The position numbers and the translations under genes were made by a program. Below the pieces are notes generated by a model, which was not told the DNA's origin, did not search any database, and worked only from the letters and a program-made list of their open reading frames with translations. This document shows, in pieces, positions 1 to 64,000 of a stretch of DNA of 64,000 nucleotides. How positions within the stretch are numbered: position 1 is the first letter of the stretch; each line of letters opens with the position of its first letter. The stretch comes from Coleofasciculus sp. B1-GNL1-01. GTDB lineage: Bacteria; Cyanobacteriota; Cyanobacteriia; Cyanobacteriales; Coleofasciculaceae. The stretch lies in NCBI GenBank assembly GCA_040220235.1, contig JAVJTO010000095.1; one strand, written 5' to 3'.

Positions 1-127
1 AAGAATCTTTAACTCATCGGAGAGTAAGGATTATGTATTCAATGCATAGATATATAGCTGTTGCTACAACGGTTAGGATGAATGTCACGCTCATTAAGGC
101 TGGTGGGCAATGCCCACCCTACTGAAT

Positions 128-244
128 TAAGTAAATAGTCCCCAAACCCTTACAAAGGACGTAGCTTGCTTCTCAAGGGTAGCGAGTATGACGAATGACG
201 AATGACGATCACCACCGTTAACTTTAACTGTCCCTACCTACTTA
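128..244. repeat. TAAGTA...CCTACTTA MITE-like repeat family carrying STRR heptamers
   Basis: Related segments at about 4486-4621, 6860-6960, 17812-17881, 19246-19340, 33145-33206, 46005-46131 and 47525-47590; shared GCAAGCTACGTC and (GACGAAT/GACAAAT)n. Confidence 0.7.
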
Positions 245-338
245 TGAGAGCAAAACCTAAATTGGCACAATCCTGGCACACATGTCCCGTCAGTGTATGT
301 AACTATTAACAATGTGAACGTTGAGGCGCATCACTTTT

Positions 339-2180
339 ATGTTAGGCAAGTTACTGGATGGTCGTTACCAAGTCAACCAAGTCCTCGGTGCAGGAGGATT
401 TGGTCGCACCTACCTGGCACAAGATACCCGTCGTCCAGGTAGCCCGATTTGTGTGGTCAAACACCTTCAGCCAGCAAATCGTGACCCCAATTTCTTAGAA
501 ACCGCCCGACGCCTGTTCAACAGCGAAGCGGAAACCCTAGAGGTGCTGGGCAATCACGACCAAATCCCACGCCTGCTTGCCTACTTTGAAGAAGACCAAG
601 AATTTTATCTGGTTCAGGAATATATCGAAGGGCATCCCCTCAGCAAAGAGTTGATACCCGGTCAACCGTGGGATCAGACGCGAGTTGTTGACCTGCTGCA
701 AGAACTCTTAGAGCTTTTAGACTTTGTTCACAACCACGGCGTCATTCACCGGGATATTAAGCCAGATAACCTGATTCGACGGAATTTAGATAAAAAGTTA
801 GTCTTATTAGACTTTGGGGCGGTGAAGCAAATCCGGACTCAATTGGCAAGTCCTCAGGGGCAAATGAGCAATACGGTGGCAGTAGGGACTCCGGGTTATA
901 TGTCCAGTGAACAGGCTTTGGGTCAACCGCGTCCCACCAGCGATATTTACGCTTTAGGAATTATCGCTATCCAAGCCATTACAGGTCGTATGCCTGCTGA
1001 ATTACAAGAAGATTTAAATACGGGCGAACTGATCTGGCAACATCTTGCCCCTGTGAGTCCAGGGCTAAAACATATTTTGACCCGGATGGTACGCTATCAT
1101 TTCAAAGACCGCTACCAGTCAGTCGGAGAAGCGTTACAAGCCGTGCGATCGCTCATCACCGCTTCTTCGGGTCAGTCTGTTTCACCGTCTCAACCAACCC
1201 CTCACCCCCAGCCCCTATCCCAACAGGGCACCCTGGCAGTTTCCCCCGCCGCACCCCCTCGAAGACCAACTCCTCCGACTCCTCCTCCGCCCCCTGAACC
1301 CGAACCTGCATCTGAACCGAATCGCGCACCATTAATCATTGGTGTGGGTTTAGCCGTGGCTATGGCAGCCGCAGGCATGGCGTATGGCATTCGTCAGGGG
1401 ATGTCCGGTGGAATGGCACGAGGGACTTGTACAGTAACGGCTCAAGGCTTGAACGTGCGCTCAAATCCCAACGCAGCGATTGTTGGCACAGTTAATAAAG
1501 GCACAAAGTTAACCTTAACGGGAACTAAGCAAGGGGATTGGGTGGAAATTCGTTCACCTAAAGCAGGGTGGGTTTTTGGCAAGTATGTCGATTGTTCTAC
1601 CGTAGATACCATTGCGGAACAACCCGCTAGCCCTACCCCAGTAGAAACTCAACCGAGTCCCACCCCAGTTGAGACAAAACCCAGTCCCAGCCCAGAACCA
1701 ACCCCAACGCCGGAAAAATCCCCCGTTCAGCCCAAAGATAATGGGGCAGAGGTCTTGACAGAAGCGGCAGAAGAGTATCAACAGGGTAACTTAGATAAAG
1801 CGATCGCGGCGGCTCAATCGGTTCTCCCCAGTAGTCCAGCCTTTGAGGATGCTCAAAAGAAAATCGAGACCTGGCAAAAGGAATGGTCAGAAGCAAAAAC
1901 CAAATTCGATAAGATTCAGCAAGCCTACAATGAAGGTCGCTATGTTGATGTGATCATTTATGCCGCAGACAGCGATTTTCCGGAACAGCGCTATTGGCGA
2001 GAAAAGTTGAATGACTTAGTTCGCAAAGCCACCCAACGTAAAAATCAAGGGGATACGAATCAGGAAACCCCGCCGTCATCTGAACAGTCAAATCCCCAAA
2101 ACGCTAAACCTGAAACAAAAGAACCCACTGGAGACAATTCAGTACCAGTTTGTGAACCGGAAACCGAAGAAGCCTGTTGA
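339..2180 (+). CDS. Hanks-type Ser/Thr protein kinase with TM helix, bacterial SH3 domain and TPR-like C-terminus
   Basis: GxGGFG, HRDIKPDN, DFG and GTPGY motifs; Pro-rich linker; TM segment LIIGVGLAVAMAAAG; SH3b-like GLNVRSNP...DWVEI...GWV. ATG at 339 preferred over TTG at 321. Confidence 0.92.
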   Translation: MLGKLLDGRYQVNQVLGAGGFGRTYLAQDTRRPGSPICVVKHLQPANRDPNFLETARRLFNSEAETLEVLGNHDQIPRLLAYFEEDQEFYLVQEYIEGHPLSKELIPGQPWDQTRVVDLLQELLELLDFVHNHGVIHRDIKPDNLIRRNLDKKLVLLDFGAVKQIRTQLASPQGQMSNTVAVGTPGYMSSEQALGQPRPTSDIYALGIIAIQAITGRMPAELQEDLNTGELIWQHLAPVSPGLKHILTRMVRYHFKDRYQSVGEALQAVRSLITASSGQSVSPSQPTPHPQPLSQQGTLAVSPAAPPRRPTPPTPPPPPEPEPASEPNRAPLIIGVGLAVAMAAAGMAYGIRQGMSGGMARGTCTVTAQGLNVRSNPNAAIVGTVNKGTKLTLTGTKQGDWVEIRSPKAGWVFGKYVDCSTVDTIAEQPASPTPVETQPSPTPVETKPSPSPEPTPTPEKSPVQPKDNGAEVLTEAAEEYQQGNLDKAIAAAQSVLPSSPAFEDAQKKIETWQKEWSEAKTKFDKIQQAYNEGRYVDVIIYAADSDFPEQRYWREKLNDLVRKATQRKNQGDTNQETPPSSEQSNPQNAKPETKEPTGDNSVPVCEPETEEAC

Positions 2181-2403
2181 TTTCCGCGATTTCCAATTGC
2201 TCTTGTCAGGTGCAAGAATTGAGTTGTAGTGGCGTGGCACACCTTATTTGATTGGATGAATTAGAATTACGCCCCGAAACCGTAGGGGCGCAAAGACTTG
2301 CGCCCGATTCAACGTGTTCGCGAGAGTCCTCGGCTTCAACGAAGTCAGCCGAGCAGGGATAGCGGGATGCCGGAAGAATGGAGGCATCCATTCCGGCAAC
2401 GTT

Positions 2404-4374
2404 TTAAGCGCCGCCTCTTAATTTATCTAATACGCTGCGATCTTCCAATGTAGACGTATCTCCAGCCACTTCCTGACCGGCTGCTAAATTCCGCAACAAA
2501 CGCCGCATAATTTTACCCGATCGCGTTTTGGGCATTCCCTCTGTAAAGCGAATCTCACCGGGACGGGCAATGGCACCAATTTCGTTAACTACATGTGCCT
2601 TGAGTTCGTTTGCCAATTCCTCCGTTGGACTGTAGTCATTCTCCAACATGACAAAGGCAAAAACATTTTCCCCTTTCACCTCATCCGGTTGTCCAACCAC
2701 AGCCGCTTCTGCTACGGCGGGATGGGAGACTAACGCCGATTCAATTTCCATAGTACCTAGGCGATGTCCAGAGGTATTAATCACATCATCTACACGCCCC
2801 ATCACCCAGAAATAGCCATCTTCATCTCGACGCGCACCATCTCCAGCAAAGTAGAGATACTGCCCGTCTTTGGGTGCAATATGTTCCCAATAGGTGCGGC
2901 GGAAGCGATCCGGATCACCATAAACGGTTCGCATCATTCCGGGCCACGGGTGCTTAATCACCAGATATCCTCCCTGATTAGCGGAAACCGGATTGCCTTC
3001 TAAATCGACAATATCTGCCAGAATACCTGGAAACGGTAACGTAGCTGAACCCGGTTTGGTGGGAATCGCACCGGGTAGGGGCGTAATCATAAATCCCCCG
3101 GTTTCTGTTTGCCACCAGGTATCGACAATTGGACAACGTTGTCCGCCAATAATTCGGTGATACCACATCCAGGCTTCTGGATTAATCGGTTCACCGACGG
3201 TTCCCAAAATTCGTAAAGATGACAAGTCGCGGGCTTTGGGATGGTGTTCGCCCATCTTAATTAATGCCCGAATTGCCGTGGGTGCGGTATAGAAAATAGT
3301 GACGCCATATTTTTCCACCATATCCCACAAACAGCCTGGATTCGAGGGACGAGGTGCGCCTTCATACATGACGGTAGTGGCACCATTGGACAGCGGACCA
3401 TAAACAATGTAACTGTGACCCGTAATCCAACCCACGTCAGCGGTACACCAGTAAACATCAGTGTCTTTAAGATCAAACGTCCATTTCAGGGTGATATGGG
3501 TGTAAAGGTTATAGCCAGCGGTAGTGTGAACAACGCCTTTGGGTTTCCCGGTTGTGCCAGAGGTGTAGAGAATGAACAGCATATCCTCACTATCCATGGG
3601 TTCAGCGGGACAATTCCCTGATACCCCGGCTTGTAAATCATGCCACCAATGATCGCGCCCCGGTTCCATCTGGATTTTCTGCTGGGTACGTTGAACCACG
3701 AGAACGTTTTCTACCGTGGGGGCGCCGTTATTGGCGAGGGCTTTATCGACTTCGGGTTTCAGGGGAACAATCTTATCTTTACGCCAGCCGCCATCAGCGG
3801 TGACGACTACTTTCGCTTGGGCGTCTACTAATCGGTCTTTTAACGCTTCGGAACTAAACCCGCCAAATACCACTGTATGCGGCGCACCAATCCTGGCACA
3901 AGCTAACATGGCGATCGCGGCTTCTGGAATCATGGGCATATAAATCCCCACGCGATCGCCTTTTTTCACGCCTAATTGCTTGAGGACATTAGCAAACTGG
4001 CAAACTTCCCGGTGCAGTTGGGCATAGGTGAGGGTGCGAGAATCCCCTGGTTCTCCTTCCCAAATCAAAGCGGCTTTATTCCGTCGCCAGGTGGTTAGGT
4101 GTCGGTCTAGACAATTGTAGGCAATATTCGTTTTGCCTCCGACAAACCATTTAGCGAAGGGAGGTTGCCAATCGAGGACTGTATCCCATTTCTGGAACCA
4201 GTGCAACTCTTGTTCGGCTAACTCCGCCCAAAATTTTAACGGGTCAGCTTTTGCCTTGTCATAGAGGCGCTGATAGTCCTCCAGACTCTGAATGTGGGCA
4301 GTCTGGGAAAATTCAGCCGGGGGTTGGAATAGGCGTTTTTCTTGCAGAACTGATTCAATCGTTGATTCAGGCAT
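2404..4374 (-). CDS. acs: Acetyl-CoA synthetase (acetate--CoA ligase)
   Basis: [20 protein letters not shown] and [11 protein letters not shown] motifs; probable start MPESTIES at 4374 (ORF is open to 4440). Confidence 0.97.
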
Positions 4375-4857
4375 CGTTTGTAGTTGTAATCTGTTGCTGT
4401 ACTCAAACCATTTTGAAGGCAGATTTGCCTGAATGAGCAATTTTGACGTTTTGTAAAGCTTACCGACTCCTCGATAGGGGCGGCATCATTCGTCATACTC
4501 GCTTCCTTGAGAAGCAAGCTACGTCATTTGTCATTTGTCATTTGTCATTTGTCATTTGTAAGGGTTTGAAATCTATTTACATAACTTAATATATTTGAGT
4601 TGATTTCCACTAACCTACTTATACAAAATACCTCCTTTTTTGACGCATGAATAAGGGCGGGTTTTGTTTAGCCGTTATTGGTGATTAAGCTAGCGTTAGT
4701 TCCTAAACCCGCCCCTACAATTGATGCTTTTGCTAGGTTCAGGGCAGGCTTTTTATTCCCTGTTCCCTGTTCCCTGTGACACACCGAGCGAAGTCGAGGT
4801 GTTCACTGTTCCCTATCTCTACCCTCATGAGTGCCACATCTAAACTAAAAACATGAC

Positions 4858-5301
4858 ATGAAAGTCGTTCAACAAACGGTGACATTACTGACGCTGAAAG
4901 AACGCCCAATTGGGGTTTGGATATTGAGTGGCTTAACAGCCGCGATCGGATTGCTGATTTTTCTTTCTTCTAATTCATCGATTGATTGGTTCGGATTGGT
5001 TTGTATTGGGTTAGCGAATGGGATGATGTTCGGCAGTCCAGTGAAGGCGTGCCAATTCGACAAACAGAGCAATTTGGTAATGTTTAAGCAACAAGGTTGG
5101 TTAGGAAGCAAGGTGATCCGCCGTCCAATTGACCAGGTGACTGAGGTACAAGTTGAACAGCTTAACCTATTCGGGCTTAAGTTATATCGGCTCAGGTTGG
5201 TTCTTTTCTCTGGAGCGCTATTCTATTTGACTCCAATTCCTTCTACAGATTGTAGACTACAGCAACATTTAGCCAGAACGATTAAACAGTTTCTTGCCTG
5301 A
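4858..5301 (+). CDS. Hypothetical membrane protein (2 TM plus soluble domain)
   Basis: 147-aa ORF with two N-terminal hydrophobic helices. Confidence 0.7.
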   Translation: MKVVQQTVTLLTLKERPIGVWILSGLTAAIGLLIFLSSNSSIDWFGLVCIGLANGMMFGSPVKACQFDKQSNLVMFKQQGWLGSKVIRRPIDQVTEVQVEQLNLFGLKLYRLRLVLFSGALFYLTPIPSTDCRLQQHLARTIKQFLA

Positions 5302-5389
5302 CCAATCAATTCTAAGTGGGGTTGGCAGTCCCCTGTGTTCTGTTCCCTATCCTCACCACAATATTTATTCAGCAATCCCTAAGTAATAC

Positions 5390-5632
5390 TCACGTTTCAC
5401 GTTTAGCGGATAACTGACAACCAATAGGTTGACCAACTGTCTTTTGCACATAGTCTAAAATTTCTTGATAAGCGTCTGGATTGGTTTTAGGATGGATAAT
5501 GAGTCGCACCTTACCATCCGGTAACCAAACTATCAACCGACCGTTCTTCGCCCAAACAAAGGTGCTGATACGATTGAGATCAATCAGATACGTATCGCGC
5601 TCATAACTTAATTTAATCCAATGCTGATCCAT
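5390..5632 (-). CDS. Small hypothetical protein
   Basis: About 80-aa ORF WIKLSYERDTYLIDL...ILDYV resembling conserved small cyanobacterial proteins; ATG at 5632. Confidence 0.65.
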   Translation of the reverse strand: MDQHWIKLSYERDTYLIDLNRISTFVWAKNGRLIVWLPDGKVRLIIHPKTNPDAYQEILDYVQKTVGQPIGCQLSAKRET

Positions 5633-5867
5633 AGTGGACGGTGGCAACTCTTAGCTGAGTCAGTCACGGTGGGGTGTTCTGAGTCAACACACCAATAGGG
5701 AACAAGACAGAGTGTGACAGTGAGATAGGCGATCGCTAACGGTTAAAAGGATACACCAGATGGTCATTGAGTATCTTTTTCAGGTAGAATTTTGATAAAA
5801 AAATGGTCATTAGTTCTCATTGCGGAACTAATGACACCTCGTATTGAGCGATCAATTGTTTTGCTAG

Positions 5868-6176
5868 TTACATTTTGCGTTGAAACTCTTCGAGTAAATC
5901 CAGCAGATTAACCTGACACTGCATCGGTAGTAAATCCGCTAGGGGAACTTCCCGTTTGCCACCCCCCAGTTTAATCGGAATACTTTGCAAGATTTGCACC
6001 ACTTGGTCTTCGGAGAGGTTATCCTCTGTCAGCAGGGGATAGAGGCGTTCAGCTAAAGGGGTGTGTAAATGGGCATCCTGTAAGTAAAGATGCCATTTGG
6101 CAACATCGATGTATATATTCTCACCAATTTCAGCCGCCAAGGTTTCGATCGCTTCGCTGGTATTCGGGTTAGCCAT
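5868..6176 (-). CDS. DUF3181-family cyanobacterial protein
   Basis: IGENIYIDVAKWHLYL...LGGG signature. Confidence 0.8.
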   Translation of the reverse strand: MANPNTSEAIETLAAEIGENIYIDVAKWHLYLQDAHLHTPLAERLYPLLTEDNLSEDQVVQILQSIPIKLGGGKREVPLADLLPMQCQVNLLDLLEEFQRKM

Positions 6177-6211
6177 AATAAATTGAGTAGGACGAACTGG
6201 ACATTCTCAGT

Positions 6212-6490
6212 TTATCCTTGAGCAGAGTTAGCCGAATTATCTTGACCCGGTAAAGGAGTATAATCCGCGATCGCAAAGATATAGACGGCGTGTCCGACTA
6301 AGATTAATCCCCAGATACCCGTTACCCAATACGTCCAAGTCCAATTGGCATACTGGATAGTACGGACGAACCATAGACCCGAATTACACGCCGCAAACAC
6401 AGCGACATGGACAGCAAAGTTCATTCGGTCATCTAGGCGTCGATACGCCGCATCGCGACGATCAGGTTTGCGGGACCAACGAGGAGGCAT
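6212..6490 (-). CDS. 2TM domain-containing protein
   Basis: MPPRWSRKPDR...RMNFAVHVAVF...IADY with two TM helices; ATG at 6490. Confidence 0.8.
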   Translation of the reverse strand: MPPRWSRKPDRRDAAYRRLDDRMNFAVHVAVFAACNSGLWFVRTIQYANWTWTYWVTGIWGLILVGHAVYIFAIADYTPLPGQDNSANSAQG

Positions 6491-6961
6491 AGCAGTTCGT
6501 AAGATAGACGTATGAGAATAGGTTATACTATCTAGTATTTTTTTGATAAGGCAATTTTCGAGTATTCCGGTCTCAAGGGATGGCAACAAGGGTGGGATGC
6601 GGGATGCCAGCCTGACTGGAAACGTTGTCAACTAGCGCGATCGCACCGATTTTACGCTTACCGCCTCAAGCGTTGATGCCTTTGCTGTCATTTGTTCTGG
6701 TGAGGAGTAATCAGAGTAGTTTTAGGGGTGATAAAAACAACCAATGAATTAGGAATTGGGGTTTATTAATTTGAATTTCATCGTGTTCCCTTCCTCCGAT
6801 AAGATGAGTTGACGTGAATGTTGCTCAGAAATTCTCTGATGCGATCGCACATATAGCACTAAGTAAATGGACACAATTAAAGTTAACCGTGGAGATTAGG
6901 CAACAGGCAACAGGCAACAGGGAACAGTAAGGATTTGAGAGTGATTTACAAAAAATGACCA

Positions 6962-8068
6962 ATGACACGACAACCCCACGACCAATTTGCCAAACAGTAT
7001 CTGGAAGAATTATTAGCACCTCTGGGTACAGTAGAAACCAGCCGCGATGTACTCAGCGAAGTTCGCCAGGTTGATGTTTGGTTTGTACCTGCGCCTTCAC
7101 CCTCCCCAGAATCCGAGACTCTAGGATTACTAAGTAAAATGGCAGCAACCACTTGTTTATTTGAACCGTTTCGCAATGCTCCTACCCCAGTAGAAGTGCG
7201 AAGTTGCATGTTGAAATTGTATTCTGTGGAAGCTGAACTTTTACGCAAGGCGCGACGGGAGAGACGTTCTCTATCAGAAGATGAGTCACCCCGTTTATGG
7301 ATTCTGTCCCCCTCTTGTTCTCAACGGTTACTCAACGGGTTTGGTGCCAAGTTGAATCAGGAGGAGAATTGGGGAGAAGGGGTTTACTTCTTACCGGAGT
7401 TTCAGAGAACCGTACTGGTGTCGATCAACCAATTACCCGTAAGTCAAGATACACTTTGGTTAAGAGTATTAGGAAAAAGGAGAACGCAGCAACAGGCAAT
7501 TGATGAGTTAGTCGGATTACCCCAAGAGAACCCATTCCGGCGCAATATCCTGGAAATACTAGCCAATTGGCGCATCAATGTGGGCAGTAGTGAAACGTTA
7601 AGTAATGCAGATCGGGAGTTGATCATGAACTTATCACCAGCGTATTTTAAATGGCGGGAAGAGGCTGTATCAGAAGGCAGACAAGAAGGCAGACAAGAAG
7701 GCAGGCTGGAAGAACGGCGGCAAATGGTGGAAAACTTTCTCAGAGTAAGGTTTGGGGAACTGGATGAAGAATTAGAAGCGATCATCTCACCGATATTACA
7801 GTTACCGCCAGATGTGTTGACTCGTCTACTGTTGAACTTTTCCCCCGAAGAGTTATTACTGTGGTTTGGTGAGAGTTCTGGGCAAGATTTGAGATTAGGC
7901 GAAGAAGGGCGAGAAAAAGTGGAGAACCTGCTGAGAGTGCGGTTTGGTGAAGTTGATCAGGAATTAGCCGACAAAATCGCATCCATGTTAGAGTTACCCC
8001 ATCAAGAGTTGACTCCTTTGCTGTTGACTCGTTCTCGTCAGGAATTATTAGAACGGTTTGCTAGGTAG
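6962..8068 (+). CDS. Rpn/PD-(D/E)xK-like protein with EGRQ repeats and duplicated DUF4351-like C-terminal domain
   Basis: HDQFAKQYLEELL...QVDVWF...LFEPFR N-terminus; EGRQEGRQEGR coil; two VEN(F/L)LRVRFGE modules. Confidence 0.75.
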   Translation: MTRQPHDQFAKQYLEELLAPLGTVETSRDVLSEVRQVDVWFVPAPSPSPESETLGLLSKMAATTCLFEPFRNAPTPVEVRSCMLKLYSVEAELLRKARRERRSLSEDESPRLWILSPSCSQRLLNGFGAKLNQEENWGEGVYFLPEFQRTVLVSINQLPVSQDTLWLRVLGKRRTQQQAIDELVGLPQENPFRRNILEILANWRINVGSSETLSNADRELIMNLSPAYFKWREEAVSEGRQEGRQEGRLEERRQMVENFLRVRFGELDEELEAIISPILQLPPDVLTRLLLNFSPEELLLWFGESSGQDLRLGEEGREKVENLLRVRFGEVDQELADKIASMLELPHQELTPLLLTRSRQELLERFAR

Positions 8069-8217
8069 GGATAAATCCTTGGGTAGGTGAAAATGGGGAC
8101 AATGAGAGACGTAGCATGAGGAGTCTCTACATAATTGCATAACCTCAACCTGTCCAGACATAAAGGGTGGTAAGGGGCAAATGTCTCAAAACTCGATCTT
8201 AAACTGAAGGTAAACGG

Positions 8218-11200
8218 ATGCATTACCAACAACAACAGCCAACAGAAAAACGTCAAACCTATTTTCTCAAGCCAACCTCTTGGCAATGGTTGGTTTATTC
8301 CTGCCATGCTGTAATCACCATCTTCAGCAGCGTTTTTATTGTAGCTGTGGAACAAGATCAGGTGTTGTCCCTACCAAAACGCGCTGGAGAGATAGCGCCG
8401 ATAAGGATCGCCCAAACCGACAAACGCGCTGAAGCCGAAAGACTGTATGAAGAGGGATTGCAACTGTTTCGACAAAGGACAGCCGAATCACTGCAACAAG
8501 CGATCGAAAAATGGCAAACAGCGCTTCCTCTGTGGCGTGAGGTGGGAGATCAATCAAAAGAGGCTTTTATTAATCTGGCACTGGGTAGCACTCATGATTC
8601 ACTAGGATTCAAGCAAAAAGCGCTGGATTATTATAATCAAGCCTTACCTCTTTATCGAAAACTCGAAGATCGCGCCCTTGAAGCAGTCACCCTGAATAAT
8701 ATTGGTAGTGTCTATGATGACTTAGGAGAAAAACAACAGGCATTAGAGTACTACCAACAGGCTTTACCCTTATCTCAGGCTGTGGGCGATCGCGCCAGGG
8801 AAGCAACAACCCTGAATAATATTGGTGATGTCTATTCTGATTTAGGAGAAAAACAACGGGCATTAGAGTACTTCCAACAGGCTTTACCCTTATTCCAGGC
8901 TGTAAGCAATCGCGAAGGAGAAGCAGCCACTCTGAATAATATTGGTCTTGTTTATTCCGACTTAGGAGAAAAACAACAGGCATTAGAGTACTACCAACAG
9001 GCTTTACTCTTATCCCAGGCTGTGGGCAATCGTGAAGGGGAAGCAATAACCCTGAATAATATTGGTGATATCTATGATAACTTAGGGGAAAAACAACAGG
9101 CATTAGAGTATTACCAACAGGCTTTATCCCTATTTCAGGCTGTAGGTGATCGCGCCGGGGAAGCAGCCACCCTCTCTAATATTGGTTTGGTCTATCGTGA
9201 GTTAGGAGAAAAACAACAGGCATTAGAGTACTACCAACAGGCTTTACTCTTATCCCAGGCTGTGGGCGATCGCGCCAAGGAAGCAACAACCTTGACTAAT
9301 ATTGGTGCTGTCTATCATGCCTTAGGAGAAAAACAACAGGCATTAGAGTACTACCAACAGGCTTTACCCTTAATCCAGGCGGTGGGCGATCGCGCCGGAG
9401 AAGCAACAATCTTGACTAATATTGGTGTTGTTTATCGTGAGTTAGGAGAAAAACAACAGGCATTAGAGTACTACCAACAAGCTTTACCCTTATCTCAGGC
9501 TGTGGGCGATCGCGCCCAAGAAGCAGCAACCCTCTCTAATATTGGTACTGTCTATCATGCCTTAGGAGAAAAACAACAGGCATTAGAGTACTACCAACAG
9601 GCTTTACCTTTATCCCAGGCTGTAGAAGATCGCGCCCTTAAAGCAACAACTCTCTCCAATATCGCCTACGCAGAAAGAAGTCGAGGCAATTTCCAACAAG
9701 CGTTGATTCAAATGCAAGCTTCGATTGAGATTATCGAAGACTTGCGGACTAAAGTAGCTAGTCCAGAATTACGTCAAACCTATTTTGCAACTGTACAACA
9801 TTATTACCAATTCTACATCGACCTGCTGATGCAACTGCATCAACAAAATCCTAATCAAGGCTACGATAAACTAGCCTTTCACATCAGTGAACGTTCTCGC
9901 GCCAGAACTCTATTAGAATTACTCACCGAAGCCAATGCCAATATTCGAGAAGGTGTAGATCCTGACTTACTGCAACAAGAACAAACCTTAAACGCTAAAC
10001 TTGATGCAACGGAAAAACAACGGATTGAAATATATAGCAATCCTGCATCCACCCCAGCCCAGAAAACCGCCATTGAACAACAACGGCAACAACTTTTAGA
10101 GGACTATCAACAACTGCAAGACCAAATCCGGGCGACAAGTCCTAAGTATGCCGCGCTGAAATATCCCCAACCCCTCACCTTAGAACAAGTTCAACAACAG
10201 ATTCTGGATGAAGACACTCTTCTATTACAGTATTCCTTGGGAAGAGACAATAGTTATCTGTGGGCAGTAACCAAAGATAGCTTTACCAGTTATCAACTCC
10301 CTCCCAGAGACGAAATCGAAACCCTAGCCCGCCGATTTTATCGCCTCTTACAAATTCCCGGTTATGAAATTGGTAATCCCAGAGGCATTGCTAAAGTTGT
10401 CCCCCGTGATAATTTAAATTCCGTAGCACAACTGAGTGAACTCCTCTTCGGACAAGTGGCTGAACAATTAACCAAAAAACGCATCGTCGTTGTTGCAGAT
10501 GGGGCATTACAATACATTCCTTTTGCCGCTTTAGCCACTCCCGAAACTGCTGATACCGATACTCCTATCCCCCTAATCAATCAATACGAACTGGTCAACT
10601 TACCCTCCAGTTCCACTTTAGGGATTATTCGTGACCAAATTAACGGACGCCAGGAAGCGCCCCAACAATTAGCAATTCTGGCTGACCCGGTTTTCACGGA
10701 TAATGATAACCGCCTCAAAAATGTCCCCAGCCGAGAGATGAAAGTCAACTTAAACCAAGCTTCACTCAACCGTTCTATTCGCGTGTCCGAGATTAACTTA
10801 AATCGCCTCCCCGGAACTCGCACTGAAGCCGAAGCGATTCTCAATTTAGTGTCACCAGAGACACAAACCAATGCGTTTGATTTTGAGGCTAATCGTGATT
10901 TTATCAACAATCCGCAACTGAGAAATTATCAAATTATTCATTTAGCCACTCACGGCATTCTCAATAGTGAAGCGCCCGAATTATCGGGTGTGGTGTTATC
11001 CTTAGTGGATAAACAAGGGAATCCAAAAAGTGGCTTCTTACGTCTCCATGATATCTTTAACCTGAATCTGCCAGCGGAATTAGTCGTATTAAGTGCTTGT
11101 CAAACGGGATTAGGAGAAGAAATTCGAGGCGAAGGATTAGTGGGTTTAACGCGAGGGTTTATGTATGCAGGTGCGCCGCGTTTAGTGGTGAGTTTGTGGA

Positions 11201-11376
11201 ATGTGGATGATGCAGCAACGGCGGAGTTTATGACTCGATTTTATCAGTTAATGTTGAATGAGGGGTTAAAGCCTGCCCAAGCGTTGCGGGAAACGCAGTT
11301 ACAAATGCAGCAGGAAACCCAATGGAAATCCCCCTATTATTGGGCGGCGTTTACATTACAAGGTGAATGGAATTAA
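8218..11376 (+). CDS. TPR-repeat plus CHAT (caspase-like) domain protein
   Basis: About 10 TPRs of 40 aa (ATLNNIG.VY..LGEKQQALEYYQQAL); CHAT His/Cys motifs IHLATHG and VVLSACQTG; C-terminal PYYWAAFTLQG. Confidence 0.93.
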   Translation: MHYQQQQPTEKRQTYFLKPTSWQWLVYSCHAVITIFSSVFIVAVEQDQVLSLPKRAGEIAPIRIAQTDKRAEAERLYEEGLQLFRQRTAESLQQAIEKWQTALPLWREVGDQSKEAFINLALGSTHDSLGFKQKALDYYNQALPLYRKLEDRALEAVTLNNIGSVYDDLGEKQQALEYYQQALPLSQAVGDRAREATTLNNIGDVYSDLGEKQRALEYFQQALPLFQAVSNREGEAATLNNIGLVYSDLGEKQQALEYYQQALLLSQAVGNREGEAITLNNIGDIYDNLGEKQQALEYYQQALSLFQAVGDRAGEAATLSNIGLVYRELGEKQQALEYYQQALLLSQAVGDRAKEATTLTNIGAVYHALGEKQQALEYYQQALPLIQAVGDRAGEATILTNIGVVYRELGEKQQALEYYQQALPLSQAVGDRAQEAATLSNIGTVYHALGEKQQALEYYQQALPLSQAVEDRALKATTLSNIAYAERSRGNFQQALIQMQASIEIIEDLRTKVASPELRQTYFATVQHYYQFYIDLLMQLHQQNPNQGYDKLAFHISERSRARTLLELLTEANANIREGVDPDLLQQEQTLNAKLDATEKQRIEIYSNPASTPAQKTAIEQQRQQLLEDYQQLQDQIRATSPKYAALKYPQPLTLEQVQQQILDEDTLLLQYSLGRDNSYLWAVTKDSFTSYQLPPRDEIETLARRFYRLLQIPGYEIGNPRGIAKVVPRDNLNSVAQLSELLFGQVAEQLTKKRIVVVADGALQYIPFAALATPETADTDTPIPLINQYELVNLPSSSTLGIIRDQINGRQEAPQQLAILADPVFTDNDNRLKNVPSREMKVNLNQASLNRSIRVSEINLNRLPGTRTEAEAILNLVSPETQTNAFDFEANRDFINNPQLRNYQIIHLATHGILNSEAPELSGVVLSLVDKQGNPKSGFLRLHDIFNLNLPAELVVLSACQTGLGEEIRGEGLVGLTRGFMYAGAPRLVVSLWNVDDAATAEFMTRFYQLMLNEGLKPAQALRETQLQMQQETQWKSPYYWAAFTLQGEWN
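8666..9660 (+). repeat. Intragenic 120-bp tandem repeat, about 8 copies, encoding TPRs
   Basis: Anchor TTAGG(A/G)GAAAAACAAC recurs at 8722, 8842, 8962, 9082, 9202, 9322, 9442 and 9562. Confidence 0.95.
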
Positions 11377-11410
11377 GTTTCAAAACCGTCATGGCATGAT
11401 ACCGGAAACC

Positions 11411-11606
11411 GTAGGGGCGCACCGACGTGCGCCCGATTCAATGGTCAAATCTAATCCACAATGTTAGCTGTGCCACGCCGCCATCGTGCGTTAGCGCAGC
11501 TTAACGCACCGAAATATTGCCATACCGAACCGCAACATGGTGCGTTACGGCGCTTATGTATTGAGATAATCAAAGTTAATCCTCCAATGCGCCTAACGCA
11601 CCCTAC
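11411..11606. repeat. Cluster of GTAG-type REP hairpins
   Basis: GTAGGGGCGCAC..GTGCGCCC and GGTGCGTTA..TAACGCACCCTAC; related copies near 2282, 14229, 19346-19436, 24567, 47611-47671, 49859 and 50684-50860. Confidence 0.75.
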
Positions 11607-11872
11607 GAATACTACCAACGAACGGGCGTTACGGCGATCGCACTCCTTAAGCAACCTGAATTTAGCATCATTTCGATGCAATCTGAACAACTGAACCCTC
11701 CCATCCAGCCGAAAAAGATGTCAAAATTCCTCTAAAGTGAGACGCTTGTTGGTCAATGCCTCTCTAAGATAGGGAGTAAAGTGGAAAAGACTACCATGCC
11801 AGGATTGGTATCAGGGCTTCTTGACGATGTACCCTCGCTTACCAACAGCGTGACCGATAAGGAGGAAAGAAT

Positions 11873-12937
11873 ATGGCAGATGTCGAGCGGTCTCTAGTGG
11901 AAGAGCATTCTCTGGATCGGGATTGTACCACGCTATCCCGTCACGTTCTGCAACAACTGAAGAGTTTTAGTGCTGACGCCCAAGATCTCAGTGCCTTAAT
12001 GAATCGTATAGCCTTAGCCGCCAAAATTATTTCCCGACGGTTGAGTCGCGCTGATTTGGTCGAAGGTGCGTTGGGATTTACCGGGAATGTGAATGTGCAG
12101 GGCGAATCCGTCAAAAAGATGGATGCTTATGCTAATGATGTATTTATCTCGGTGTTTAAACAAAGTGGACTCGTTTGCCGCTTGGCATCCGAGGAAATGG
12201 AAAAACCCTACTACATTCCCGAAAACTGCCCGATTGGTCGGTATTCCCTGATCTATGATCCGATTGACGGCTCCTCGAATGTTGATATTAACTTGAATAT
12301 CGGCTCAATTTTTGCAATTCGTCGGCAACAAGGCGAAGATATGGACGGCGAAGCCACGGATCTGTTGCAGGATGGACACCAACAAATCGCGGCTGGATAC
12401 GTGATCTATGGACCGAGTACAATGCTGGTTTACTCCATTGGCACGGGGGTTCATGCGTTTACCCTTGATCCCAGCTTGGGTGAGTTTATTCTGTCCCAGG
12501 AAAACATGCAAGTGCCGGAGCATGGACCGGTTTATAGTGTCAATGAAGGGAACTTCTGGCAATGGGATGAATCGATTCGCGACTATATTCGCTACGTCCA
12601 TCGCCATGAAGGGTATACGGCTCGCTATAGTGGAGCTTTAGTGGGAGACTTCCATCGCATCTTGTGTCAAGGGGGCGTATTCATTTATCCCGGTACCGTG
12701 AAAAAACCGGAAGGGAAGCTGCGTCTACTCTATGAAACCGCACCCTTAGCCTTTTTAATAGAACAAGCTGGGGGTCGAGCCAGTACCGGTACCGAAAACC
12801 TGATGGATGTGGTGCCAGAAAAACTCCATACGCGCACACCATTGGTTATCGGGAGTAAAGAGGATGTGGCGTTAGTGGAGTCCTTTATTCAAGAACGAGC
12901 GCGAGAATCCAAAGAAGCGATCGCGTCTCGTTCTTAG
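11873..12937 (+). CDS. fbp: Class 1 fructose-1,6-bisphosphatase
   Basis: [17 protein letters not shown] and GKLRLLYE motifs; AGGAGG RBS upstream. Confidence 0.96.
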
Positions 12938-13039
12938 CCTAGTATCAATCGTAACGAATGATTCAGGGTTCCTTTACCCAGGGACATGCCCTTGAATCCA
13001 GACGAATAGTAATCTATACCCTAACTTAGGAGTTTAAGC

Positions 13040-14197
13040 ATGACAGCAACAGCCAATAATCCTATCTTCCAAATCGAAAACAATTACGGTCAGAGTATCT
13101 GGATGGATAATCTTAGCCGTACTATTATCGAATCCGGTGAACTTAAGCAGTTAATTGAAAGTCGCGGCGTTCACGGGATTACCTCCAACCCAGCGATTTT
13201 TGAAAAAGCGATCGCTGGGAATGCCATTTACGACGCCGATATCGAAGCTGGGATTAAGGCAAAAAAATCGGTGCAGGAGATTTATGAATCCCTAATCTTT
13301 GACGATATTCGCAATGCTTGTGATATTCTCAAGCCGATTTATGACCAAACGGATGGACTTGATGGTTACGTCAGTATCGAAGTTCCTCCTACCATCGCCA
13401 AAGATACCGAAAGCACGATTAATGAAGCCCGTCGGTATTACCAAGAGATTGGTCGGGAAAATGTAATGATTAAAATTCCCGGCACTTCTGAAGGCTTACC
13501 TGCGTTTGAACAAGTGATTAGTGAAGGGATTAACGTCAATGTTACCTTACTCTTCTCGGTACAAAGTTACGTGGACACCATTTGGGCGTATATCCGAGGC
13601 TTAGAAAAACGGGCAGAAAAAGGAGAAGACATTAGCAAGATAGCCTCGGTTGCCAGTTTCTTCCTCAGCCGGATTGACAGTAAGATTGACGATCGCATTG
13701 ACGAAAAACTCCATGCTGGGGTTGACCGGATCGAGAAAGATGCAAAGCTGGAAGATGTTAAAGGCAAAGTCGCGATCGCCAATGCCAAAATCGCTTATCA
13801 GAAGTTCAAAGAGATTATCCAAAGCGATCGCTGGAAAGCCTTATCTGCTAAAGGTGCAAATGTACAACGCCTTCTGTGGGCAAGTACCAGCACCAAAAAT
13901 CCCGACTACAGCGATGTCATGTACGTGGATGAGTTGATCGGTCCAAACACTGTCAACACCCTACCACCGAATACTATCGAAGCCTGTGCCGATCACTGTT
14001 CTCCGGACAATCGAATTGAAACCGGGGTTCAAGAAGCCTATCAGTTAATGGAAAACCTCAAAGATCCCGATATCGCGATCGATCTGGATCAAGTGATGGA
14101 TGAACTACTTGAGGAAGGCATTGACAAATTTGTCAAGCCCTTTGAGTCCTTAATGTCCTCCCTGGATAGCAAAGTCAAAGACTTGGCAACGGTATAG
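13040..14197 (+). CDS. tal: Transaldolase (type 2)
   Basis: GITSNPAIF, NVMIKIPGT, NVTLLFS and RLLWASTSTK motifs; AGGAG RBS. Confidence 0.96.
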   Translation: MTATANNPIFQIENNYGQSIWMDNLSRTIIESGELKQLIESRGVHGITSNPAIFEKAIAGNAIYDADIEAGIKAKKSVQEIYESLIFDDIRNACDILKPIYDQTDGLDGYVSIEVPPTIAKDTESTINEARRYYQEIGRENVMIKIPGTSEGLPAFEQVISEGINVNVTLLFSVQSYVDTIWAYIRGLEKRAEKGEDISKIASVASFFLSRIDSKIDDRIDEKLHAGVDRIEKDAKLEDVKGKVAIANAKIAYQKFKEIIQSDRWKALSAKGANVQRLLWASTSTKNPDYSDVMYVDELIGPNTVNTLPPNTIEACADHCSPDNRIETGVQEAYQLMENLKDPDIAIDLDQVMDELLEEGIDKFVKPFESLMSSLDSKVKDLATV

Positions 14198-14446
14198 CGA
14201 TACCTTAAGGCGTGAGGTATACCCTACTGTAGGGGCGCAAGCCTTGCGCCCTCACCGGGGTAGCGTGTGAAACGGGAAATTGCCGATGAGCCGTGTAAAC
14301 AAATAACCCATGGTATAAACTTGGTCGGGGCGGGTTGAGTCACATCCGGGTGAGGTCTAGAAACGAGATATAGTAAAACCTGCCCCTACACACTCAAAAC
14401 CCAAGACGCGCCATGGCGCGTCTCTACACTCAACTCAAAACTCGAA

Positions 14447-15976
14447 ATGGTGACATTTACAGAAAATCCCCTGCGCGTTGGTTTACAACAGGAACGGAGT
14501 CCAGAACCGCTGATCTTAGTGATTTTTGGTGCATCTGGAGACCTGACCCAACGTAAGCTAGTTCCCTCCCTGTATCAGCTTAAACGCCAACGACGGCTTC
14601 CCGCAGAAATAACGATTGTTGGGGTAGCTCGTCGCGAATGGAGTCATGACTATTTTCGCGAACAGATGCGGGAAGGGATTGAGGAGTTTTCTGACGGAAT
14701 TCACTCCGAAGACTTATGGAATGATTTTGCCGAAGGGCTATTCTATTGTCCCGGCAATATCGATAAACCAGAAAGCTATCAGAAATTGAAAGCATTTTTG
14801 GCAGAACTGGATGGTAAACGAGGAACCCGGGGAAATCGAGTATTTTACCTCGCCGTAGCACCCAAGTTTTTCCCTGAAGCTATCCGCCAACTGGGAACAG
14901 CCGGAATGCTGGATGATCCGATGAAGCATCGCCTGGTGATTGAAAAACCCTTTGGTCGAGATTTGAGTTCAGCGCAAATTCTCAACCGCGTCGTGCAGCA
15001 AGTGTGTCGTGAGGAACAGGTTTATCGCATTGATCACTACTTGGGCAAAGAAACCGTTCAGAACCTGCTAGTCTTCCGCTTTGCTAACGCCATCTTTGAA
15101 CCCCTGTGGAATCGCCAGTTTGTGGATCACGTTCAGATTACCGTAGCCGAAACCGTGGGCGTCGAAGATCGAGCAGGTTACTATGAAACATCGGGTGCGC
15201 TGCGGGATATGGTGCAGAACCATTTGATGCAACTCTTTTGCTTAACCGCAATGGAGCCACCCAATTCCCTCGATGCAGATAGTATCCGGACTGAAAAAGT
15301 AAAAGTAGTTCAGGCAACACATTTAGCCGATATTAATAATTTAGAATGTTCAGCGGTTCGCGGTCAGTACAAGGCAGGCTGGATGAAAGGAGAGCCAGTA
15401 CCAGGCTATCGAGAAGAAGAAGGCATTGATCCCAAGTCGATCACACCTACTTACGTGGCGATGAAACTCATGATCGATAACTGGCGTTGGCAAGGTGTTC
15501 CCTTCTACCTGCGAACTGGGAAGCGGTTACCGAAGAAAATCAGTGAGATTGCGATTCAGTTTCGCGATGTCCCCTTACTGATTTTCCAATCCGCCGCCCA
15601 ACAAACTACTCCCAACGTGCTAACCATGCGAATTCAACCCAATGAAGGCATTTCCCTACGATTTGAGGCGAAAATGCCGGGTCCCCAGCTTCGTACTCGC
15701 ACCGTGGATATGGATTTTAGCTATGGCTCATCCTTTGGTATGGCAACATCTGATGCCTACAATCGATTATTACTCGATTGTATGTTGGGAGATCAAACGC
15801 TATTTACCCGCGCAGATGAAGTGGAAGAAGCATGGCGGGTGATCACCCCAGCCTTATCCGCTTGGGAAGCGCCCACTGACCCCGACACGATTCCCCAATA
15901 CGAAGCCGGAACATGGGAACCCACAGAGGCGGAAAACCTGATTAATCGGGATGGACGACGCTGGCGTAGACCCTAG
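14447..15976 (+). CDS. zwf: Glucose-6-phosphate 1-dehydrogenase
   Basis: GASGDL, EKPFG and RIDHYLGKE motifs. Confidence 0.98.
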
Positions 15977-16119
15977 TTTTGGAGAGCAGAGGGAGCAGGG
16001 GGAGTAGGGGGAGGAGGGGGAGCAAGGGAAGCAGGGGAAGCAAGGGAAGCAGGGGAAGCAGGGGGAGTAGGGGCGGTTTTTACCAAGGTTTTCACTCGGA
16101 TGTCACTCAATAATCAGTG

Positions 16120-16224
16120 TATAGCAGTTCGCTCTGGTGTATTTACAACTCCCTTACCTGAAGCTGAGTCCAGATGAGATGTTCGTACAAACAAAGTGTA
16201 ACTAGACCAGCGCGAAGCGCTATA
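16120..16224. mobile_element. 105-bp MITE with TATAGC-type IRs between zwf and opcA
   Basis: TATAGCAGTTCGCTCTGGT ... ACCAGCGCGAAGCGCTATA. Confidence 0.65.
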
Positions 16225-16348
16225 ACTAACCTCTCACTTCCTTACCCCACTCTCTCCAATCAATCCGTGAAATCAGTGTTTTGACGAGTGACGAATGACG
16301 AATGACGAATGACGAATAACCAAAAACAAATAACGAAGGATAATAACG

Positions 16349-17716
16349 ATGGTACAATCTCCTCCAATCCTATCTCTACAATCACCTAAAGACGTTTCCT
16401 TAAGTGAAATTGAGGAAGAACTGCGTCATATCTGGCAAAACTACAGTACGGCAGATGACAACACGGATATTCCTAATGCTGTACGGGCAACTACTTTTAC
16501 GTTGGTGGTTTACGAACCTGAAGAAACTCAACTGCTTTTAAGTGCATTGGGATATTATTCGGGTCCCATTGACGGAATTATTGGACCGCGCATGTTTGCG
16601 GCGATCAAAGCTGCCCAGAAAACTTATGGATTGCCGAGAACAGGTAAGGCAGACGACAAAACTAAGGAAAAACTGCGCGAAGAGTATAATGAACGGCATC
16701 AGCAAGAGGTGAATGGGAATGGGGAAACCAGACGGCAACCCTATTCGGCTGATATAGAAGGTTCGGGAATTGCTGATGCGATCGCGGCGGCGAATCCTTG
16801 TCGAATTATCGCCCTGTGTCCGATTGTCGGTGAAGATGAAGGGGTAACGGCACAAGTTTCTGCCTCTTGTCCGATGCAAAAGCACAGTCAAAGTACCCTG
16901 GTTTGCTGTGAATACATTACCTTGAGTGGTACACCAGCAGCTTTAGAGCGCATCGGAGGTCTGATCTGTGAACTGATGATTAGTGATCTACCCCGATTTA
17001 TCTGGTGGAAAGGAAGCCCTGATCCAGATTATGGGTTGTTCAAACGACTGGCTGGAATTAGCAATAACGTGATTGTGGATTCTAGTGCCTTCCAAACACC
17101 CGAAGAGGGGTTGGCGCGACTAGAGGAGTTCATCACCCAGGACATCCCCATGGCTGATCTCAACTGGCAACGGTTAGCCTCATGGCAAGAATTGGCGGCT
17201 GAGGCATTTGATCCGCCAGAACGCCGCTCTGCGCTCAAAGAGGTTGACCAAGTTACCATCGATTATGAACAAGGTAATCCTACTCAAGCGTTAATGTTTC
17301 TGGGGTGGTTAGCCTCTCGCCTTCAGTGGCGTCCGGTTTCCTACGAGAAAGAGGGTGGAGAATATGATATCCGACGGGTTAAATTTACGACTCCTGAACA
17401 TCGCCCAGTCGAAGCTGAATTAGCTGGGATTCCTACGGCTGATGTGGGAGAAGTGCCGGGAGATTTGATTAGCCTGCGCTTGGGTTCAACAAACATGGAT
17501 GCAGACTGCTGCACTGTGTTGTGTTCCCAAACCACGGGTTGTATGCGGATGGAGGCACATGGCGGAGCGCAAGCGTGCCGGATTCAGCAGGTTACGCCGA
17601 TGTTTGACCAAAAAACGGAGCAGTTGTTGAGTCAGCAGTTGCAGCGTTGGAGTCGCGATTTGCTCTATGAAGAAAGTCTGGCGGTGACTGGGCAGATCAT
17701 GAAAGCCAAGAGTTAG
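16349..17716 (+). CDS. opcA: G6PDH assembly/allosteric effector OpcA
   Basis: Downstream of zwf; PKDVSL..IE.EL..IW, CCEYITL and DLNW.RL motifs; peptidoglycan-binding-like insert typical of cyanobacterial OpcA. Confidence 0.95.
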   Translation: MVQSPPILSLQSPKDVSLSEIEEELRHIWQNYSTADDNTDIPNAVRATTFTLVVYEPEETQLLLSALGYYSGPIDGIIGPRMFAAIKAAQKTYGLPRTGKADDKTKEKLREEYNERHQQEVNGNGETRRQPYSADIEGSGIADAIAAANPCRIIALCPIVGEDEGVTAQVSASCPMQKHSQSTLVCCEYITLSGTPAALERIGGLICELMISDLPRFIWWKGSPDPDYGLFKRLAGISNNVIVDSSAFQTPEEGLARLEEFITQDIPMADLNWQRLASWQELAAEAFDPPERRSALKEVDQVTIDYEQGNPTQALMFLGWLASRLQWRPVSYEKEGGEYDIRRVKFTTPEHRPVEAELAGIPTADVGEVPGDLISLRLGSTNMDADCCTVLCSQTTGCMRMEAHGGAQACRIQQVTPMFDQKTEQLLSQQLQRWSRDLLYEESLAVTGQIMKAKS

Positions 17717-17880
17717 GGATTCGGTGATGGGGGAGTTATCAGTGAACAGTTATCAGTGAGCAGTTATCAGTTATCAGGAGTAGGGGGAGATGGGGAAGAT
17801 GGGGAAGAATTTACAAATGACAAATGACAAATGACGAATGACGAACTTCACCGTTCACGGTTAATGGTGTCCACCTACTT

Positions 17881-19248
17881 ATGGCTTTAATTATTGCTGG
17901 TGAACGGAGTGGGGTAGGCAAAACAACGGTGACACTTGCCCTACTTTCGTGTTTATCGCGGCGGTATAGCCGAGTGCAATCGTTTAAAGTGGGTCCAGAT
18001 TACATTGACCCGATGTTTCATCAACGGGTAACGGGACGTCCCTGTCGCAATTTAGATCCGGTGTTAACGTCGGAAACTTATGTTCAAGCCTGTTTTAAGC
18101 GTCATCTGAATGGGGTAGACTATGCTCTGATTGAAGGGGTGATGGGGTTGTTTGATGGGGCATCAGGACGCGATGATGTTGCCAGTACAGCGCATATTGC
18201 CCGACTGTTAAATGTTCCGGTGCTGTTGGTTTTAGATTGTAGTCGCTTATCCCGTTCCGTCGCCGCGATCGCACAGGGGTATCGTTGCTTTGATCAGAGC
18301 ATCCAAGTGGCTGGGGTGGTGTTGAATCGAGTGGGGAGCGATCGCCATTTAGAATTGCTTCAAGATGCCCTAGAACCCCTACAATTACCTATACTCGGTG
18401 TACTCCGGCGTCAGGATAGTTTAACCATTCCCGATCGCCATCTGGGATTAGTTCCCACCGATGAACTGACATTTCTGGATCAGCTAATTGATCAACTGGC
18501 TGATATTGGCGAAACCTGCTTTAACTGGGAGCGTTTGTTGCCTTTGTTGAGGGCAGAAATTCACGATTTAACCGTCACCAATCAACCGTTAAATACCTCT
18601 GTAACTCAATCCGTTACCCGAATTGCCATCGCTCGCGATCGCGCCTTTAGTTTCTACTATCAAGATAATCTGGATGTATTGCAACAGTTGGGAGCGGAAT
18701 TAGTTCCCTGGAGTCCCCTAGCGGATACCACGTTACCAGAAGGCGTGCAGGGACTTTTTTTTGGTGGGGGATTCCCCGAAGTGTTTGCTCAGGAATTGGC
18801 ACATAATATCGAGGCGCGTCAGGCGGTATTGAATGCCATTGTTCAGGGAATGCCTACCTATGCTGAATGTGGTGGGTTAATGTATTTATGTCAACAGGTG
18901 ACAGATTTTGAGGAAAAATGTTGGTCGATGGTAGGGATATTGCCCACAAAGGCGGTAATGGGCAAACGTTTAACCCTGGGATATCGTCAAGCAACGGCAT
19001 TACAACATACGCCATTGGTATTAGTGGGTGAAAGGGTTTGGGGACATGAATTTCATCGTTCCCAGTTAACAGCAAGTCCTGAACATCCTTTGTTTGAAAC
19101 AAGAGGTTTTGATCCGAAGGGAAAAGTTGGAATTGAGGGGTGGCGAATGCATCAATTACATGCGTCCTATATTCATCTGCATTGGGGTGGAACAGCAGAT
19201 ATTCCTCAGCGTTTTTTGAAATGTTGTCAACAATTTAATCCAAATTAA
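17881..19248 (+). CDS. cobB: Cobyrinate a,c-diamide synthase
   Basis: SGVGKTT, FKVGPDYIDP, EGVMGLFDG, YAECGG and GHEFH motifs. Confidence 0.95.
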   Translation: MALIIAGERSGVGKTTVTLALLSCLSRRYSRVQSFKVGPDYIDPMFHQRVTGRPCRNLDPVLTSETYVQACFKRHLNGVDYALIEGVMGLFDGASGRDDVASTAHIARLLNVPVLLVLDCSRLSRSVAAIAQGYRCFDQSIQVAGVVLNRVGSDRHLELLQDALEPLQLPILGVLRRQDSLTIPDRHLGLVPTDELTFLDQLIDQLADIGETCFNWERLLPLLRAEIHDLTVTNQPLNTSVTQSVTRIAIARDRAFSFYYQDNLDVLQQLGAELVPWSPLADTTLPEGVQGLFFGGGFPEVFAQELAHNIEARQAVLNAIVQGMPTYAECGGLMYLCQQVTDFEEKCWSMVGILPTKAVMGKRLTLGYRQATALQHTPLVLVGERVWGHEFHRSQLTASPEHPLFETRGFDPKGKVGIEGWRMHQLHASYIHLHWGGTADIPQRFLKCCQQFNPN

Positions 19249-19459
19249 GTAGGTGGGGACAATTAAAGATCGTCATTCGTCATTTGTCATTTGTCATTCG
19301 TCATACTCGCTTCGCCAGAAGCAAGCTACGTCCTTTGTTAAAAGTAACGCACCATATACCTGAGAACGGTGCGTTACGGCGCAAAAGCGCAAATTATTCG
19401 TGATGTTAATCCAAGTAAGCGCCTAACGCACCCTACGACTGATTCGGTGTAGGAGGATG

Positions 19460-21145
19460 TCACCGATTATAGGAAACCGTTGCTACCGATGGTTCCTTAA
19501 TTTGAGGAACTACGACGTTCTGAGCATAAATCTGGGGCTTATCTTGGGCGACTTGGAAATACGCTTCCCGTAGCTGCGTGTTAACCGCTACTGTCTTGGC
19601 ATCATAAAGCTGGGTGGCGAGTTTGGGATAGAATCCAATCCCTAGAATCAGCACTAAAAAGCAAGCCGCAATAAACACTTCCCGTGGTTGAGCATCGGTG
19701 TAAACGGCATTAGCGGGTAACACACAATCCGTGCCAAAACAAACCGCGCCTTCTTCATCCTTATTCTCGAAGTTAGCATTATCAAGTTCACAGGCTGGTG
19801 CAACGCCTGCTCCGTAAAATACTTGTCTGAGTAGAGAGAGAAGATAGATGGGTGTGAGAATCAGTCCCAATGCTGAGAGAAAGACTGTTACTGTGCGGAA
19901 GGTTGAACTATAAATATCGCTAGTTGTTACGCCAACAAAGACAGAGAGTTCACTGGCAAACCCACTCATCCCCGGAAGGGCGACTGATGCCATCGCAGCA
20001 GCAGTAAACAGGGCGAATACTTTGGGCATAACCTGACCAATACCCCCCATATTATTTAAGGCTAAGGTGTGGGTGCGATCATAAGTAACTCCAGCCAGGA
20101 AGAATAGCACGGCGGCAATTAAACCGTGGGAAATCATTTGCAGCATTGCGCCACTGATGCCTAAATCCGTGAATGAGGCTATCCCTAATAGGACAAACCC
20201 CATGTGAGAGACTGAGGAAAAGGCAAGACGACGCTTCATATTCGGCTGGGCAAAGGAGTTGAGTCCGCCATAGATAATGTTGATCACCCCTAGCATCGCC
20301 AGAATTGGGGCAAAGTAAACGTGAGCATCGGAGAGTATCTCTAGATTCAGGCGAATTAATCCATATCCGCCCATTTTCAGGAGTACCCCGGCTAAAATCA
20401 TCGAGACAGGCGCAGAGGCTTCACCATGAGCATCAGGAAGCCAGGTGTGTAAGGGGAAAACCGCTAATTTAACCCCAAAGGCAATTAATAATCCGGCATA
20501 CAGCAACAGTTCTAACGCCAAGGGGTAATCCTTGATGCCGAGTTCCACCATATCGAAGCTAATTGTACCTTCGCCATAGAGTGCCATGGCTAACCCAGCT
20601 ACCAAAATAAATATAGAGGCGGCGGCAGTATAGAGTAAGAATTTGGTCGCGGCGTATTGACGCTTCTGTCCTCCCCAAATCGAGACGAGGAGATAAACGG
20701 GAACCAGTTCCAGTTCCCACATAATAAATAGGAGCAGAATGTCTTGGGCGATGAAGACGCCAATTTGTGCCGAATACAGCACCAGCATCAGAAAGTAGAA
20801 GAGGCGAGGCTTGTGGTCAACTTGCCAAGCGGCGAAAATGGAGAGCGTTGTCACTAATCCAGCTAGAAGTACCAGGGGAAGTGACAGTCCATCCACAGAC
20901 ACTGCCCAACTGAGACCTAATTGAGGTATCCAGGTATACTTTTCGGTGAGTTGGAATGTGGCGCTGCTGGAATCGTAATTCTGCCAAAAGGCGTAAACCA
21001 TCAACAGAAAATCCGCGATCGCGACACCTAGGGCGTACCATCGCACTGTCTTACCCTTCTTATCTGGCAGGAAGGGAATGGCAAGAGAGGCGACGAGTGG
21101 TAATAGGACGATCGCACTCAGCCAGGGAAATGAATCGGCTATCAT
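19460..21145 (-). CDS. ndhD: NAD(P)H-quinone oxidoreductase subunit 4 (NdhD2-like)
   Basis: [29 protein letters not shown] and LPGMSGF motifs; polytopic membrane protein. Confidence 0.94.
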
Positions 21146-21321
21146 AAACGATGAGAAAAAATACTTAGTTAACAGATGATGTTATTTTACTAAGCTTTGT
21201 AACATTTTTCTCATAAATATTTATCTTGGATCACTATAGGGTATCCCCGTAGAGGATGTAGACCACCGTTTTCATAGTTTTGGGGCGGGGAGAGAAAGAA
21301 TCTACATTGGGTAATCACAGC

Positions 21322-21898
21322 ATGTCCCACAACCACCATCACCATCACCATCACGACCACCACGCCTTCAACTACAATCGCGCTTTTGCCATTGGTCTGA
21401 TTCTCAATGGCGGGTTCGTCGTGGTTGAAGCGGCTTCGGGTATTGTCTACAATTCCCTAGCATTACTGGCGGATGCGGGTCACAATCTCAGTGATGTCTT
21501 GGGCTTGGTTCTGGCTTGGGGAGCGAGTATGTTGTCCCAACATTCTCCAACGAAGCGCTATACCTACGGCTTCCGTCGTTCCTCGATTTTGGCAGCTCTT
21601 TTAAATGCTACCCTGGTTCTCATGGCTATGGGTGTGGTGGCGTGGGAAGCGGTGAGAAAGTTCGTTAATCCTCAATCTGTACCCGGTGGTGTTGTGATTG
21701 GGGTTGCCTTGGTTGGGGTGGTGATTAATACCATTACCGCACTTTTGTTCATGTCAGGTCGTAAAGAGGATATGAACATTCGCGGTGCATTTCTGCACAT
21801 GGCGGCGGATGCGCTGGTTTCTGTGGGGGTAGTGCTGGCGGGTATTGCGATCGCGGTGACAGGGTGGCTATGGTTTGACCCGGCTGTCAGTTTAATTA
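21322..21898 (+). pseudogene. CDF-family (CzcD/ZitB-like) cation efflux transporter, 3'-truncated by IS
   Basis: His-rich N-terminus; ALLADAGHNLSD and GAFLHMAAD motifs; breaks in TM6 at the IS terminus; C-terminal domain absent. Confidence 0.88.
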
Positions 21899-23575
21899 GG
21901 GTCTGCTGAATAAGTCGGAAAAACACAACTGATGGATTAAGTAGTTATATAATACGACAGTAAATATGAGCATTTATTGTTAACAATTCGGCTAATGATA
22001 AGCTTTGATAATAAAATGACTCCGAAAAAGACCTGATTGTTTTTGAAACATAAAAAAAGACAAAAAACCTGCCTGAGCAGGGCAGACAGATTCATGACGA
22101 GAAAAGTAATAGCAATGGCTGTTTCTGAAGTATGAGGCAGTTTAGCCATGACGCGACTTAAACTGTATCCACGTTTTGAGATACCAAATTTTCCTTCAAT
22201 ATTATTGCGAATTCTCTCGTCTTCTTGAGCTTGTTTCTTTAATTCTTGACTGACATTGGCTTTTGGTCTTCCTAAGGGCGGTCTACTGATTCTAATTCCT
22301 TTTTCTTTGCAGAAGGAACCCGTTGGCTCGACTGCGATAGATTTTATCTACATGAACTGATTCTGGATAGGTTCCTGTGTAGTTATAATAAGCTTCTATT
22401 TGAGCTTTGAAATCTGCCGATTCATTAAAGTTATCCCAACTGACACGGTCTAAAAACACGTATCCATCTCTTACACTTGCCGATATTTTAGCTCCAAATT
22501 CTACGGGAACTCCCGCTTTGCCTCTAACTATTGGACGGATATGAGGTTGACTTAAACTTACTATTCTATGCTCAATTCTATGAACTTTATTATTATACAT
22601 CCATTCTTGCTGACGGTAGACTTCGCTAACCACCAACAGGCTCTTATAGTCAGTAAGAATCAACGCCTCAAGACTAGACCCTGCCTTGATTAGCTCGTCT
22701 ATACTTCCCAAGTTTCTCTTTATGTATTGTAGTTGTTTTTTTATGGCTTTTCTTATTTCTTTCCTTGTTTGTTTCTTTTTATTAGCTACTTTCAAGTATT
22801 CCTTTCTGGCTCGGTTTCTATAGCTTTTGGGTTTTTTCTCTATTTGACCCGGACGGGACTCATATAAACTGTCTATTATTTTTTCTGTTTTTATCCCAAT
22901 GATTTAATATCCCTAAATCATTGGGATAACTTATATCTCCTGGCACGCAACTTGCATCTAATATTAATTTCCCTTTATTCGCTGACCCGCTTTTTGAAAG
23001 CTTTTCTGTTTCTGGACTTTTTTTTTCGGCTCTGACTGACTCTCTGCCTGAGGATGAATCACCATTCTTTCGTTTATTCGGTTGACTAGATTCACATTTA
23101 TCCTTTCCCGAAATCTTGCTAATAGTGATGGGTCATAAGGGGCTGAGCTGCTGTAATGGGTTTTTCCGATAAAATACTGTAAGTAAGGGTTCTCTTTGAT
23201 TTGTTCGACTGTCTCTCGATCACTTATCCCTAGTTTCTCTTTGATTATTAATGACCCCAAGGCTACCCTAAATGGTAGGGCTGGCGCACCCAATAAGCGA
23301 GAGAAATTTTGGGCATATTCCTCTTCAAATTCCTCCCAGGGTACTAAAGAAGCCATGATTACCCAACGATTATCCTGTGATAACTTTCACGCCATAGGGA
23401 GTTCAAAATCTTCGGCTTCCCTGGGGGCATTCTCAACTTTTCGGTACATCTACCTGACCTGATCATGATGCAAGGATTTTGAGCGATATTACCAGATTCA
23501 GGAGCACCAAGTCAACTGTCAATACGGCTCAAAGCATTGATGGGCTTTGCGGTTTCGACCTTGTGCAGCAAACCC
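21899..23575 (-). mobile_element. IS5-family insertion sequence, degenerate
   Basis: Imperfect terminal IRs GGGTCTGCTGAATAAG (21899) and CTTGTGCAGCAAACCC (ends 23575), TA on both flanks; transposase pieces ENPYLQYFIG, RPIVRGKAGVPVEFGAK and SETAIAITFLVMNL. Confidence 0.9.
21937..23449 (-). pseudogene. IS5 transposase with an early TGA and several frameshifts
   Basis: Start MYRKVEN at 23449, in-frame TGA after 20 codons; remainder split into ORFs 22964-23356, 22292-22795 and 21937-22149. Confidence 0.85.
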
Positions 23576-23576
23576 T

Positions 23577-23719
23577 AAATAAGGGTTGGGTGAGGGTATT
23601 GTACCATTGATAGAGTTGATTATCTCCCACCAGCGCAAATTTAGCAATTTTATTGATATATTGAATATCAAACTGTAAATCCTCAAAAATTGCGGGAATT
23701 TCCCATCCCTGGAAATTTT
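23577..23719 (-). pseudogene. Internal fragment of a SpoIIAA-like (STAS/SEC14) protein
   Basis: Manual translation NFQGWEIPAIFEDLQFDIQYINKIAKFALVGDNQLYQWYNTLTQPLF; no start or stop; bounded by two mobile-element ends. Confidence 0.6.
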
Positions 23720-23904
23720 GGGTCTTCCGGACTTAGTGTGCTAAACTATCAGATTTAATAAACCAGGAAGCTTGCCACACAAGGGCCGTAGCTTTTGATC
23801 GCCTCAAAATAAATTGAAATTCGGGTAAAAACGGTTAAAGCTATTGCTGTCCAATACTTGGGCAAATCCAACTAACAATTTAGCACACTAACTACGGAAG
23901 ACCC
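23720..23904. mobile_element. 185-bp MITE with 26-bp terminal IRs (possibly ISL3-derived)
   Basis: GGGTCTTCCGGACTTAGTGTGCTAAA (23720-23745) and TTTAGCACACTAACTACGGAAGACCC (23879-23904), 24/26 match; no internal ORF. Confidence 0.8.
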
Positions 23905-24434
23905 GCTTTTTTTGCATCGGTTTCTTGTCCCAGGGCTTGATTCACCTGTTCAATCGCAATACTACTGGTGAATACGGAATCTACAACTAAGAGGGGAAAA
24001 ACCAGAATTTTATTAAATCCTTTGTCTTTAATCTCAGCCAAAACGTCTTCGACAAAGGGTTCACAAAAGTAGAAGCCCGTGAAGACTTGCACTCCCTCAC
24101 CCCACTGTTCCTGTAAATGCTGTTCAATTCCACGCCGTTGGTTTTCAAAGATATCATTTTGGGGAGAGGTAAAATGCTCATGTTTATATCCCCATTTGAA
24201 TAAATCCCGTAAGGTTAAAATCCGCGCTACGGGAGAGTAAAGCCAAGAGGGAATCGGGGCAAACTTGGCGGCAATATACTCGCTAGTGCGTTTATTGTAT
24301 TGGGTGAATTGGTCATAGGTTTGCACGCCACCATAGCTGGTTAATAATACCGCTATCTGCTCAGGATGGTTTACCGACATTTGATTGGGATGCTGGGATG
24401 GGTTGGCAGCGTTCTGAATTGTCGTGCTTGTCAT
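23892..24434 (-). pseudogene. Ferrochelatase-family protein, 3'-truncated
   Basis: IAVLLTSYG, AKFAPIP and ILVFPLLVVDSVFTS motifs; only 180 aa; last codons GLP* come from the MITE IR. Confidence 0.75.
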
Positions 24435-24652
24435 AAGTTTTTTATAAATATCACCATTGATTAAAATAAAATTGAGTATTTATAAATGATCAAAACTATC
24501 AAAATTGATCATCGCTCTCTTGGCAGATATTTCGATGGGATTAATTTTGACAGATAAGCATTAGGATAGGGACACGACATGTCGTGTCCCTACAGATGGT
24601 GGTTCAAGTTGATATGACAGAGAACCGCCCTTAGACAAGGATGCGCTGTTGG

Positions 24653-27600
24653 CTACGGCTGAGAGCCAATTCCGTCACAAAGACTGCGATCGCGTTTGTC
24701 CAAACTAGGGTTATTCTGGAGATAATCCCGTAGGCGATCGCAGCTACGTTCGATGAGCTGATTTGCCGACAAAAGAGTCACATCCCACAGAATCAGGCTC
24801 TTATCATTAATTGCCGAGGCAATGAGTTCATTCTCAGATTTGAATCTCACCTGCCAATCCAAATCCCTTGGTCCCGACAGAGTATGGAGTAACTCACCGT
24901 CTCGATTCCAGAGTCTGACGGTCTTATCTTTACTCATTGTGGCAATTTTCTCACCCTTTGGACTAAACACGACTCCGTTAACCTCATCGGTATGACCTTC
25001 TAAGGTTTCTAGCAACTCGCCGTTTCGATTCCAGAGTCTGGCGATTTTGTCTGCACCCACTGTGGCAATAACTTGACTATCTGGGCTAAATGCTACTCCA
25101 AACACTTCCTTATCATTAGGTTTTTGGTTATCATCAATCAGAGTATTTATCTCTTTGCCGTCTTTAGCATTCCACAGTTTGACCGTTCCATCCCAACTTG
25201 CCGTAGCAATCATCTGACCGTCTGGGCTGAACGCAATTCCCCGAACTTGCTCCTCATGTCCTTCCAAGGTTTTTTCTGGGGTGTCATCGAGTGTCCAGAG
25301 TTTGACCGTCTTGTCCTTATTCGCCGTGGCGAGGATTTGGTTATCGGGGCTAAAAGCTAGGCTGTTAATCTCCTCAGCCTGACCGAATAGAGTTGCGACA
25401 AGAGTGCCGTCAGCCTGCCAAATTTTTACAGTATTGTCCCGACTCGCCGTAGCAATAAGTGTACCGTCTGGGCTGAAAACAACGTTGTAGACGCCAGACT
25501 GATGCCCTTCTAGGGTTTTGATTAAAGTACCATCAGTCTTCCAGAGATTGACGGTGCTGTCTTCACTCGCTGTAGCAATCTTCTGACCCTTTAGATTGAA
25601 GTCTATACTATGGATCTCCTGAGCATGCTTTTTAAGGATTCTTTTGTTCAAGCTTTGATCTCGCTTCCAGAGTTTGACTGTGTTGTCTTGACTTGCTGTT
25701 GCGAGCATCTCACCATCAGGGCTAAACTCTATGCCAAAAACACCGTCGGTATGCCCTTCCAGGGTTTCGAGTAAAGTGCCATCTGTTGTCCTCCAGACTT
25801 TAATCGTCTTATCCCAACTTGTCGTCGCAATTCTCTTGCCATCGGGACTGAAATCAACTCGGATCACCCGATCCGTATGACCGTTGAGCGTATGGCGTAA
25901 CGTACCATTAATTTCCCAAAGTTTAGCTGTATTATCTCGACTCACAGAGGCAATCATCTGACCATCAGGGCTAAATGCCACTCCGAAAACGCGATTACTA
26001 TGGCTCTTGTCTCCTTCTAAGGTTTCGTCTTTTAGGGTACGAAATGATTTGTCATCCGTAGTTTTCCAGAGTTTGACTGTCCCATCCCAACTCGCTGAAG
26101 CAATTATCTGACTATCGGGGCTGAACGCTATTGTGTCAATCACATCTTCGTGTCCTTTCAGGGTGTTTAGCAATTTGCCATCCCTAGTTCTCCAGAGTTT
26201 TATGGTTTTATCCCCACTTGCCGTAGCAATGAGCTTGCCATCCGGGCTAAAAGCTACACCAAAAACTCTATCCTTATGCCCTTCTAAGGTACGTACTGGT
26301 ATTATACCTATCTTGTTATCTAGCTTTTTTTCTAGCTTCCACAGTTTTACCGTCTGGTCGAAACTTGCTGTGGCAATCATTTTACCATCAGGGCTGAAAT
26401 CTAAGCTATTAACTTTATCCTCATGCCCTTTTAGGGTATGAATCAACTTACCATCAGGCTGCCAAAGTTTGACCGTATAGTCAAAACTTGCTGTGGCAAT
26501 GGTCTGTTCATCTGGGCTGAAAGCCATTTGGATGACCGCATCCTTGTGACCTTCGTCACCTTCAAGGCTGTTATACTCTTGATACTCTTTAAATCCGGAA
26601 ACGCCTCGCTGTAGCATCCGTTCTACTTTAGGCTTTATTTCAGCTTTGAAATCACCTATTTTTTGCAGTTCCTTCCAGGCAACTACTGTTTTTTTAAGTG
26701 CATCTAATTCTTGATTCTCTGCAAAAAGTCTTTCAGATTCAGCAATAGTTTTTGTTATGACTTGCATATTCCGATTTTGGATTAGCCATCCTACCATTGG
26801 CGTAGCGAAAACTATAAACATAAAGCCAGCCACTGTTACGGTTTGGAAAATTCGCAGTTGTCGCCGCAAAAGCTGATCAAGCTGCACTTGACTCTGCTGG
26901 AGCCTTTCTAAAGTGTCATCTCCAATTTTTTGGCGAATAAAAGTCACCAAATAATCATGAACTAACTGATAATGATTATCAGGAATACTTTGCCAAAGAA
27001 AGACTAAACCTGATTCTTGGAGAATTTGTAATACAACTTTAAGTGTTTTATCTAATCTCAAATCATTGCTTTTTGATTTTGTCGTCAAATCAAGAGTAAA
27101 TATATACCTCCAGAAATTATTCCTGAATCCTTCTAATAATTTAGATTTTCGGGAAATTTCCAGAAGTTCCAGGATCTCTTTTTTCAAATCATTATGGGTT
27201 TTCAACGGACGAGTTTTATTTTCATCCGTCAATAAAAACAAAACTAACCAGGCAATTTCTTCATTCTCTCTGCCACAGTCTTGAACAACAGATTCCAAAT
27301 AGCGTTGGACTAATTGTTGTTTAGCTTGAAAACCAAGCTGCTTATACTGTGCCAAGGTAGTAATTCCTTCGGCTTGCAATTGTGCGCCAACAATCTGTAA
27401 CTCAATGGGACGGACTTCTCCCTGATTTTTGGATAGTTCTCGTACTATTTCATCGATCAAAGCTGACTCCAAAGAAAATGCCGAGTTCTCAGTTAAACTG
27501 TGGATTACATTTTTGGCATCTTCTGGTGATAAATTTCCTAATGTATAGAGACAGGTTTTACCGAGAACATCCTTGTTTACAATTGCCATTGCCTTGAGAC

Positions 27601-29584
27601 GATTGCAAGGCAGCAAATAATGGATAAAATCTTCTCGTATTGACAGAATAACTTTAACAAAACTCATCCTTAAGCATTCAGCGATAAACTCAAAGAAGAT
27701 TTGCCGTTGCTTCCATTCTGTGCTAGCAAAGAAAAACTCTTCAAACTGGTCAAAAATTAAAACCGTAAATAAATTATCCTCTTCATTACGTTGTAACGCC
27801 TCAAGCAAAGACACAGTGGAATCCGGTGGATTCGGTAAGCTTATTCCTCGTTGATCAAGTGCCTTGGCTAAGGATTGACCTAACTCCCGACACCAGTCGG
27901 TGTAAACTCGTAGGAGAACGGGTAAACTATCGCGAATACCGATACTGCGACGCTTGAGTTCAGGGATTAAACCCGCATTCACCAGAGAACTTTTACCGAC
28001 ACCGGAAGGTCCACAAATCACCGTCAGTTGGTGCTGATTGTTACCCATGCGGGCAATCAAATGCCGCACATCCCGTTCTCTTCCTGAAGCAATAATCTCT
28101 GGGGCAATTGTTTTTTGCAATCTGGTAACTTCAGATTTCGGCTGTCGCTGGGGTTGTAAATTCCCAGCACCAATAAATGCCCGAAAACCAAACTGTTGCT
28201 CGATTGAGCGTTGATATTGTTTAACCTCAAAAGCCTGGAGATAATCCTGTTGCTCAAAATACAGCGATCGCAATTCCTCAAGAATCTGAATGTAAAGCTG
28301 CGGATTGTCCTCTGGATCACCATTTTTTGCCGCTTCTAGTGTCTCAAACGCCTCCTGAATCTGCCCTACTTGTCGTAAGCTTTGTGCTAATACCAGCAGA
28401 TGTAACCCCCGATATTGCTGTTGTTCACTGGGAAGACGATTGACAATTTCCAGGGCTTTTTCCGCCAGTTCTTTCGCCTCAGTCGGGTTGGGCGGCTTCT
28501 GGTTGAGTGCGACTTCTGCCAAAAAGCTGTAATCTTGAGCCAATTCTACACTCATCCCATACCTTTCGTGCAGTGGTTTGAATTGATTTGCCAGCTTCTG
28601 TAATTCGTGCCAATCCTTAAGTTGTCGCAGTACTTTGCCCAATTCGTTGCTAAACTTAGCCACTAAATCCTGCCGCTGTGCCTGTTTAAACCGTTCCAGA
28701 CATTGTTGTAAATAAGGCAGAGATTCTTCACAGAAAAAGCAGTTGTCTGAGCGACACAGTTTTCCGGTGCGGGAATAACACAAGCCAATATGGAACAGTA
28801 GCACTCCTTGTCGTTCTAATAAGCAGGGGGTAGGATTATCCTGAGTTGTGGACTCCCAAAAGTCTAGACTGTTTTGGTAATAGGTTAATGCTTGTTCCAG
28901 TTGACCGACGACAAACGCATCTCGCCCCTGAACAAATTGCCAGCAGGCTTCGAGTTCTGGTGTCAATGGCAGATTATAGCGCTTCAAATCGGCGATCGCA
29001 CATTTAATTTCTGAGAGATAGCGCCAGCCAAAGATAGCTTCATTGGAGAGGAAGCGATTCGCCCCTGCATTTAAAACCGCTTTAAAGAGTTGCCTCACCC
29101 GCTTGTGGAGAATGTCTTGCAACTCTTGCGGCGTAATCATCAATTCAGTCAGGGTTCCCCAATTTTTTAAATCAGGGGCAATCCGTGTCAGTTGCTGGGA
29201 AATGGAATCATTAATCCATATCAATACTGGGAAGGGGCAATGCTGGCGAAACTCCTCTCGCACCGAATTCATTGAACTCAGCAATTGCTTAATCTCCCGC
29301 ACTGACTCTATGCCTAAAACCATTAAAGCTGAAGGCTGTTCATGTCCTAATTGCTCACGAATTGTAGCGTAGATCCTGGTTACTGATGGTTCGAGGACAA
29401 TTGTTCGCATCTCTGGGTAACGTTGGCGTAATCGCCGCACCATCTGCTGCTGTAAGAGTGCGTAGTTACAGTGAACCCAAATTAGGGAAAATTCCCCTTC
29501 AGACATGGAAATTGCCCAAGCCAAATCTTCTAACGACTGTTCGCTAGGGGAAAGATTTTTCCGAGAGGAGTAAGATTCCATCAT
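24653..29584 (-). CDS. TPR-like + STAND (nSTAND1-type) NTPase + TM + WD40 repeat protein
   Basis: Walker A GPSGVGKS, Walker B LIFDQFEE, YQLVHDYL motif, TM helix, about 14 GH...FSPDG...WD repeats. Confidence 0.9.
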   Translation of the reverse strand: MMESYSSRKNLSPSEQSLEDLAWAISMSEGEFSLIWVHCNYALLQQQMVRRLRQRYPEMRTIVLEPSVTRIYATIREQLGHEQPSALMVLGIESVREIKQLLSSMNSVREEFRQHCPFPVLIWINDSISQQLTRIAPDLKNWGTLTELMITPQELQDILHKRVRQLFKAVLNAGANRFLSNEAIFGWRYLSEIKCAIADLKRYNLPLTPELEACWQFVQGRDAFVVGQLEQALTYYQNSLDFWESTTQDNPTPCLLERQGVLLFHIGLCYSRTGKLCRSDNCFFCEESLPYLQQCLERFKQAQRQDLVAKFSNELGKVLRQLKDWHELQKLANQFKPLHERYGMSVELAQDYSFLAEVALNQKPPNPTEAKELAEKALEIVNRLPSEQQQYRGLHLLVLAQSLRQVGQIQEAFETLEAAKNGDPEDNPQLYIQILEELRSLYFEQQDYLQAFEVKQYQRSIEQQFGFRAFIGAGNLQPQRQPKSEVTRLQKTIAPEIIASGRERDVRHLIARMGNNQHQLTVICGPSGVGKSSLVNAGLIPELKRRSIGIRDSLPVLLRVYTDWCRELGQSLAKALDQRGISLPNPPDSTVSLLEALQRNEEDNLFTVLIFDQFEEFFFASTEWKQRQIFFEFIAECLRMSFVKVILSIREDFIHYLLPCNRLKAMAIVNKDVLGKTCLYTLGNLSPEDAKNVIHSLTENSAFSLESALIDEIVRELSKNQGEVRPIELQIVGAQLQAEGITTLAQYKQLGFQAKQQLVQRYLESVVQDCGRENEEIAWLVLFLLTDENKTRPLKTHNDLKKEILELLEISRKSKLLEGFRNNFWRYIFTLDLTTKSKSNDLRLDKTLKVVLQILQESGLVFLWQSIPDNHYQLVHDYLVTFIRQKIGDDTLERLQQSQVQLDQLLRRQLRIFQTVTVAGFMFIVFATPMVGWLIQNRNMQVITKTIAESERLFAENQELDALKKTVVAWKELQKIGDFKAEIKPKVERMLQRGVSGFKEYQEYNSLEGDEGHKDAVIQMAFSPDEQTIATASFDYTVKLWQPDGKLIHTLKGHEDKVNSLDFSPDGKMIATASFDQTVKLWKLEKKLDNKIGIIPVRTLEGHKDRVFGVAFSPDGKLIATASGDKTIKLWRTRDGKLLNTLKGHEDVIDTIAFSPDSQIIASASWDGTVKLWKTTDDKSFRTLKDETLEGDKSHSNRVFGVAFSPDGQMIASVSRDNTAKLWEINGTLRHTLNGHTDRVIRVDFSPDGKRIATTSWDKTIKVWRTTDGTLLETLEGHTDGVFGIEFSPDGEMLATASQDNTVKLWKRDQSLNKRILKKHAQEIHSIDFNLKGQKIATASEDSTVNLWKTDGTLIKTLEGHQSGVYNVVFSPDGTLIATASRDNTVKIWQADGTLVATLFGQAEEINSLAFSPDNQILATANKDKTVKLWTLDDTPEKTLEGHEEQVRGIAFSPDGQMIATASWDGTVKLWNAKDGKEINTLIDDNQKPNDKEVFGVAFSPDSQVIATVGADKIARLWNRNGELLETLEGHTDEVNGVVFSPKGEKIATMSKDKTVRLWNRDGELLHTLSGPRDLDWQVRFKSENELIASAINDKSLILWDVTLLSANQLIERSCDRLRDYLQNNPSLDKRDRSLCDGIGSQP

Positions 29585-30999
29585 GACTTTAATTCCTTTG
29601 CCTCTGCCAAAATTGGATTAATATCAAACCAATACCCATCGTCATCCCGATACTCATAGACAAACAGGCTGCGGATTAGAGTTTTATAGTCTTGAGCGCC
29701 CGCCACCTTTTTGTGTTGGGCAACTTGTCGCAGTAATTGCCATTCGGTATCACTAACAGCTAAAACCGCATCATTGCGATGTTCTCGAATTACATCTTCT
29801 AGACAGTCGCGACAAATGGGTAATCCTTTTTGTTTTTTAATCGAGTCATTTAATAGCCGCAGTAAATTCCGCACATGACCGCCACTAATTTGACACAAAC
29901 GATCTAATGTTGCAGGATGATCAAAAACCTCGGTTATCCGATGGAGACGATCTGGCTCATTCAAATCAGGAAATGCTCTTGCCAGCACCATTTGTCGCAG
30001 TCGCTTCATTCCTTCAGCACATTCTGTTCCATCCCGCGATCGCACGGGGATCATCGGTAACACTTGGGGATTGACCAAAAATCGCTCCACTAAAGTACCA
30101 AAGTCCTTGGAGAACCGTAACGCCAAGGGCATGGTATAAATAACATGACAATTCAGTTGACGTAACTGTTGACCTCGGTCTACAAATAAATATTCTTGTT
30201 GCGGTCGTCCGAAGGGTTTGGGAGTATTACTGATGCGGTCAAGATTATCGACGATTACCACCAGTCCCTTTTTACCCTGGACTCTCAGTTGTTCCTGTCC
30301 CGGTTCTAATAATTCAGAGTTAATTGCCTCTAAAATTCCCTTAGTTTGCGGTTCCAGATAACTTCTTAACTTATTCCGTAACTCAGGAGACGCCTTCGCC
30401 TTGGCTGAAATCTTACCAATTAAGGGGGCAATTAGGGAAAGTCCTTCCTCAGAGGATAGGCTGACTTTGCCAATTCCAGGAATACCAACATCAACAGAGA
30501 ACTCTTCCTCGATTTTCCCTGTAATCTTACCCATTCCCAGGACTGAGGCTTCGGCAGATAATTCAATCTCCGTTTGCAACAGTTTACTGACTTGCTTTAG
30601 CCTGGTCTTGAGACTGGTTGATTCTTCAAGTTTCAGGGTATCGAGACTATTACTCACCTGACGGGCGATGGCTAGCAAAATATCGCTAATATCGACATCT
30701 TCAAACTCTAGGTCTTGATCGGACACAAAGTAAACTACATGAAACCCACGATATTCTAACTCCGCCTTCAGGCGTAACAATTCCGTAGACTTGCCACAAC
30801 CAATATGTCCAGTGAATAGCTGACAGGTTGGTGTATCCGGTGACCATAAGGTGATATTTTCACGTAACTCTTCGATCACCTGACCACCACGCACCACAGA
30901 AAAATCAATGTAATACTTATAGTCTGTTTCTGCGTTGTTCAAAAACAGCGTTTTGCCGGGATTCGTGGCTTGAAAAAAACTCCGTAAATCCAGCTTCAT
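29581..30999 (-). CDS. P-loop ATPase (AAA/STAND-like), translationally coupled to the WD40 gene
   Basis: GHIGCGKS, VVIVDNLD, SGGHVRNL and WFDINP motifs; ATGA overlap at 29581-29584. Confidence 0.88.
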   Translation of the reverse strand: MKLDLRSFFQATNPGKTLFLNNAETDYKYYIDFSVVRGGQVIEELRENITLWSPDTPTCQLFTGHIGCGKSTELLRLKAELEYRGFHVVYFVSDQDLEFEDVDISDILLAIARQVSNSLDTLKLEESTSLKTRLKQVSKLLQTEIELSAEASVLGMGKITGKIEEEFSVDVGIPGIGKVSLSSEEGLSLIAPLIGKISAKAKASPELRNKLRSYLEPQTKGILEAINSELLEPGQEQLRVQGKKGLVVIVDNLDRISNTPKPFGRPQQEYLFVDRGQQLRQLNCHVIYTMPLALRFSKDFGTLVERFLVNPQVLPMIPVRSRDGTECAEGMKRLRQMVLARAFPDLNEPDRLHRITEVFDHPATLDRLCQISGGHVRNLLRLLNDSIKKQKGLPICRDCLEDVIREHRNDAVLAVSDTEWQLLRQVAQHKKVAGAQDYKTLIRSLFVYEYRDDDGYWFDINPILAEAKELKS

Positions 31000-31459
31000 A
31001 GCAATCTTAATTCAATTGTATGGAGGCATGTCAGTGTAGTTGTAATACACTGAAATACCACTTTGGAATTTAGCACGGCTTAGGTAGGATGTGCAAACAT
31101 TTTTATGAAACTATAATTTTCCTTAAAAAATATTGGGCTTGTTGTTATCGTTAGTGTGGTGACAAGAAGCTTACAACAGCGTAAGGTAAATCATTTCGTC
31201 CTTTATCTGAGGACAGGACGGATGAGGGAAAAATGAGTTTCTAATTCATCTTTCTTAAAACAAATATAGCCCTTGCCCGACTTGGCGAGTTTGCGTTTGG
31301 TCTGATCTACATCGGCTTTAACTCGTTCATACCTTGTCAGTAAGTAAGCCCAAACACCTGATCCAGTCGTCTAAAGACGACTTAAGCTTTTAGCCAGTGG
31401 TTTAAACCACTGGCTGGTTAACTGCCTTTTGCCTTATCTGTCCCGACAACCGGCTAAAA

Positions 31460-32800
31460 TTACACGCCCATGGGGAAGGTTTCGGGTGCTTCACCTCGAT
31501 CCCATTGAGGAGTGCGTTCTAAGGGTTCAACAGCGCGAGTCTCGTCAAAATGGATAATCGCATCAAACTGTTCCGGTAATCGCGCCTGGAAATAATGGCT
31601 GACGCGCTCGGTTTGGGGCAGATAAATCACACCGATCGCACGTTCTAAACGCGGCTTGTGTAAGCCTTGCACGGCGGGGTTTTGCTCCTGTAAGTTTAGC
31701 CAAAAGTTCGGCTGTCCCGTCTGATGAAACAAGGCTTCATAACTTTCCGGTAATGCCCGACGCACTTGCTTGCGTTCTGCTGATGCACCCCAGTTGGATG
31801 CAGCGGTAACGGTTCCGGTGTAGGTACTAAAGCCAATCAGGAAGGCATCATCCTGGTATTGCTGACGCACCAGTTGACCGACATTCAGTTCCCCCGCCGC
31901 GCCCATATCAGTGGCTCTAGCGTCGCCGAGGTGGGAGTTATGTTCCCAAACCACAACCTTCGTGGGTTGACCCTGTTGCTCAAAGTGAGTCACTAATTGG
32001 TTGAGGGTTTCCGCCATGTGGCGATCGCGTAAATTCCAGGAGGAAATTCGACCCCGAAACATGGAACGATAGTATTCTTCGGCATTCTTAATCAGTCTGG
32101 CATTCTGTTCGGCATAGAAGAACTCATCTTCAGGAATCCGCCCATCTCGTTGGGCATAATCCGCCGCACGGCGTCGTAAATCCACCAGTTGATCGACTAC
32201 CTCATCTTCACAGGGTTGATTCATGCCAATGCTGGTGGCGTATCCATAGGTTTGGGTATCTTCGCCAAAGTGATCGAAACAGGAGTAACGGTAACGCGCA
32301 TGGGCGGCGGCTTCTGGATCAATGGTCTCCAGATACTTGAGAACGGCTTCGATTGAGGTATAGAGGCTGTAGAGATCTAACCCATAAAACCCGGCTTTCG
32401 TGGCATCCTGCGGTAAGGCGTCATTGTACTCTCGCAGCCAACCGACAAAATTTAATACATCGGCGTTGCGCCACATCCAAGTGGGGAAGCGTTGGAAATC
32501 TGCCAAGGCGTGGATACTGTCCGGATCATCACTAACACCTCGAACGTAGCGATTAATCCGATAAGCATCGGGCCAATCGGCTTCAACGGCGACGGCGGTG
32601 AATCCTTTTTCTTGAATGAGCCGTTTGGTGATTTCTGCCCGTTGTTGATAGAATTCGTGGGTGCCGTGGGAGGCTTCGCCGATGAGGACAAAACGAGCAT
32701 CTCCGATTTGATCGAGTAGGGCATCATAGTCGGATGATGTCCCGGAAATAGGATGTGCGGCTTGACGTACAGCATCGGTAAGTTTAGTTTTTGTAGGCAT
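31460..32800 (-). CDS. Erythromycin esterase (EreA/ChaN-like) family protein
   Basis: IGEASHGTHEFY, VEADWPD, WNLRD and WEHNSHLGDARAT motifs; probable start MPTKTK at 32800. Confidence 0.9.
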   Translation of the reverse strand: MPTKTKLTDAVRQAAHPISGTSSDYDALLDQIGDARFVLIGEASHGTHEFYQQRAEITKRLIQEKGFTAVAVEADWPDAYRINRYVRGVSDDPDSIHALADFQRFPTWMWRNADVLNFVGWLREYNDALPQDATKAGFYGLDLYSLYTSIEAVLKYLETIDPEAAAHARYRYSCFDHFGEDTQTYGYATSIGMNQPCEDEVVDQLVDLRRRAADYAQRDGRIPEDEFFYAEQNARLIKNAEEYYRSMFRGRISSWNLRDRHMAETLNQLVTHFEQQGQPTKVVVWEHNSHLGDARATDMGAAGELNVGQLVRQQYQDDAFLIGFSTYTGTVTAASNWGASAERKQVRRALPESYEALFHQTGQPNFWLNLQEQNPAVQGLHKPRLERAIGVIYLPQTERVSHYFQARLPEQFDAIIHFDETRAVEPLERTPQWDRGEAPETFPMGV

Positions 32801-32899
32801 GATAATTTTATAATCTATAACGTCTGAGCAATTGATCGGATTTTGTGGATCACGTATTTGTAGGTTGGGTTGAGGTACGAAACCCAACGATTGTGAGGC

Positions 32900-33139
32900 A
32901 GGGCGGGTTTTGTTGTTCCGTTATTGGTGAGACAGGGCGGGTTTTGTTGTTCCCTTATTGGTGAGACAGGGCGGGTTTTGTTGTTCCCTTATTGGTGGGT
33001 AAGGGCGGGTTTTGTTGTTCCCTTATTGGTGGGTAAGGGCGGGTTTTGTTGTTCCCTTATTGGTAGAATATCTAATTTAGTCCCTAAACCCGCCCCTACA
33101 ATGTCCCTAAACCCGCCCCTACAATTGTCCCTAAACCCT
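32900..33139. repeat. Five 34-bp tandem repeats plus about 2.5 copies of a 23-bp repeat (amplified REP arms)
   Basis: AGGGCGGGTTTTGTTGTTCCCTTATTGGTG(AGAC/GGTA) at 32900, 32934, 32968, 33002 and 33036, followed by GTCCCTAAACCCGCCCCTACAAT repeats. Confidence 0.9.
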
Positions 33140-33203
33140 TACATAATGACGAATGACGAATGACGAATGACGAATGACGATCCCTTTAATTGTCCCCACC
33201 TAC

Positions 33204-33860
33204 TTATGCTCTAGCTGGTTGTTGACTGGCTGCACGCTGCATCAAGTCACGTACTTCTTGGTCGGTGGTTTGGTCAAATTTGTCGTACCACAAACCGACG
33301 GCGTAGAACGGTTGGGGCGTTTCACTACAGATGATTTTGTCTACCTTGATTTTAAACTCCTGGCAGGTTTCGGGGGCGGCAACGGGGACAGCGGCAACGA
33401 TTTCCTTGGGGTCATGCTGTCGCAAGGCAACGGCAGCGGCGTGCATTGATGCCCCTGTCGCTAAACCGTCATCTACTAAAAGTACGGTGCGATCGCGCAA
33501 TTCCAGAGGCGGAAGATCCCCTCGGTAAGCTTTTTCCCGCCGTTCTAATTCTTGTTGCTCTTTGGCTGCTACTTTGTCGATCGCTTGCTTGGATACATCC
33601 AGCGATCGCACCACGTCTTTGTTTAATATGCGCGTATCACCACTGGCGATCGCACCCATGGCTAATTCTTCGTGACCCGGTGCGCCTAATTTGCGAACCA
33701 GCCACACATCTAGAGGCGCATTGAGTCCTCTCGCTACTTCATACGCCACTGGTACACCTCCACGGGGTAATCCCAAGACAATCACATCGGGGCGGTTGGC
33801 ATACTCTTTCAGGTCGCTGGTGAGTCTTTGACCTGCTTCTTTTCTAGTTTTGAAAATCAT
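33204..33860 (-). CDS. Phosphoribosyltransferase family protein
   Basis: LGLPRGGVPVA and PRPP-binding VLLVDDGLATGASM motifs. Confidence 0.92.
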   Translation of the reverse strand: MIFKTRKEAGQRLTSDLKEYANRPDVIVLGLPRGGVPVAYEVARGLNAPLDVWLVRKLGAPGHEELAMGAIASGDTRILNKDVVRSLDVSKQAIDKVAAKEQQELERREKAYRGDLPPLELRDRTVLLVDDGLATGASMHAAAVALRQHDPKEIVAAVPVAAPETCQEFKIKVDKIICSETPQPFYAVGLWYDKFDQTTDQEVRDLMQRAASQQPARA

Positions 33861-34041
33861 AATTATCCTAAGTTGTCAACAAAGTTTAGATCCCTAATTT
33901 CAGTCAGGGAATATAAGTGGATTAAGTCAGGTGAGGACGGTAATAGACGGTTTAACTATAGGTTTAAGCTTCTATTAGATTAGATCGCTAGGTGCCAGAA
34001 ATTCGTCAACCTACAGATAGATACCTGAACCACTCAAAACC

Positions 34042-36645
34042 CTAGCTGATTTCTTTCGCCAGATCCATGCCATTTAAGGGGATTTCTCTTGGCTGTTGCG
34101 ATCGCGGGTTGATCGGCATCTCGATGATGAACGTTGTCCCTTCTCCTGGAGTGGACAGGCAACTGAGTTGTCCCTGGTGTTTCTCAACGATAATTTGGTA
34201 GCAAATTGATAAGCCCAAACCTGTACCACTGCCCACAGGTTTTGTGGTAAAAAATGGATCAAAGATTTGCGGTTGCACTTCCTCAGAAATGCCGATTCCA
34301 TTGTCAGTAATGCGGATGATCACAACGTCGGTCTGCTGGTTTCCATTGTTTGGGGGGGGTTGTCGGTGAGCATCAGCGACTTCGGTGCTGATCGTAATTA
34401 TTCCAGGTGACGAGCGACTTTCTATGGCATCGAGAGCATTAACAAGTATATTCATAAACACCTGATTTAATTGATTGGCATAACAAGTCACTTGGGGGAG
34501 TTGACTATACTCTTTAATCACCTGAATTTCCTGCCGATTTCCGGGGCTTTTGAGGCGATGCTGTAAAATGAACAGCGTACTGTCTATCCCTTGATGAATA
34601 TCCACCGACTTCAGGTCAGCTTCATCGAGTCGAGAAAAGTTCTTTAGGGAAAGAATAATCTGATGAATTCGCTCTGCCCCTTCGTGGATAGAATTGAGCA
34701 GTTTATGCCAATCTTCCTGGATAAACTGTAAATCAATGGCTTCCGCTATATCTTGAATAGATGAAGGGGGATTAGGATAAGTTTCGTAATAGATATTAAT
34801 TAGCCGCAGCAAATCATTAAAGTATTGACGACCAATGGTGAGATTGCCCAAAATAAAAGAAACGGGATTATTAATTTCGTGAGTTATTCCCGCAATCATT
34901 TGCCCCAGACTGGACATTTTTGCCGTTTGTACAAGCTGGGATTGGGTGCGTTTTAATTCTTCGAGCGTGCGTTGGAGTTGATGCGCTCGTTCTCGTTCGC
35001 GTGCTTCCGATTGTCGCAGGGCGGTTTCGGCTTTTTTGCGTTGGGTGATATCTAAGGCGGTGCCGAAGAGTTTAATTACCTGATAATGTTGATCAAAAAT
35101 GGGTTCAATTCTCACCTCAAGATGCCGAACGCTTGTGCGATTCTTGGGTAAAATTTGAAACTCTAATTCGTAGCAGAGTCCTTGAGCAATGGCTTCCTTG
35201 ACTGTTTGCTCAAATTCCGAGCAGTCATCGGGATGAATGAAGTCTAGGAGTTGTTGATAGGTGGGTTCCGTTTGATTGGGTTCCAAACCAAAAATGCGAA
35301 ACAGTTCCGCTGACCAAATAATTTGATTCGTGATTACATCAAATTCCCAATTGCCAATATGAGCAATTCGTTGAGCTTGAGCCAGATTTTCTTCTGAGAG
35401 GCGCAGTTTTTCTTCCGCCTGCTTGCGCGTGGTAATATCAATGCCAAAGGATTGAACTTCTAGAATTTGTCCTTCTGTATTCCGAATCGGTTGATCTGTC
35501 CATTTAAACCAATGGAGTTCCCCCTGATCAGAAATCATGATATGTTCGGAGGTTTCTGGACATTCGTGGTTGACGAGGGATTTGGCAAAATCCCTGATTT
35601 GGTCTTGAATAAAATCAGGCAGTAAATCTACATATTTAGTACCAATCAGTTCAGTTTGAGATTTAGCAAAAAAACGACAGTAAGACTGATTGACAAACGT
35701 GAGGGTGGTATCCGGTTTCCAGCGACAGACGAGGACTTGTTCCTGAAATTCTACCAGTTCTCGATAGCGGATTTCGCTTAAACGCAATGCCTCTTGTGCT
35801 TGTTGACGTTCTGTGATATCACTGGCTGTACCTGTTACACCGACAACCTGACCCTGGTCATCAACTACTGCGATCGCGTTGAGTAATAATTGAATGGGTT
35901 CCCCAGCTTTAGTGAGATGGGTGGTTTCATATTGGAACACCGATTGTCCCTGAAGTAAACGCTCAAAAAGATTGACATCCGCTTCCAGACGTTCCGGTGA
36001 CAGAAACTCGGTAAACGAACGTCCCAGCATTTCCTCTGGAGAGTAGCCATAAAGGTGGTGTACAATCGGATTAACAAAGGTGTAAGTTCCATCCCGATTA
36101 ATCGACCAAATCAAGTCTTGTGACGCTTCAACCAGATGGCGATATTTTTTTTCACTCTCACTCAGGGCAATTTCTACCTGCTGACGTTCCTGAATTTCTT
36201 GTTGCAGTTGGATATTTTGTTCGGTTAGCTGCTTTTGTAACCGTTGCAGACGCAATTGACTCTCCACCCGCGCTAAAACTTCTTGCACTTGAAACGGTTT
36301 AGTAATATAATCGACGCCACCAACCTCAAAGGCTTTCACCTTATCAAAGGTTTCATTCAACCCACTTAAAAAAATGACTGGAATATTCTGGGTTTTCGGA
36401 GAAGCTTTCAACTGTTGGCAAACTTGATAGCCATCCATATCCGGCATGACAATATCCAGTAAAATTAAATCGGGGGGATTGTTCGCAATAGATTTCAGCG
36501 CCAGTCTACCAGTGGGAATGATCCGGATTTTGTACCCTTGTTCGCTTAACATCTCGGTTAACAGGTGCAAATTCTCCGGGGTATCATCAATCGTTAGTAT
36601 TGTCCCTTTGTACAGAGGAATTGACTCCAGCGTCATCGTCTTCAT
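34042..36645 (-). CDS. Hybrid sensor kinase REC-PAS(x3)-HisKA-HATPase
   Basis: REC (IDDTPEN, DLILLDIVMP, DYITKPF); PAS/PAC repeats; THEINNP H-box; GTGLGL. Start may be the ATG at 36636. Confidence 0.93.
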   Translation of the reverse strand: MKTMTLESIPLYKGTILTIDDTPENLHLLTEMLSEQGYKIRIIPTGRLALKSIANNPPDLILLDIVMPDMDGYQVCQQLKASPKTQNIPVIFLSGLNETFDKVKAFEVGGVDYITKPFQVQEVLARVESQLRLQRLQKQLTEQNIQLQQEIQERQQVEIALSESEKKYRHLVEASQDLIWSINRDGTYTFVNPIVHHLYGYSPEEMLGRSFTEFLSPERLEADVNLFERLLQGQSVFQYETTHLTKAGEPIQLLLNAIAVVDDQGQVVGVTGTASDITERQQAQEALRLSEIRYRELVEFQEQVLVCRWKPDTTLTFVNQSYCRFFAKSQTELIGTKYVDLLPDFIQDQIRDFAKSLVNHECPETSEHIMISDQGELHWFKWTDQPIRNTEGQILEVQSFGIDITTRKQAEEKLRLSEENLAQAQRIAHIGNWEFDVITNQIIWSAELFRIFGLEPNQTEPTYQQLLDFIHPDDCSEFEQTVKEAIAQGLCYELEFQILPKNRTSVRHLEVRIEPIFDQHYQVIKLFGTALDITQRKKAETALRQSEARERERAHQLQRTLEELKRTQSQLVQTAKMSSLGQMIAGITHEINNPVSFILGNLTIGRQYFNDLLRLINIYYETYPNPPSSIQDIAEAIDLQFIQEDWHKLLNSIHEGAERIHQIILSLKNFSRLDEADLKSVDIHQGIDSTLFILQHRLKSPGNRQEIQVIKEYSQLPQVTCYANQLNQVFMNILVNALDAIESRSSPGIITISTEVADAHRQPPPNNGNQQTDVVIIRITDNGIGISEEVQPQIFDPFFTTKPVGSGTGLGLSICYQIIVEKHQGQLSCLSTPGEGTTFIIEMPINPRSQQPREIPLNGMDLAKEIS

Positions 36646-38092
36646 CAGTAGGTGGTTTGGTCAAGGCTAATAGGTACTCGAATTGAAATTCATGAGTTAA
36701 AGTACAGAGAGAATTGGCTAAGGATTCACCGCGATCGCGAATTTCCTCAATCAGGCTCAACATCTTATCAAAATCCCCTTCAATTGTGGCTTGATGGAGC
36801 GATATTCGCCACTCCCTCGGTAAATCAGCCAAATCCGTTGGCGTCAAGGTAATGGTTATCGGGGATTCGGGACTCTTGGGTAGCATGTCAGACAGCTCAA
36901 AATTTGCAGTATCCCCAATGTGAGTAGACTGGCTTTTGGTTAATTCCAACAGGTTTTCCAGCAGTTCGAGCAAATGCTTACCCGCACTATAGATAATCCC
37001 TACATTTTTCTGATCCTCGGATGAGAGGGATTTAGAATGGTTCATCAGTTGAGCAAACCCGAGAATCGCATGGAGTGGTGTTCTAAATTCATGGTTTAAA
37101 TTAGCTAAGAAGGCACGTTTAACTTGGTTAGCGGCGGCGGCTTCGTCTTTGACTTGTTGCAGTTGTGCTTCTAACTTGGCATATTGGCTGAGGTTTTGCT
37201 GCAATTGCTCATTGATTTGACTTAACTCCTGGGTTCGCTCATCCACTTGTTGACGCAAAAGTTCAACGGTGGCATACATTTCTATGGGATTCAGCGCTTC
37301 TAGGATCGTACTTTGGGTAATGATTCCGGCGAGTCTTCCCGCTTCGTCTACAACCACTAAACGACGAATTTTATGGCGTTTCATCATTTCATTCGCCAGC
37401 ATCATTGAATCATCGATTTTAATCGGAAGCAGTGGGGTACTCATCACGGTTTCCGCCGACGTTATCGCGAAATTAATCCCCATTTTTTGGGACTGAATAA
37501 TATCGCGTTCGGTAATAATTCCCTGGGGAATAATATCTGCGTTATTTTGGGTTTCAGTAATCACGATGCAGCTTTTTTTATGGGTCACCATTTGCTGAGT
37601 AATTTCTAGCAGGGATGCCGTGACAGAATTCTGAATCACCTGAGACGTCATCACATCTCCCACTCGTTTAAACTTTAATAAGTCAGTCGGTTGAACAACC
37701 TCTCGAATGGTTTTAGGCGTAATCACTCCAATAATTTCACCCCCTTTATCGATGACAGGTAAATGACGAATATGATGCTGGCGTAGCAGGTGAAGAATGG
37801 CAAAAATGCCTTGATCTTGGTCAACGGAAACGGTAATCGGATCAGGCGTCATCACCGATTGAATGCTTAAATTTTCCAGGGATAGCTGATGGGCAGCGAT
37901 GCCGACAAAATCCCGTTCTGTGAAAATACCCACTAACCGTTTTTCTTTGACGACTAATGCATAACTACTCTGGTGTTCATTAAGCCAATTAATAACCGTT
38001 GTTACCCGAATCTGGGGAGTAACAATTAGGGGATGGCGATCAATAGATTTTGATTGCGATAATTGTTCCAAGAGAGGACTGCAAGATAACAT
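36587..38092 (-). CDS. CBS-pair (x2) plus HisKA protein lacking HATPase and REC domains
   Basis: GIFTERD and GIITERD CBS motifs; FLANLNHEFRTPL H-box; no N/G1/F/G2 boxes; C-terminal helical tail. Confidence 0.85.
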   Translation of the reverse strand: MLSCSPLLEQLSQSKSIDRHPLIVTPQIRVTTVINWLNEHQSSYALVVKEKRLVGIFTERDFVGIAAHQLSLENLSIQSVMTPDPITVSVDQDQGIFAILHLLRQHHIRHLPVIDKGGEIIGVITPKTIREVVQPTDLLKFKRVGDVMTSQVIQNSVTASLLEITQQMVTHKKSCIVITETQNNADIIPQGIITERDIIQSQKMGINFAITSAETVMSTPLLPIKIDDSMMLANEMMKRHKIRRLVVVDEAGRLAGIITQSTILEALNPIEMYATVELLRQQVDERTQELSQINEQLQQNLSQYAKLEAQLQQVKDEAAAANQVKRAFLANLNHEFRTPLHAILGFAQLMNHSKSLSSEDQKNVGIIYSAGKHLLELLENLLELTKSQSTHIGDTANFELSDMLPKSPESPITITLTPTDLADLPREWRISLHQATIEGDFDKMLSLIEEIRDRGESLANSLCTLTHEFQFEYLLALTKPPTDEDDDAGVNSSVQRDNTND

Positions 38093-38306
38093 TTTTAGGT
38101 TTTCAAAACTTAATGAGATTAGTTAGTATAATGATACTTGATGTTTGGCAAGGCTTGTAGTTTGTTTGTCCCTCTTGTATCTATCTCCTTGTTTTTTGGG
38201 AGTCCCTTGAGTTGTACAATTCAAATAGACCGACTATATAACCTGTCGCTCAGTCAAGGTATTAGGTTGGGAGTTGTTCACGACTGATTTAGACGAGATC
38301 AGGGTT

Positions 38307-41300
38307 TCACATTTCATTATTATTGCATAATTCAGACTCCCTACTTATCCAAGGTTCGGTGATATCGAGTAATCGTTCAAACTGGAAATCATGAGCCAAG
38401 TCGGTTAGAGTCTTGGCTAAGATTTTATCCTGATCCTGGATTTGACGGATTAAGCTTAACATCTCCTCAAAATCTCCTTCCAGAGTAGCTTGGTAAAATG
38501 ATGACAGCCAATCCGTAGGTAGGATAGCCAAATCATCAGAGGTTAAGGTGATTGTCTCCGGTGGCGCAGGAGTTTCCTCTAGTTCATCATAGATAAAGCT
38601 GACTCCCAGATGTTGGGTTATGGCTGCCAACAAATCAGATTCGTGAAACGGCTTAGTGATGAAATCCGCGCAACCCACCTCTAAGGCTTTTAACCGTTCT
38701 TCTTCTATTACACTAGCACTTAGGGCAATGATTATTGGTGATGTAGAGACGCGCCATGGCGCGTCTCTACACTGTCGAATGTGTTGGGTAACAGCGTAGC
38801 CATCCATTCTCGGCATTCGCAAATCCATTAAAATTAAATCAGGTTGCCAATTCTGCCAAATCTCAATCGCCTCTTCACCATTACTCGCCTCTTGGAGTTC
38901 AAACCCCAAGGGATTCAGCAGTTGCATTAATAGTTGACGGTTTTCCCCTTGATCATCCACAATTAAAATTCGATAGTGGGGTTGATTTGGGGCAAGGGCA
39001 ATAACGCGACGTGAAGTCGTTTGAGGTGTGCTAGAAGTCACCTGGGTTTCCTTTGCCTGAATATCAAACGTAAAGGTTGTTCCCTGGCTAACTTGGCTTT
39101 CAACTGTGATTTCCCCACCCATCAGTTGGATAAACTTGCGCGTAATCGGCAATCCTAAACCCGTTCCACTCTGGGATTGTACTCCGCTTTGGCTTTGCAC
39201 AAACGCTTCAAAAATACTCTCTAATTCATCCGCCGCAATACCGCATCCGGTATCTTTAATTTCAAAATAAAGCGTCATTCGTCCGTCGTCATTTGTCCGT
39301 TGTTGTGCAACATTCATAACCACACTCCCGGTTGAGGTAAATTTAACCGCATTACTCAGGAGATTAATTAAGACTTGACGTAACTTAATTTCATCGGTTT
39401 GGATTGTCGGAGGAACATCCGCCGCCCAGTTAAACCGTAATTGTAACCCTTTCTCATTTACTTTGAGTCGAAACATATCTTCAACTTCACGCAAAAGATG
39501 ATGCAGGTTAAACGTAGTTTCATTCAAAGTAATACGTCCCGCCTCAATTTTGGATAAATCTAAAACTTGGTTAATTAGCGTCAGTAAATGTTCTCCACTA
39601 TGGTGAATAATCCGTAGATTGTCTTGGTATTGGCGGGGAAGAGTGACACTATTGCTCATCAGTTGAGCAAATCCCAAAATGGCATTGAGAGGACTTCGCA
39701 ATTCATGACTCATATTTGCCAGGAATGTGCTTTTTGCCCGATTCGCAGCATCGGCGGCTTCTTTTGCCTCTTGTAAGGCAATTTCAGCTAACTTGCGTTC
39801 GGTAATATCGGTATTCGTGCCAATCATGCGGATACCCTTCCCTTGGACATCTCGGATGGCTTGTCCCCGGACGACAATCCAACGAATTGAACCGTCTTTG
39901 TGCATTATCCGATGTTCAACCCGGTACTCTGAGGTTTCTCCGGCTAAATGTGCCTGGGTTGCGGCTAGTAATGTGGACTGATCATCGGGATGAATCAAGA
40001 TAATCCAATCGTTAAAATTATTAGCAATTTCTGTTTCTGTGTAACCGAGAATTGCTTGAATTGTGGGGTCAATATAAAATTCATTCGTCTCTACATTCCA
40101 TTCCCAAACCCCTACCTTTGCCGCACGAGTAGCTAACTCATAGCGCTGTTCACTCTCTTGTAAGGCGGCTTCCATCTGTTGGCGTTCAGTGATGTCTGTG
40201 GCGGTACCGAGAAGCTGGGTAACCCTACCGTCAGCGGTTCTAGCAAAGGGAGTTTCTCGACCCAAAAGTGTGCGCCATTCTCCATTGGCATCTCTGACGC
40301 GGTACTCGATTTCAAAGATTTCTTCATCCGCCGCGTTTTGGACTTGTTGAAAATAGGCGGGTAATCGGGCTAAATCCTCTGGATGAATCAGAGTTGGCAG
40401 GACATTTGCACCCATAGCTTGAATTTGTTCTGTAGTATAGCCCAAAAACACTGCTATCTCCCGGTTGGTGTAGATATTGCGTTGTTCATTCAGGTCAAAA
40501 ATATATAAAAGATTGGGAGAGGCTTCTGCAATTCGTTGCACAAAATGCTGACTTTCCCGTAGTGCAGCTTCGGCTTGCTTGCGTTCAGTAATATCGCGAA
40601 CAATGCCAATTCTTTCTCCTCCGGGTAATAATGTAACCGAGACTTCATGGGGAAATGTGCTACCATCACGGCGTAAACCTTGGGCTTCGGTGCGGCAATA
40701 TCCCTGCTCTAACAATAAGGGTATAGATTCCGCCAGCAGCCGTTGATATTCGCTAATATCGTACAGCGTCTGCCAATTTTGACCGAGGAGTTGGGCAGCA
40801 CTATCATAACCAAATATTTGGGCGTATGCTTGGTTAAGAGAGACATATTCTCCCTGCTGATTCATAATTGCAATCCCATCGGTAGCGGCTGACATCGCGG
40901 CGGCTTGCAACTGTAAGGTTTTCTCAACCTGTTTGCGATCGCTAATATTAAAGCTAGTACCAATCAGTCGATAAATTCGCGAGTTGCTATCCCGTAGAGG
41001 GGTTAAATTGGTAATCCACCAGGTTTCTTGTTCTTGAATCTGTAGGCATTCTTCATAACTCATTCGTTCCCCGGCTGCAACACAGGCATGATACCGTTGA
41101 GACACCGCCTGTGCCGTTTCTGGAGTTAATGCTTCTTGCGGAGTCTTACCGCTTAGTTCTGAGGAGAGAAGACCAGACATCCGTTCATGGGTGGGATTAA
41201 TACTAACATAACAGAATTCGCCATTTTCGAGAACATCCACGATAAAAACAGCCGCTTCAATCCCGTCATAGATACTGCGTAAAAAGACTTCTCGTTCTCT

Positions 41301-43331
41301 GAGGGATTCCTCGGCTTGCTTGCGTTCGGTGATATCCTGAACGACAACCATACCCGCTATAATTTCTCCAGCATCATTTTGCACTGCCCGAGTTTGTACC
41401 AGATGAATGCAATTGAGATAGGGAATTTCCAGGGTTTGTTCTATCCCCGCCAAAGCATCACGATACAGCGGTTCAACCAGCGCACATTCTGGTTCGGATA
41501 AAGCCTCCCAAATTGTTTGTCCTTCTAATAGATTCCGACTATATCCTGAACCTGACTTGCCTAAACTTTGACCATCGGCAACTAAATAACGTAAATTATG
41601 ATCAAACAAAAAAATTGCCCCATTAGGAAAATGTTTTGCCATGGTACGATACAGTTGTTCGCTGTTGCGTAATTCAACTTCTGCTTGCTTGCGATCGCTG
41701 ATATCAATTGCCGTACCAATTACCTGCTTGACTGTACCCTCTGGAGTTCGGGCGAATACCGTTTCTCGACCAAATAAGGTATGCCATTTCCCGTGGATAT
41801 CCTGCATCCGGTACTCTATCTCTAAAATTTCTCCATCCGCCGCCGTCGCCAGCTTTTGTAACTGTTCTGAGACGATAGTGACATCATCGGGGTGCAACAA
41901 GCCGGAGATAAAATTATCGCCCATGGCTTGAATTTCTGCGGGTGTATAACCCAGAATTGTGGTAATTTCTTGGTTGCTGTAGATATTCCGATTTTCAATC
42001 AGATCATAAATATATAAGCAATAGGGTGAAGCCGCTGCAATTTGTTCAATAAAATGTTTACTTTGGCGCAGTTGTTCCTCGGCTTGTTTTTGAGCGCTAC
42101 TATCAATACTTACACCCACATAGCCGATGGGATTTCCTTGGTGATCTCGAATTAGGGTATTGGTGGCATAAACGGGGAAGGTGCTACCATCTTGGCGTTG
42201 AACAGTAAATTCTCCCTGCCAACAGCCGTTTGCTTGAACGCTGGCTAAAATGTCCTGGGCTAGGACTTTATCTTGGGGGAGTACGGTAACATTAAGAATG
42301 GATTGACCGAGTATGGTTTCGGGATTGAGTTGATATAAACGCTGAGCAAATTGATTGGTGTAGATAATGGTTCCAGCTAAATCGGTGGCAATCACAGCGT
42401 TATTGACTTGATCCAGTAGAGAGGCTTGAAAAGCAATTTGGGCTTCCGCTTGTTTGCGATCGCTAATATCGCGGACGATGGAAAGGATCTCCTGGTTACA
42501 ACAGGGAACAATACGGGCTTCATAATCCCGCCATTGATTCTCGATCTGGAGTTGATAGTCGAGTTGTTGCACCTCACCCGATACCAAGCTTTCCTGATAA
42601 GCCGCCCTAATTTTCTGGGCTAAGTCTGGGGGTAAAACCTCTTCTAGTTTTTTGCCTAAAAAATCCTGGGCTGGGGCGAATGTGGGGATAGTCGGCGCGG
42701 GTTTAAAATCGATAAACGTACCATCCGCCTGGGAACAGAAAATCATATCCGGAATCGCCGCCAGTAGCGCCTGATTTCGGGCTTGGCTATGGCGTAATTC
42801 TTCGGTTTGTTCCGCCACCTGTTGCTCTAATTTCTGATGATAATCGGCTGAAATCCGCTCAGGCGGCTGACGTTCACTGATATCAACAAACGCCGCGATC
42901 GCATGAGTCAGATTTCCCTGACAATCATAGATAGGGGCACCCCAAGCTTCGACGGGAATTGTGCGATCGGGGCGACGGATTTCCATATCATCAACCCGTA
43001 CCCGTTTTCCTTGTAACGCTTGCCATAGGGGATGGCGATTCTGGGGATACAATTCATCGGTTCCCGCCCGATAAATCCGATAGGTTTCAATGAATTGATC
43101 CGCCGTCACTGATTCAACCCCTCCTTGACCCAAAATTTGCTCACCGATTTGATTTACATAGTCAGGTTTCCCATCAGCTTCTAACACAAAAATTCCCACA
43201 GGTACAGCATCAAGAAGCTGTTTGAGGCGATGTTCCCTCTCTTGGAGTTGGGCAATTAATACGGCTTGGTCTCGATTGGCTTGGTTGAATCCCTGATTCA
43301 TTTGATGCAGTTGCGCTGTTTTTTGAGTCAA
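38307..43331 (-). CDS. Multi-PAS hybrid histidine kinase (about 9 PAS, HisKA, HATPase, REC)
   Basis: Repeated DISDRKQAE PAC ends; MSHELRSPL, GTGLGL and REC DLILMDLRMP motifs; TTG start uncertain. Confidence 0.93.
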   Translation of the reverse strand: MTQKTAQLHQMNQGFNQANRDQAVLIAQLQEREHRLKQLLDAVPVGIFVLEADGKPDYVNQIGEQILGQGGVESVTADQFIETYRIYRAGTDELYPQNRHPLWQALQGKRVRVDDMEIRRPDRTIPVEAWGAPIYDCQGNLTHAIAAFVDISERQPPERISADYHQKLEQQVAEQTEELRHSQARNQALLAAIPDMIFCSQADGTFIDFKPAPTIPTFAPAQDFLGKKLEEVLPPDLAQKIRAAYQESLVSGEVQQLDYQLQIENQWRDYEARIVPCCNQEILSIVRDISDRKQAEAQIAFQASLLDQVNNAVIATDLAGTIIYTNQFAQRLYQLNPETILGQSILNVTVLPQDKVLAQDILASVQANGCWQGEFTVQRQDGSTFPVYATNTLIRDHQGNPIGYVGVSIDSSAQKQAEEQLRQSKHFIEQIAAASPYCLYIYDLIENRNIYSNQEITTILGYTPAEIQAMGDNFISGLLHPDDVTIVSEQLQKLATAADGEILEIEYRMQDIHGKWHTLFGRETVFARTPEGTVKQVIGTAIDISDRKQAEVELRNSEQLYRTMAKHFPNGAIFLFDHNLRYLVADGQSLGKSGSGYSRNLLEGQTIWEALSEPECALVEPLYRDALAGIEQTLEIPYLNCIHLVQTRAVQNDAGEIIAGMVVVQDITERKQAEESLREREVFLRSIYDGIEAAVFIVDVLENGEFCYVSINPTHERMSGLLSSELSGKTPQEALTPETAQAVSQRYHACVAAGERMSYEECLQIQEQETWWITNLTPLRDSNSRIYRLIGTSFNISDRKQVEKTLQLQAAAMSAATDGIAIMNQQGEYVSLNQAYAQIFGYDSAAQLLGQNWQTLYDISEYQRLLAESIPLLLEQGYCRTEAQGLRRDGSTFPHEVSVTLLPGGERIGIVRDITERKQAEAALRESQHFVQRIAEASPNLLYIFDLNEQRNIYTNREIAVFLGYTTEQIQAMGANVLPTLIHPEDLARLPAYFQQVQNAADEEIFEIEYRVRDANGEWRTLLGRETPFARTADGRVTQLLGTATDITERQQMEAALQESEQRYELATRAAKVGVWEWNVETNEFYIDPTIQAILGYTETEIANNFNDWIILIHPDDQSTLLAATQAHLAGETSEYRVEHRIMHKDGSIRWIVVRGQAIRDVQGKGIRMIGTNTDITERKLAEIALQEAKEAADAANRAKSTFLANMSHELRSPLNAILGFAQLMSNSVTLPRQYQDNLRIIHHSGEHLLTLINQVLDLSKIEAGRITLNETTFNLHHLLREVEDMFRLKVNEKGLQLRFNWAADVPPTIQTDEIKLRQVLINLLSNAVKFTSTGSVVMNVAQQRTNDDGRMTLYFEIKDTGCGIAADELESIFEAFVQSQSGVQSQSGTGLGLPITRKFIQLMGGEITVESQVSQGTTFTFDIQAKETQVTSSTPQTTSRRVIALAPNQPHYRILIVDDQGENRQLLMQLLNPLGFELQEASNGEEAIEIWQNWQPDLILMDLRMPRMDGYAVTQHIRQCRDAPWRVSTSPIIIALSASVIEEERLKALEVGCADFITKPFHESDLLAAITQHLGVSFIYDELEETPAPPETITLTSDDLAILPTDWLSSFYQATLEGDFEEMLSLIRQIQDQDKILAKTLTDLAHDFQFERLLDITEPWISRESELCNNNEM
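38742..38771. repeat. Perfect 30-bp GTAG-type REP palindrome inside a CDS
   Basis: TGTAGAGACGCGCCATGGCGCGTCTCTACA; a partial intergenic copy lies at 14404-14428. Confidence 0.92.
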
Positions 43332-43360
43332 TTCTTGGTCTTGATTATAGCGCTTCCTTC

Positions 43361-43393
43361 AGATCCCCGGCTTCTTAAAGAAGTCGGGGATCT
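43361..43393. repeat. Palindromic repeat / possible terminator hairpin
   Basis: AGATCCCCGGCTTCTTAAAGAAGTCGGGGATCT just downstream of the yihY stop. Confidence 0.6.
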
Positions 43394-43410
43394 CGTCTTC
43401 AAGTTTAATC

Positions 43411-44469
43411 CTATTTTTGTTTTTTGTCTAACCCCATTTTCCGGGCTGCATCATGGTAGGTTTTCAACGCTTTAGCCCCTACATTACCGGACTGTTTTTG
43501 CTTCGGTGATTTTTTTGAACCCTCTGAATCTGAATCGCCTGTCGCTTCTTTCAGGGCTTCGGTATGAGCAATTCCTTGTTTTGCCCGATCTGCTTCAGTC
43601 AGTTGAATCGCATGTTTATCGGGAACAATGTTTGAGCCAAACTTACTGGCATAAACTTGGGTAAATTCTGCGCCGATAAACAGAATTTGAGCTGAATAGT
43701 AAACCCAAGCCAGAAAAATCACTAATGACCCCGCCGCGCCGTATGTTGAGGCAAAACTCCCCCGCCCTAAATACATGCCAATTAAAGTTTTACCAATGGT
43801 AAAAAGTATGGCAGTAATACTCGCCCCAATCCAGACATCACTCCAGCTAATTTTAACATCTGGAAGGAACTTGTACATCATCGCAAATAATAGCGTAATT
43901 ACGCCCAGGGAAAGCACCCAATTTAACAGTGACCAGAGGAATCCTACTCCAAAAAGTAGATCACTGGCATAATTACTCAACGCCGATAACGCTGCACTGA
44001 CAATCAGAGACACTAAGAGTAAAAAGCCAATCCCCAGCACAACCGAAAAGGACAGTAACCGTTTCTGTAAAAAACCTTTAACGGGTCGTCCTGGTTTGGG
44101 TTGTACTCCCCAAACGGTATTCAAAGCGTCTTGCAGTTGAGCGAAGACTCCCGATGCACCAAACAGCAGTACAATGATACTGATAATTGAGGCAATATTG
44201 CTAATATTTGGTCGATTGGCATTTTGAATCGCCGTTTCAATCACCTTAGCCCCCTCAGTACCTACCAGCCCTTGAATTTGCTCGACAATCTCCCCTCGTG
44301 CGGCTTCCGGACCAAAAATTGAACCCGCGATCGCGATCGCGATAATCAACAACGGTGCGAGGGAAAACACCGTGTAATAGGCTAAGGCGGCGGCTAACCG
44401 TGACGCTTTATCCTCTTGCCATTCTTGAATCGTTTCCTTAAATAGTTCTCCAACAACCTTAAAATTCAT
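43411..44469 (-). CDS. YihY/virulence factor BrkB family membrane protein
   Basis: RLAAALAYYTVFSLAP, TYGAAGSL and WVYYSAQILFIGAE motifs; ATG MNFK at 44469. Confidence 0.92.
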   Translation of the reverse strand: MNFKVVGELFKETIQEWQEDKASRLAAALAYYTVFSLAPLLIIAIAIAGSIFGPEAARGEIVEQIQGLVGTEGAKVIETAIQNANRPNISNIASIISIIVLLFGASGVFAQLQDALNTVWGVQPKPGRPVKGFLQKRLLSFSVVLGIGFLLLVSLIVSAALSALSNYASDLLFGVGFLWSLLNWVLSLGVITLLFAMMYKFLPDVKISWSDVWIGASITAILFTIGKTLIGMYLGRGSFASTYGAAGSLVIFLAWVYYSAQILFIGAEFTQVYASKFGSNIVPDKHAIQLTEADRAKQGIAHTEALKEATGDSDSEGSKKSPKQKQSGNVGAKALKTYHDAARKMGLDKKQK

Positions 44470-44625
44470 CACCAACCACTCCACGCAGGATTTTCGATAT
44501 CATATTGTTTTCACCATTTATAAAATTTCACGAGTTTCAGCGCAACCCTCTAAAGTTAGAAGTTTAGCCTTATACTAGATGCCATCCTCCCTCTCTTCTC
44601 ACATTCCCAATCGCCCTGCTCAATC

Positions 44626-45852
44626 ATGGATTTCAGTCAAGAGTTACTCAAGAAACTAGACTCTATCGTCAACAACTGGGTGGAAGTCGTTCGCCAAGAT
44701 GGGGAACTGGAGAGTAGCCGTGAACTCACCTATAAGGCGGTGCTAGATGGTTTACCCTCAGTGCTGCGGGCGATCGCCAAAATCCTGTCTGACTCAGAAA
44801 ACGGCGCACATCAAACAATTGTCGAGAAAAGTTTAGAACATGGGATAATCCGAGCCAAACAAGGCTACGATCCCAGCGAAGTTGCCCGAGAATATCGAAT
44901 TCTGCGCCAGATTATCTTTGCTCATTTAGAATCAGATCTATTGCAAGGTTCAACCGCTCAGATTTTGCAAGCCACCCGGCTCATTGATATGGCACTCGAT
45001 GAAGTGATTGGTCGTTGTTTCAACAGTTATACTGAAGAACGATTACAGGAGTTAGAAAAACTGCAAAGTCAAGTCAACCTCACCAATCACGAACTGACCC
45101 GCTTAGTGGACACTCATCGAGATAATTTAGCCCATTTAGCCCATGATTTGAAAAATCCGCTACAGTCAATTCTCCTATCCTCTGATCTATTTCTACGTCA
45201 ACACAACACCCAAGACACTGTTATCAGTCTGGATCACATTGAGCGGGTACTCAGAAATGGGCGACAAATTTTACACCTGATCAACGATGCTTTAGAAGTC
45301 TCTCGTCATGAGGCGGGACAGGTAACATTGCAGCCAGAGGTAATTGATGTCTGCACGTTGATCGACAATGTGGTCGATACGTTAACACCCTCAGCCAGTG
45401 AAAAAGACCTGACAATAACCGTAGATTACGAACTAGCGCCGAGGCAAGTCACGACTGATCCCTTGCGACTCGAACAGATTATCACCAATTTGGTCAGTAA
45501 TGCGATTCGTTACACGGAAACAGGAAGCATTACCATCACCTGCCTAGTTGAGTGTAATAATCAACCTAATCAAAATGATCATTTTGAGCATTTTGTGATT
45601 GTGATTACCGATACCGGGATTGGTATTGCTCCAGAAGACCAAGCTAAAATTTTTGACCCGTATTTTCGCGGCGGTTCCCGTGCTAAACGTTTACCGGATA
45701 GTACCGGATTGGGGCTGGCGATTGTTGGGCGGCTGGTGCAACTTTTGCAAGGAGAAATTCAGCTTGACTCTCAGGTTAATGTTGGCTCAACGTTTAAGGT
45801 GATTTTACCGTTAGCCGTTCAAACCCCTGAGAGAACATCAGTGGATGTATAG
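44626..45852 (+). CDS. Sensor histidine kinase with RsbRD_N-like globin-fold N-terminus
   Basis: HG..RA.QGYD..EV.REY N-domain; AHDLKNPL, NAIRYT and TGLGL motifs. Confidence 0.88.
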   Translation: MDFSQELLKKLDSIVNNWVEVVRQDGELESSRELTYKAVLDGLPSVLRAIAKILSDSENGAHQTIVEKSLEHGIIRAKQGYDPSEVAREYRILRQIIFAHLESDLLQGSTAQILQATRLIDMALDEVIGRCFNSYTEERLQELEKLQSQVNLTNHELTRLVDTHRDNLAHLAHDLKNPLQSILLSSDLFLRQHNTQDTVISLDHIERVLRNGRQILHLINDALEVSRHEAGQVTLQPEVIDVCTLIDNVVDTLTPSASEKDLTITVDYELAPRQVTTDPLRLEQIITNLVSNAIRYTETGSITITCLVECNNQPNQNDHFEHFVIVITDTGIGIAPEDQAKIFDPYFRGGSRAKRLPDSTGLGLAIVGRLVQLLQGEIQLDSQVNVGSTFKVILPLAVQTPERTSVDV

Positions 45853-45977
45853 CGCTACGCGCCAGGCAATAGGCAATAGGCAATAGGCAATAGTAAAGAA
45901 AAAAGCTTACTAAATCAGGGGATTGAGCGATTTTGAATTTTTCTTAATTTGTCCTAATGTGTCTGCGTAGTGCTATA
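45848..45977. mobile_element. 130-bp MITE with TATAGC-type IRs
   Basis: TATAGCGCTACGC ... GCGTAGTGCTATA; internal (AGGCAAT)n tract. Confidence 0.7.
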
Positions 45978-46121
45978 ACTCCCGTTAACGAAAACAGTAA
46001 TGGTTAAGTCTGGAGGCACAATAAAAGTTAACGGCTGGGAGCATTATCTATCATTTCCCATTAATTTTTTACAAGGGTTTGAGGGCTATTGACCGAACTA
46101 AATCTAGTGAAATTATTGCCA

Positions 46122-47471
46122 TTAACCTACTGAATACGCTTTAAAGCGATGCTTAATTTTATTGGCGACAACGGCGACAATTACTACTGCAACTGCCAAC
46201 AAAACGGCTCCTATTTGCAGCCCCGAATCATCCGCCAAAATTGCCAACGCTGCGAAAACAATCGCCACTCCTACACCCAATTGTTCCACGCGCTGAGTGA
46301 TCTGGTACGCTCGGTTACAAGAGTGACAAAGTTCAGTATGCCAAAATAATGGCTGCCCTGACATTGTATTCAACTGACCTTCAGGTTCATTTTCCCTATC
46401 TTTCGAGGTTAAATAGCCGCGATAATAGGGCAAAGACGCCCCAACCCGATCCAGCCATTTGCGATATTCCATAGCAAACGTGTCACAGGTGGGAATGGGG
46501 GAATAAACCTGGTGTACCGATTGTCCTAACCGTTCAACTTCATGTTGTTGTCCTAATAGTATGGCAATATCCTGAGCCAGAATTTTATTCTGTTTTAGAT
46601 GAGTCCACCATCTGGGCATCAGCTTCACGGGTTGAGTGACAAAATTGCGATAGGTTCGTGATAAAATTCGACATCTTCCTTTGCTCAAGGGGAATAGGTA
46701 AAATGCCTGCCCAAAGAACCAGTCTTTATCAGGAATAGAAAAGCAAAAATGAGCTAAACTCGGAGCAATAAAATCAAACTTAATCCAGGTTGAGTTGGGT
46801 TCTCTTGTATTCCGCGATTGACCCCGAAACCCGTTGACGGAACTCTCCAGGATTTCCATTTCCAAGGGTTGAGCCTTGGCGCGATCGCCCTGATTCCCAT
46901 GATGGGTAATATGAATATGTGCTGGATCTAACATGTGTTCAAGCACATAGCTGATATCACAGGGGACTTCTGTGAGTTTGTCAGAATGAACAAATCCGGG
47001 CTGATCCAATTGCGGGATAGTAGGAATCGCTTGTTCATCCGCCAATTCAGCCGCACCGGGCAAAATCCAAATTAGTCCTTGGCGTTCGACAACTTTATGC
47101 GATCGCACATTAGCATTCACAGGTATTTTTCCATCAGCAGGTAACTGAGGAATATGCAAACATTGACCCTGACGACCAAATTGCCATCCGTGGTACAAGC
47201 ACTCAAGTTTACCATCAATAAGCTGTCCATCGGATAGTTTAGCCGCCCGATGAGGACAGCGATCGGTTAAACAAATTAATTCCTCTTGGTGTTGGAATAT
47301 AACGAACGGTTCATCATACAACGAAAAACTATAGGGGCGATCTTTGGGGAAATCTTGGCGGAAACAGACAGGATACCAACAATTTATCCAATTAAATTCC
47401 GATTCAAATTCTGGTTCAGATAAAGGATACGTTGATTGAGCTGAGTCCGGTTGATGAGGAGCAACTGTCAT
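46122..47471 (-). CDS. Rieske 2Fe-2S oxygenase, PaO/Tic55 family
   Basis: CPHR...CLYHGW Rieske motif; DPAH..TH iron site; C-terminal HTELCHSC and TM pair. Confidence 0.9.
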   Translation of the reverse strand: MTVAPHQPDSAQSTYPLSEPEFESEFNWINCWYPVCFRQDFPKDRPYSFSLYDEPFVIFQHQEELICLTDRCPHRAAKLSDGQLIDGKLECLYHGWQFGRQGQCLHIPQLPADGKIPVNANVRSHKVVERQGLIWILPGAAELADEQAIPTIPQLDQPGFVHSDKLTEVPCDISYVLEHMLDPAHIHITHHGNQGDRAKAQPLEMEILESSVNGFRGQSRNTREPNSTWIKFDFIAPSLAHFCFSIPDKDWFFGQAFYLFPLSKGRCRILSRTYRNFVTQPVKLMPRWWTHLKQNKILAQDIAILLGQQHEVERLGQSVHQVYSPIPTCDTFAMEYRKWLDRVGASLPYYRGYLTSKDRENEPEGQLNTMSGQPLFWHTELCHSCNRAYQITQRVEQLGVGVAIVFAALAILADDSGLQIGAVLLAVAVVIVAVVANKIKHRFKAYSVG

Positions 47472-47805
47472 ACTAAAACGAATTGTTACTGAGCGTGTGG
47501 ATTAATATTATACAAGGATATTACACAACAATTAAATTAACGTGAACGGTGAAGAACTCGCTGCCCTTGAAAAGCAAGCTACGTCATTTGTGATAATTGA
47601 GCGGTTAGGTCAGGGCGGGTTTAGTTATATCAGGGTGAAAACGAAACGTTAGGGGTAAAACCCGCCCCTACAGTTCCACCGGAACGTCTCTACAATTTCT
47701 CCCCCATCTTCCCCATCTCCACTCATGCACGAGATTTTTCCGCTAACCGTCCAAACCACTTCAGGACAAGGTATGCTGAAGAACTGATAGTCTGATGCGT
47801 GCCTT

Positions 47806-49833
47806 ATGCCTGTGCTGAACTCTGCCCCAGCAACCAATTTTCCCCTAACGGCTGTTGTGGGGCAAGAAGCAATTAAATTAGCGCTGCTGTTGGCGGCGGT
47901 TGACCCCGGATTAGGAGGAGTCGCGATCGCGGGACGACGGGGAACAGCCAAATCCGTGATGGCACGCGCCCTTCACGCCCTACTCCCGCCTATTGAAGTG
48001 GTCAAGGGTTCCATTTCTAATTGTCATCCCCGCTATCCTCAAGAATGGGATGATCAACTTTTAGCCCAAGGCGTTGAACCCGATACCGTGGAGACGGAAA
48101 TTATCCCCGCGCCCTTTGTACAAATTCCCTTGGGGACAACTGAAGATCGCCTCCTGGGTTCGGTGGATGTGGAGAAATCAGTCCAACAAGGGGAACCCGT
48201 CTTCCAACCGGGACTCTTGGCACAGGCACATCGGGGGGTGTTATATATTGATGAAATTAACCTCCTGGATGACCAAATCGCCAACCAACTGTTAAGCGTT
48301 CTCACCGACGGGCGCAACCAAATCGAACGGGAGGGGATTAGTTTTCAGCATCCCTGCAAACCTTTATTAATCGCTACCTATAACCCCGACGAAGGACCCC
48401 TGCGGGAGCATTTACTGGATAGAATTGCCATAACCCTCTCTGCTGATGGGGTACTGGCATTGGATCAGCGAGTGCAAGCCGTCGAACAAGCGATCGCCTA
48501 CACCACCTCACCCCAAGCCTTTCTCGGTCAATATAACGAAGACATCGATAACCTGAAAACCGAGATCATTCTGGCACGGGAATGGCTCAAAGAGGTGCAA
48601 ATTTCATCCGATCAAATCGCCTATCTCGTCGAAGAAGCCCTGCGCGGTGGCGTACAGGGACATCGGGCGGAACTCTTTGCCGTCCGCGTCGCCAAAGCCT
48701 CAGCCGCTCTAGATGGGCGTCAAACCATCAGTGCCGATGATTTGAAACGCGCCGTGGAATTGGTGATTGTCCCCCGTTCTACCATCGTCCAGACCCCACC
48801 AGAGGAACCGCCGCCACCCCCTCCACCCCCACCGCCTCAAGATGAGTCATCTCAAGATCAAGATGAACCCGAAGATCAGCAGGAGGAAGAAGAGGAACAA
48901 GAGGAACCAGAACAAGAACAAGAACCCCCCAGCATCCCCGAAGAATTCGTCTTTGATACCGAGGGCGTAGTTCTCGATCCCAGCGTCCTCTACTTCGCTC
49001 AAATGGCGCAGCGACAAGGAAAATCAGGAACGCGCAGCATTATCTTCTCCGAGGATCGGGGGCGCTATGTCAAACCCATACTTCCTAAAGGTGCCGTCAA
49101 ACGCATCGCTGTAGATGCCACATTACGGGCGGCTGCACCCTATCAAAAAGCCCGTCGGGAACGCCAGCCGAATCGCAAGGTTATCGTCGAATCGGGAGAT
49201 ATGCGTTCCAAACGCCTCGCCCGTAAAGCCGGGGCGTTGGTGGTATTTCTCGTGGATGCGTCGGGTTCCATGGCACTCAACCGGATGCAATCGGCAAAGG
49301 GTGCAGTGATGCAACTGTTGACCGAAGCCTATCAAAATCGTGACCAAGTCTCCCTAATTCCCTTTCGCGGCGAACAGGCTGAGGTGTTATTACCGCCTAC
49401 TCGTTCCATCGCCTTGGCACGGGGGCGACTCGATCGCTTACCCTGTGGGGGCGGTTCTCCCTTGGCACATGGATTAACCCAGGCGGTGCGCGTCGGTACA
49501 AATGCCAAAATGTCGGGAGATATCGGTCAAATCGTGATTGTGGCGATTACCGATGGACGAGGGAATATTCCCTTAGCCCGTTCTCTGGGTGAACCGATAC
49601 CCGAAGGCGAAAAGCCAGATATTAAAGGGGAACTATTGGAGATAGCCGCCAGAATTCGGGCAATGGGGATTCAGTTATTGGTGATTGATACCGAAAACAA
49701 GTTTGTCTCCACAGGGTTTGCCAAGGAGTTAGCCAAGCAAGCCGGGGGAAAATATTACCATTTACCCAAAGCCACGGATAAAGCCATTGCCTCAATGACG
49801 AAGAATGCGATCGCGGATATGAAATCCGGGTAA
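47806..49833 (+). CDS. chlD: Magnesium chelatase subunit D
   Basis: [11 protein letters not shown] motif, Pro/acidic linker, vWA DASGSM motif. Confidence 0.96.
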
Positions 49834-49926
49834 TTGTGCGATCGGGGAGCATCATCATGTAGGGGCACGGCATTGCCGTGCCCTTACCCCATATTACCGT
49901 TGCCGTATCACCTCCAACCAAGACAT

Positions 49927-50589
49927 TCATTCATTCAGCCTATAGGCAAGGGTGTCAGAAGATTGAGAAGTGCCCTTACCCCATACCCGACGCAAATTCA
50001 ACACAAAACCTGGTAAGACTTCCTCCCCGGATAACTCAGCCGGATTTGACAATATTTCTACTGTTAAACCGACTCGATAAACTTCTACTGTTCTATTTTG
50101 GGGATCGATTAACCAACCCAGTTTAGCCCCATTATCCATATACTCCTGCATTTTCTCTTGCAGCGACTTCAGAGTATCCGACTGCGATCGTAACTCCACC
50201 ACAAAATCCGGGCAAATATTAGCAAAGGTTCCCTTTTGTTCATCCGTCAGTGCATCCCAACTTTCTTGACTAATCCAACAAGCATCCGGGGCACGAGTAG
50301 CACCATTGGGTAAAATGAAAGCCGTTGAGGAATCAAACGCCTCGCCCGGTTCATCTGCATTCCGCCACCATATATACAACTCTCCAGAAATACTCCAATT
50401 CCGTTTGCCAGTTCGCCAACCTGTGGGTGGATTCACAATTAATTCCCCTTTTGCCGTTCTCTCCAGGTGTAATTCTCTATTGCACTCTGCTAGGGCTGTA
50501 AACTGTTCTGGAGTGACATATAGCTTCATGGTTTTTGGTAACTCAAGTAACAGAGTTTCGGTTTCCGGTTTTGCTGGTGTCTGTACCAT
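49927..50589 (-). CDS. Uma2 (DUF820) family endonuclease
   Basis: LERTAKGEL, PDACW, CPDFVVELRS and LGWLIDP motifs; start at 50589 or 50607. Confidence 0.9.
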   Translation of the reverse strand: MVQTPAKPETETLLLELPKTMKLYVTPEQFTALAECNRELHLERTAKGELIVNPPTGWRTGKRNWSISGELYIWWRNADEPGEAFDSSTAFILPNGATRAPDACWISQESWDALTDEQKGTFANICPDFVVELRSQSDTLKSLQEKMQEYMDNGAKLGWLIDPQNRTVEVYRVGLTVEILSNPAELSGEEVLPGFVLNLRRVWGKGTSQSSDTLAYRLNE

Positions 50590-50974
50590 TTTTATCTCTC
50601 CTGTCATAGAGATTAGCGATCTAGGCAGTTAAAAACCCGGTTTCTGATTTAAAACGCGATTATTTATATTATCCATTTGTGTTGGTGCGTTACGCGGGGA
50701 ACACAATTCATTGGAGTTTCCCCTAAATTATTGCCGAGCTAACGCACGATGGCGGACTGACACAGCTAAAATTGTGAAATAGATTTGGCGGTGAAATTGG
50801 GCGCACGCTATGCGCCCCTACAATTCTAATCCACCAATTAAGGTGTGCCACGCCACTACTTGCTACTGGGGCGACTATTTCCGCATCACCTCCAACCAAG
50901 ACATTCAGCAATCGTGCGATCGCACCAATTACGGATTACGGACATCAGATACAATTAACTGGCGCGAAGTCTGA

Positions 50975-51796
50975 TCAGTCGGTTTCCTTCTCCTCTTGCT
51001 TTTGCAGAGTTTCCGAGGCTTCTTGAACCTGCTTCAGATGAATCGTATTCACCTGATTAATGAAATTCTCGATTGCCTGTTTCAGCTTTTTCTTACGTTG
51101 GGATTCATCGGCTATATCATAGCAACGATACGCCTGAGTTACTCCCAATATGAATTTTTCTCGTTCTGCTTCTAACAGTTCAACTGCCGTATTTGCCGAA
51201 ATCCAATTTTCTTGAAAAGGAAATGACGTTACCACACTGGCAACAATAGAAGCGACCGCTGGAAAGATAACAGGTAACCACTTAAACCAAACCACACCAA
51301 TATCTAACTTATCAACCAAAACCAGAATTGGTGTAATCCCAGAAAAGACAATCGTTGCCATTTGGAATGTATAATAGATATTTCTCGAAGTCTGGCGACT
51401 TTGTTTATAGTCTTCAATCAGTTCTTGGCAATACTGCAAAGCATTTTCTCTGGCTACCGTTATGGGATTGTTACCCGGTTGTTGCTGTTCATCAACGAGA
51501 TATTGATAAATTTCCGCTCGTTTGGCAACATCAAGCTGAATTTGACGACTTGCTGCTTGAGCTAACTGTTTATCGAGCAAGACAAGGAAAACAAAAAATG
51601 AAACTAAAACAGCTATCCAGATAACGATACTTGCTTTATTGTCAACAACAAAGCTAATGATGCTTGTACCAATTAACGCCGCGAGGAACAGGTATTGTCC
51701 AATCTTGATCCAGGGAATCGGCATACTGGGTAAGAGTGAACCCTTTTCTCCTGCCTGAGACGGATCAGATGGATTAGTATTGTTGAGAGTGGTCAT
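50975..51796 (-). CDS. DUF4231/SLATT-like membrane protein with an extra N-terminal TM pair
   Basis: YY..Q..TIVFS.ITP, second TM, and FQENW...ELLE.E..KF pattern. Confidence 0.75.
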   Translation of the reverse strand: MTTLNNTNPSDPSQAGEKGSLLPSMPIPWIKIGQYLFLAALIGTSIISFVVDNKASIVIWIAVLVSFFVFLVLLDKQLAQAASRQIQLDVAKRAEIYQYLVDEQQQPGNNPITVARENALQYCQELIEDYKQSRQTSRNIYYTFQMATIVFSGITPILVLVDKLDIGVVWFKWLPVIFPAVASIVASVVTSFPFQENWISANTAVELLEAEREKFILGVTQAYRCYDIADESQRKKKLKQAIENFINQVNTIHLKQVQEASETLQKQEEKETD

Positions 51797-51912
51797 AATC
51801 TTGGAGTTGATGATTGTCCATCGTTTTAACTAGATATTATTTCACGCTGGAATCAACTCAGTCAACCCAAAAAACTTGTACTGCTATAAGTCCTCATCTC
51901 CTGCCAACAGCC

Positions 51913-54111
51913 ATGGCGAATCTATTAATTATCGAATCAGGCGGTAAGGTCAAAAAACTCAAATCCATTCTCGGTGCTGGCTGGACAGTTAAAGCCAGTA
52001 TGGGTCATGTGCGGGAATTAGCCGATGATGGGGATGATTCTCTGGGGTTTGATTTGGACGGTTCCCACATCCACTGTCGCTATGTTCCCCGGAGTAGTCA
52101 AGCCAAGAAAATCTTATCGGAATTGCGCGGTGCGATTCGCCAAGCTGACCGCATTTACCTGGGGACTGATCCCGATAGAGAAGGGGAAACGATTGGCTGG
52201 CATTTGACCCAGGCTTTGCGATTAAAGAATCCGTTACGAGTGACCTATACCGAGATTACCAAAGCCGCCGTCGATCGCGCGATCGCACATCCGAAATCCC
52301 TTGATTCTAATTTAGTCGCCGCCGGACGCGCCAGGGATTGTTTGGATAAGTTGGTGGGATATAAGGGGAGTCGATTAGTCTGGCGTTTGAATAACGGCTG
52401 CAAATCCATGGGACGGGTGCAGAGTGCAACACTGCATCTATTGGTGAAGCGAGAACAGGAGATTTTGGCATTTAAACCTCAGGATTATTGGGTCGTCTGG
52501 GTTGAGTATCAGGAGGGATTTAAGGCTGTTTACGCAGGTCGAACTTACCCGCAAACGACGCAACGGCGGAATTCGAGGGATAAAAATAAGACTCAACCTG
52601 ATGATGCAGGTGAGGAGACGCCAGTCTCGGAAGGGACACGGGTACTCTCTCAGGAAGACGCGGATCAACTCGTTGCGATCGCCCGATCTCATTCTCATCA
52701 TGTTGTCACAGTCGAAGGAAAAACGGTTAAACAATCTCCCCCCGCCGCCTTTACTACCTCTACGCTTCAGCAATCTGCTGGTGCAAAACTCAAGCTGAAT
52801 CCAGAAGTGACAATGAAAATTGCCCAAAGCCTCTATGAAGCGGGACATATTACCTATATGCGGACGGATTCGGTGGCGTTGTCTCCAGAGTTTTGTCAGG
52901 CGGCGAAACAGTGGCTTTTACAGCATGACCCGGATAATGTACCCGCTAGAGTAGCCGCCCATCGCTCGAAATCCGGGGCGCAAGAAGCCCATGAAGCGAT
53001 TCGTCCGACTCATGTTGAACGTATACCAGAACAATTATCGGTTCAACTGACTAGGGATGAGGCGAAGCTGTATGATTTAATTTGGAATCGCGCGATCGCC
53101 ACTCAATGCTGTCAAGCTCAATTGTCCAAAACTCGGATTGTCACCCAATCAGGGGATGTATTTTGGGAAGCCAGGGGACAGGTGTTAGTCGTACCTGGTT
53201 ATACTCGCTATTGGAATAATATCGCCGCCGATTCCCAATTACCACAAGTACAGCCAGGACAATTGCTGACCTTAGATAACGCAGGTGCGGATAAGAAACA
53301 AACCCAGCCACCCCCCCGCTACAGCGAACCCAAACTGGTGCAGGCGATGGAACGTTCCGGAATTGGTCGTCCTAGCACTTATGCGCCGACAATTAAGACT
53401 CTCAAAGCGCGTAACTATGTGCAGTTAAGTAAAGGGAAATTGCAGCCAACCCAATTGGGGATGGAACTGGATGCATTTTTGGCACAGGTGTTACCCGACC
53501 TAATTCAGCCAGAATTTACCGCTAAGATGGAATCGGATTTAGATGCGATCGCGTCAGGGAAGTTGGATTGGGAGTGCTATTTAACCGGGTGGAATCGAGA
53601 TTATTTTGCTCCGGCGCTCAACTCGGCATTTTCCCAAGTTCCAGAAATAGCCAGTCAAACTCAGTCTACCCCGAAGGGTGAATCGAAACGGCGTCCGAGA
53701 ACGGAACTCACGGATTATTCCTGTCCTAAATGTCAGCATCGGATGACTAAGGTATTTTCTACCTCTAAGAAGCTAAAAGCGGATCATTTCCTTAGTTGCG
53801 ATAATCGTGAGGGGGGATGTGGGGCGGTAATGTTTTGGAATGGGAAGGCTGGGGAGTATGAGTTACCGCGTTCGGAACGTCCTAAAGCCAAACCCACCAA
53901 GCCAGACAAACCAGCCAACTTAACGGAATATGCTTGTCCCAAGTGTGGCAAGCCGTTGGAGTTGTATGAATATGAGAAAGAGGGTCAAGCGAAGAAAATG
54001 CTGCGTTGTGCAAATCCCAAGTCTCGTCAGGGAAAATGTAAAACTGTGGCTTATTTTTGGACGAAAAAGGGGACGTTTTGGAGTCCCAAGTTTGGCGAGG
54101 TGAAAAAGTGA
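51913..54111 (+). CDS. topA: Type IA DNA topoisomerase with two C4 zinc ribbons (probably an accessory copy)
   Basis: TOPRIM IIES..K and DPDREGE; GRVQS; catalytic ITYMRTDS; GIGRPST; two C-terminal CPKC motifs. Confidence 0.9.
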   Translation: MANLLIIESGGKVKKLKSILGAGWTVKASMGHVRELADDGDDSLGFDLDGSHIHCRYVPRSSQAKKILSELRGAIRQADRIYLGTDPDREGETIGWHLTQALRLKNPLRVTYTEITKAAVDRAIAHPKSLDSNLVAAGRARDCLDKLVGYKGSRLVWRLNNGCKSMGRVQSATLHLLVKREQEILAFKPQDYWVVWVEYQEGFKAVYAGRTYPQTTQRRNSRDKNKTQPDDAGEETPVSEGTRVLSQEDADQLVAIARSHSHHVVTVEGKTVKQSPPAAFTTSTLQQSAGAKLKLNPEVTMKIAQSLYEAGHITYMRTDSVALSPEFCQAAKQWLLQHDPDNVPARVAAHRSKSGAQEAHEAIRPTHVERIPEQLSVQLTRDEAKLYDLIWNRAIATQCCQAQLSKTRIVTQSGDVFWEARGQVLVVPGYTRYWNNIAADSQLPQVQPGQLLTLDNAGADKKQTQPPPRYSEPKLVQAMERSGIGRPSTYAPTIKTLKARNYVQLSKGKLQPTQLGMELDAFLAQVLPDLIQPEFTAKMESDLDAIASGKLDWECYLTGWNRDYFAPALNSAFSQVPEIASQTQSTPKGESKRRPRTELTDYSCPKCQHRMTKVFSTSKKLKADHFLSCDNREGGCGAVMFWNGKAGEYELPRSERPKAKPTKPDKPANLTEYACPKCGKPLELYEYEKEGQAKKMLRCANPKSRQGKCKTVAYFWTKKGTFWSPKFGEVKK

Positions 54112-54253
54112 CGGAGGATGGCGATGCAGGGCTTGCTGTATTAAGGCGGAAACTATACACTACAAGAGTTCAATCCATTTTTCGACAAAAAGTGCTTTCG
54201 TTTTGACACCTAGATGGGCGATCAGCTTATTTTTTATTTGTCCAAAGTCCAAA

Positions 54254-55021
54254 TTAAAGTGACATACCCCCGCCTCCAGTCATTACTGTTTCTCCAGTGG
54301 GCTGCGAGAATCTTTGTGATGGCTCGACAGTCACTACAATTGAAGAGTTACCTGACATGACATTATCTAACGGGATTTCTACGAATACTTTTCCTTGAGG
54401 GTCAGGCTTAAATTCACCACAGTAAATTTTTTTCCCGTCGGCAGTTGCCCACAATCGATAAATTTGTCCTTTGGGTAAGGGATCTAGATTTTGGAGTGTT
54501 AATACTGCCACCTCAGAGTTTGGTACAATCACCATACTTCCAGAGGCTTGAGGGATTGCATTCGTTCCTTTGAGGGATACCAAGCGGCTACTAGGCTGAC
54601 GAAGTAACGCGATCGCTTCCTTGTAGCGCGATAGTTCAGCACGAGCAGCAATTACCTCTTGATGTAAGCGATAGCTATATATACTGAGTCCAACTATAAC
54701 AGAAGCAGCAACACTTCCTGCAACACTAAGCCAAGCTTTTTGTCTTCTCCGAAGTCGGTTTGATACTCTTGCCGTTGAACTCGTATCGCTATCTCTAGCC
54801 ACTTGTAAAATCTGAGACCCTAAACTTGCAGGAGGCGAAGTTTCCGGTAAAGATAAAGGAAGTAATGCCAAAGTTTTCTGCAAGTGGCTCACTTCAGTAG
54901 CTAATTCTGGATTAGACTCCAATAACTGATTCACCGAAGCCACTTCTTCTGGAGTCAAATCACCAAGGACGTAGCTGGCTAAAAGTTCGTTTAAGTCTTC
55001 GGAGTCTCGAAAGTCTACCAT
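54254..55021 (-). CDS. Anti-sigma factor, RskA-like
   Basis: ELLASYVLGDL N-terminus, TM helix, YRLWA...VTVEP...PTG C-terminus; overlaps the sigma gene. Confidence 0.88.
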   Translation of the reverse strand: MVDFRDSEDLNELLASYVLGDLTPEEVASVNQLLESNPELATEVSHLQKTLALLPLSLPETSPPASLGSQILQVARDSDTSSTARVSNRLRRRQKAWLSVAGSVAASVIVGLSIYSYRLHQEVIAARAELSRYKEAIALLRQPSSRLVSLKGTNAIPQASGSMVIVPNSEVAVLTLQNLDPLPKGQIYRLWATADGKKIYCGEFKPDPQGKVFVEIPLDNVMSGNSSIVVTVEPSQRFSQPTGETVMTGGGGMSL

Positions 55022-55581
55022 CGCTGTTCTACCAAATCTTGTAATAGTTGTCTAAGCTTTAACAAGCCCTTGCGCTTGTAAGTTTTTACAGTTCCTATGG
55101 GCATATTCAAGCCTTGGGCAATTTCTGATTGACTTAAGCCGTCATAGTAAGCCATCTCCAGAACCTGCCGATGATGGGAAGGCAGTTCAGAGAGTGCCTC
55201 GCGGACGCGGCTCGACATTTCTTCTAAGGAAGCCTTATCCATCAACGTACTCCAACTTTCAGGCGGAAGGCTGCGAGTCCATCGTTGAAGACGCTGCCAC
55301 TGGGCTTGCATCTGACGATGGCGGTCAATTGCTTTTGAGCGGGTTAAAGTCAATAAAAAAACTAACATGGAACCTCGCTTCGAGTCATAAGTTCCTCTGT
55401 GTCTGAGGGCAAGAAATACTTCTTGGGTGAGGTCTTCAGCCTCTTGTGGATTGCCTAACATCCGCAAAGCGGTGCGGTAAACAACCTCTCCATAGCGCTC
55501 GTAAAGGATACCCAAGGCTAGCAGGTTCCCCGATCGCAACGCTTGAAATACCTCGGCATCCGTTTGGTGGGATAGCATCAT
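55015..55581 (-). CDS. ECF sigma-70 factor (SigK-like)
   Basis: AEDLTQEVF region 2; AYYDGLSQSEIA..L..P.GTVK region 4. Confidence 0.92.
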   Translation of the reverse strand: MMLSHQTDAEVFQALRSGNLLALGILYERYGEVVYRTALRMLGNPQEAEDLTQEVFLALRHRGTYDSKRGSMLVFLLTLTRSKAIDRHRQMQAQWQRLQRWTRSLPPESWSTLMDKASLEEMSSRVREALSELPSHHRQVLEMAYYDGLSQSEIAQGLNMPIGTVKTYKRKGLLKLRQLLQDLVEQRW

Positions 55582-55687
55582 TTAAAACCATTGGTCTTGA
55601 CATAAAAGCTAAAGCATGATGTTGATTTGTATCATCGACTGCCGTTTTTGCTCGATTCAAACCTATTGATCTGAGATTTATCAGTGA

Positions 55688-55714
55688 TACGAGGCTGACG
55701 CTCAAAAGGATTTA
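55688..55714 (-). promoter_or_regulatory. Putative ECF promoter A, upstream of the sigma gene
   Basis: Minus strand TAAATCC-TTTTGAGCGTCAGCCT-CGTA. Confidence 0.75.
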
Positions 55715-55935
55715 CTCAGGTTGAGTCGAAATTCAGTTTCTCCCTCAATGGCGCTCTTGATCGTCCTTGAGTTGTGTAATAGAGAGCTTAGTAAGATATG
55801 GCACGTCGAGATTGTTTCGTGACGGATGATGGACAGTATTTTGACTATTAAATTGAAAATTAGGGCGCACAAAAAGATTTTCATTCGCGAGAATTAAAGG
55901 CGCTCGTTAGGTCAGGCATCAGGCAAACGGGTCAG

Positions 55936-56166
55936 TCAGCGCTTCCTTGTACGACTGATATACTGACCGTGAATGTTAACAGCGTAAGGAACTAGGTAGG
56001 TCAAACTGCCGGAAATCCATCGTTCTCGATTCATCTGACCTTTGACTAGCGCTGACCCGTGATTAATTGCAAACAGAATAGAACCAACCACCACAGAAAC
56101 CTTGAGTGCTGTCGGCATCAAATCTTTATCGAAAAGACACAAACAAAATTCCCTTACAAGTTTCAT
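55936..56166 (-). CDS. NrtS-family small membrane protein
   Basis: TALKVSVVVGSIL.AINHG...LTYLVPY.V pattern. Confidence 0.75.
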   Translation of the reverse strand: MKLVREFCLCLFDKDLMPTALKVSVVVGSILFAINHGSALVKGQMNRERWISGSLTYLVPYAVNIHGQYISRTRKR

Positions 56167-56325
56167 CTCCCAACTCGATAACGATTACTTTCTTTCAAGC
56201 TACTTTGGGAGTGGGTTTTCAGTGGCTGGCTCTTGATTGCAGATGCGCCACTCGCTTCCCGCAGGTTAACGGAGAGAATTGACTCGCTGAAAAATCAAAA
56301 ATCTGCCATTTAAACGTACATCAGC

Positions 56326-56670
56326 TTAAACAGCCTTCAGAATTGCTTCTGAATACAACTTCTTTGGTTTTAATCCAGCAATCTGTTCTAAAACTGTTGT
56401 TCCTTTCAATAAAACAACAGTTGGAGCACTCCGCACACCCAATTCCATTGCCAAATCGGGTTCTTCCGTCATATCGATTGTGACCAGATGAATCTTACCA
56501 CTATGGTCAGTCACCAACTTTTCTAATACGGGCGCAAGAGTTTTGCAGGAAGGGCAGTGAGGAGCAACAAATTTAACGAAAATCGGTGTTTCAACGTCTT
56601 GCTGCAACTGTTGAAGAGCGTTTCGTCCTTGGTATCCAGCGCAAAAAATATTGTTCGTGGAATCTGACAT
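56326..56670 (-). CDS. Thioredoxin family protein (CPSC)
   Basis: APHCPSC active site and cis-Pro SAPT; likely ATG at 56670 after GGAG. Confidence 0.85.
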   Translation of the reverse strand: MSDSTNNIFCAGYQGRNALQQLQQDVETPIFVKFVAPHCPSCKTLAPVLEKLVTDHSGKIHLVTIDMTEEPDLAMELGVRSAPTVVLLKGTTVLEQIAGLKPKKLYSEAILKAV

Positions 56671-56767
56671 TTTTCTGTCTCCTAGTTGGTTGATAAATCG
56701 ATGCAACTGTTTGGCAGTTACCCCCGTGCCAGAGCCAATAATGACCCGATTTTCTACCCTCACTAAC

Positions 56768-57619
56768 TTAGCCGCCCAAAAACCATTGAGTGCCAGTAAA
56801 CAGGTAGTACGTTCCAGTTAAAATCAGAGCCACACTGCCAAAGTGAATAATTGCCTCGGAATGTTTCAATAACTGCTTGCTTTGTTTTGCTAGTCCGGTA
56901 AACAAACTCGCCAGGAAAATCAGCATGGTGTAACCCAAAGCGTAGCTAACCATCGTTAGTGTGCCTAAGAGTTGAGAGCCAGTAGCTGCCGCTGCTGCCA
57001 GCACCGCAAACAGCACTGGACTGGCACAGGGAGAACTCACCAAGGCAAAGGTCAACCCTACTCCATAAGGTCCCGCCTGGGGGAGATTCAAATCCATTTG
57101 TGGTAGGGGCAACGTAACTACCCCCATCAACCACAAACCCATCAGAGCCATAATCAGTCCCACGACTACATTGATATAGCCTCGGTACTCCACCATGACG
57201 GTTCCGGCAAAGGAGGAGACTAAGCCAAACAGACTTAAAATTGTTACAGCCCCCAAAACAAATAAGCCAGCCTTGGTCAAAGCATCCCAACGGGATTTAA
57301 TGTTCAACGTGCCGATATAACTGAGGTTGACGGGCAACAGCGCCAGAATGCATGGAGATACACTGGCAAGCAATCCACCAATAAATGCCAAGGGCAATAG
57401 CACTAGGGGATTGGCAGTATCTTGCTGGTCAAACCACTGCTGGTAGCGGTTTTCAACGAGGGATATCGCCCGTTCGATTGGGTGGCTGATGACAGGTCCT
57501 AGGGTGATAACCAACGCTAGGGAAAGCAATCCCAATCCTCCGTAAATCAACCATTGTTTTGAAACTTTAAAACGTCGAGAAGCCTTGTGATCAGATGATG
57601 ATCGAGGTATTTGTGCCAT
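56768..57619 (-). CDS. ccdA: CcdA/DsbD-type transmembrane disulfide reductant
   Basis: Paired SPCIL and SPCASP Cys motifs in a polytopic membrane protein. Confidence 0.88.
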   Translation of the reverse strand: MAQIPRSSSDHKASRRFKVSKQWLIYGGLGLLSLALVITLGPVISHPIERAISLVENRYQQWFDQQDTANPLVLLPLAFIGGLLASVSPCILALLPVNLSYIGTLNIKSRWDALTKAGLFVLGAVTILSLFGLVSSFAGTVMVEYRGYINVVVGLIMALMGLWLMGVVTLPLPQMDLNLPQAGPYGVGLTFALVSSPCASPVLFAVLAAAAATGSQLLGTLTMVSYALGYTMLIFLASLFTGLAKQSKQLLKHSEAIIHFGSVALILTGTYYLFTGTQWFLGG

Positions 57620-57638
57620 GAAATTGTCCTTACCTCAG

Positions 57639-58292
57639 CTAATTTTTGGCTAGAGCCGTGTCGAGAATCTGGGTGTAGTCATCCTGATTGGGATTATTTT
57701 TGAACATTGCTAAAATGTTGCCAGTCGCTGGGTCAACAATTGCCACGGTGCTAGTTTTACTCTTAGTATCTTCTAGGAATTTCCCCAAACCTAATTTTTC
57801 CGCCTTGGCTTGTGTTTCTTCGAGTGTGGCTTTATCCGTTACGTCTAGCACAACAAAGTTAACCCGATCACTATATTGCTGTTTCAATTGGGTCAGAGTG
57901 GGCGCAATATTCTTGCAGCCAGCACACCAGGTCGCAAACACATCCACTACCACGGGTTTACCCTGAAGTTCTGTAGCTAGGGGATTTCCTACAGATTGAG
58001 CTTTAGCAGCACATGGATTCTCTTTGGCAGCACAGGGATTGGCTTTAGAGGCGCAAGGATTCTCTTTAGCGGCACAAGGATTAGCTTTAGAAGCACAAGG
58101 ATTCTCTTTAGCGGCACAAGGATTAGCTTTAGAAGCACAGGGATTTTCTTTGGCAGCACAAGGATTAACTTGGTTGGTAGTACCCGTGTCTGGAGTGTTA
58201 GTCTTGGCGGCACAAGGGTTAGAGCAAGCAGCAACAAGTCCCAGACTCAGCATTGAAGCAACAGCAAGTGTAGCCAGATACTTAACTCTCAT
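57639..58292 (-). CDS. Thioredoxin-domain lipoprotein with NPCA(A/S)K Cys-rich repeats
   Basis: Signal peptide with lipobox LVAAC23; nine NPCA(A/S)K motifs; WCAGC thioredoxin fold; GAGGA RBS. Confidence 0.88.
   Translation of the reverse strand: MRVKYLATLAVASMLSLGLVAACSNPCAAKTNTPDTGTTNQVNPCAAKENPCASKANPCAAKENPCASKANPCAAKENPCASKANPCAAKENPCAAKAQSVGNPLATELQGKPVVVDVFATWCAGCKNIAPTLTQLKQQYSDRVNFVVLDVTDKATLEETQAKAEKLGLGKFLEDTKSKTSTVAIVDPATGNILAMFKNNPNQDDYTQILDTALAKN
57999..58166 (-). repeat. Eight 21-bp coding tandem repeats with 42-bp higher-order period
   Basis: Alternating NPCAAKE/NPCASKA units. Confidence 0.93.
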
Positions 58293-58328
58293 AGAATCCT
58301 CATCATGAGTACGACGGTTTATAGGGAA

Positions 58329-58355
58329 TACGAAGCTGAAGCCAAAAAGGATTTA
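58329..58355 (-). promoter_or_regulatory. Putative ECF promoter B, upstream of the Cys-repeat thioredoxin operon
   Basis: Minus strand TAAATCC-TTTTTGGCTTCAGCTT-CGTA. Confidence 0.78.
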
Positions 58356-58513
58356 GTGAATTTTTCTATGAAATGCAACCGAGCCTGCCAGATGCTGGGT
58401 AAAAAATGTTGTACATTGTACAAAATAAATCCTAAAGAAAAGCTGAAAAGCTTGATAGGGCTAGATTATCAGCTTGCGTTATCACCCCAAATACGAAAGA
58501 GCCATCTAGTTGG

Positions 58514-58540
58514 TAAATCCGTTTTGACTTCAGCTTCGTA
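58514..58540 (+). promoter_or_regulatory. Putative ECF promoter C, upstream of the glycosyltransferase operon
   Basis: TAAATCC-GTTTTGACTTCAGCTT-CGTA. Confidence 0.78.
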
Positions 58541-58651
58541 TCCTCTCATGAACACTCACATAAATGGTCTGCTCCTACTGCTATGGCTGCACGGCTAGAT
58601 GTGGTTCGAGCTGTGGTGGTGCTTTGATTTGAAGTAAGGAAATTTGGAAGA

Positions 58652-59500
58652 GTGACTTTAAAGGAAGCAGAAACTGAAAGAATTTCTATTATTATCCCGG
58701 TTCTCAATGAGGTGGGAACGATAAAAGAAGCGCTAGCCAGTACCTATTCCAGTACAAATGTAGAAGCGATCGCAGTCGATGGGGGTTCCACAGATGGTAC
58801 AGTTGGGCTAGTTCAGTCCTTGGGCGTGAAAGTTTTGTCAGCCCCTGCGGGTCGCGCTTGTCAAATGAATGCGGGTGCAATGGCAGCAACAGGCGAAATT
58901 CTGTTGTTTCTCCATGCCGATACTCGCTTACCCCCTGGGTTCGACACGATGGTTCGCACGGCGCTGCAACCATCAATGCCGGGAGGTAGAAAAGCTCCAG
59001 TTGCTGGTGCGTTTGCATTGCAGATTGACGCAGCACTGAGAAGGTTGTGGTTAATTGAATGGGGAGTAAATTGGCGATCGCGCTTTCTGCAAATGCCCTA
59101 TGGCGACCAAGCCATCTTTCTCAAAGCAAAAACATTTTACCAGATGGGTGGCTTCCCAGAGTTGCCGATTATGGAAGATTTTGAATTGATGCGTCGGTTA
59201 AAGCGCACTGGACGCATCGCACTTATCCCCACACCAGTTGTTACCTCAGCACGTCGATGGCTGAAAAAGGGAGTGCTTCAAACAACGCTCATTAACCAGA
59301 TGGTTATTTTAGCTTACTTACTAAACGTTTCACCCAAGCAACTGGTTCGTTGGTATCGCCATCAACCCAAACTAACGCCAAACCACTGGTTTAGGTCAAC
59401 CCCCGATCCTAAATCCGCTTCAATAACTCCTTTATCAACAGAGTTAGGAGAAGAGACAAAAAGTAGCAAAAGAGAGATAGTCCACCCCGATTGGGTATGA
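58652..59500 (+). CDS. GT2 glycosyltransferase, TIGR04283-like (rSAM/arsenosugar-associated)
   Basis: ISIIIPVLNE, VDGGS.D, GRA.QMN.GA, LFLHADT, PYGDQ, MEDF and TSARRW motifs. Confidence 0.85.
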   Translation: MTLKEAETERISIIIPVLNEVGTIKEALASTYSSTNVEAIAVDGGSTDGTVGLVQSLGVKVLSAPAGRACQMNAGAMAATGEILLFLHADTRLPPGFDTMVRTALQPSMPGGRKAPVAGAFALQIDAALRRLWLIEWGVNWRSRFLQMPYGDQAIFLKAKTFYQMGGFPELPIMEDFELMRRLKRTGRIALIPTPVVTSARRWLKKGVLQTTLINQMVILAYLLNVSPKQLVRWYRHQPKLTPNHWFRSTPDPKSASITPLSTELGEETKSSKREIVHPDWV

Positions 59501-59548
59501 GTTAATATCCAAAAAAAATTTCAGAGGAACCCAATAATCAATGAGAGG

Positions 59549-60709
59549 ATGTGTCGTTTAAATTCAATCGCAGACGGAGAAACCGAGGGTAGTCCAATGA
59601 CTCAAAGGAGCAAATGCCGCTTTAATTCTCAGCTAAAATTTATACTAATCAGTGGCTTAGTTTTCATCCTGATTGTGGCTGCCCAATCCTTCAACATTCG
59701 GCAACTTTTGCAAGCCTCATTACTTTGGGTTGAAAACCTTGGCATCTTAGCACCTGTTGTGTTTATCATCATCTATAACTTAGCAACGGTGCTATTTATA
59801 CCGGGTTCTCTCCTGACACTAAAAGGAGGTTGCTTATTTGGTGTGTTTTGGGGTTCAATTTATGTCACAATTGCGGCAACGTTGGGAGCTGTCTGTGCTT
59901 TCCTGATTGGACGCTATCTCTCTCGCGATTGGGTTTGCAGGAAGATTGAAAGTAATCCTAAATTCAAAGCGATTAATCAAGCGGTGAAGCAAGAAGGATG
60001 GAAAATTGTCCTGCTGACTCGCCTTTCTCCTATATTCCCGTTCAACCTGCTCAACTACGCCTTTGGTGTTACTCAAGTTTCACTCAGAGATTATATTTTG
60101 GGTTCTATTGGTATGATTCCTGCTACGGTGGTGTATGTTTACATTGGTTCCCTAGCTACTGATTTAGCCACACTCAATCTGTCCAATCAACCCTCCACAA
60201 AAGAAACTCAAATCGCCCACCATCTAATTCGAGGCATTGGATTAATTGCTACAGTTGCCGTCACTGTTTATATAACCCACCTTGCCAAAAAAGCTTTAGA
60301 CGAAAACATTGAAGGGAACAAAAAATTTCGGGCAATTGACGAAGCGGTGGGCAGAGAAGGACTCAAAATTGTTCTATTAACGCGACTTTCTCCCATATTT
60401 CCCTTCAATTTATTGAACTACGCCTATGGCATTACGGGAGTCTCTCTCAAAGACTACGTTATCGGTTCTGTGGGTATGATTCCCGGAACAATTATGTATG
60501 TTTACATCGGTTCTTTAGCGGGTAGTCTAGCCACAATTGGTACTGAAGCTCAACCCGCAAACCCCACGGTGCAATGGGCGATTCGGATTATTGGTTTTAT
60601 CGCCACCGTTGCTGTCACGCTTTATGTAACCAAAGTCGCACGTAAGGCTTTAGAAGAGGAAGTTTTAGATCATGAAGACAATCAAACTAAGCCCATCAAT
60701 CCGAATTAG
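59549..60709 (+). CDS. TVP38/TMEM64 (DedA/VTT) family protein, 1.5-copy fusion
   Basis: LLTRLSPIFPFNLLNYA occurs twice. Confidence 0.85.
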   Translation: MCRLNSIADGETEGSPMTQRSKCRFNSQLKFILISGLVFILIVAAQSFNIRQLLQASLLWVENLGILAPVVFIIIYNLATVLFIPGSLLTLKGGCLFGVFWGSIYVTIAATLGAVCAFLIGRYLSRDWVCRKIESNPKFKAINQAVKQEGWKIVLLTRLSPIFPFNLLNYAFGVTQVSLRDYILGSIGMIPATVVYVYIGSLATDLATLNLSNQPSTKETQIAHHLIRGIGLIATVAVTVYITHLAKKALDENIEGNKKFRAIDEAVGREGLKIVLLTRLSPIFPFNLLNYAYGITGVSLKDYVIGSVGMIPGTIMYVYIGSLAGSLATIGTEAQPANPTVQWAIRIIGFIATVAVTLYVTKVARKALEEEVLDHEDNQTKPINPN

Positions 60710-60848
60710 CCAATACGCCAAGTCAGATCTTGAATCTGAATGATGGAGTCATCAATATGTTAGACATCTATGATCAGAATAATCACAACAATGGATAAAA
60801 AATCCAATCAGCTGACTCCTTAATCCTATTTGAAAAACAGAGGTAAGT

Positions 60849-61385
60849 ATGATGACAACTGGAACAATGACAGCTAAATTAATGACTGGAACTCAAGTTT
60901 CCGAACTTGAAGTAAAAACCCTGGATGGCAAGCTTTGGAAACTTTCCGAGCAGAAACCCAAAAACTTGACCATGGTTGTTTTTTACCGAGGTGTGTTTTG
61001 CCCAATTTGTCACTCCTATCTGGCGGAAATAGACCGACTGTTGGGTGATTTTAAGCAACTTGGTGTTGAAGTCATTGCCCTGAGTGGAGATAGTCAAGAA
61101 GCCGCTCAACAATCTAAAGATGAGTGGGGTATTCAAAATCTCACGATAGGCTATGAAGCTAGTCTTGAACTAATGCGTTGTTGGGGACTTTACATTTCAA
61201 AAGGTGCTTTTGAAAATGAACCTCCTCTATTTTGTGAACCCGGTCTATTTCTAGTTAAACCTGATGGCATACTTTTCTATGCTGCCGTGAATAGTGGACC
61301 CTTTGGTCGTCCACCTATATCCGAAATGCTATCGTCAATCGACTTTGTTCTGAAAAAGAATTACCCCATACGAGGAACCGAATAA
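60849..61385 (+). CDS. Peroxiredoxin-like AhpC/TSA family protein
   Basis: FYRG.FCPIC, EPGLFLV.PDG, PFGRP and YP.RG motifs. Confidence 0.87.
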   Translation: MMTTGTMTAKLMTGTQVSELEVKTLDGKLWKLSEQKPKNLTMVVFYRGVFCPICHSYLAEIDRLLGDFKQLGVEVIALSGDSQEAAQQSKDEWGIQNLTIGYEASLELMRCWGLYISKGAFENEPPLFCEPGLFLVKPDGILFYAAVNSGPFGRPPISEMLSSIDFVLKKNYPIRGTE

Positions 61386-61428
61386 ATTAATCTATTTCAG
61401 CAATTATTAGTTTTTGAAGGAGTCAATA

Positions 61429-62976
61429 ATGTCAAATTCAGCCTTTCAAAGAGTCAATGTCCTACCGATGGATGACTATAACAAAAAACTGGTGTCTTAT
61501 GTTCATCCACCTGATTGGGTTAATCCTCAACCTGCCGATTGTTATGACTTAGTTGTGATTGGTGCGGGTACGGCGGGATTAGTGGTAGCAGCAGGTGCAG
61601 CGGGTTTAGATGTCGGTTTAAAAGTCGCCTTAGTTGAAAAACATCTCATGGGCGGAGATTGTTTGAATGTCGGTTGTGTTCCTTCTAAGTGCATTATTCG
61701 CTCCTCTCGTGTCATTGCTGAGATGAAAGAGGCTGGAGTTTTTGGCATTCATCCGCCAGAAAACATAGAGGTGAATTTTTCGGCAGTCATGGAACGGATG
61801 CGGAAGCTTCGAGCGGGAATTAGCCATCACGATTCTGTTCAACGTTTCCAAAAAATTGGCATTGATGTTTTCTTAGGAGAAGGTCATTTTTTACGGAATA
61901 ACCGGATCGAAGTTGGCGATAAGATTCTACGATATAAAAAAGCTGTTATTGCGACGGGAGCGAGAGCGGTGCGTCCCTCAATTCAAGGGATTGAAGAAGC
62001 GGGATTTTTAACAAATGAAACAGTTTTTTCACTGACTCAACGTCCCAAACGCCTTGCTGTCATTGGTGGTGGACCCATCGGTTGTGAATTAGCTCAAGCG
62101 TTTCATCGGTTGGGTTCTAAGGTAATTCTTTTCCATCGAGGCTCTCATCTGTTGAATAAAGAAGATGCTGATGCCGCAGAAATTGTTCAAAATGTCTTGA
62201 TTCAAGAAGGGATTCAGTTGGTGCTGAGTTCACAAACTGAGCGCGTGGTTAAAACGGCTGAAGGTAAAACGCTTTATTACACCTCTGGCAACGGCGCAAA
62301 ACAGTCAGTTACGGTTGATGAAATTTTAGTGGGTGCGGGACGTGCGCCGAATGTTGAAGGTCTAAATTTAGACGCAGTTGGGGTAGACTATGATCGCAAA
62401 GGGGTGAAGGTGAATGATTACCTGCAAACGACGAATCCAAAAATTTATGCGGCTGGCGACATCTGCATGAAATGGAAGTTTACCCATGCCGCCGATGCTG
62501 CTGCACGGATTGTAATTAAGAATACTCTGTTTTCTCCGTTTGGCTTGGGACGTTCCAAACTCAGCAGCTTAGTCATGCCTTGGGTAACCTATACTGACCC
62601 AGAAATTGCTCATGTGGGGATGTACGAACATGAGGCTCAGGAAACGGGAATAGAGGTCAATACAATTAAGATTCCATTTAGTAGTGTAGACCGTGCGATC
62701 GCAGATGGTGAAGAGGATGGGTTTGTTAAGATTCACTACAAGAAAGGTTCCGACCAAATTTTAGGAGCAACGATTGTCGCTCGTCATGCGGGGGAGATGA
62801 TTAGCGAAGTGACGACGGCAATTGTTAATAAAATCGGTTTGAATGGGTTATCGGGTGTGATTCATCCCTATCCGACTCAAGCTGAAGGTATCAAGAAAGC
62901 AGCGGATGCTTATCGCCGCACCTTGTTAACACCAACCTCGAAGAAAATATTGGGATTGCTCACCAAATTGTATTAA
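61429..62976 (+). CDS. MerA-like FAD-dependent pyridine nucleotide-disulfide oxidoreductase
   Basis: GAGTAG, GGDCLNVGCVPSK, GGGPIG and HPYPT motifs; AAGGAG RBS before ATG at 61429; no C-terminal Cys-Cys. Confidence 0.9.
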   Translation: MSNSAFQRVNVLPMDDYNKKLVSYVHPPDWVNPQPADCYDLVVIGAGTAGLVVAAGAAGLDVGLKVALVEKHLMGGDCLNVGCVPSKCIIRSSRVIAEMKEAGVFGIHPPENIEVNFSAVMERMRKLRAGISHHDSVQRFQKIGIDVFLGEGHFLRNNRIEVGDKILRYKKAVIATGARAVRPSIQGIEEAGFLTNETVFSLTQRPKRLAVIGGGPIGCELAQAFHRLGSKVILFHRGSHLLNKEDADAAEIVQNVLIQEGIQLVLSSQTERVVKTAEGKTLYYTSGNGAKQSVTVDEILVGAGRAPNVEGLNLDAVGVDYDRKGVKVNDYLQTTNPKIYAAGDICMKWKFTHAADAAARIVIKNTLFSPFGLGRSKLSSLVMPWVTYTDPEIAHVGMYEHEAQETGIEVNTIKIPFSSVDRAIADGEEDGFVKIHYKKGSDQILGATIVARHAGEMISEVTTAIVNKIGLNGLSGVIHPYPTQAEGIKKAADAYRRTLLTPTSKKILGLLTKLY

Positions 62977-63050
62977 CGCTTCTTAGCTAATTTTGATAAT
63001 TATGAAAGCGAAGTTTCACAGTTTAGATGTAAGGAGTTGAAAGCAGTCTG

Positions 63051-63452
63051 ATGAATAGCGATCGCCGAATCCCAGTTGCATTGCTCTTGCTGCGACTGAG
63101 TGTGTTTCTGGTCATGCTGATGTGGACTTTAGATAAATTTGTGAACCCTGACCATGCCGCAGCAATTTTCCAGAATTTTTATTTGATTGGTGGATTGAGT
63201 AATATGCCAATTTACCTCATTGGGGGGATTCAGCTTATCATTATTCTGGGATTTGTAACAGGTTTCCAAAAGCGGTGGACTTATTTGCTAGTGCTATTTT
63301 TCCATTCTGTTTCCACCTTTTCATCTTTTCGGCAATATTTCGCTCCCTTTGAAAACTTGCTATTTTTCGCAGCTTGGCCCATGCTGGCGGCTTGCTTTGC
63401 CCTTTATTATCTCAGAGATTTAGACATCATCTGGACAGTTGATAAAAATTAA
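63051..63452 (+). CDS. DoxX-like 4-TM membrane protein
   Basis: LLLRLSVFLVMLMW.LDKF.NP and LLFFAAWPML motifs. Confidence 0.75.
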   Translation: MNSDRRIPVALLLLRLSVFLVMLMWTLDKFVNPDHAAAIFQNFYLIGGLSNMPIYLIGGIQLIIILGFVTGFQKRWTYLLVLFFHSVSTFSSFRQYFAPFENLLFFAAWPMLAACFALYYLRDLDIIWTVDKN

Positions 63453-63746
63453 TTATCTAAATTTAGGATATTAATAATTACAATTTCTTACATTTTCAAC
63501 TCTTGTGAAACAAGAGTCGTCTGGTGTTGAACCCATTAACTGAATTTATCTCTAATAATTTACATCATTTGCGATCGCTATTATGTTTACGCCTCTCATC
63601 CACTCGTCATTGAGGGAGAATCTGTTTACTTTACGATTCACCTTGGGGAATCGCGTATTAGCCTCTGTCCCCGAAGAGACTTAACGACGAGTTGAGGAGC
63701 ATCTTTCCAATTACTCAGATATCCTAATCCAACCTAGGATCTAGAG

Positions 63747-63773
63747 TAAATCCTTTTTGGTTTTAGCTTCGTA
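63747..63773 (+). promoter_or_regulatory. Putative ECF promoter D
   Basis: TAAATCC-TTTTTGGTTTTAGCTT-CGTA. Confidence 0.72.
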
Positions 63774-63859
63774 TCTCTGTATAGAACTCCCAAATGGATG
63801 ATCTAATACCCAGCCTTTCACTTTTTTTTACAATGTCGCCATCCTAACCCACCTGCTGA

Positions 63860-64000
63860 TAAGCTGTTCGGCATTTAAATAGGGTATAATCAAAATAGAA
63901 AATCCGAAAAACGAAAAAATATGCCAGCCAAAAATTATTTAAAACCAGAGCAGAAAGAAAAATTACAAATTGCCCTAAAAACCGAGAATAACGCAGATAT
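63860..64000 (+). mobile_element. Left end of a probable IS630-family element; transposase begins at 63921 (partial)
   Basis: TA-anchored end TAAGCTGTTCGGCATTTAAATAGGGTATA; ORF MPAKNYLKPEQKEKLQIALK runs off the window. Confidence 0.6.

What the first reader, a model, noticed from the sequence alone, without database searches (positions are those of the whole stretch)
54254..63773. Candidate self-contained ECF-sigma regulon: envelope thiol-redox/metal(loid) island
Seen: a SigK-like ECF sigma and RskA-like anti-sigma; a leftward operon (Cys-repeat thioredoxin lipoprotein, CcdA, thioredoxin, NrtS-like); a rightward operon (GT2, DedA, peroxiredoxin-like, MerA-like disulfide reductase, DoxX); one shared promoter-like motif in front of each unit. 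Established: M. tuberculosis SigK-RskA controls dipZ, a CcdA+thioredoxin fusion; TIGR04283-type GTs, DedA and MerA-like reductases co-occur with rSAM/arsenosugar loci. Inference: an electron relay NAD(P)H -> flavin reductase -> Trx -> CcdA -> surface Cys-rich lipoprotein, induced by envelope redox or metal(loid) stress. I know of no description of this combination in cyanobacteria.
Basis: partly seen in the sequence, partly recalled or inferred. Interest (0 to 1): 0.85.

Follow-up and report, generated by a model that had tools for sequence, protein, structure and literature searches.

The report
Eroded ECF arsenosugar–thiol regulon island
A cyanobacterial stress sigma factor sits in a small island with four copies of what is very probably its own promoter, placed before thiol-repair genes and the remains of an arsenic-sugar operon, which suggests a way of switching on arsenic-sugar genes that has been shown only by computation.

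Summary
All 11 genes are present. TAAATCC-N11-AGCYTCGTAT occurs four times in the island and nowhere else in the 8.66 Mb genome. A matrix trained on other cyanobacterial families ranks these four sites top. The motif fits the ECF18/19 promoter and precedes related sigma genes (50 of 92 loci), so a small autoregulated regulon is likely.

The reading needs two corrections. First, the island is an eroded copy. It keeps an arsS 3' stub before the glycosyltransferase, a trxR 5' stub before the thioredoxin and two fused dedA genes, and an IS630 follows promoter 4. Intact relatives carry promoter-arsM-arsS-GT-dedA-dedA-reductase and lipoprotein-ccdA-trxR-trx. Second, thioredoxin was therefore fed by TrxR, not by the MerA-like enzyme, which lacks MerA's C-terminal cysteines.

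The sigma subclade is linked to arsM (6 of 11 versus 0 of 41). arsM carries the site only in genomes holding that sigma. The inducing signal is unknown and expression is not shown. I found no paper on this control. This scan noted the same system before on other DNA. New variant of a known kind.

The parts
54254..55021 (-). RskA-type anti-sigma factor, one predicted membrane helix (residues 96-114), a single Cys
   Evidence: PF10099 78.8 bits; NF052375 above cut-off; hydropathy
55015..55581 (-). ECF sigma factor (PRK12519 subfamily; ECF19/SigK-like), no cysteines
55687..55714 (-). P1: predicted ECF promoter, 106 nt before the sigma ATG (autoregulation)
   Evidence: same site class upstream of related sigmas
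55936..56166 (-). NrtS-family small membrane protein, last gene of the leftward operon
   Evidence: NF038050 112.8 vs cut-off 25
56326..56670 (-). Cytoplasmic thioredoxin (CPSC); true start ATG 56670
56728..56760 (-). 5' stub of a deleted thioredoxin reductase (trxR) gene, start codon lost
   Evidence: 58 of 73 nt identical to the ccdA-trxR junction of L025; L025 TrxR passes TIGR01292
56768..57619 (-). CcdA/DsbD-type membrane electron transporter, both SPC cysteines present (C90, C198)
57639..58292 (-). Lipoprotein: lipobox, nine NPC[A/S]xK repeats, C-terminal thioredoxin domain (CAGC)
58328..58355 (-). P2: predicted ECF promoter, 36 nt before the lipoprotein ATG
58514..58541 (+). P3: predicted ECF promoter of the rightward operon
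58574..58632 (+). 3' stub of arsS (arsenosugar radical SAM enzyme); arsM and almost all of arsS are deleted
   Evidence: 94 of 100 nt identical to the arsS end and GT start of L195; matches the arsS ends of many other loci
58652..59500 (+). TIGR04283 arsenosugar-biosynthesis glycosyltransferase (whole model covered); lacks the DUF2064 remnant present in L195
59549..60709 (+). DedA/VTT protein: in-frame fusion of dedA1 with the C-terminal half of dedA2 (junction about 60305-60322)
   Evidence: two VTT stretches; blastn against the two separate genes in L173
60849..61385 (+). AhpC-TSA-fold CxxC redoxin (CPIC); below all named peroxiredoxin cut-offs
61429..62976 (+). PRK06370-type flavin disulfide oxidoreductase ('MerA-like'); active-site Cys pair present, no C-terminal Cys pair
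63051..63452 (+). DoxX-like membrane protein
   Evidence: weak PF07681; 77% orthologue inside the arsM-arsS operon of L156
63747..63774 (+). P4: predicted ECF promoter with no visible target
63854..64000 (+). Left end of an IS630-like element (family from the look of the ORF, not scanned); the contig ends inside it
   Evidence: 97% identical to copies on C40 and C112

Best explanation
The island is an accessory, partly deleted copy of a cyanobacterial ECF19 (SigK/SigI-like) regulon that joins an envelope thiol-reducing arm to the arsenosugar gene set. Model: the single-pass RskA holds the sigma until an envelope signal releases it (inferred; most likely thiol-oxidising or thiol-binding stress). 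The sigma then reads A[A/C]ATCC-N16-CGTAT promoters. P1 amplifies the pair. P2 makes Trx, CcdA and the lipoprotein: electrons pass NADPH -> TrxR -> Trx -> CcdA -> the lipoprotein's thioredoxin domain, which keeps its nine repeat cysteines reduced as a renewable thiol or metalloid-binding sink. TrxR is lost here and must come from elsewhere, probably the trxR on contig C65. P3 makes the later arsenosugar-cluster proteins (GT, DedA, redoxin, PRK06370 reductase, DoxX); in intact relatives it also makes ArsM and ArsS. Shown from sequence: genes, motif, stubs, synteny and sigma-motif co-occurrence. Inferred: promoter function, release mechanism, electron path, role of the repeats, and the signal. 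Odds for the signal if the regulon is real: about 50% general thiol/oxidant stress, 30% arsenic or phosphate status, 20% other.
For: Motif: 4 of 4 exact genomic copies lie in the island, and an independent matrix ranks them top. A looser form lies within 300 nt upstream of the sigma in 50 of 92 related loci, against 0.11 expected from shuffles. It matches the published ECF18 (TGCATCTT/CGTA) and ECF19 (ATC/CG) patterns. Synteny: site -> arsM-arsS-GT-dedA-dedA-reductase in L195 and L192, with similar sets in L019, L024, L156, L159, L161; lipoprotein-ccdA-trxR-trx-dedA-reductase in L025 and L232. Linkage within 11 kb in a 251-genome sample: arsM 6 of 11 and reductase 7 of 10 for sigmas at least 63% identical, versus 0 of 41 and 1 of 52 for more distant sigmas. 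arsM upstream sites: 2 of 30 top-scoring arsM loci, both in genomes with the subclade sigma, and 0 of 26 in genomes without it. Sites also occur at arsM genes unlinked to the sigma (G407 37 bits, G077 17 bits). Stubs.
Against: No expression or start-site data; the one RNA run was uninformative. Of the 11 subclade genomes, 4 (G000, G002, G218, G445) have no site before arsM, and this genome's own arsM and arsS lie in an ordinary ars cluster without it. L025, L026 and the lipoprotein operon of L232 have no site. Kin are not independent, and the 63% cut was set after seeing the identity gap. G445's sigma falls in the sister clade and its arsM link may be chance. The sigma lacks SigK's redox cysteines. 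The reductase, GT, DedA and CcdA all have paralogues elsewhere in the genome.
Confidence: 0.7

Rival explanations
1. Oxyanion-uptake and arsenolipid regulon: the sigma responds to arsenate or phosphate status and co-induces an oxyanion importer with ArsM/ArsS/GT/DedA to build arsenosugar (phospho)lipids. The thiol arm mainly supplies reductant to ArsM and guards against As(III).
For: Phosphate-type transporters lie downstream of the site in several lineages: ArsR-pstSCAB in L232, arsM-arsS-pstSCAB in L157 and L159, PiT-dedA-reductase in L018, arsM-PiT in L166. ArsS uses the methylarsenite made by ArsM and adenosylates DMAs(III).
Against: No transporter, arsM or arsS remains in this copy. Sister sigma clades drive Trx-CcdA alone or MsrPQ-like, MsrB and Met-rich-peptide genes from the same promoter class, which points to oxidative repair as the family's theme. 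Synechocystis arsM was not induced by arsenic, though regulation there may differ. That Trx reduces ArsM is recalled; the one paper searched did not mention it.
Confidence: 0.2
2. Decaying passenger: the island is redundant in this strain, is being deleted piecemeal, and no longer gives a coordinated response.
For: Four separate lesions (arsM-arsS, trxR, dedA fusion, IS630 after P4). G449 has lost 54349-62532 at the same site next to topA, and G583, G486, G585 and G537 show no island match beyond topA in the fetched stretches. Paralogues exist elsewhere.
Against: Sigma, anti-sigma, ccdA, lipoprotein, GT and reductase frames are intact with catalytic residues, the dedA deletion is in frame, and all four sites stay near consensus. 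Low-depth contigs identical to parts of the anti-sigma and lipoprotein start were seen in one RNA library, but they may be DNA.
Confidence: 0.15
3. One reading: the MerA-like flavoprotein is the NAD(P)H-dependent reductase of the island's Trx and feeds CcdA.
For: It is the only flavin reductase left in the island, has the redox-active Cys pair and shares the promoter motif.
Against: A true TrxR sits in the ancestral operon beside this Trx, together with the MerA-like gene (L025, L232). The MerA-like gene's constant neighbour is dedA (27 of 30 loci), not trx. It occurs in 142 of 251 genomes above cut-off, mostly without this sigma.
Confidence: 0.1
4. Mercury-resistance island built on a mercuric reductase.
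For: A Synechocystis MerA-like enzyme reduces Hg(II) and uranyl (cited in PMC8261052) and is Hg-induced through a MerR regulator (PMC6741143). The best PDB matches are mercuric reductases.
Against: No C-terminal Cys pair, which PMC8261052 lists as essential. TIGR02053 404.6 is below the cut-off of 454.45. No mer genes lie in the island. Whether the Synechocystis enzyme is an orthologue was not tested.
Confidence: 0.04

Closest known systems
Mycobacterium tuberculosis SigK-RskA (ECF19) and the mpb83-dipZ-mpb70 regulon
   Same: Sigma followed by a single-pass RskA_C anti-sigma; small regulon containing dipZ (that DipZ is a CcdA-thioredoxin fusion is recalled); ATC / CG promoter pattern.
   Different: No sigma-4 disulfide cysteines; no MPT70/83 fasciclin; targets include an NPCxxK lipoprotein and arsenosugar genes.
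Synechocystis PCC 6803 SigI (Sll0687) / Sll0688 with Sll0686
   Same: ECF sigma whose downstream gene product binds it; adjacent 'cytochrome c-type biogenesis' gene, co-induced under ethanol; ECF19s9 has such a gene at -2. Trx-ccdA-sigma-rskA operons with 51-64% identical sigmas form the sister clade in my tree.
   Different: SigI's promoter and function were unknown in the 2009 review. The sister-clade loci mostly lack the site upstream of the sigma, the Cys repeats and the arsenosugar genes. Orthology to Sll0687 itself was not tested against its sequence.
Cyanobacterial arsM-arsS arsenosugar genes and the NCBIfam arsenosugar set (NF038099, TIGR04167, TIGR04283)
   Same: TIGR04283 GT above cut-off; arsS stub; intact relatives carry NF038099 and TIGR04167 above cut-off.
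   Different: Under a predicted ECF promoter and joined to a thiol-export arm; this copy cannot make ArsM or ArsS.
Azospira suillum SigF-NrsF / MrpX / YedY
   Same: ECF/anti-sigma pair controlling an exported low-complexity, oxidisable peptide and its re-reducing system. Distant relatives of this sigma sit beside Met-rich repeat peptides, MsrP/Q-like genes and MsrB.
   Different: A different ECF and anti-sigma family; cysteine repeats fused to a thioredoxin with CcdA, rather than methionines with MsrP.
Mercuric reductase MerA
   Same: Class I flavin disulfide reductase fold and active-site Cys pair.
   Different: No C-terminal vicinal Cys pair, below the MerA cut-off, no mer operon.

Membership tests
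ECF19 / SigK-type sigma | sigma2 + sigma4 only, SigK-like sequence | tested here: met
   (PRK12519 above cut-off; SigK model PRK09646 118.6, below its 226 cut-off)
ECF19 / SigK-type sigma | RskA-like anti-sigma with one membrane helix at +1 | tested here: met
ECF19 / SigK-type sigma | ATC (-35) and CG (-10) promoter pattern upstream of its own gene | tested here: met
   P1
ECF19 / SigK-type sigma | Assignment by the ECF group HMMs (ECF18 vs ECF19, subgroup s9) | not testable with these tools
   group HMMs not available; the motif also resembles ECF18's
SigK proper (redox-sensing subgroups) | C133/C183 disulfide in sigma4 | tested here: not met
   no Cys in the protein; the supplement says this is not defining for ECF19 as a whole
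Cyanobacterial SigI type | Orthology to Sll0687/All2193 | tested here: inconclusive
   matching gene order in the sister clade; no direct comparison with the named proteins
Arsenosugar biosynthesis cluster | ArsM (NF038099) and ArsS (TIGR04167) present | tested here: not met
   only an arsS 3' stub in the island; both genes lie on contig C21
Arsenosugar biosynthesis cluster | TIGR04283 glycosyltransferase | tested here: met
   259.5 vs 182, model 1-221 of 221
Arsenosugar biosynthesis cluster | Arsenosugar production depends on these genes | not testable with these tools
   needs As speciation of mutants
MerA mercuric reductase | Active-site Cys pair | tested here: met
   C78/C83
MerA mercuric reductase | C-terminal vicinal Cys pair; TIGR02053 cut-off | tested here: not met
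CcdA/DsbD-TM | Two PC-motif catalytic cysteines in a DsbD_TM domain | tested here: met
Peroxiredoxin (named subfamilies) | Score above a curated peroxiredoxin cut-off | tested here: not met
   best SelL-related redoxin 41.7 vs 120; AhpC 25.2 vs 272
MrpX-type sacrificial scavenger (works-like) | Residues oxidised by stress and re-reduced by a co-regulated enzyme | not testable with these tools
   repeat conserved in 120 of 120 listed homologues (2-11 copies), lipobox-like motif in 115; chemistry untested, and the repeat itself drives the ranking

The most novel reading that the evidence does not exclude
One cyanobacterial ECF subclade has taken over arsenosugar synthesis. It switches on oxyanion import, ArsM/ArsS, the GT-DedA-reductase set and a surface Cys-repeat lipoprotein together, so arsenosugars are a regulated envelope product made on an extracytoplasmic cue rather than a by-product of detoxification. 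The co-regulated genes (TIGR04283 GT, DedA pair, PRK06370 reductase, redoxin, DoxX) would then be the missing late steps, and the NPCxxK lipoprotein a CcdA-recharged thiol or As(III) sink.
Probability: 0.3. Interest if true: 0.8.

Novelty: new variant of a known kind. Interest (0 to 1): 0.5.

Why it matters
It gives a concrete, strongly supported promoter and target list for a SigI/SigK-type cyanobacterial sigma whose promoter and function were described as unknown (2009 review). It ties arsM-arsS, which arsenic did not induce in Synechocystis, to an anti-sigma switch that can be flipped by one deletion. That makes two open questions testable: what turns arsenosugar synthesis on, and which genes finish it. 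This particular copy is eroded, so intact relatives (L195, L024, L019, L156, L161) are the better experimental models. Its value is as a natural deletion series.

Tried and rejected
Motif searches with a 13-nt spacer found nothing; I had miscounted. A strict pattern over 401 phylum genomes hit 8, too narrow for distant relatives. The idea that the motif is a general arsM promoter was rejected: 1 of 30 by regex, 2 of 30 by matrix. No motif was found in the 1.5 kb before 30 PRK06370 genes, but that stretch mostly holds dedA, so the test is weak. The target of P4 was not found: the IS copies end at contig ends, and known regulon genes (TPR protein, PiT, L024 secreted protein) have no close copy in the genome. 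RNA: one metatranscriptome held 12% of the words; its contigs are low-depth or come from paralogues and other organisms, so no conclusion. The tree is the quick IQ-TREE version because the careful run did not finish; the 20-row clade has SH-aLRT 94, unstarred. A literature search for the NPCAAK repeat returned 273 papers; none of the 20 listed held that term. One literature search timed out. I ran no structure or complex prediction, since a pass for sigma/anti-sigma or CcdA/Trx would be expected by likeness to solved pairs. Mercury resistance and 'MerA feeds Trx' were considered and ranked low.


Full report
OBSERVATION. The ORF list and family scans confirm all genes in 54254-63452 (see parts). 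The closest named relatives of the sigma are Coleofasciculus records at 95-97%. Reading the intergenic DNA gave TAAATCC-N11-AGCYTCGTAT. It occurs at 55687-55714 (-), 58328-58355 (-), 58514-58541 (+) and 63747-63774 (+), with 0.02 expected by shuffling. These are the only exact copies in the 8,664,607-base genome. Because that pattern came from the sites themselves, I built a matrix from 20 sites in 9 loci of other cyanobacterial families. It scores the four sites 40.2, 39.4, 37.3 and 31.0 bits; the next site in the genome scores 18.0.

IS IT THE SIGMA'S PROMOTER? The general form [A/C]ATCC-N16-CGTA lies within 300 nt upstream of the sigma in 13 of 20 close and 37 of 72 distant loci with at least 250 nt of upstream DNA, against 0.11 expected in total from mononucleotide shuffles (1 of 93 loci dropped for short flank; many loci are kin). 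The ECF classification supplement gives TGCATCTT/CGTA for ECF18 and ATC/CG for ECF19, notes a cytochrome c biogenesis gene at -2 of ECF19s9, and says ECF19 includes cyanobacterial members (PMC7826278; main-text passages, supplement search, supplement part 8 of 36; the stored file is cut, so its tables may say more about ECF19s9). Promoter function is thus a strong inference, not a measurement. The sigma has no cysteine, so the SigK disulfide switch (PMC7509140, passages) is absent.

THE ISLAND IS AN ERODED COPY. (a) Window 58574-58673 is 94 of 100 nt identical to the end of arsS and the start of the GT in L195; the last codons of arsS survive 33 nt after P3. (b) The ccdA-trx gap matches the ccdA-trxR junction of L025 at 58 of 73 nt, and L025's gene is a TrxR above cut-off. 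(c) The 386-aa DedA is dedA1 fused in frame to the second half of dedA2. (d) An IS begins at 63854, 80 nt after P4, and the contig ends in it. Intact forms: L195 has site-arsM-arsS-GT-dedA-dedA-reductase, site-lipoprotein-ccdA-trx-nrtS and site-sigma-rskA; L192 has the first of these. L024, L019, L156, L159 and L161 carry similar sets. L025 and L232 hold lipoprotein, lipoprotein, ccdA, trxR, trx, dedA, reductase in one run, and L237 places lipoprotein-ccdA-arsS beside reductase-arsM-dedA without a site. So the two arms belong to one gene set. Among 8 congeners, the listed matches show sigma-region DNA in G584 and G586 (221 matches not listed). G449 has the island deleted from 54349 to 62532 at the same position after topA; G583, G486, G585 and G537 show no island match beyond topA. 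This genome has separate copies of dedA plus reductase (C72), ccdA (C105), GT (C39), trxR-trx (C65), and arsM and arsS (C21, inside an ars cluster); none has the site.

HOW GENERAL? In one sample of 251 genomes of the order, arsM was found in 117, the PRK06370 reductase above cut-off in 142 and a related sigma at E <= 1e-40 in 87. Eleven genomes have a sigma at least 63% identical, then identity drops to 58%. Counting genomes with both genes listed, arsM lies within 11 kb of the sigma in 6 of 11 versus 0 of 41, and the reductase in 7 of 10 versus 1 of 52. Draft assemblies can hide links, kin are not independent, and I chose the cut after seeing the gap. G445 counts among the six although its sigma groups with the sister clade and its arsM has no site. 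With a matrix trained on 19 sites not in front of arsM, 2 of the 30 top arsM loci have a strong site. Both are in subclade genomes (2 of 4), and none of the other 26 has one. Over the 11 subclade genomes, arsM has a site in G011, G407, G531 and G563, a weak one in G077, a 17-nt-spacer one in G418 and an operon-start one in G113; it has none in G000, G002, G218 and G445. G407 and G077 carry the site at an arsM far from the sigma, which argues for control in trans over local duplication. A quick tree puts the window's sigma in a 20-row clade (SH-aLRT 94) holding 11 of the 14 rows I labelled arsenosugar-module. Its sister holds the plain Trx-ccdA-sigma-rskA operons, and a separate clade holds 15 of the 16 MsrPQ-linked sigmas, which use the same promoter class.

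MECHANISM. My best reading (0.7): an envelope cue frees the sigma from RskA (regulated proteolysis is described for SigK; inferred here). P1 amplifies the pair, P2 makes the thiol-export arm and P3 makes the late arsenosugar-cluster proteins. CcdA has both catalytic cysteines. The lipoprotein has a lipobox, nine NPC[A/S]xK repeats and a CAGC thioredoxin domain. All 120 listed homologues, of 1167 found, carry 2-11 repeats, and 115 have a lipobox-like motif (the repeat biases that ranking). Electron transfer from Trx through CcdA to an exported thioredoxin is established knowledge for the DsbD/CcdA family (recalled). That the repeats are the substrate and act as a sink is inference by analogy with MrpX (PMC4436054, passages). 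The reductant of Trx is TrxR by ancestry. The MerA-like enzyme travels with dedA (27 of 30 loci) and lacks the C-terminal Cys pair required of MerA (PMC8261052, passages). Its substrate is unknown; reduction of an organoarsenical or a small thiol is my guess. The main rival (0.2) is an arsenate/phosphate-cued uptake and arsenolipid programme, because Pst or PiT transporters lie downstream of the site in L018, L157, L159, L166 and L232.

WHAT IS KNOWN. SigK controls mpb83-dipZ-mpb70 (PMC10540498, passages). In Synechocystis, SigI binds the product of its downstream gene (PMC2779905, passage), and sll0686 and sll0687 rise together under ethanol (PMC3564720, table passage). SigI's function and promoter were unclear in 2009 (PMC2758279, passages). 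arsM and arsS are co-transcribed and make arsenosugar precursors (bioRxiv 2022.09.23.509062, passages; PMC13598754, passages), and arsM was not arsenic-induced (PMC4010505, passages). The Synechocystis MerA-like gene is MerR-controlled (PMC6741143, passages). Xue 2017/2019, Marteyn 2013 and Veyrier 2008 were seen only as citations. Seven searches of the open library (listings only) showed no paper on ECF control of arsenosugar genes, on this promoter or on the repeat lipoprotein. TIGR04283 had no occurrence in the 20 papers listed. Subscription journals, where much arsenosugar work appears, and bioRxiv supplements were not visible. Earlier AI notes of this scan describe the same system in another cyanobacterium (e1-2394859, e1-2394860) and ECF-linked arsenosugar clusters in other phyla. 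I saw them after my own synteny and stub results and do not count them as support.

VERDICT. The feature is real and is a new variant of a known kind: an ECF19/SigK-like pair with a CcdA-thioredoxin core that has gained arsenosugar genes and a Cys-repeat lipoprotein, seen here in a partly deleted state. Interest 0.5; 0.8 if the regulon proves to be the switch and the late steps of arsenosugar synthesis.

Noticed in passing
G000 contig C75:4354-5502: A stand-alone 97-aa ORF encoding a lipoprotein made almost only of NPC[A/G]xK repeats, divergent from a cupin-like gene of the family often found beside these sigmas; no promoter site.
   Followed up: partly
window 50975-54111: A SLATT-domain gene and a second type I topoisomerase flank the island; the SLATT gene is absent or broken at this spot in several congeners. 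The site after topA looks like a variable insertion point.
   Followed up: partly
L047:5826-11334 and related Microcoleus loci: Distant sigmas with the same promoter class sit with MsrP/MsrQ-like genes, MsrB, a ResA-like thioredoxin, a different CcdA and a Met-rich repeat lipoprotein: a methionine counterpart of the cysteine system.
   Followed up: partly
L232:830-4652 (G059): A strong site precedes an ArsR-pstSCAB-like operon next to a 44%-identical sigma pair and the full lipoprotein-to-reductase operon.
   Followed up: partly
L024:5991-6557, L156:3478-4038, L161:9598-10143: A conserved secreted-looking protein of about 185 aa with no Pfam or NCBIfam hit (L024 copy scanned) lies directly after a site in three genomes.
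   Followed up: no
L017:2337-9711: ArsR, phosphate-selective porin, PhnD-like binding protein, kinase-like and radical SAM genes and a rhodanese are inserted between nrtS and the sigma.
   Followed up: no
G000 contig C21:43134-53703: ars cluster with arsR, a PstS-like gene, gap, an ArsJ-like MFS, Acr3 and two ArsC-like genes between arsM and arsS (labels from the look of the sequences, not scanned).
   Followed up: partly
window 21280-23356: A cation-diffusion-facilitator-like ORF appears cut short next to transposase fragments (from the ORF list, not scanned).
   Followed up: no

Follow-up and report, generated by a model that had tools for sequence, protein, structure and literature searches.

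The window, a stretch of 64,000 nucleotides from Coleofasciculus sp. B1-GNL1-01, holds four copies of TAAATCC-N16-CGTA. They very probably serve as -35/-10 promoters for the ECF sigma factor whose gene lies at 55015-55581, and through them that factor would transcribe its own operon as well as three units nearby. An earlier note on this DNA had claimed four copies with invariant boxes and a 16-nt spacing, and an exact search returned these four, two on each strand and 27 bases each (Table 1); in 100 dinucleotide shuffles of the window the pattern occurred 0.01 times on average and at most once. The spacers of copies 1-4 are TTTTGAGCGTCAGCCT, TTTTTGGCTTCAGCTT, GTTTTGACTTCAGCTT and TTTTTGGTTTTAGCTT, from which the T-rich start and the AGC(T/C)T before CGTA described earlier can be read directly. 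The spacers share 62-88% identity and the 60-base flanks only 17-37%, the likeness ending with the motif. No copy lies inside a long reading frame and the next gene lies ahead of each: the sigma gene (ATG 55581) for copy 1, the secreted thioredoxin (58292) for copy 2 and the glycosyltransferase (58652) for copy 3. The description of the copies as intergenic, correctly oriented and including one before the sigma gene thus holds, with one qualification: copy 4 is followed first by a transposase frame and no regulon gene, the frame belonging to an element that we label IS630-type.

Table 1. Predicted promoters and genes of the sigma factor island (positions in the window).
Feature	Position	Strand	Details
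Predicted promoter 1	55688..55714	-	autoregulatory; sigma and anti-sigma; predicted start ~55679-55678, ~97 bases before ATG
Predicted promoter 2	58329..58355	-	unit secreted thioredoxin-ccdA-thioredoxin-nrtS; predicted start ~58320-58319
Predicted promoter 3	58514..58540	+	unit glycosyltransferase-dedA-prx-merA-like-doxX; predicted start ~58548-58550
Predicted promoter 4	63747..63773	+	original target DUF3179 gene, IS630-type insertion between; predicted start ~63781-63783
RskA-type anti-sigma	54254..55021	-	255 aa; RskA_C domain; hydrophobic stretch ~96-114
ECF sigma factor	55015..55581	-	188 aa, without cysteine; SigK nearest among solved structures; exceeds PRK12519 cut-off
NrtS-family small membrane protein	55936..56166	-	NF038050
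Thioredoxin	56326..56763	-	later start near 56670 suggested by relatives
CcdA/DsbD-type membrane electron carrier	56768..57619	-	PF02683, PF13386
Thioredoxin-like lipoprotein, likely exported	57639..58292	-	NPCA(A/S)K repeats, CxxC site; export inferred from N-terminal sequence
TIGR04283 arsenosugar-biosynthesis-type glycosyltransferase	58652..59500	+	259.5 bits, cut-off 182
DedA/TVP38 protein	59549..60709	+	two VTT domains; split into two genes in relatives
AhpC/TSA (peroxiredoxin-like) protein	60849..61385	+
MerA-like FAD disulfide oxidoreductase	61414..62976	+	PRK06370 above cut-off, MerA cut-off missed
DoxX-like membrane protein	63051..63452	+	weak match, under Pfam cut-off
IS630-type element	63860..64000	+	left end and transposase start (ATG 63921); contig stops within element

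The sigma factor has a Sigma70_r2 domain (26-90) and a Sigma70 r4 domain (125-178) and no r3, the layout of ECF (group 4) sigma factors. Directly downstream, at +1 to the sigma gene, lies the gene for an anti-sigma with one membrane helix (hydropathy peak 1.88 at 96-114). As for other ECF sigma factors, where spacers of 16-18 bases are expected, a bipartite motif with a 16-base spacer sits upstream of the sigma's own operon and is conserved in orthologues, and the motif has the ATC at -35 and the CG or TG at -10 of group ECF19. SigK is the top solved-structure match, which is only a proxy for assignment to ECF19, and the cysteine pair in region 4, a trait of the SigK subgroup and of ECF18 that does not define ECF19 overall, is absent. 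The named close homologues are all cyanobacterial, and the PRK12519 model is presumably linked to SigI. From its sequence the pair appears SigK/RskA-like, ECF19-type and SigI-like, the last label coming from the PRK12519 match and gene context.

The motif is conserved among relatives, which as related genomes are not independent. Of 36 related sigma genes, 20 have ATCC-N16-CGTA on the sense strand in the 500 bases upstream and 11 have it on the antisense strand, facing divergent genes; control spacers of 12-15 and 17-20 gave 0-1 in these loci and shuffles a mean of 0.1 (maximum 2). In a second set from named genomes (79 loci, counted without L142, which has no upstream DNA) the core was found in 12 of 35 loci at sigma identities of at least 44% (spacer 17: 3; other spacers 0-1) and in 4 of 43 below 44%. 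The exact core is absent within 500 bases in 16 of the 36 and 23 of the 35 related sigmas; operon position or TGTA and CGTC variants explain many of these loci, with exceptions such as L042, L097, L129 and L121. An extended pattern was present in all 8 genomes of the family with a sigma of at least 80% identity (23 sites; 52 genomes examined), 6 of which were unseen when the pattern was built; the remaining 44 genomes held 9 sites in total, and a reversed control gave 23 matches in the 52. In G015 a site precedes thioredoxin-ccdA on a contig other than that of the sigma. Boxes and spacing are maintained throughout the order, and the mid-spacer bases vary. The purine share is 93% at base 10 after CGTA among 34 close sites and 94% at base 9 among 43 distant ones, and this bias moves the predicted start to ~9-10 bases after CGTA, in place of the 6-8 nt proposed earlier.

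Subclades of the related sigmas differ in their -10 box (CGTA, TGTA or CGTC), and the box tracks the specificity residues. Sigmas with Asp86 (63 of 76 loci) go with CGTA in 42 cases, CGTC in 9, TGTA in 1 and none in 14, those with Asn86 (13 of 76) with TGTA in 6, CGTA in 2 and none in 5, and a Cys-Arg type loop goes with CGTC in 7 of 7 loci; on a quick tree, roughly two evolutionary changes underlie this co-variation. For RpoE, Todor et al. link Asn84 to positions -13/-12, residues of the loop to -10, and Arg171/Phe175 to -32. With region 2 residues mapped by inference onto RpoE numbering, region 2 of the window's sigma would read CGTA, Asp86 serving C at -13 and the YxxxRGS loop A at -10, and region 4 would read ATCC, Arg170 occupying the position associated with T at -32. 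As a prediction, the assignment of the motif to the neighbouring ECF sigma as its promoter therefore gains support from conservation at exactly 16 bases, co-occurrence with a close sigma across the 52 family genomes, co-variation of the -10 box with specificity residues, the purine-rich predicted start and a genome in which we found only one other ECF-like sigma.

The earlier note had also suggested that the regulon could be predicted from sequence by a genome-wide scan. On the bare 11 invariant bases this fails: with a 16-base spacer they match 9 times in the 8.66 Mb genome, 5 of these outside the island, and with 14 other spacers 1-15 times (mean ~7). With the spacer signature the island sites stand out: a matrix built from 13 relatives' sites places the four island sites at 31-42 bits and the next best site in the genome at 19.6, confining high scorers to the island. 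Four of the five outside matches score -8 to +3 bits; the fifth, on C153, lies within a long frame and is absent from the top 25 of the matrix scan. We rejected all five as regulon members, as being at background level and without the full spacer signature. A matrix from 22 distant-clade sites gave no clear separation (top 20 bits, with one island site, at 18.3, in the top 25), so the broad consensus alone cannot predict targets. Order-wide, the extended pattern matches at least twice in 7 of 151 genomes, 5 of them training genomes and 1 this genome; the two matches in G060, where neither a matching sigma nor a regulon-like context is present, we read as chance.

It is very unlikely that the sites are operators of another regulator, or promoters of another sigma such as the housekeeping factor or a SigG-like ECF, that merely travel with the island sigma. 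The spacers are more alike than two boxes need, and might mark a second protein's site, but the motif is asymmetric, lacks a dyad, keeps its gap constant at 16 bases and varies in step with the sigma's specificity residues. The boxes predicted for SigG are GGAAC/GTC (PMC8155712), and no site coincides with a sigma-70-type promoter match; such matches stay at chance level in the region (15 found against 15.4 expected), as does a terminator scan. We consider still more improbable a non-functional short repeat, left by local duplication or gene conversion or marking the ends of mobile elements. Identical 27-mers do stand before unrelated genes within G014 and within G170, which suggests that copying of promoter cassettes probably aided their spread, and the island is often rearranged. 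Against a repeat, the likeness ends at the motif, high-scoring sites occur nowhere else in the genome (a dispersed repeat would have many copies, alike into their flanks), the boxes and spacing persist across the order while the mid-spacer varies, and the sites aim at the downstream gene.

More room must be left for the possibility, though we think it the lesser one, that these are true sigma promoters in an island that is decayed and partly silent in this strain, with its regulon overstated. The insertion sequence separates copy 4 from its original DUF3179 target, which we located on another contig (C82), arsM-arsS are missing, a 5.1-kb block that near relatives carry is lacking in the interval 55719-55930, and in one genome of the same genus the sigma has been lost along with most of the island. 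Yet the boxes are perfect at all four sites, and the sigma, the anti-sigma and ten target frames are intact. Decay is compatible with the promoter explanation and merely limits it.

Under the promoter explanation, TAAATCC would occupy -36 to -30 and CGTA -13 to -10, with the T-tract first in the 16-base spacer and the start ~9-10 bases on. By analogy with Bacillus ECF promoters the T-tract would bend the DNA and sharpen selectivity. By analogy with SigK-RskA, an envelope signal would trigger proteolysis of the anti-sigma, and the freed sigma would enter positive autoregulation with feedback from the anti-sigma; since the sigma lacks the cysteine switch of SigK, sensing would fall to the anti-sigma. 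The small local regulon would deliver reductant to the envelope through CcdA, thioredoxins, Prx and the MerA-like reductase, and the arsenosugar-type and DedA genes would belong to it as well. The weakest step is the trigger, most likely envelope thiol/oxidative or metalloid stress, and we regard it as evenly balanced between right and wrong.

The arsenosugar link differs among relatives. The genes arsM-arsS accompany the island in 5 of 13 genomes and precede the glycosyltransferase in G017, G170 and G177. This genome's own arsM has no site in the 1500 bases upstream, so arsenosugar synthesis overall is not under the island sigma here, and the stretches around its other paralogues also lack sites. 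We rejected the sigma family as a general controller of arsenosugar genes, the core being found within 1.5 kb at 0 of 29 ordinary arsM loci (from the best 30 of 66 matches, the 30th being the island copy of G017). Tentatively, and against our own leaning, the subclade may serve as a switch, exchanged horizontally and dedicated to an inducible arsenic/thiol-stress island that often has a second arsenosugar pathway (arsM-arsS-glycosyltransferase), with the T-tract of the unusually long promoter (~27 bases) insulating it from co-resident SigI paralogues. If so, it would be the first sigma-level control of arsenosugar synthesis in the literature we searched, and would provide a ready-made orthogonal switch for use in cyanobacteria, with CGTA, TGTA and CGTC as its three natural specificity variants. 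Cross-talk is plausible in some strains, since their SigI-like paralogues have the same ATCC-N16-CGTA core.

A local autoregulated ECF regulon is a common kind of system, about half of ECF sigmas being predicted to control three promoters or fewer. A published prediction of the island regulon may be contained in Todor et al. Datasets S1-S2 or S6, although the accessible portion of Dataset S6 has no cyanobacterial rows. The T-tract recalls the Bacillus subtilis SigV, SigW, SigX and SigM promoters, where a tract by the -35 tunes ECF selectivity (PMC5758882), although those sigmas belong to other groups with AAC-type -35 elements. According to PMC7826278, ECF18 (RpoT and LitS of Burkholderia) shares the CGTA -10 box and an RskA-like anti-sigma but is proteobacterial only, with a region 4 cysteine pair and TGCATCTT at -35. 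The same source describes ECF19 as having, as here, an RskA-like one-helix anti-sigma directly downstream, ATC at -35 and CG or TG at -10; 5.65% of its members are cyanobacterial, and one subgroup has a conserved cytochrome c biogenesis neighbour. The Mycobacterium SigK regulon includes the CcdA-family dipZ, as the island includes a CcdA-type gene. SigK has a disulfide switch, whereas the window's sigma has no cysteine, and SigK acts on MPT70/MPT83 where the island offers thioredoxin, DedA, MerA-like and arsenosugar genes as predicted targets.

The closest comparison is with the SigI type, whose promoter recognition and function in cyanobacteria a 2009 review called unclear. The boxes CATCC and CGTA already predicted for it in print correspond to the core of our sites; the accessible text of PMC8155712 gives these boxes only, without spacer, sites or regulon. 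In the literature searched we found this predicted box pair, and no tested SigI promoter or regulon, T-tract variant tied to one sigma subclade or small local regulon of such a subclade. Most other relatives have ATCCAA, while the window's subclade has TAAATCC, the T-tract and (C)TT before CGTA. With its exact sites, predicted starts, few targets and residue-to-base code, the locus makes the SigI promoter question directly testable. Having four high-scoring sites in a genome of 8.7 Mb, the sigma is a plausible component for engineering cyanobacteria. The locus also suggests a role for SigI-like sigmas in envelope reductant supply, joined by arsenosugar genes in one subclade. The published neighbours of Synechocystis SigI, ccdA and a redoxin, resemble the island's kinds of gene, and HTZ78_05385, an extra sigma of Synechocystis sp. 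PCC 7338, is flanked by an anti-sigma, TVP38, arsM, arsS and a mercuric-reductase-like gene.

The four copies of TAAATCC-N16-CGTA described in the earlier note were all found exactly where it placed them, compared with a mean of 0.01 in shuffles of the window. Copy 1 stands before the ECF sigma gene, and copies 2 and 3 lie back to back, each facing one of two divergent units. The copies are 78-93% identical to one another across 27 bases and their 60-base flanks 17-37%, so the likeness is limited to the motif. The 11 invariant bases match nine times genome-wide (8.66 Mb, 172 contigs); the five matches outside the island contig are at background level, the mean at 14 other spacers being ~7. Using a weight matrix trained solely on 13 sites from relatives, the four sites scored 31.2-41.6 bits, and the next best position in the genome reached 19.6 bits. 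This gap, together with the 16-base spacing upstream of related sigmas and the co-variation of sigma and box, supports the promoter reading that had been proposed for the motif, and from these sequence comparisons we consider it very probably the promoter of the window's ECF sigma.

Locations of the predicted promoter copies and of features in and around the island (L, fetched loci; G, other genomes)
Feature	Location	Observation
Copy 1	window 55688-55714 (-)	
Copy 2	window 58329-58355 (-)	
Copy 3	window 58514-58540 (+)	
Copy 4	window 63747-63773 (+)	
ECF sigma	window 55015-55581 (-)	188 aa
Anti-sigma	window 54254-55021 (-)	RskA-type
SLATT/DUF4231 membrane-protein gene	window 50975-51796 (-)	Beside the island, divergent from the topoisomerase gene
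Repeat stretch of the likely exported thioredoxin	window 57990-58170	Tandem NPCA(A/S)K repeats; copy number varies between strains
Repeat mini-protein, G044	L033:9417-9686	Made of repeats alone; before the sigma
DedA/VTT protein	window 59549-60709	Single fused frame; two separate genes in relatives
Place of extra DNA in relatives	window 55719-55930	~5.1 kb extra in near relatives (sequencing runs X1, X4); break 5 bases upstream of copy 1
Same place, G166	L200:6819-13863	Phosphonate-type ABC transporter, radical SAM protein, phosphotransferase, phosphate porin; rhodanese on other strand
Stretch lost in G098 (same genus)	equivalent to window ~54348-62533	
Junction in G098	L213:6700-11900	Topoisomerase gene abuts 3' part of MerA-like gene; sigma and promoters gone
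Topoisomerase I piece	window 53609-53755; L081:1416-1562	147 bases of the island-bordering gene, repeated after DUF3179, 92.5% identical
Duplicate leader	window 63653-63702	50 bases upstream of copy 4, 80% identical to leader directly before DUF3179 start codon
IS630-type element	window 63860-64000; L081:190-1209 (contig C82)	Between copy 4 and DUF3179, same direction

In counts that come from related genomes and are not independent tests, 58 of the 151 genomes of the order encode a related sigma (E 1e-30), and the core ATCC-N16-CGTA occurs within 500 bases upstream in 20 of 36 distinct loci on the sense strand and 11 of 36 on the antisense strand. Controls in the same 36 loci gave 0-1 at other spacers, 0 in the coding region at spacer 16 and 0.1 in shuffles. 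A second set (78 of 79 named loci) held the core in 12 of 35 loci at sigma identities of at least 44% and in 4 of 43 below 44%. Additional sites in these loci stand before thioredoxins, ccdA, cytochrome b, DUF4394 and small exported repeat proteins. Within the Coleofasciculus family (52 genomes searched) the extended pattern, which adds a T-tract after the -35 box and (C)TT before CGTA, was present in all eight genomes with a sigma of at least 80% identity (23 sites); the remaining 44, among them the unpublished genome G155, which carries no claim, hold nine such sites altogether. Genome G170 has six to seven extended sites, each before different genes, and in G015 a site precedes thioredoxin-ccdA on a different contig from its sigma.

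The motif changes form together with the sigma. A quick tree of 74 sigmas places the window's sigma in a 13-row branch (support 94) marked by the T-tract form, and most sigmas outside this branch have an ATCCAA form. Two branches lacking CGTA have a -10 box of their own, TGTA in 8/10 loci of the sister branch (L037, L044, L095, L096, L102, L103, L110, L124) and CGTC in 7/10 of another (L049, L091, L114, L117, L123, L132, L149). Across 76 loci Asp86 pairs with C at -13 and Asn86 with T: loci with Asp (63) held CGTA 42 times, CGTC 9, TGTA 1 and none 14, where one locus can hold two kinds, and those with Asn (13) held TGTA in 6, CGTA in 2 and none in 5. A Cys-Arg type region-2 loop was accompanied by CGTC in 7/7 loci. 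Todor et al. (PMC7776599) attribute -13/-12 to the position of Asn84, -10 to positions in the loop, and T at -32 to an arginine at the Phe175 position. Our region-2 numbering relative to this code is inferred; Arg170, conserved as arginine in 74/76 loci, corresponds to the Phe175 position when region 4 is matched without gaps to E. coli RpoE, assuming a three-residue tag deduced from chain length. The co-variation amounts to about two evolutionary changes, both in the direction of the published code. The earlier note had also predicted transcription starts just past CGTA; purines are enriched at bases 9-11 after CGTA, which puts our predicted starts 1-2 bases further on. Apart from the window's sigma, a profile search of the genome yielded a single ECF-like one, presumably SigG-like, and two weaker SigF/SigJ-like matches.

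Close homologues of the sigma from named organisms all belong to cyanobacteria, and a Coleofasciculus protein comes nearest (97%). On the minus strand the island encodes a likely exported thioredoxin with Cys-containing repeats, CcdA, a thioredoxin, NrtS, the sigma and its anti-sigma, and on the plus strand a TIGR04283 arsenosugar-type glycosyltransferase, a double DedA/VTT protein, a Prx-like protein, a MerA-like reductase and a DoxX-like protein. Within the source genome the predicted regulon is local, covering some twelve genes under four promoters; in the stretches fetched around paralogues elsewhere (arsM, glycosyltransferase, dedA-merA, ccdA, a thioredoxin fragment) nothing scored above 9 bits. 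Islands in the 13 T-tract-branch genomes are reshuffled but built from a common set of parts. The arsM-arsS pair lies downstream of a site in five of them, closely in G017, G170 and G177, via an inferred operon in G072 and after a weak variant in G044; the core was absent from all 29 ordinary arsM loci examined. From the arsM-arsS-glycosyltransferase trio the window retains only the glycosyltransferase. The island is patchy, occurring in 3/9 genomes of the genus, and was likely passed by horizontal exchange. In G098, doxX and DUF3179 are truncated around another mobile element.

An IS630-type element begins ~85 bases after copy 4, and the contig ends within it. Four contigs begin or end with the element's other end, and one, C82, runs on into a DUF3179 gene, a homologue of which sits in the G044 island. 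Contigs assembled from runs X5 and X18 cross from the copy 4 region into the DUF3179 start codon, that of X5 spanning copy 4 to 63813 and continuing without the element. DUF3179 was thus most likely the original target of copy 4, the join to C82 itself being inferred. Sigma activation could now run from copy 4 into the transposase. The topoisomerase I piece, whose second copy lies at the inferred far end of the island, could be the trace of a boundary of integration or recombination. Genome-wide, very many short elements (~100-150 bases), with well over 100 ends at the least, carry IS630-type terminal repeats and are likely a MITE family.

By analogy with RskA, the anti-sigma would most likely tether the sigma to the membrane and be cleaved in response to an envelope signal, and the freed sigma would then transcribe its own operon and three other units. 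The sigma contains no cysteine, so the SigK disulfide switch is not applicable. From the gene content we would guess envelope thiol or metalloid stress as the trigger. Promoter bending and added selectivity are possible roles of the T-tract here, following what has been shown for Bacillus ECF sigmas (PMC5758882).

The systems closest to this one are known from published accounts. The ECF19 group includes cyanobacterial sigmas, is paired with RskA-like anti-sigmas and uses ATC at -35 with CG or TG at -10, and cleavage of RskA is described (PMC7826278), as are SigK-RskA and dipZ (PMC7509140, PMC9861118); PMC11119718 gave nothing further. The function and promoter recognition of SigI, a cyanobacterial ECF sigma type, have been called unclear (PMC2758279). 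Our literature searches turned up neither a SigI promoter or regulon that had been tested nor any tie between a sigma and arsenosugar genes; either may be contained in subscription papers or in the rest of the Todor datasets. For SigI and an extra sigma of Synechocystis sp. PCC 7338, CATCC and CGTA were predicted, with ccdA and a redoxin tabulated beside SigI, and TVP38, arsM, arsS and mercuric reductase beside the extra sigma (PMC8155712). The core is already predicted in print for SigI-type sigmas; added here are an extended promoter specific to one subclade, the variants that pair residue with base, and a regulon concrete enough to test.
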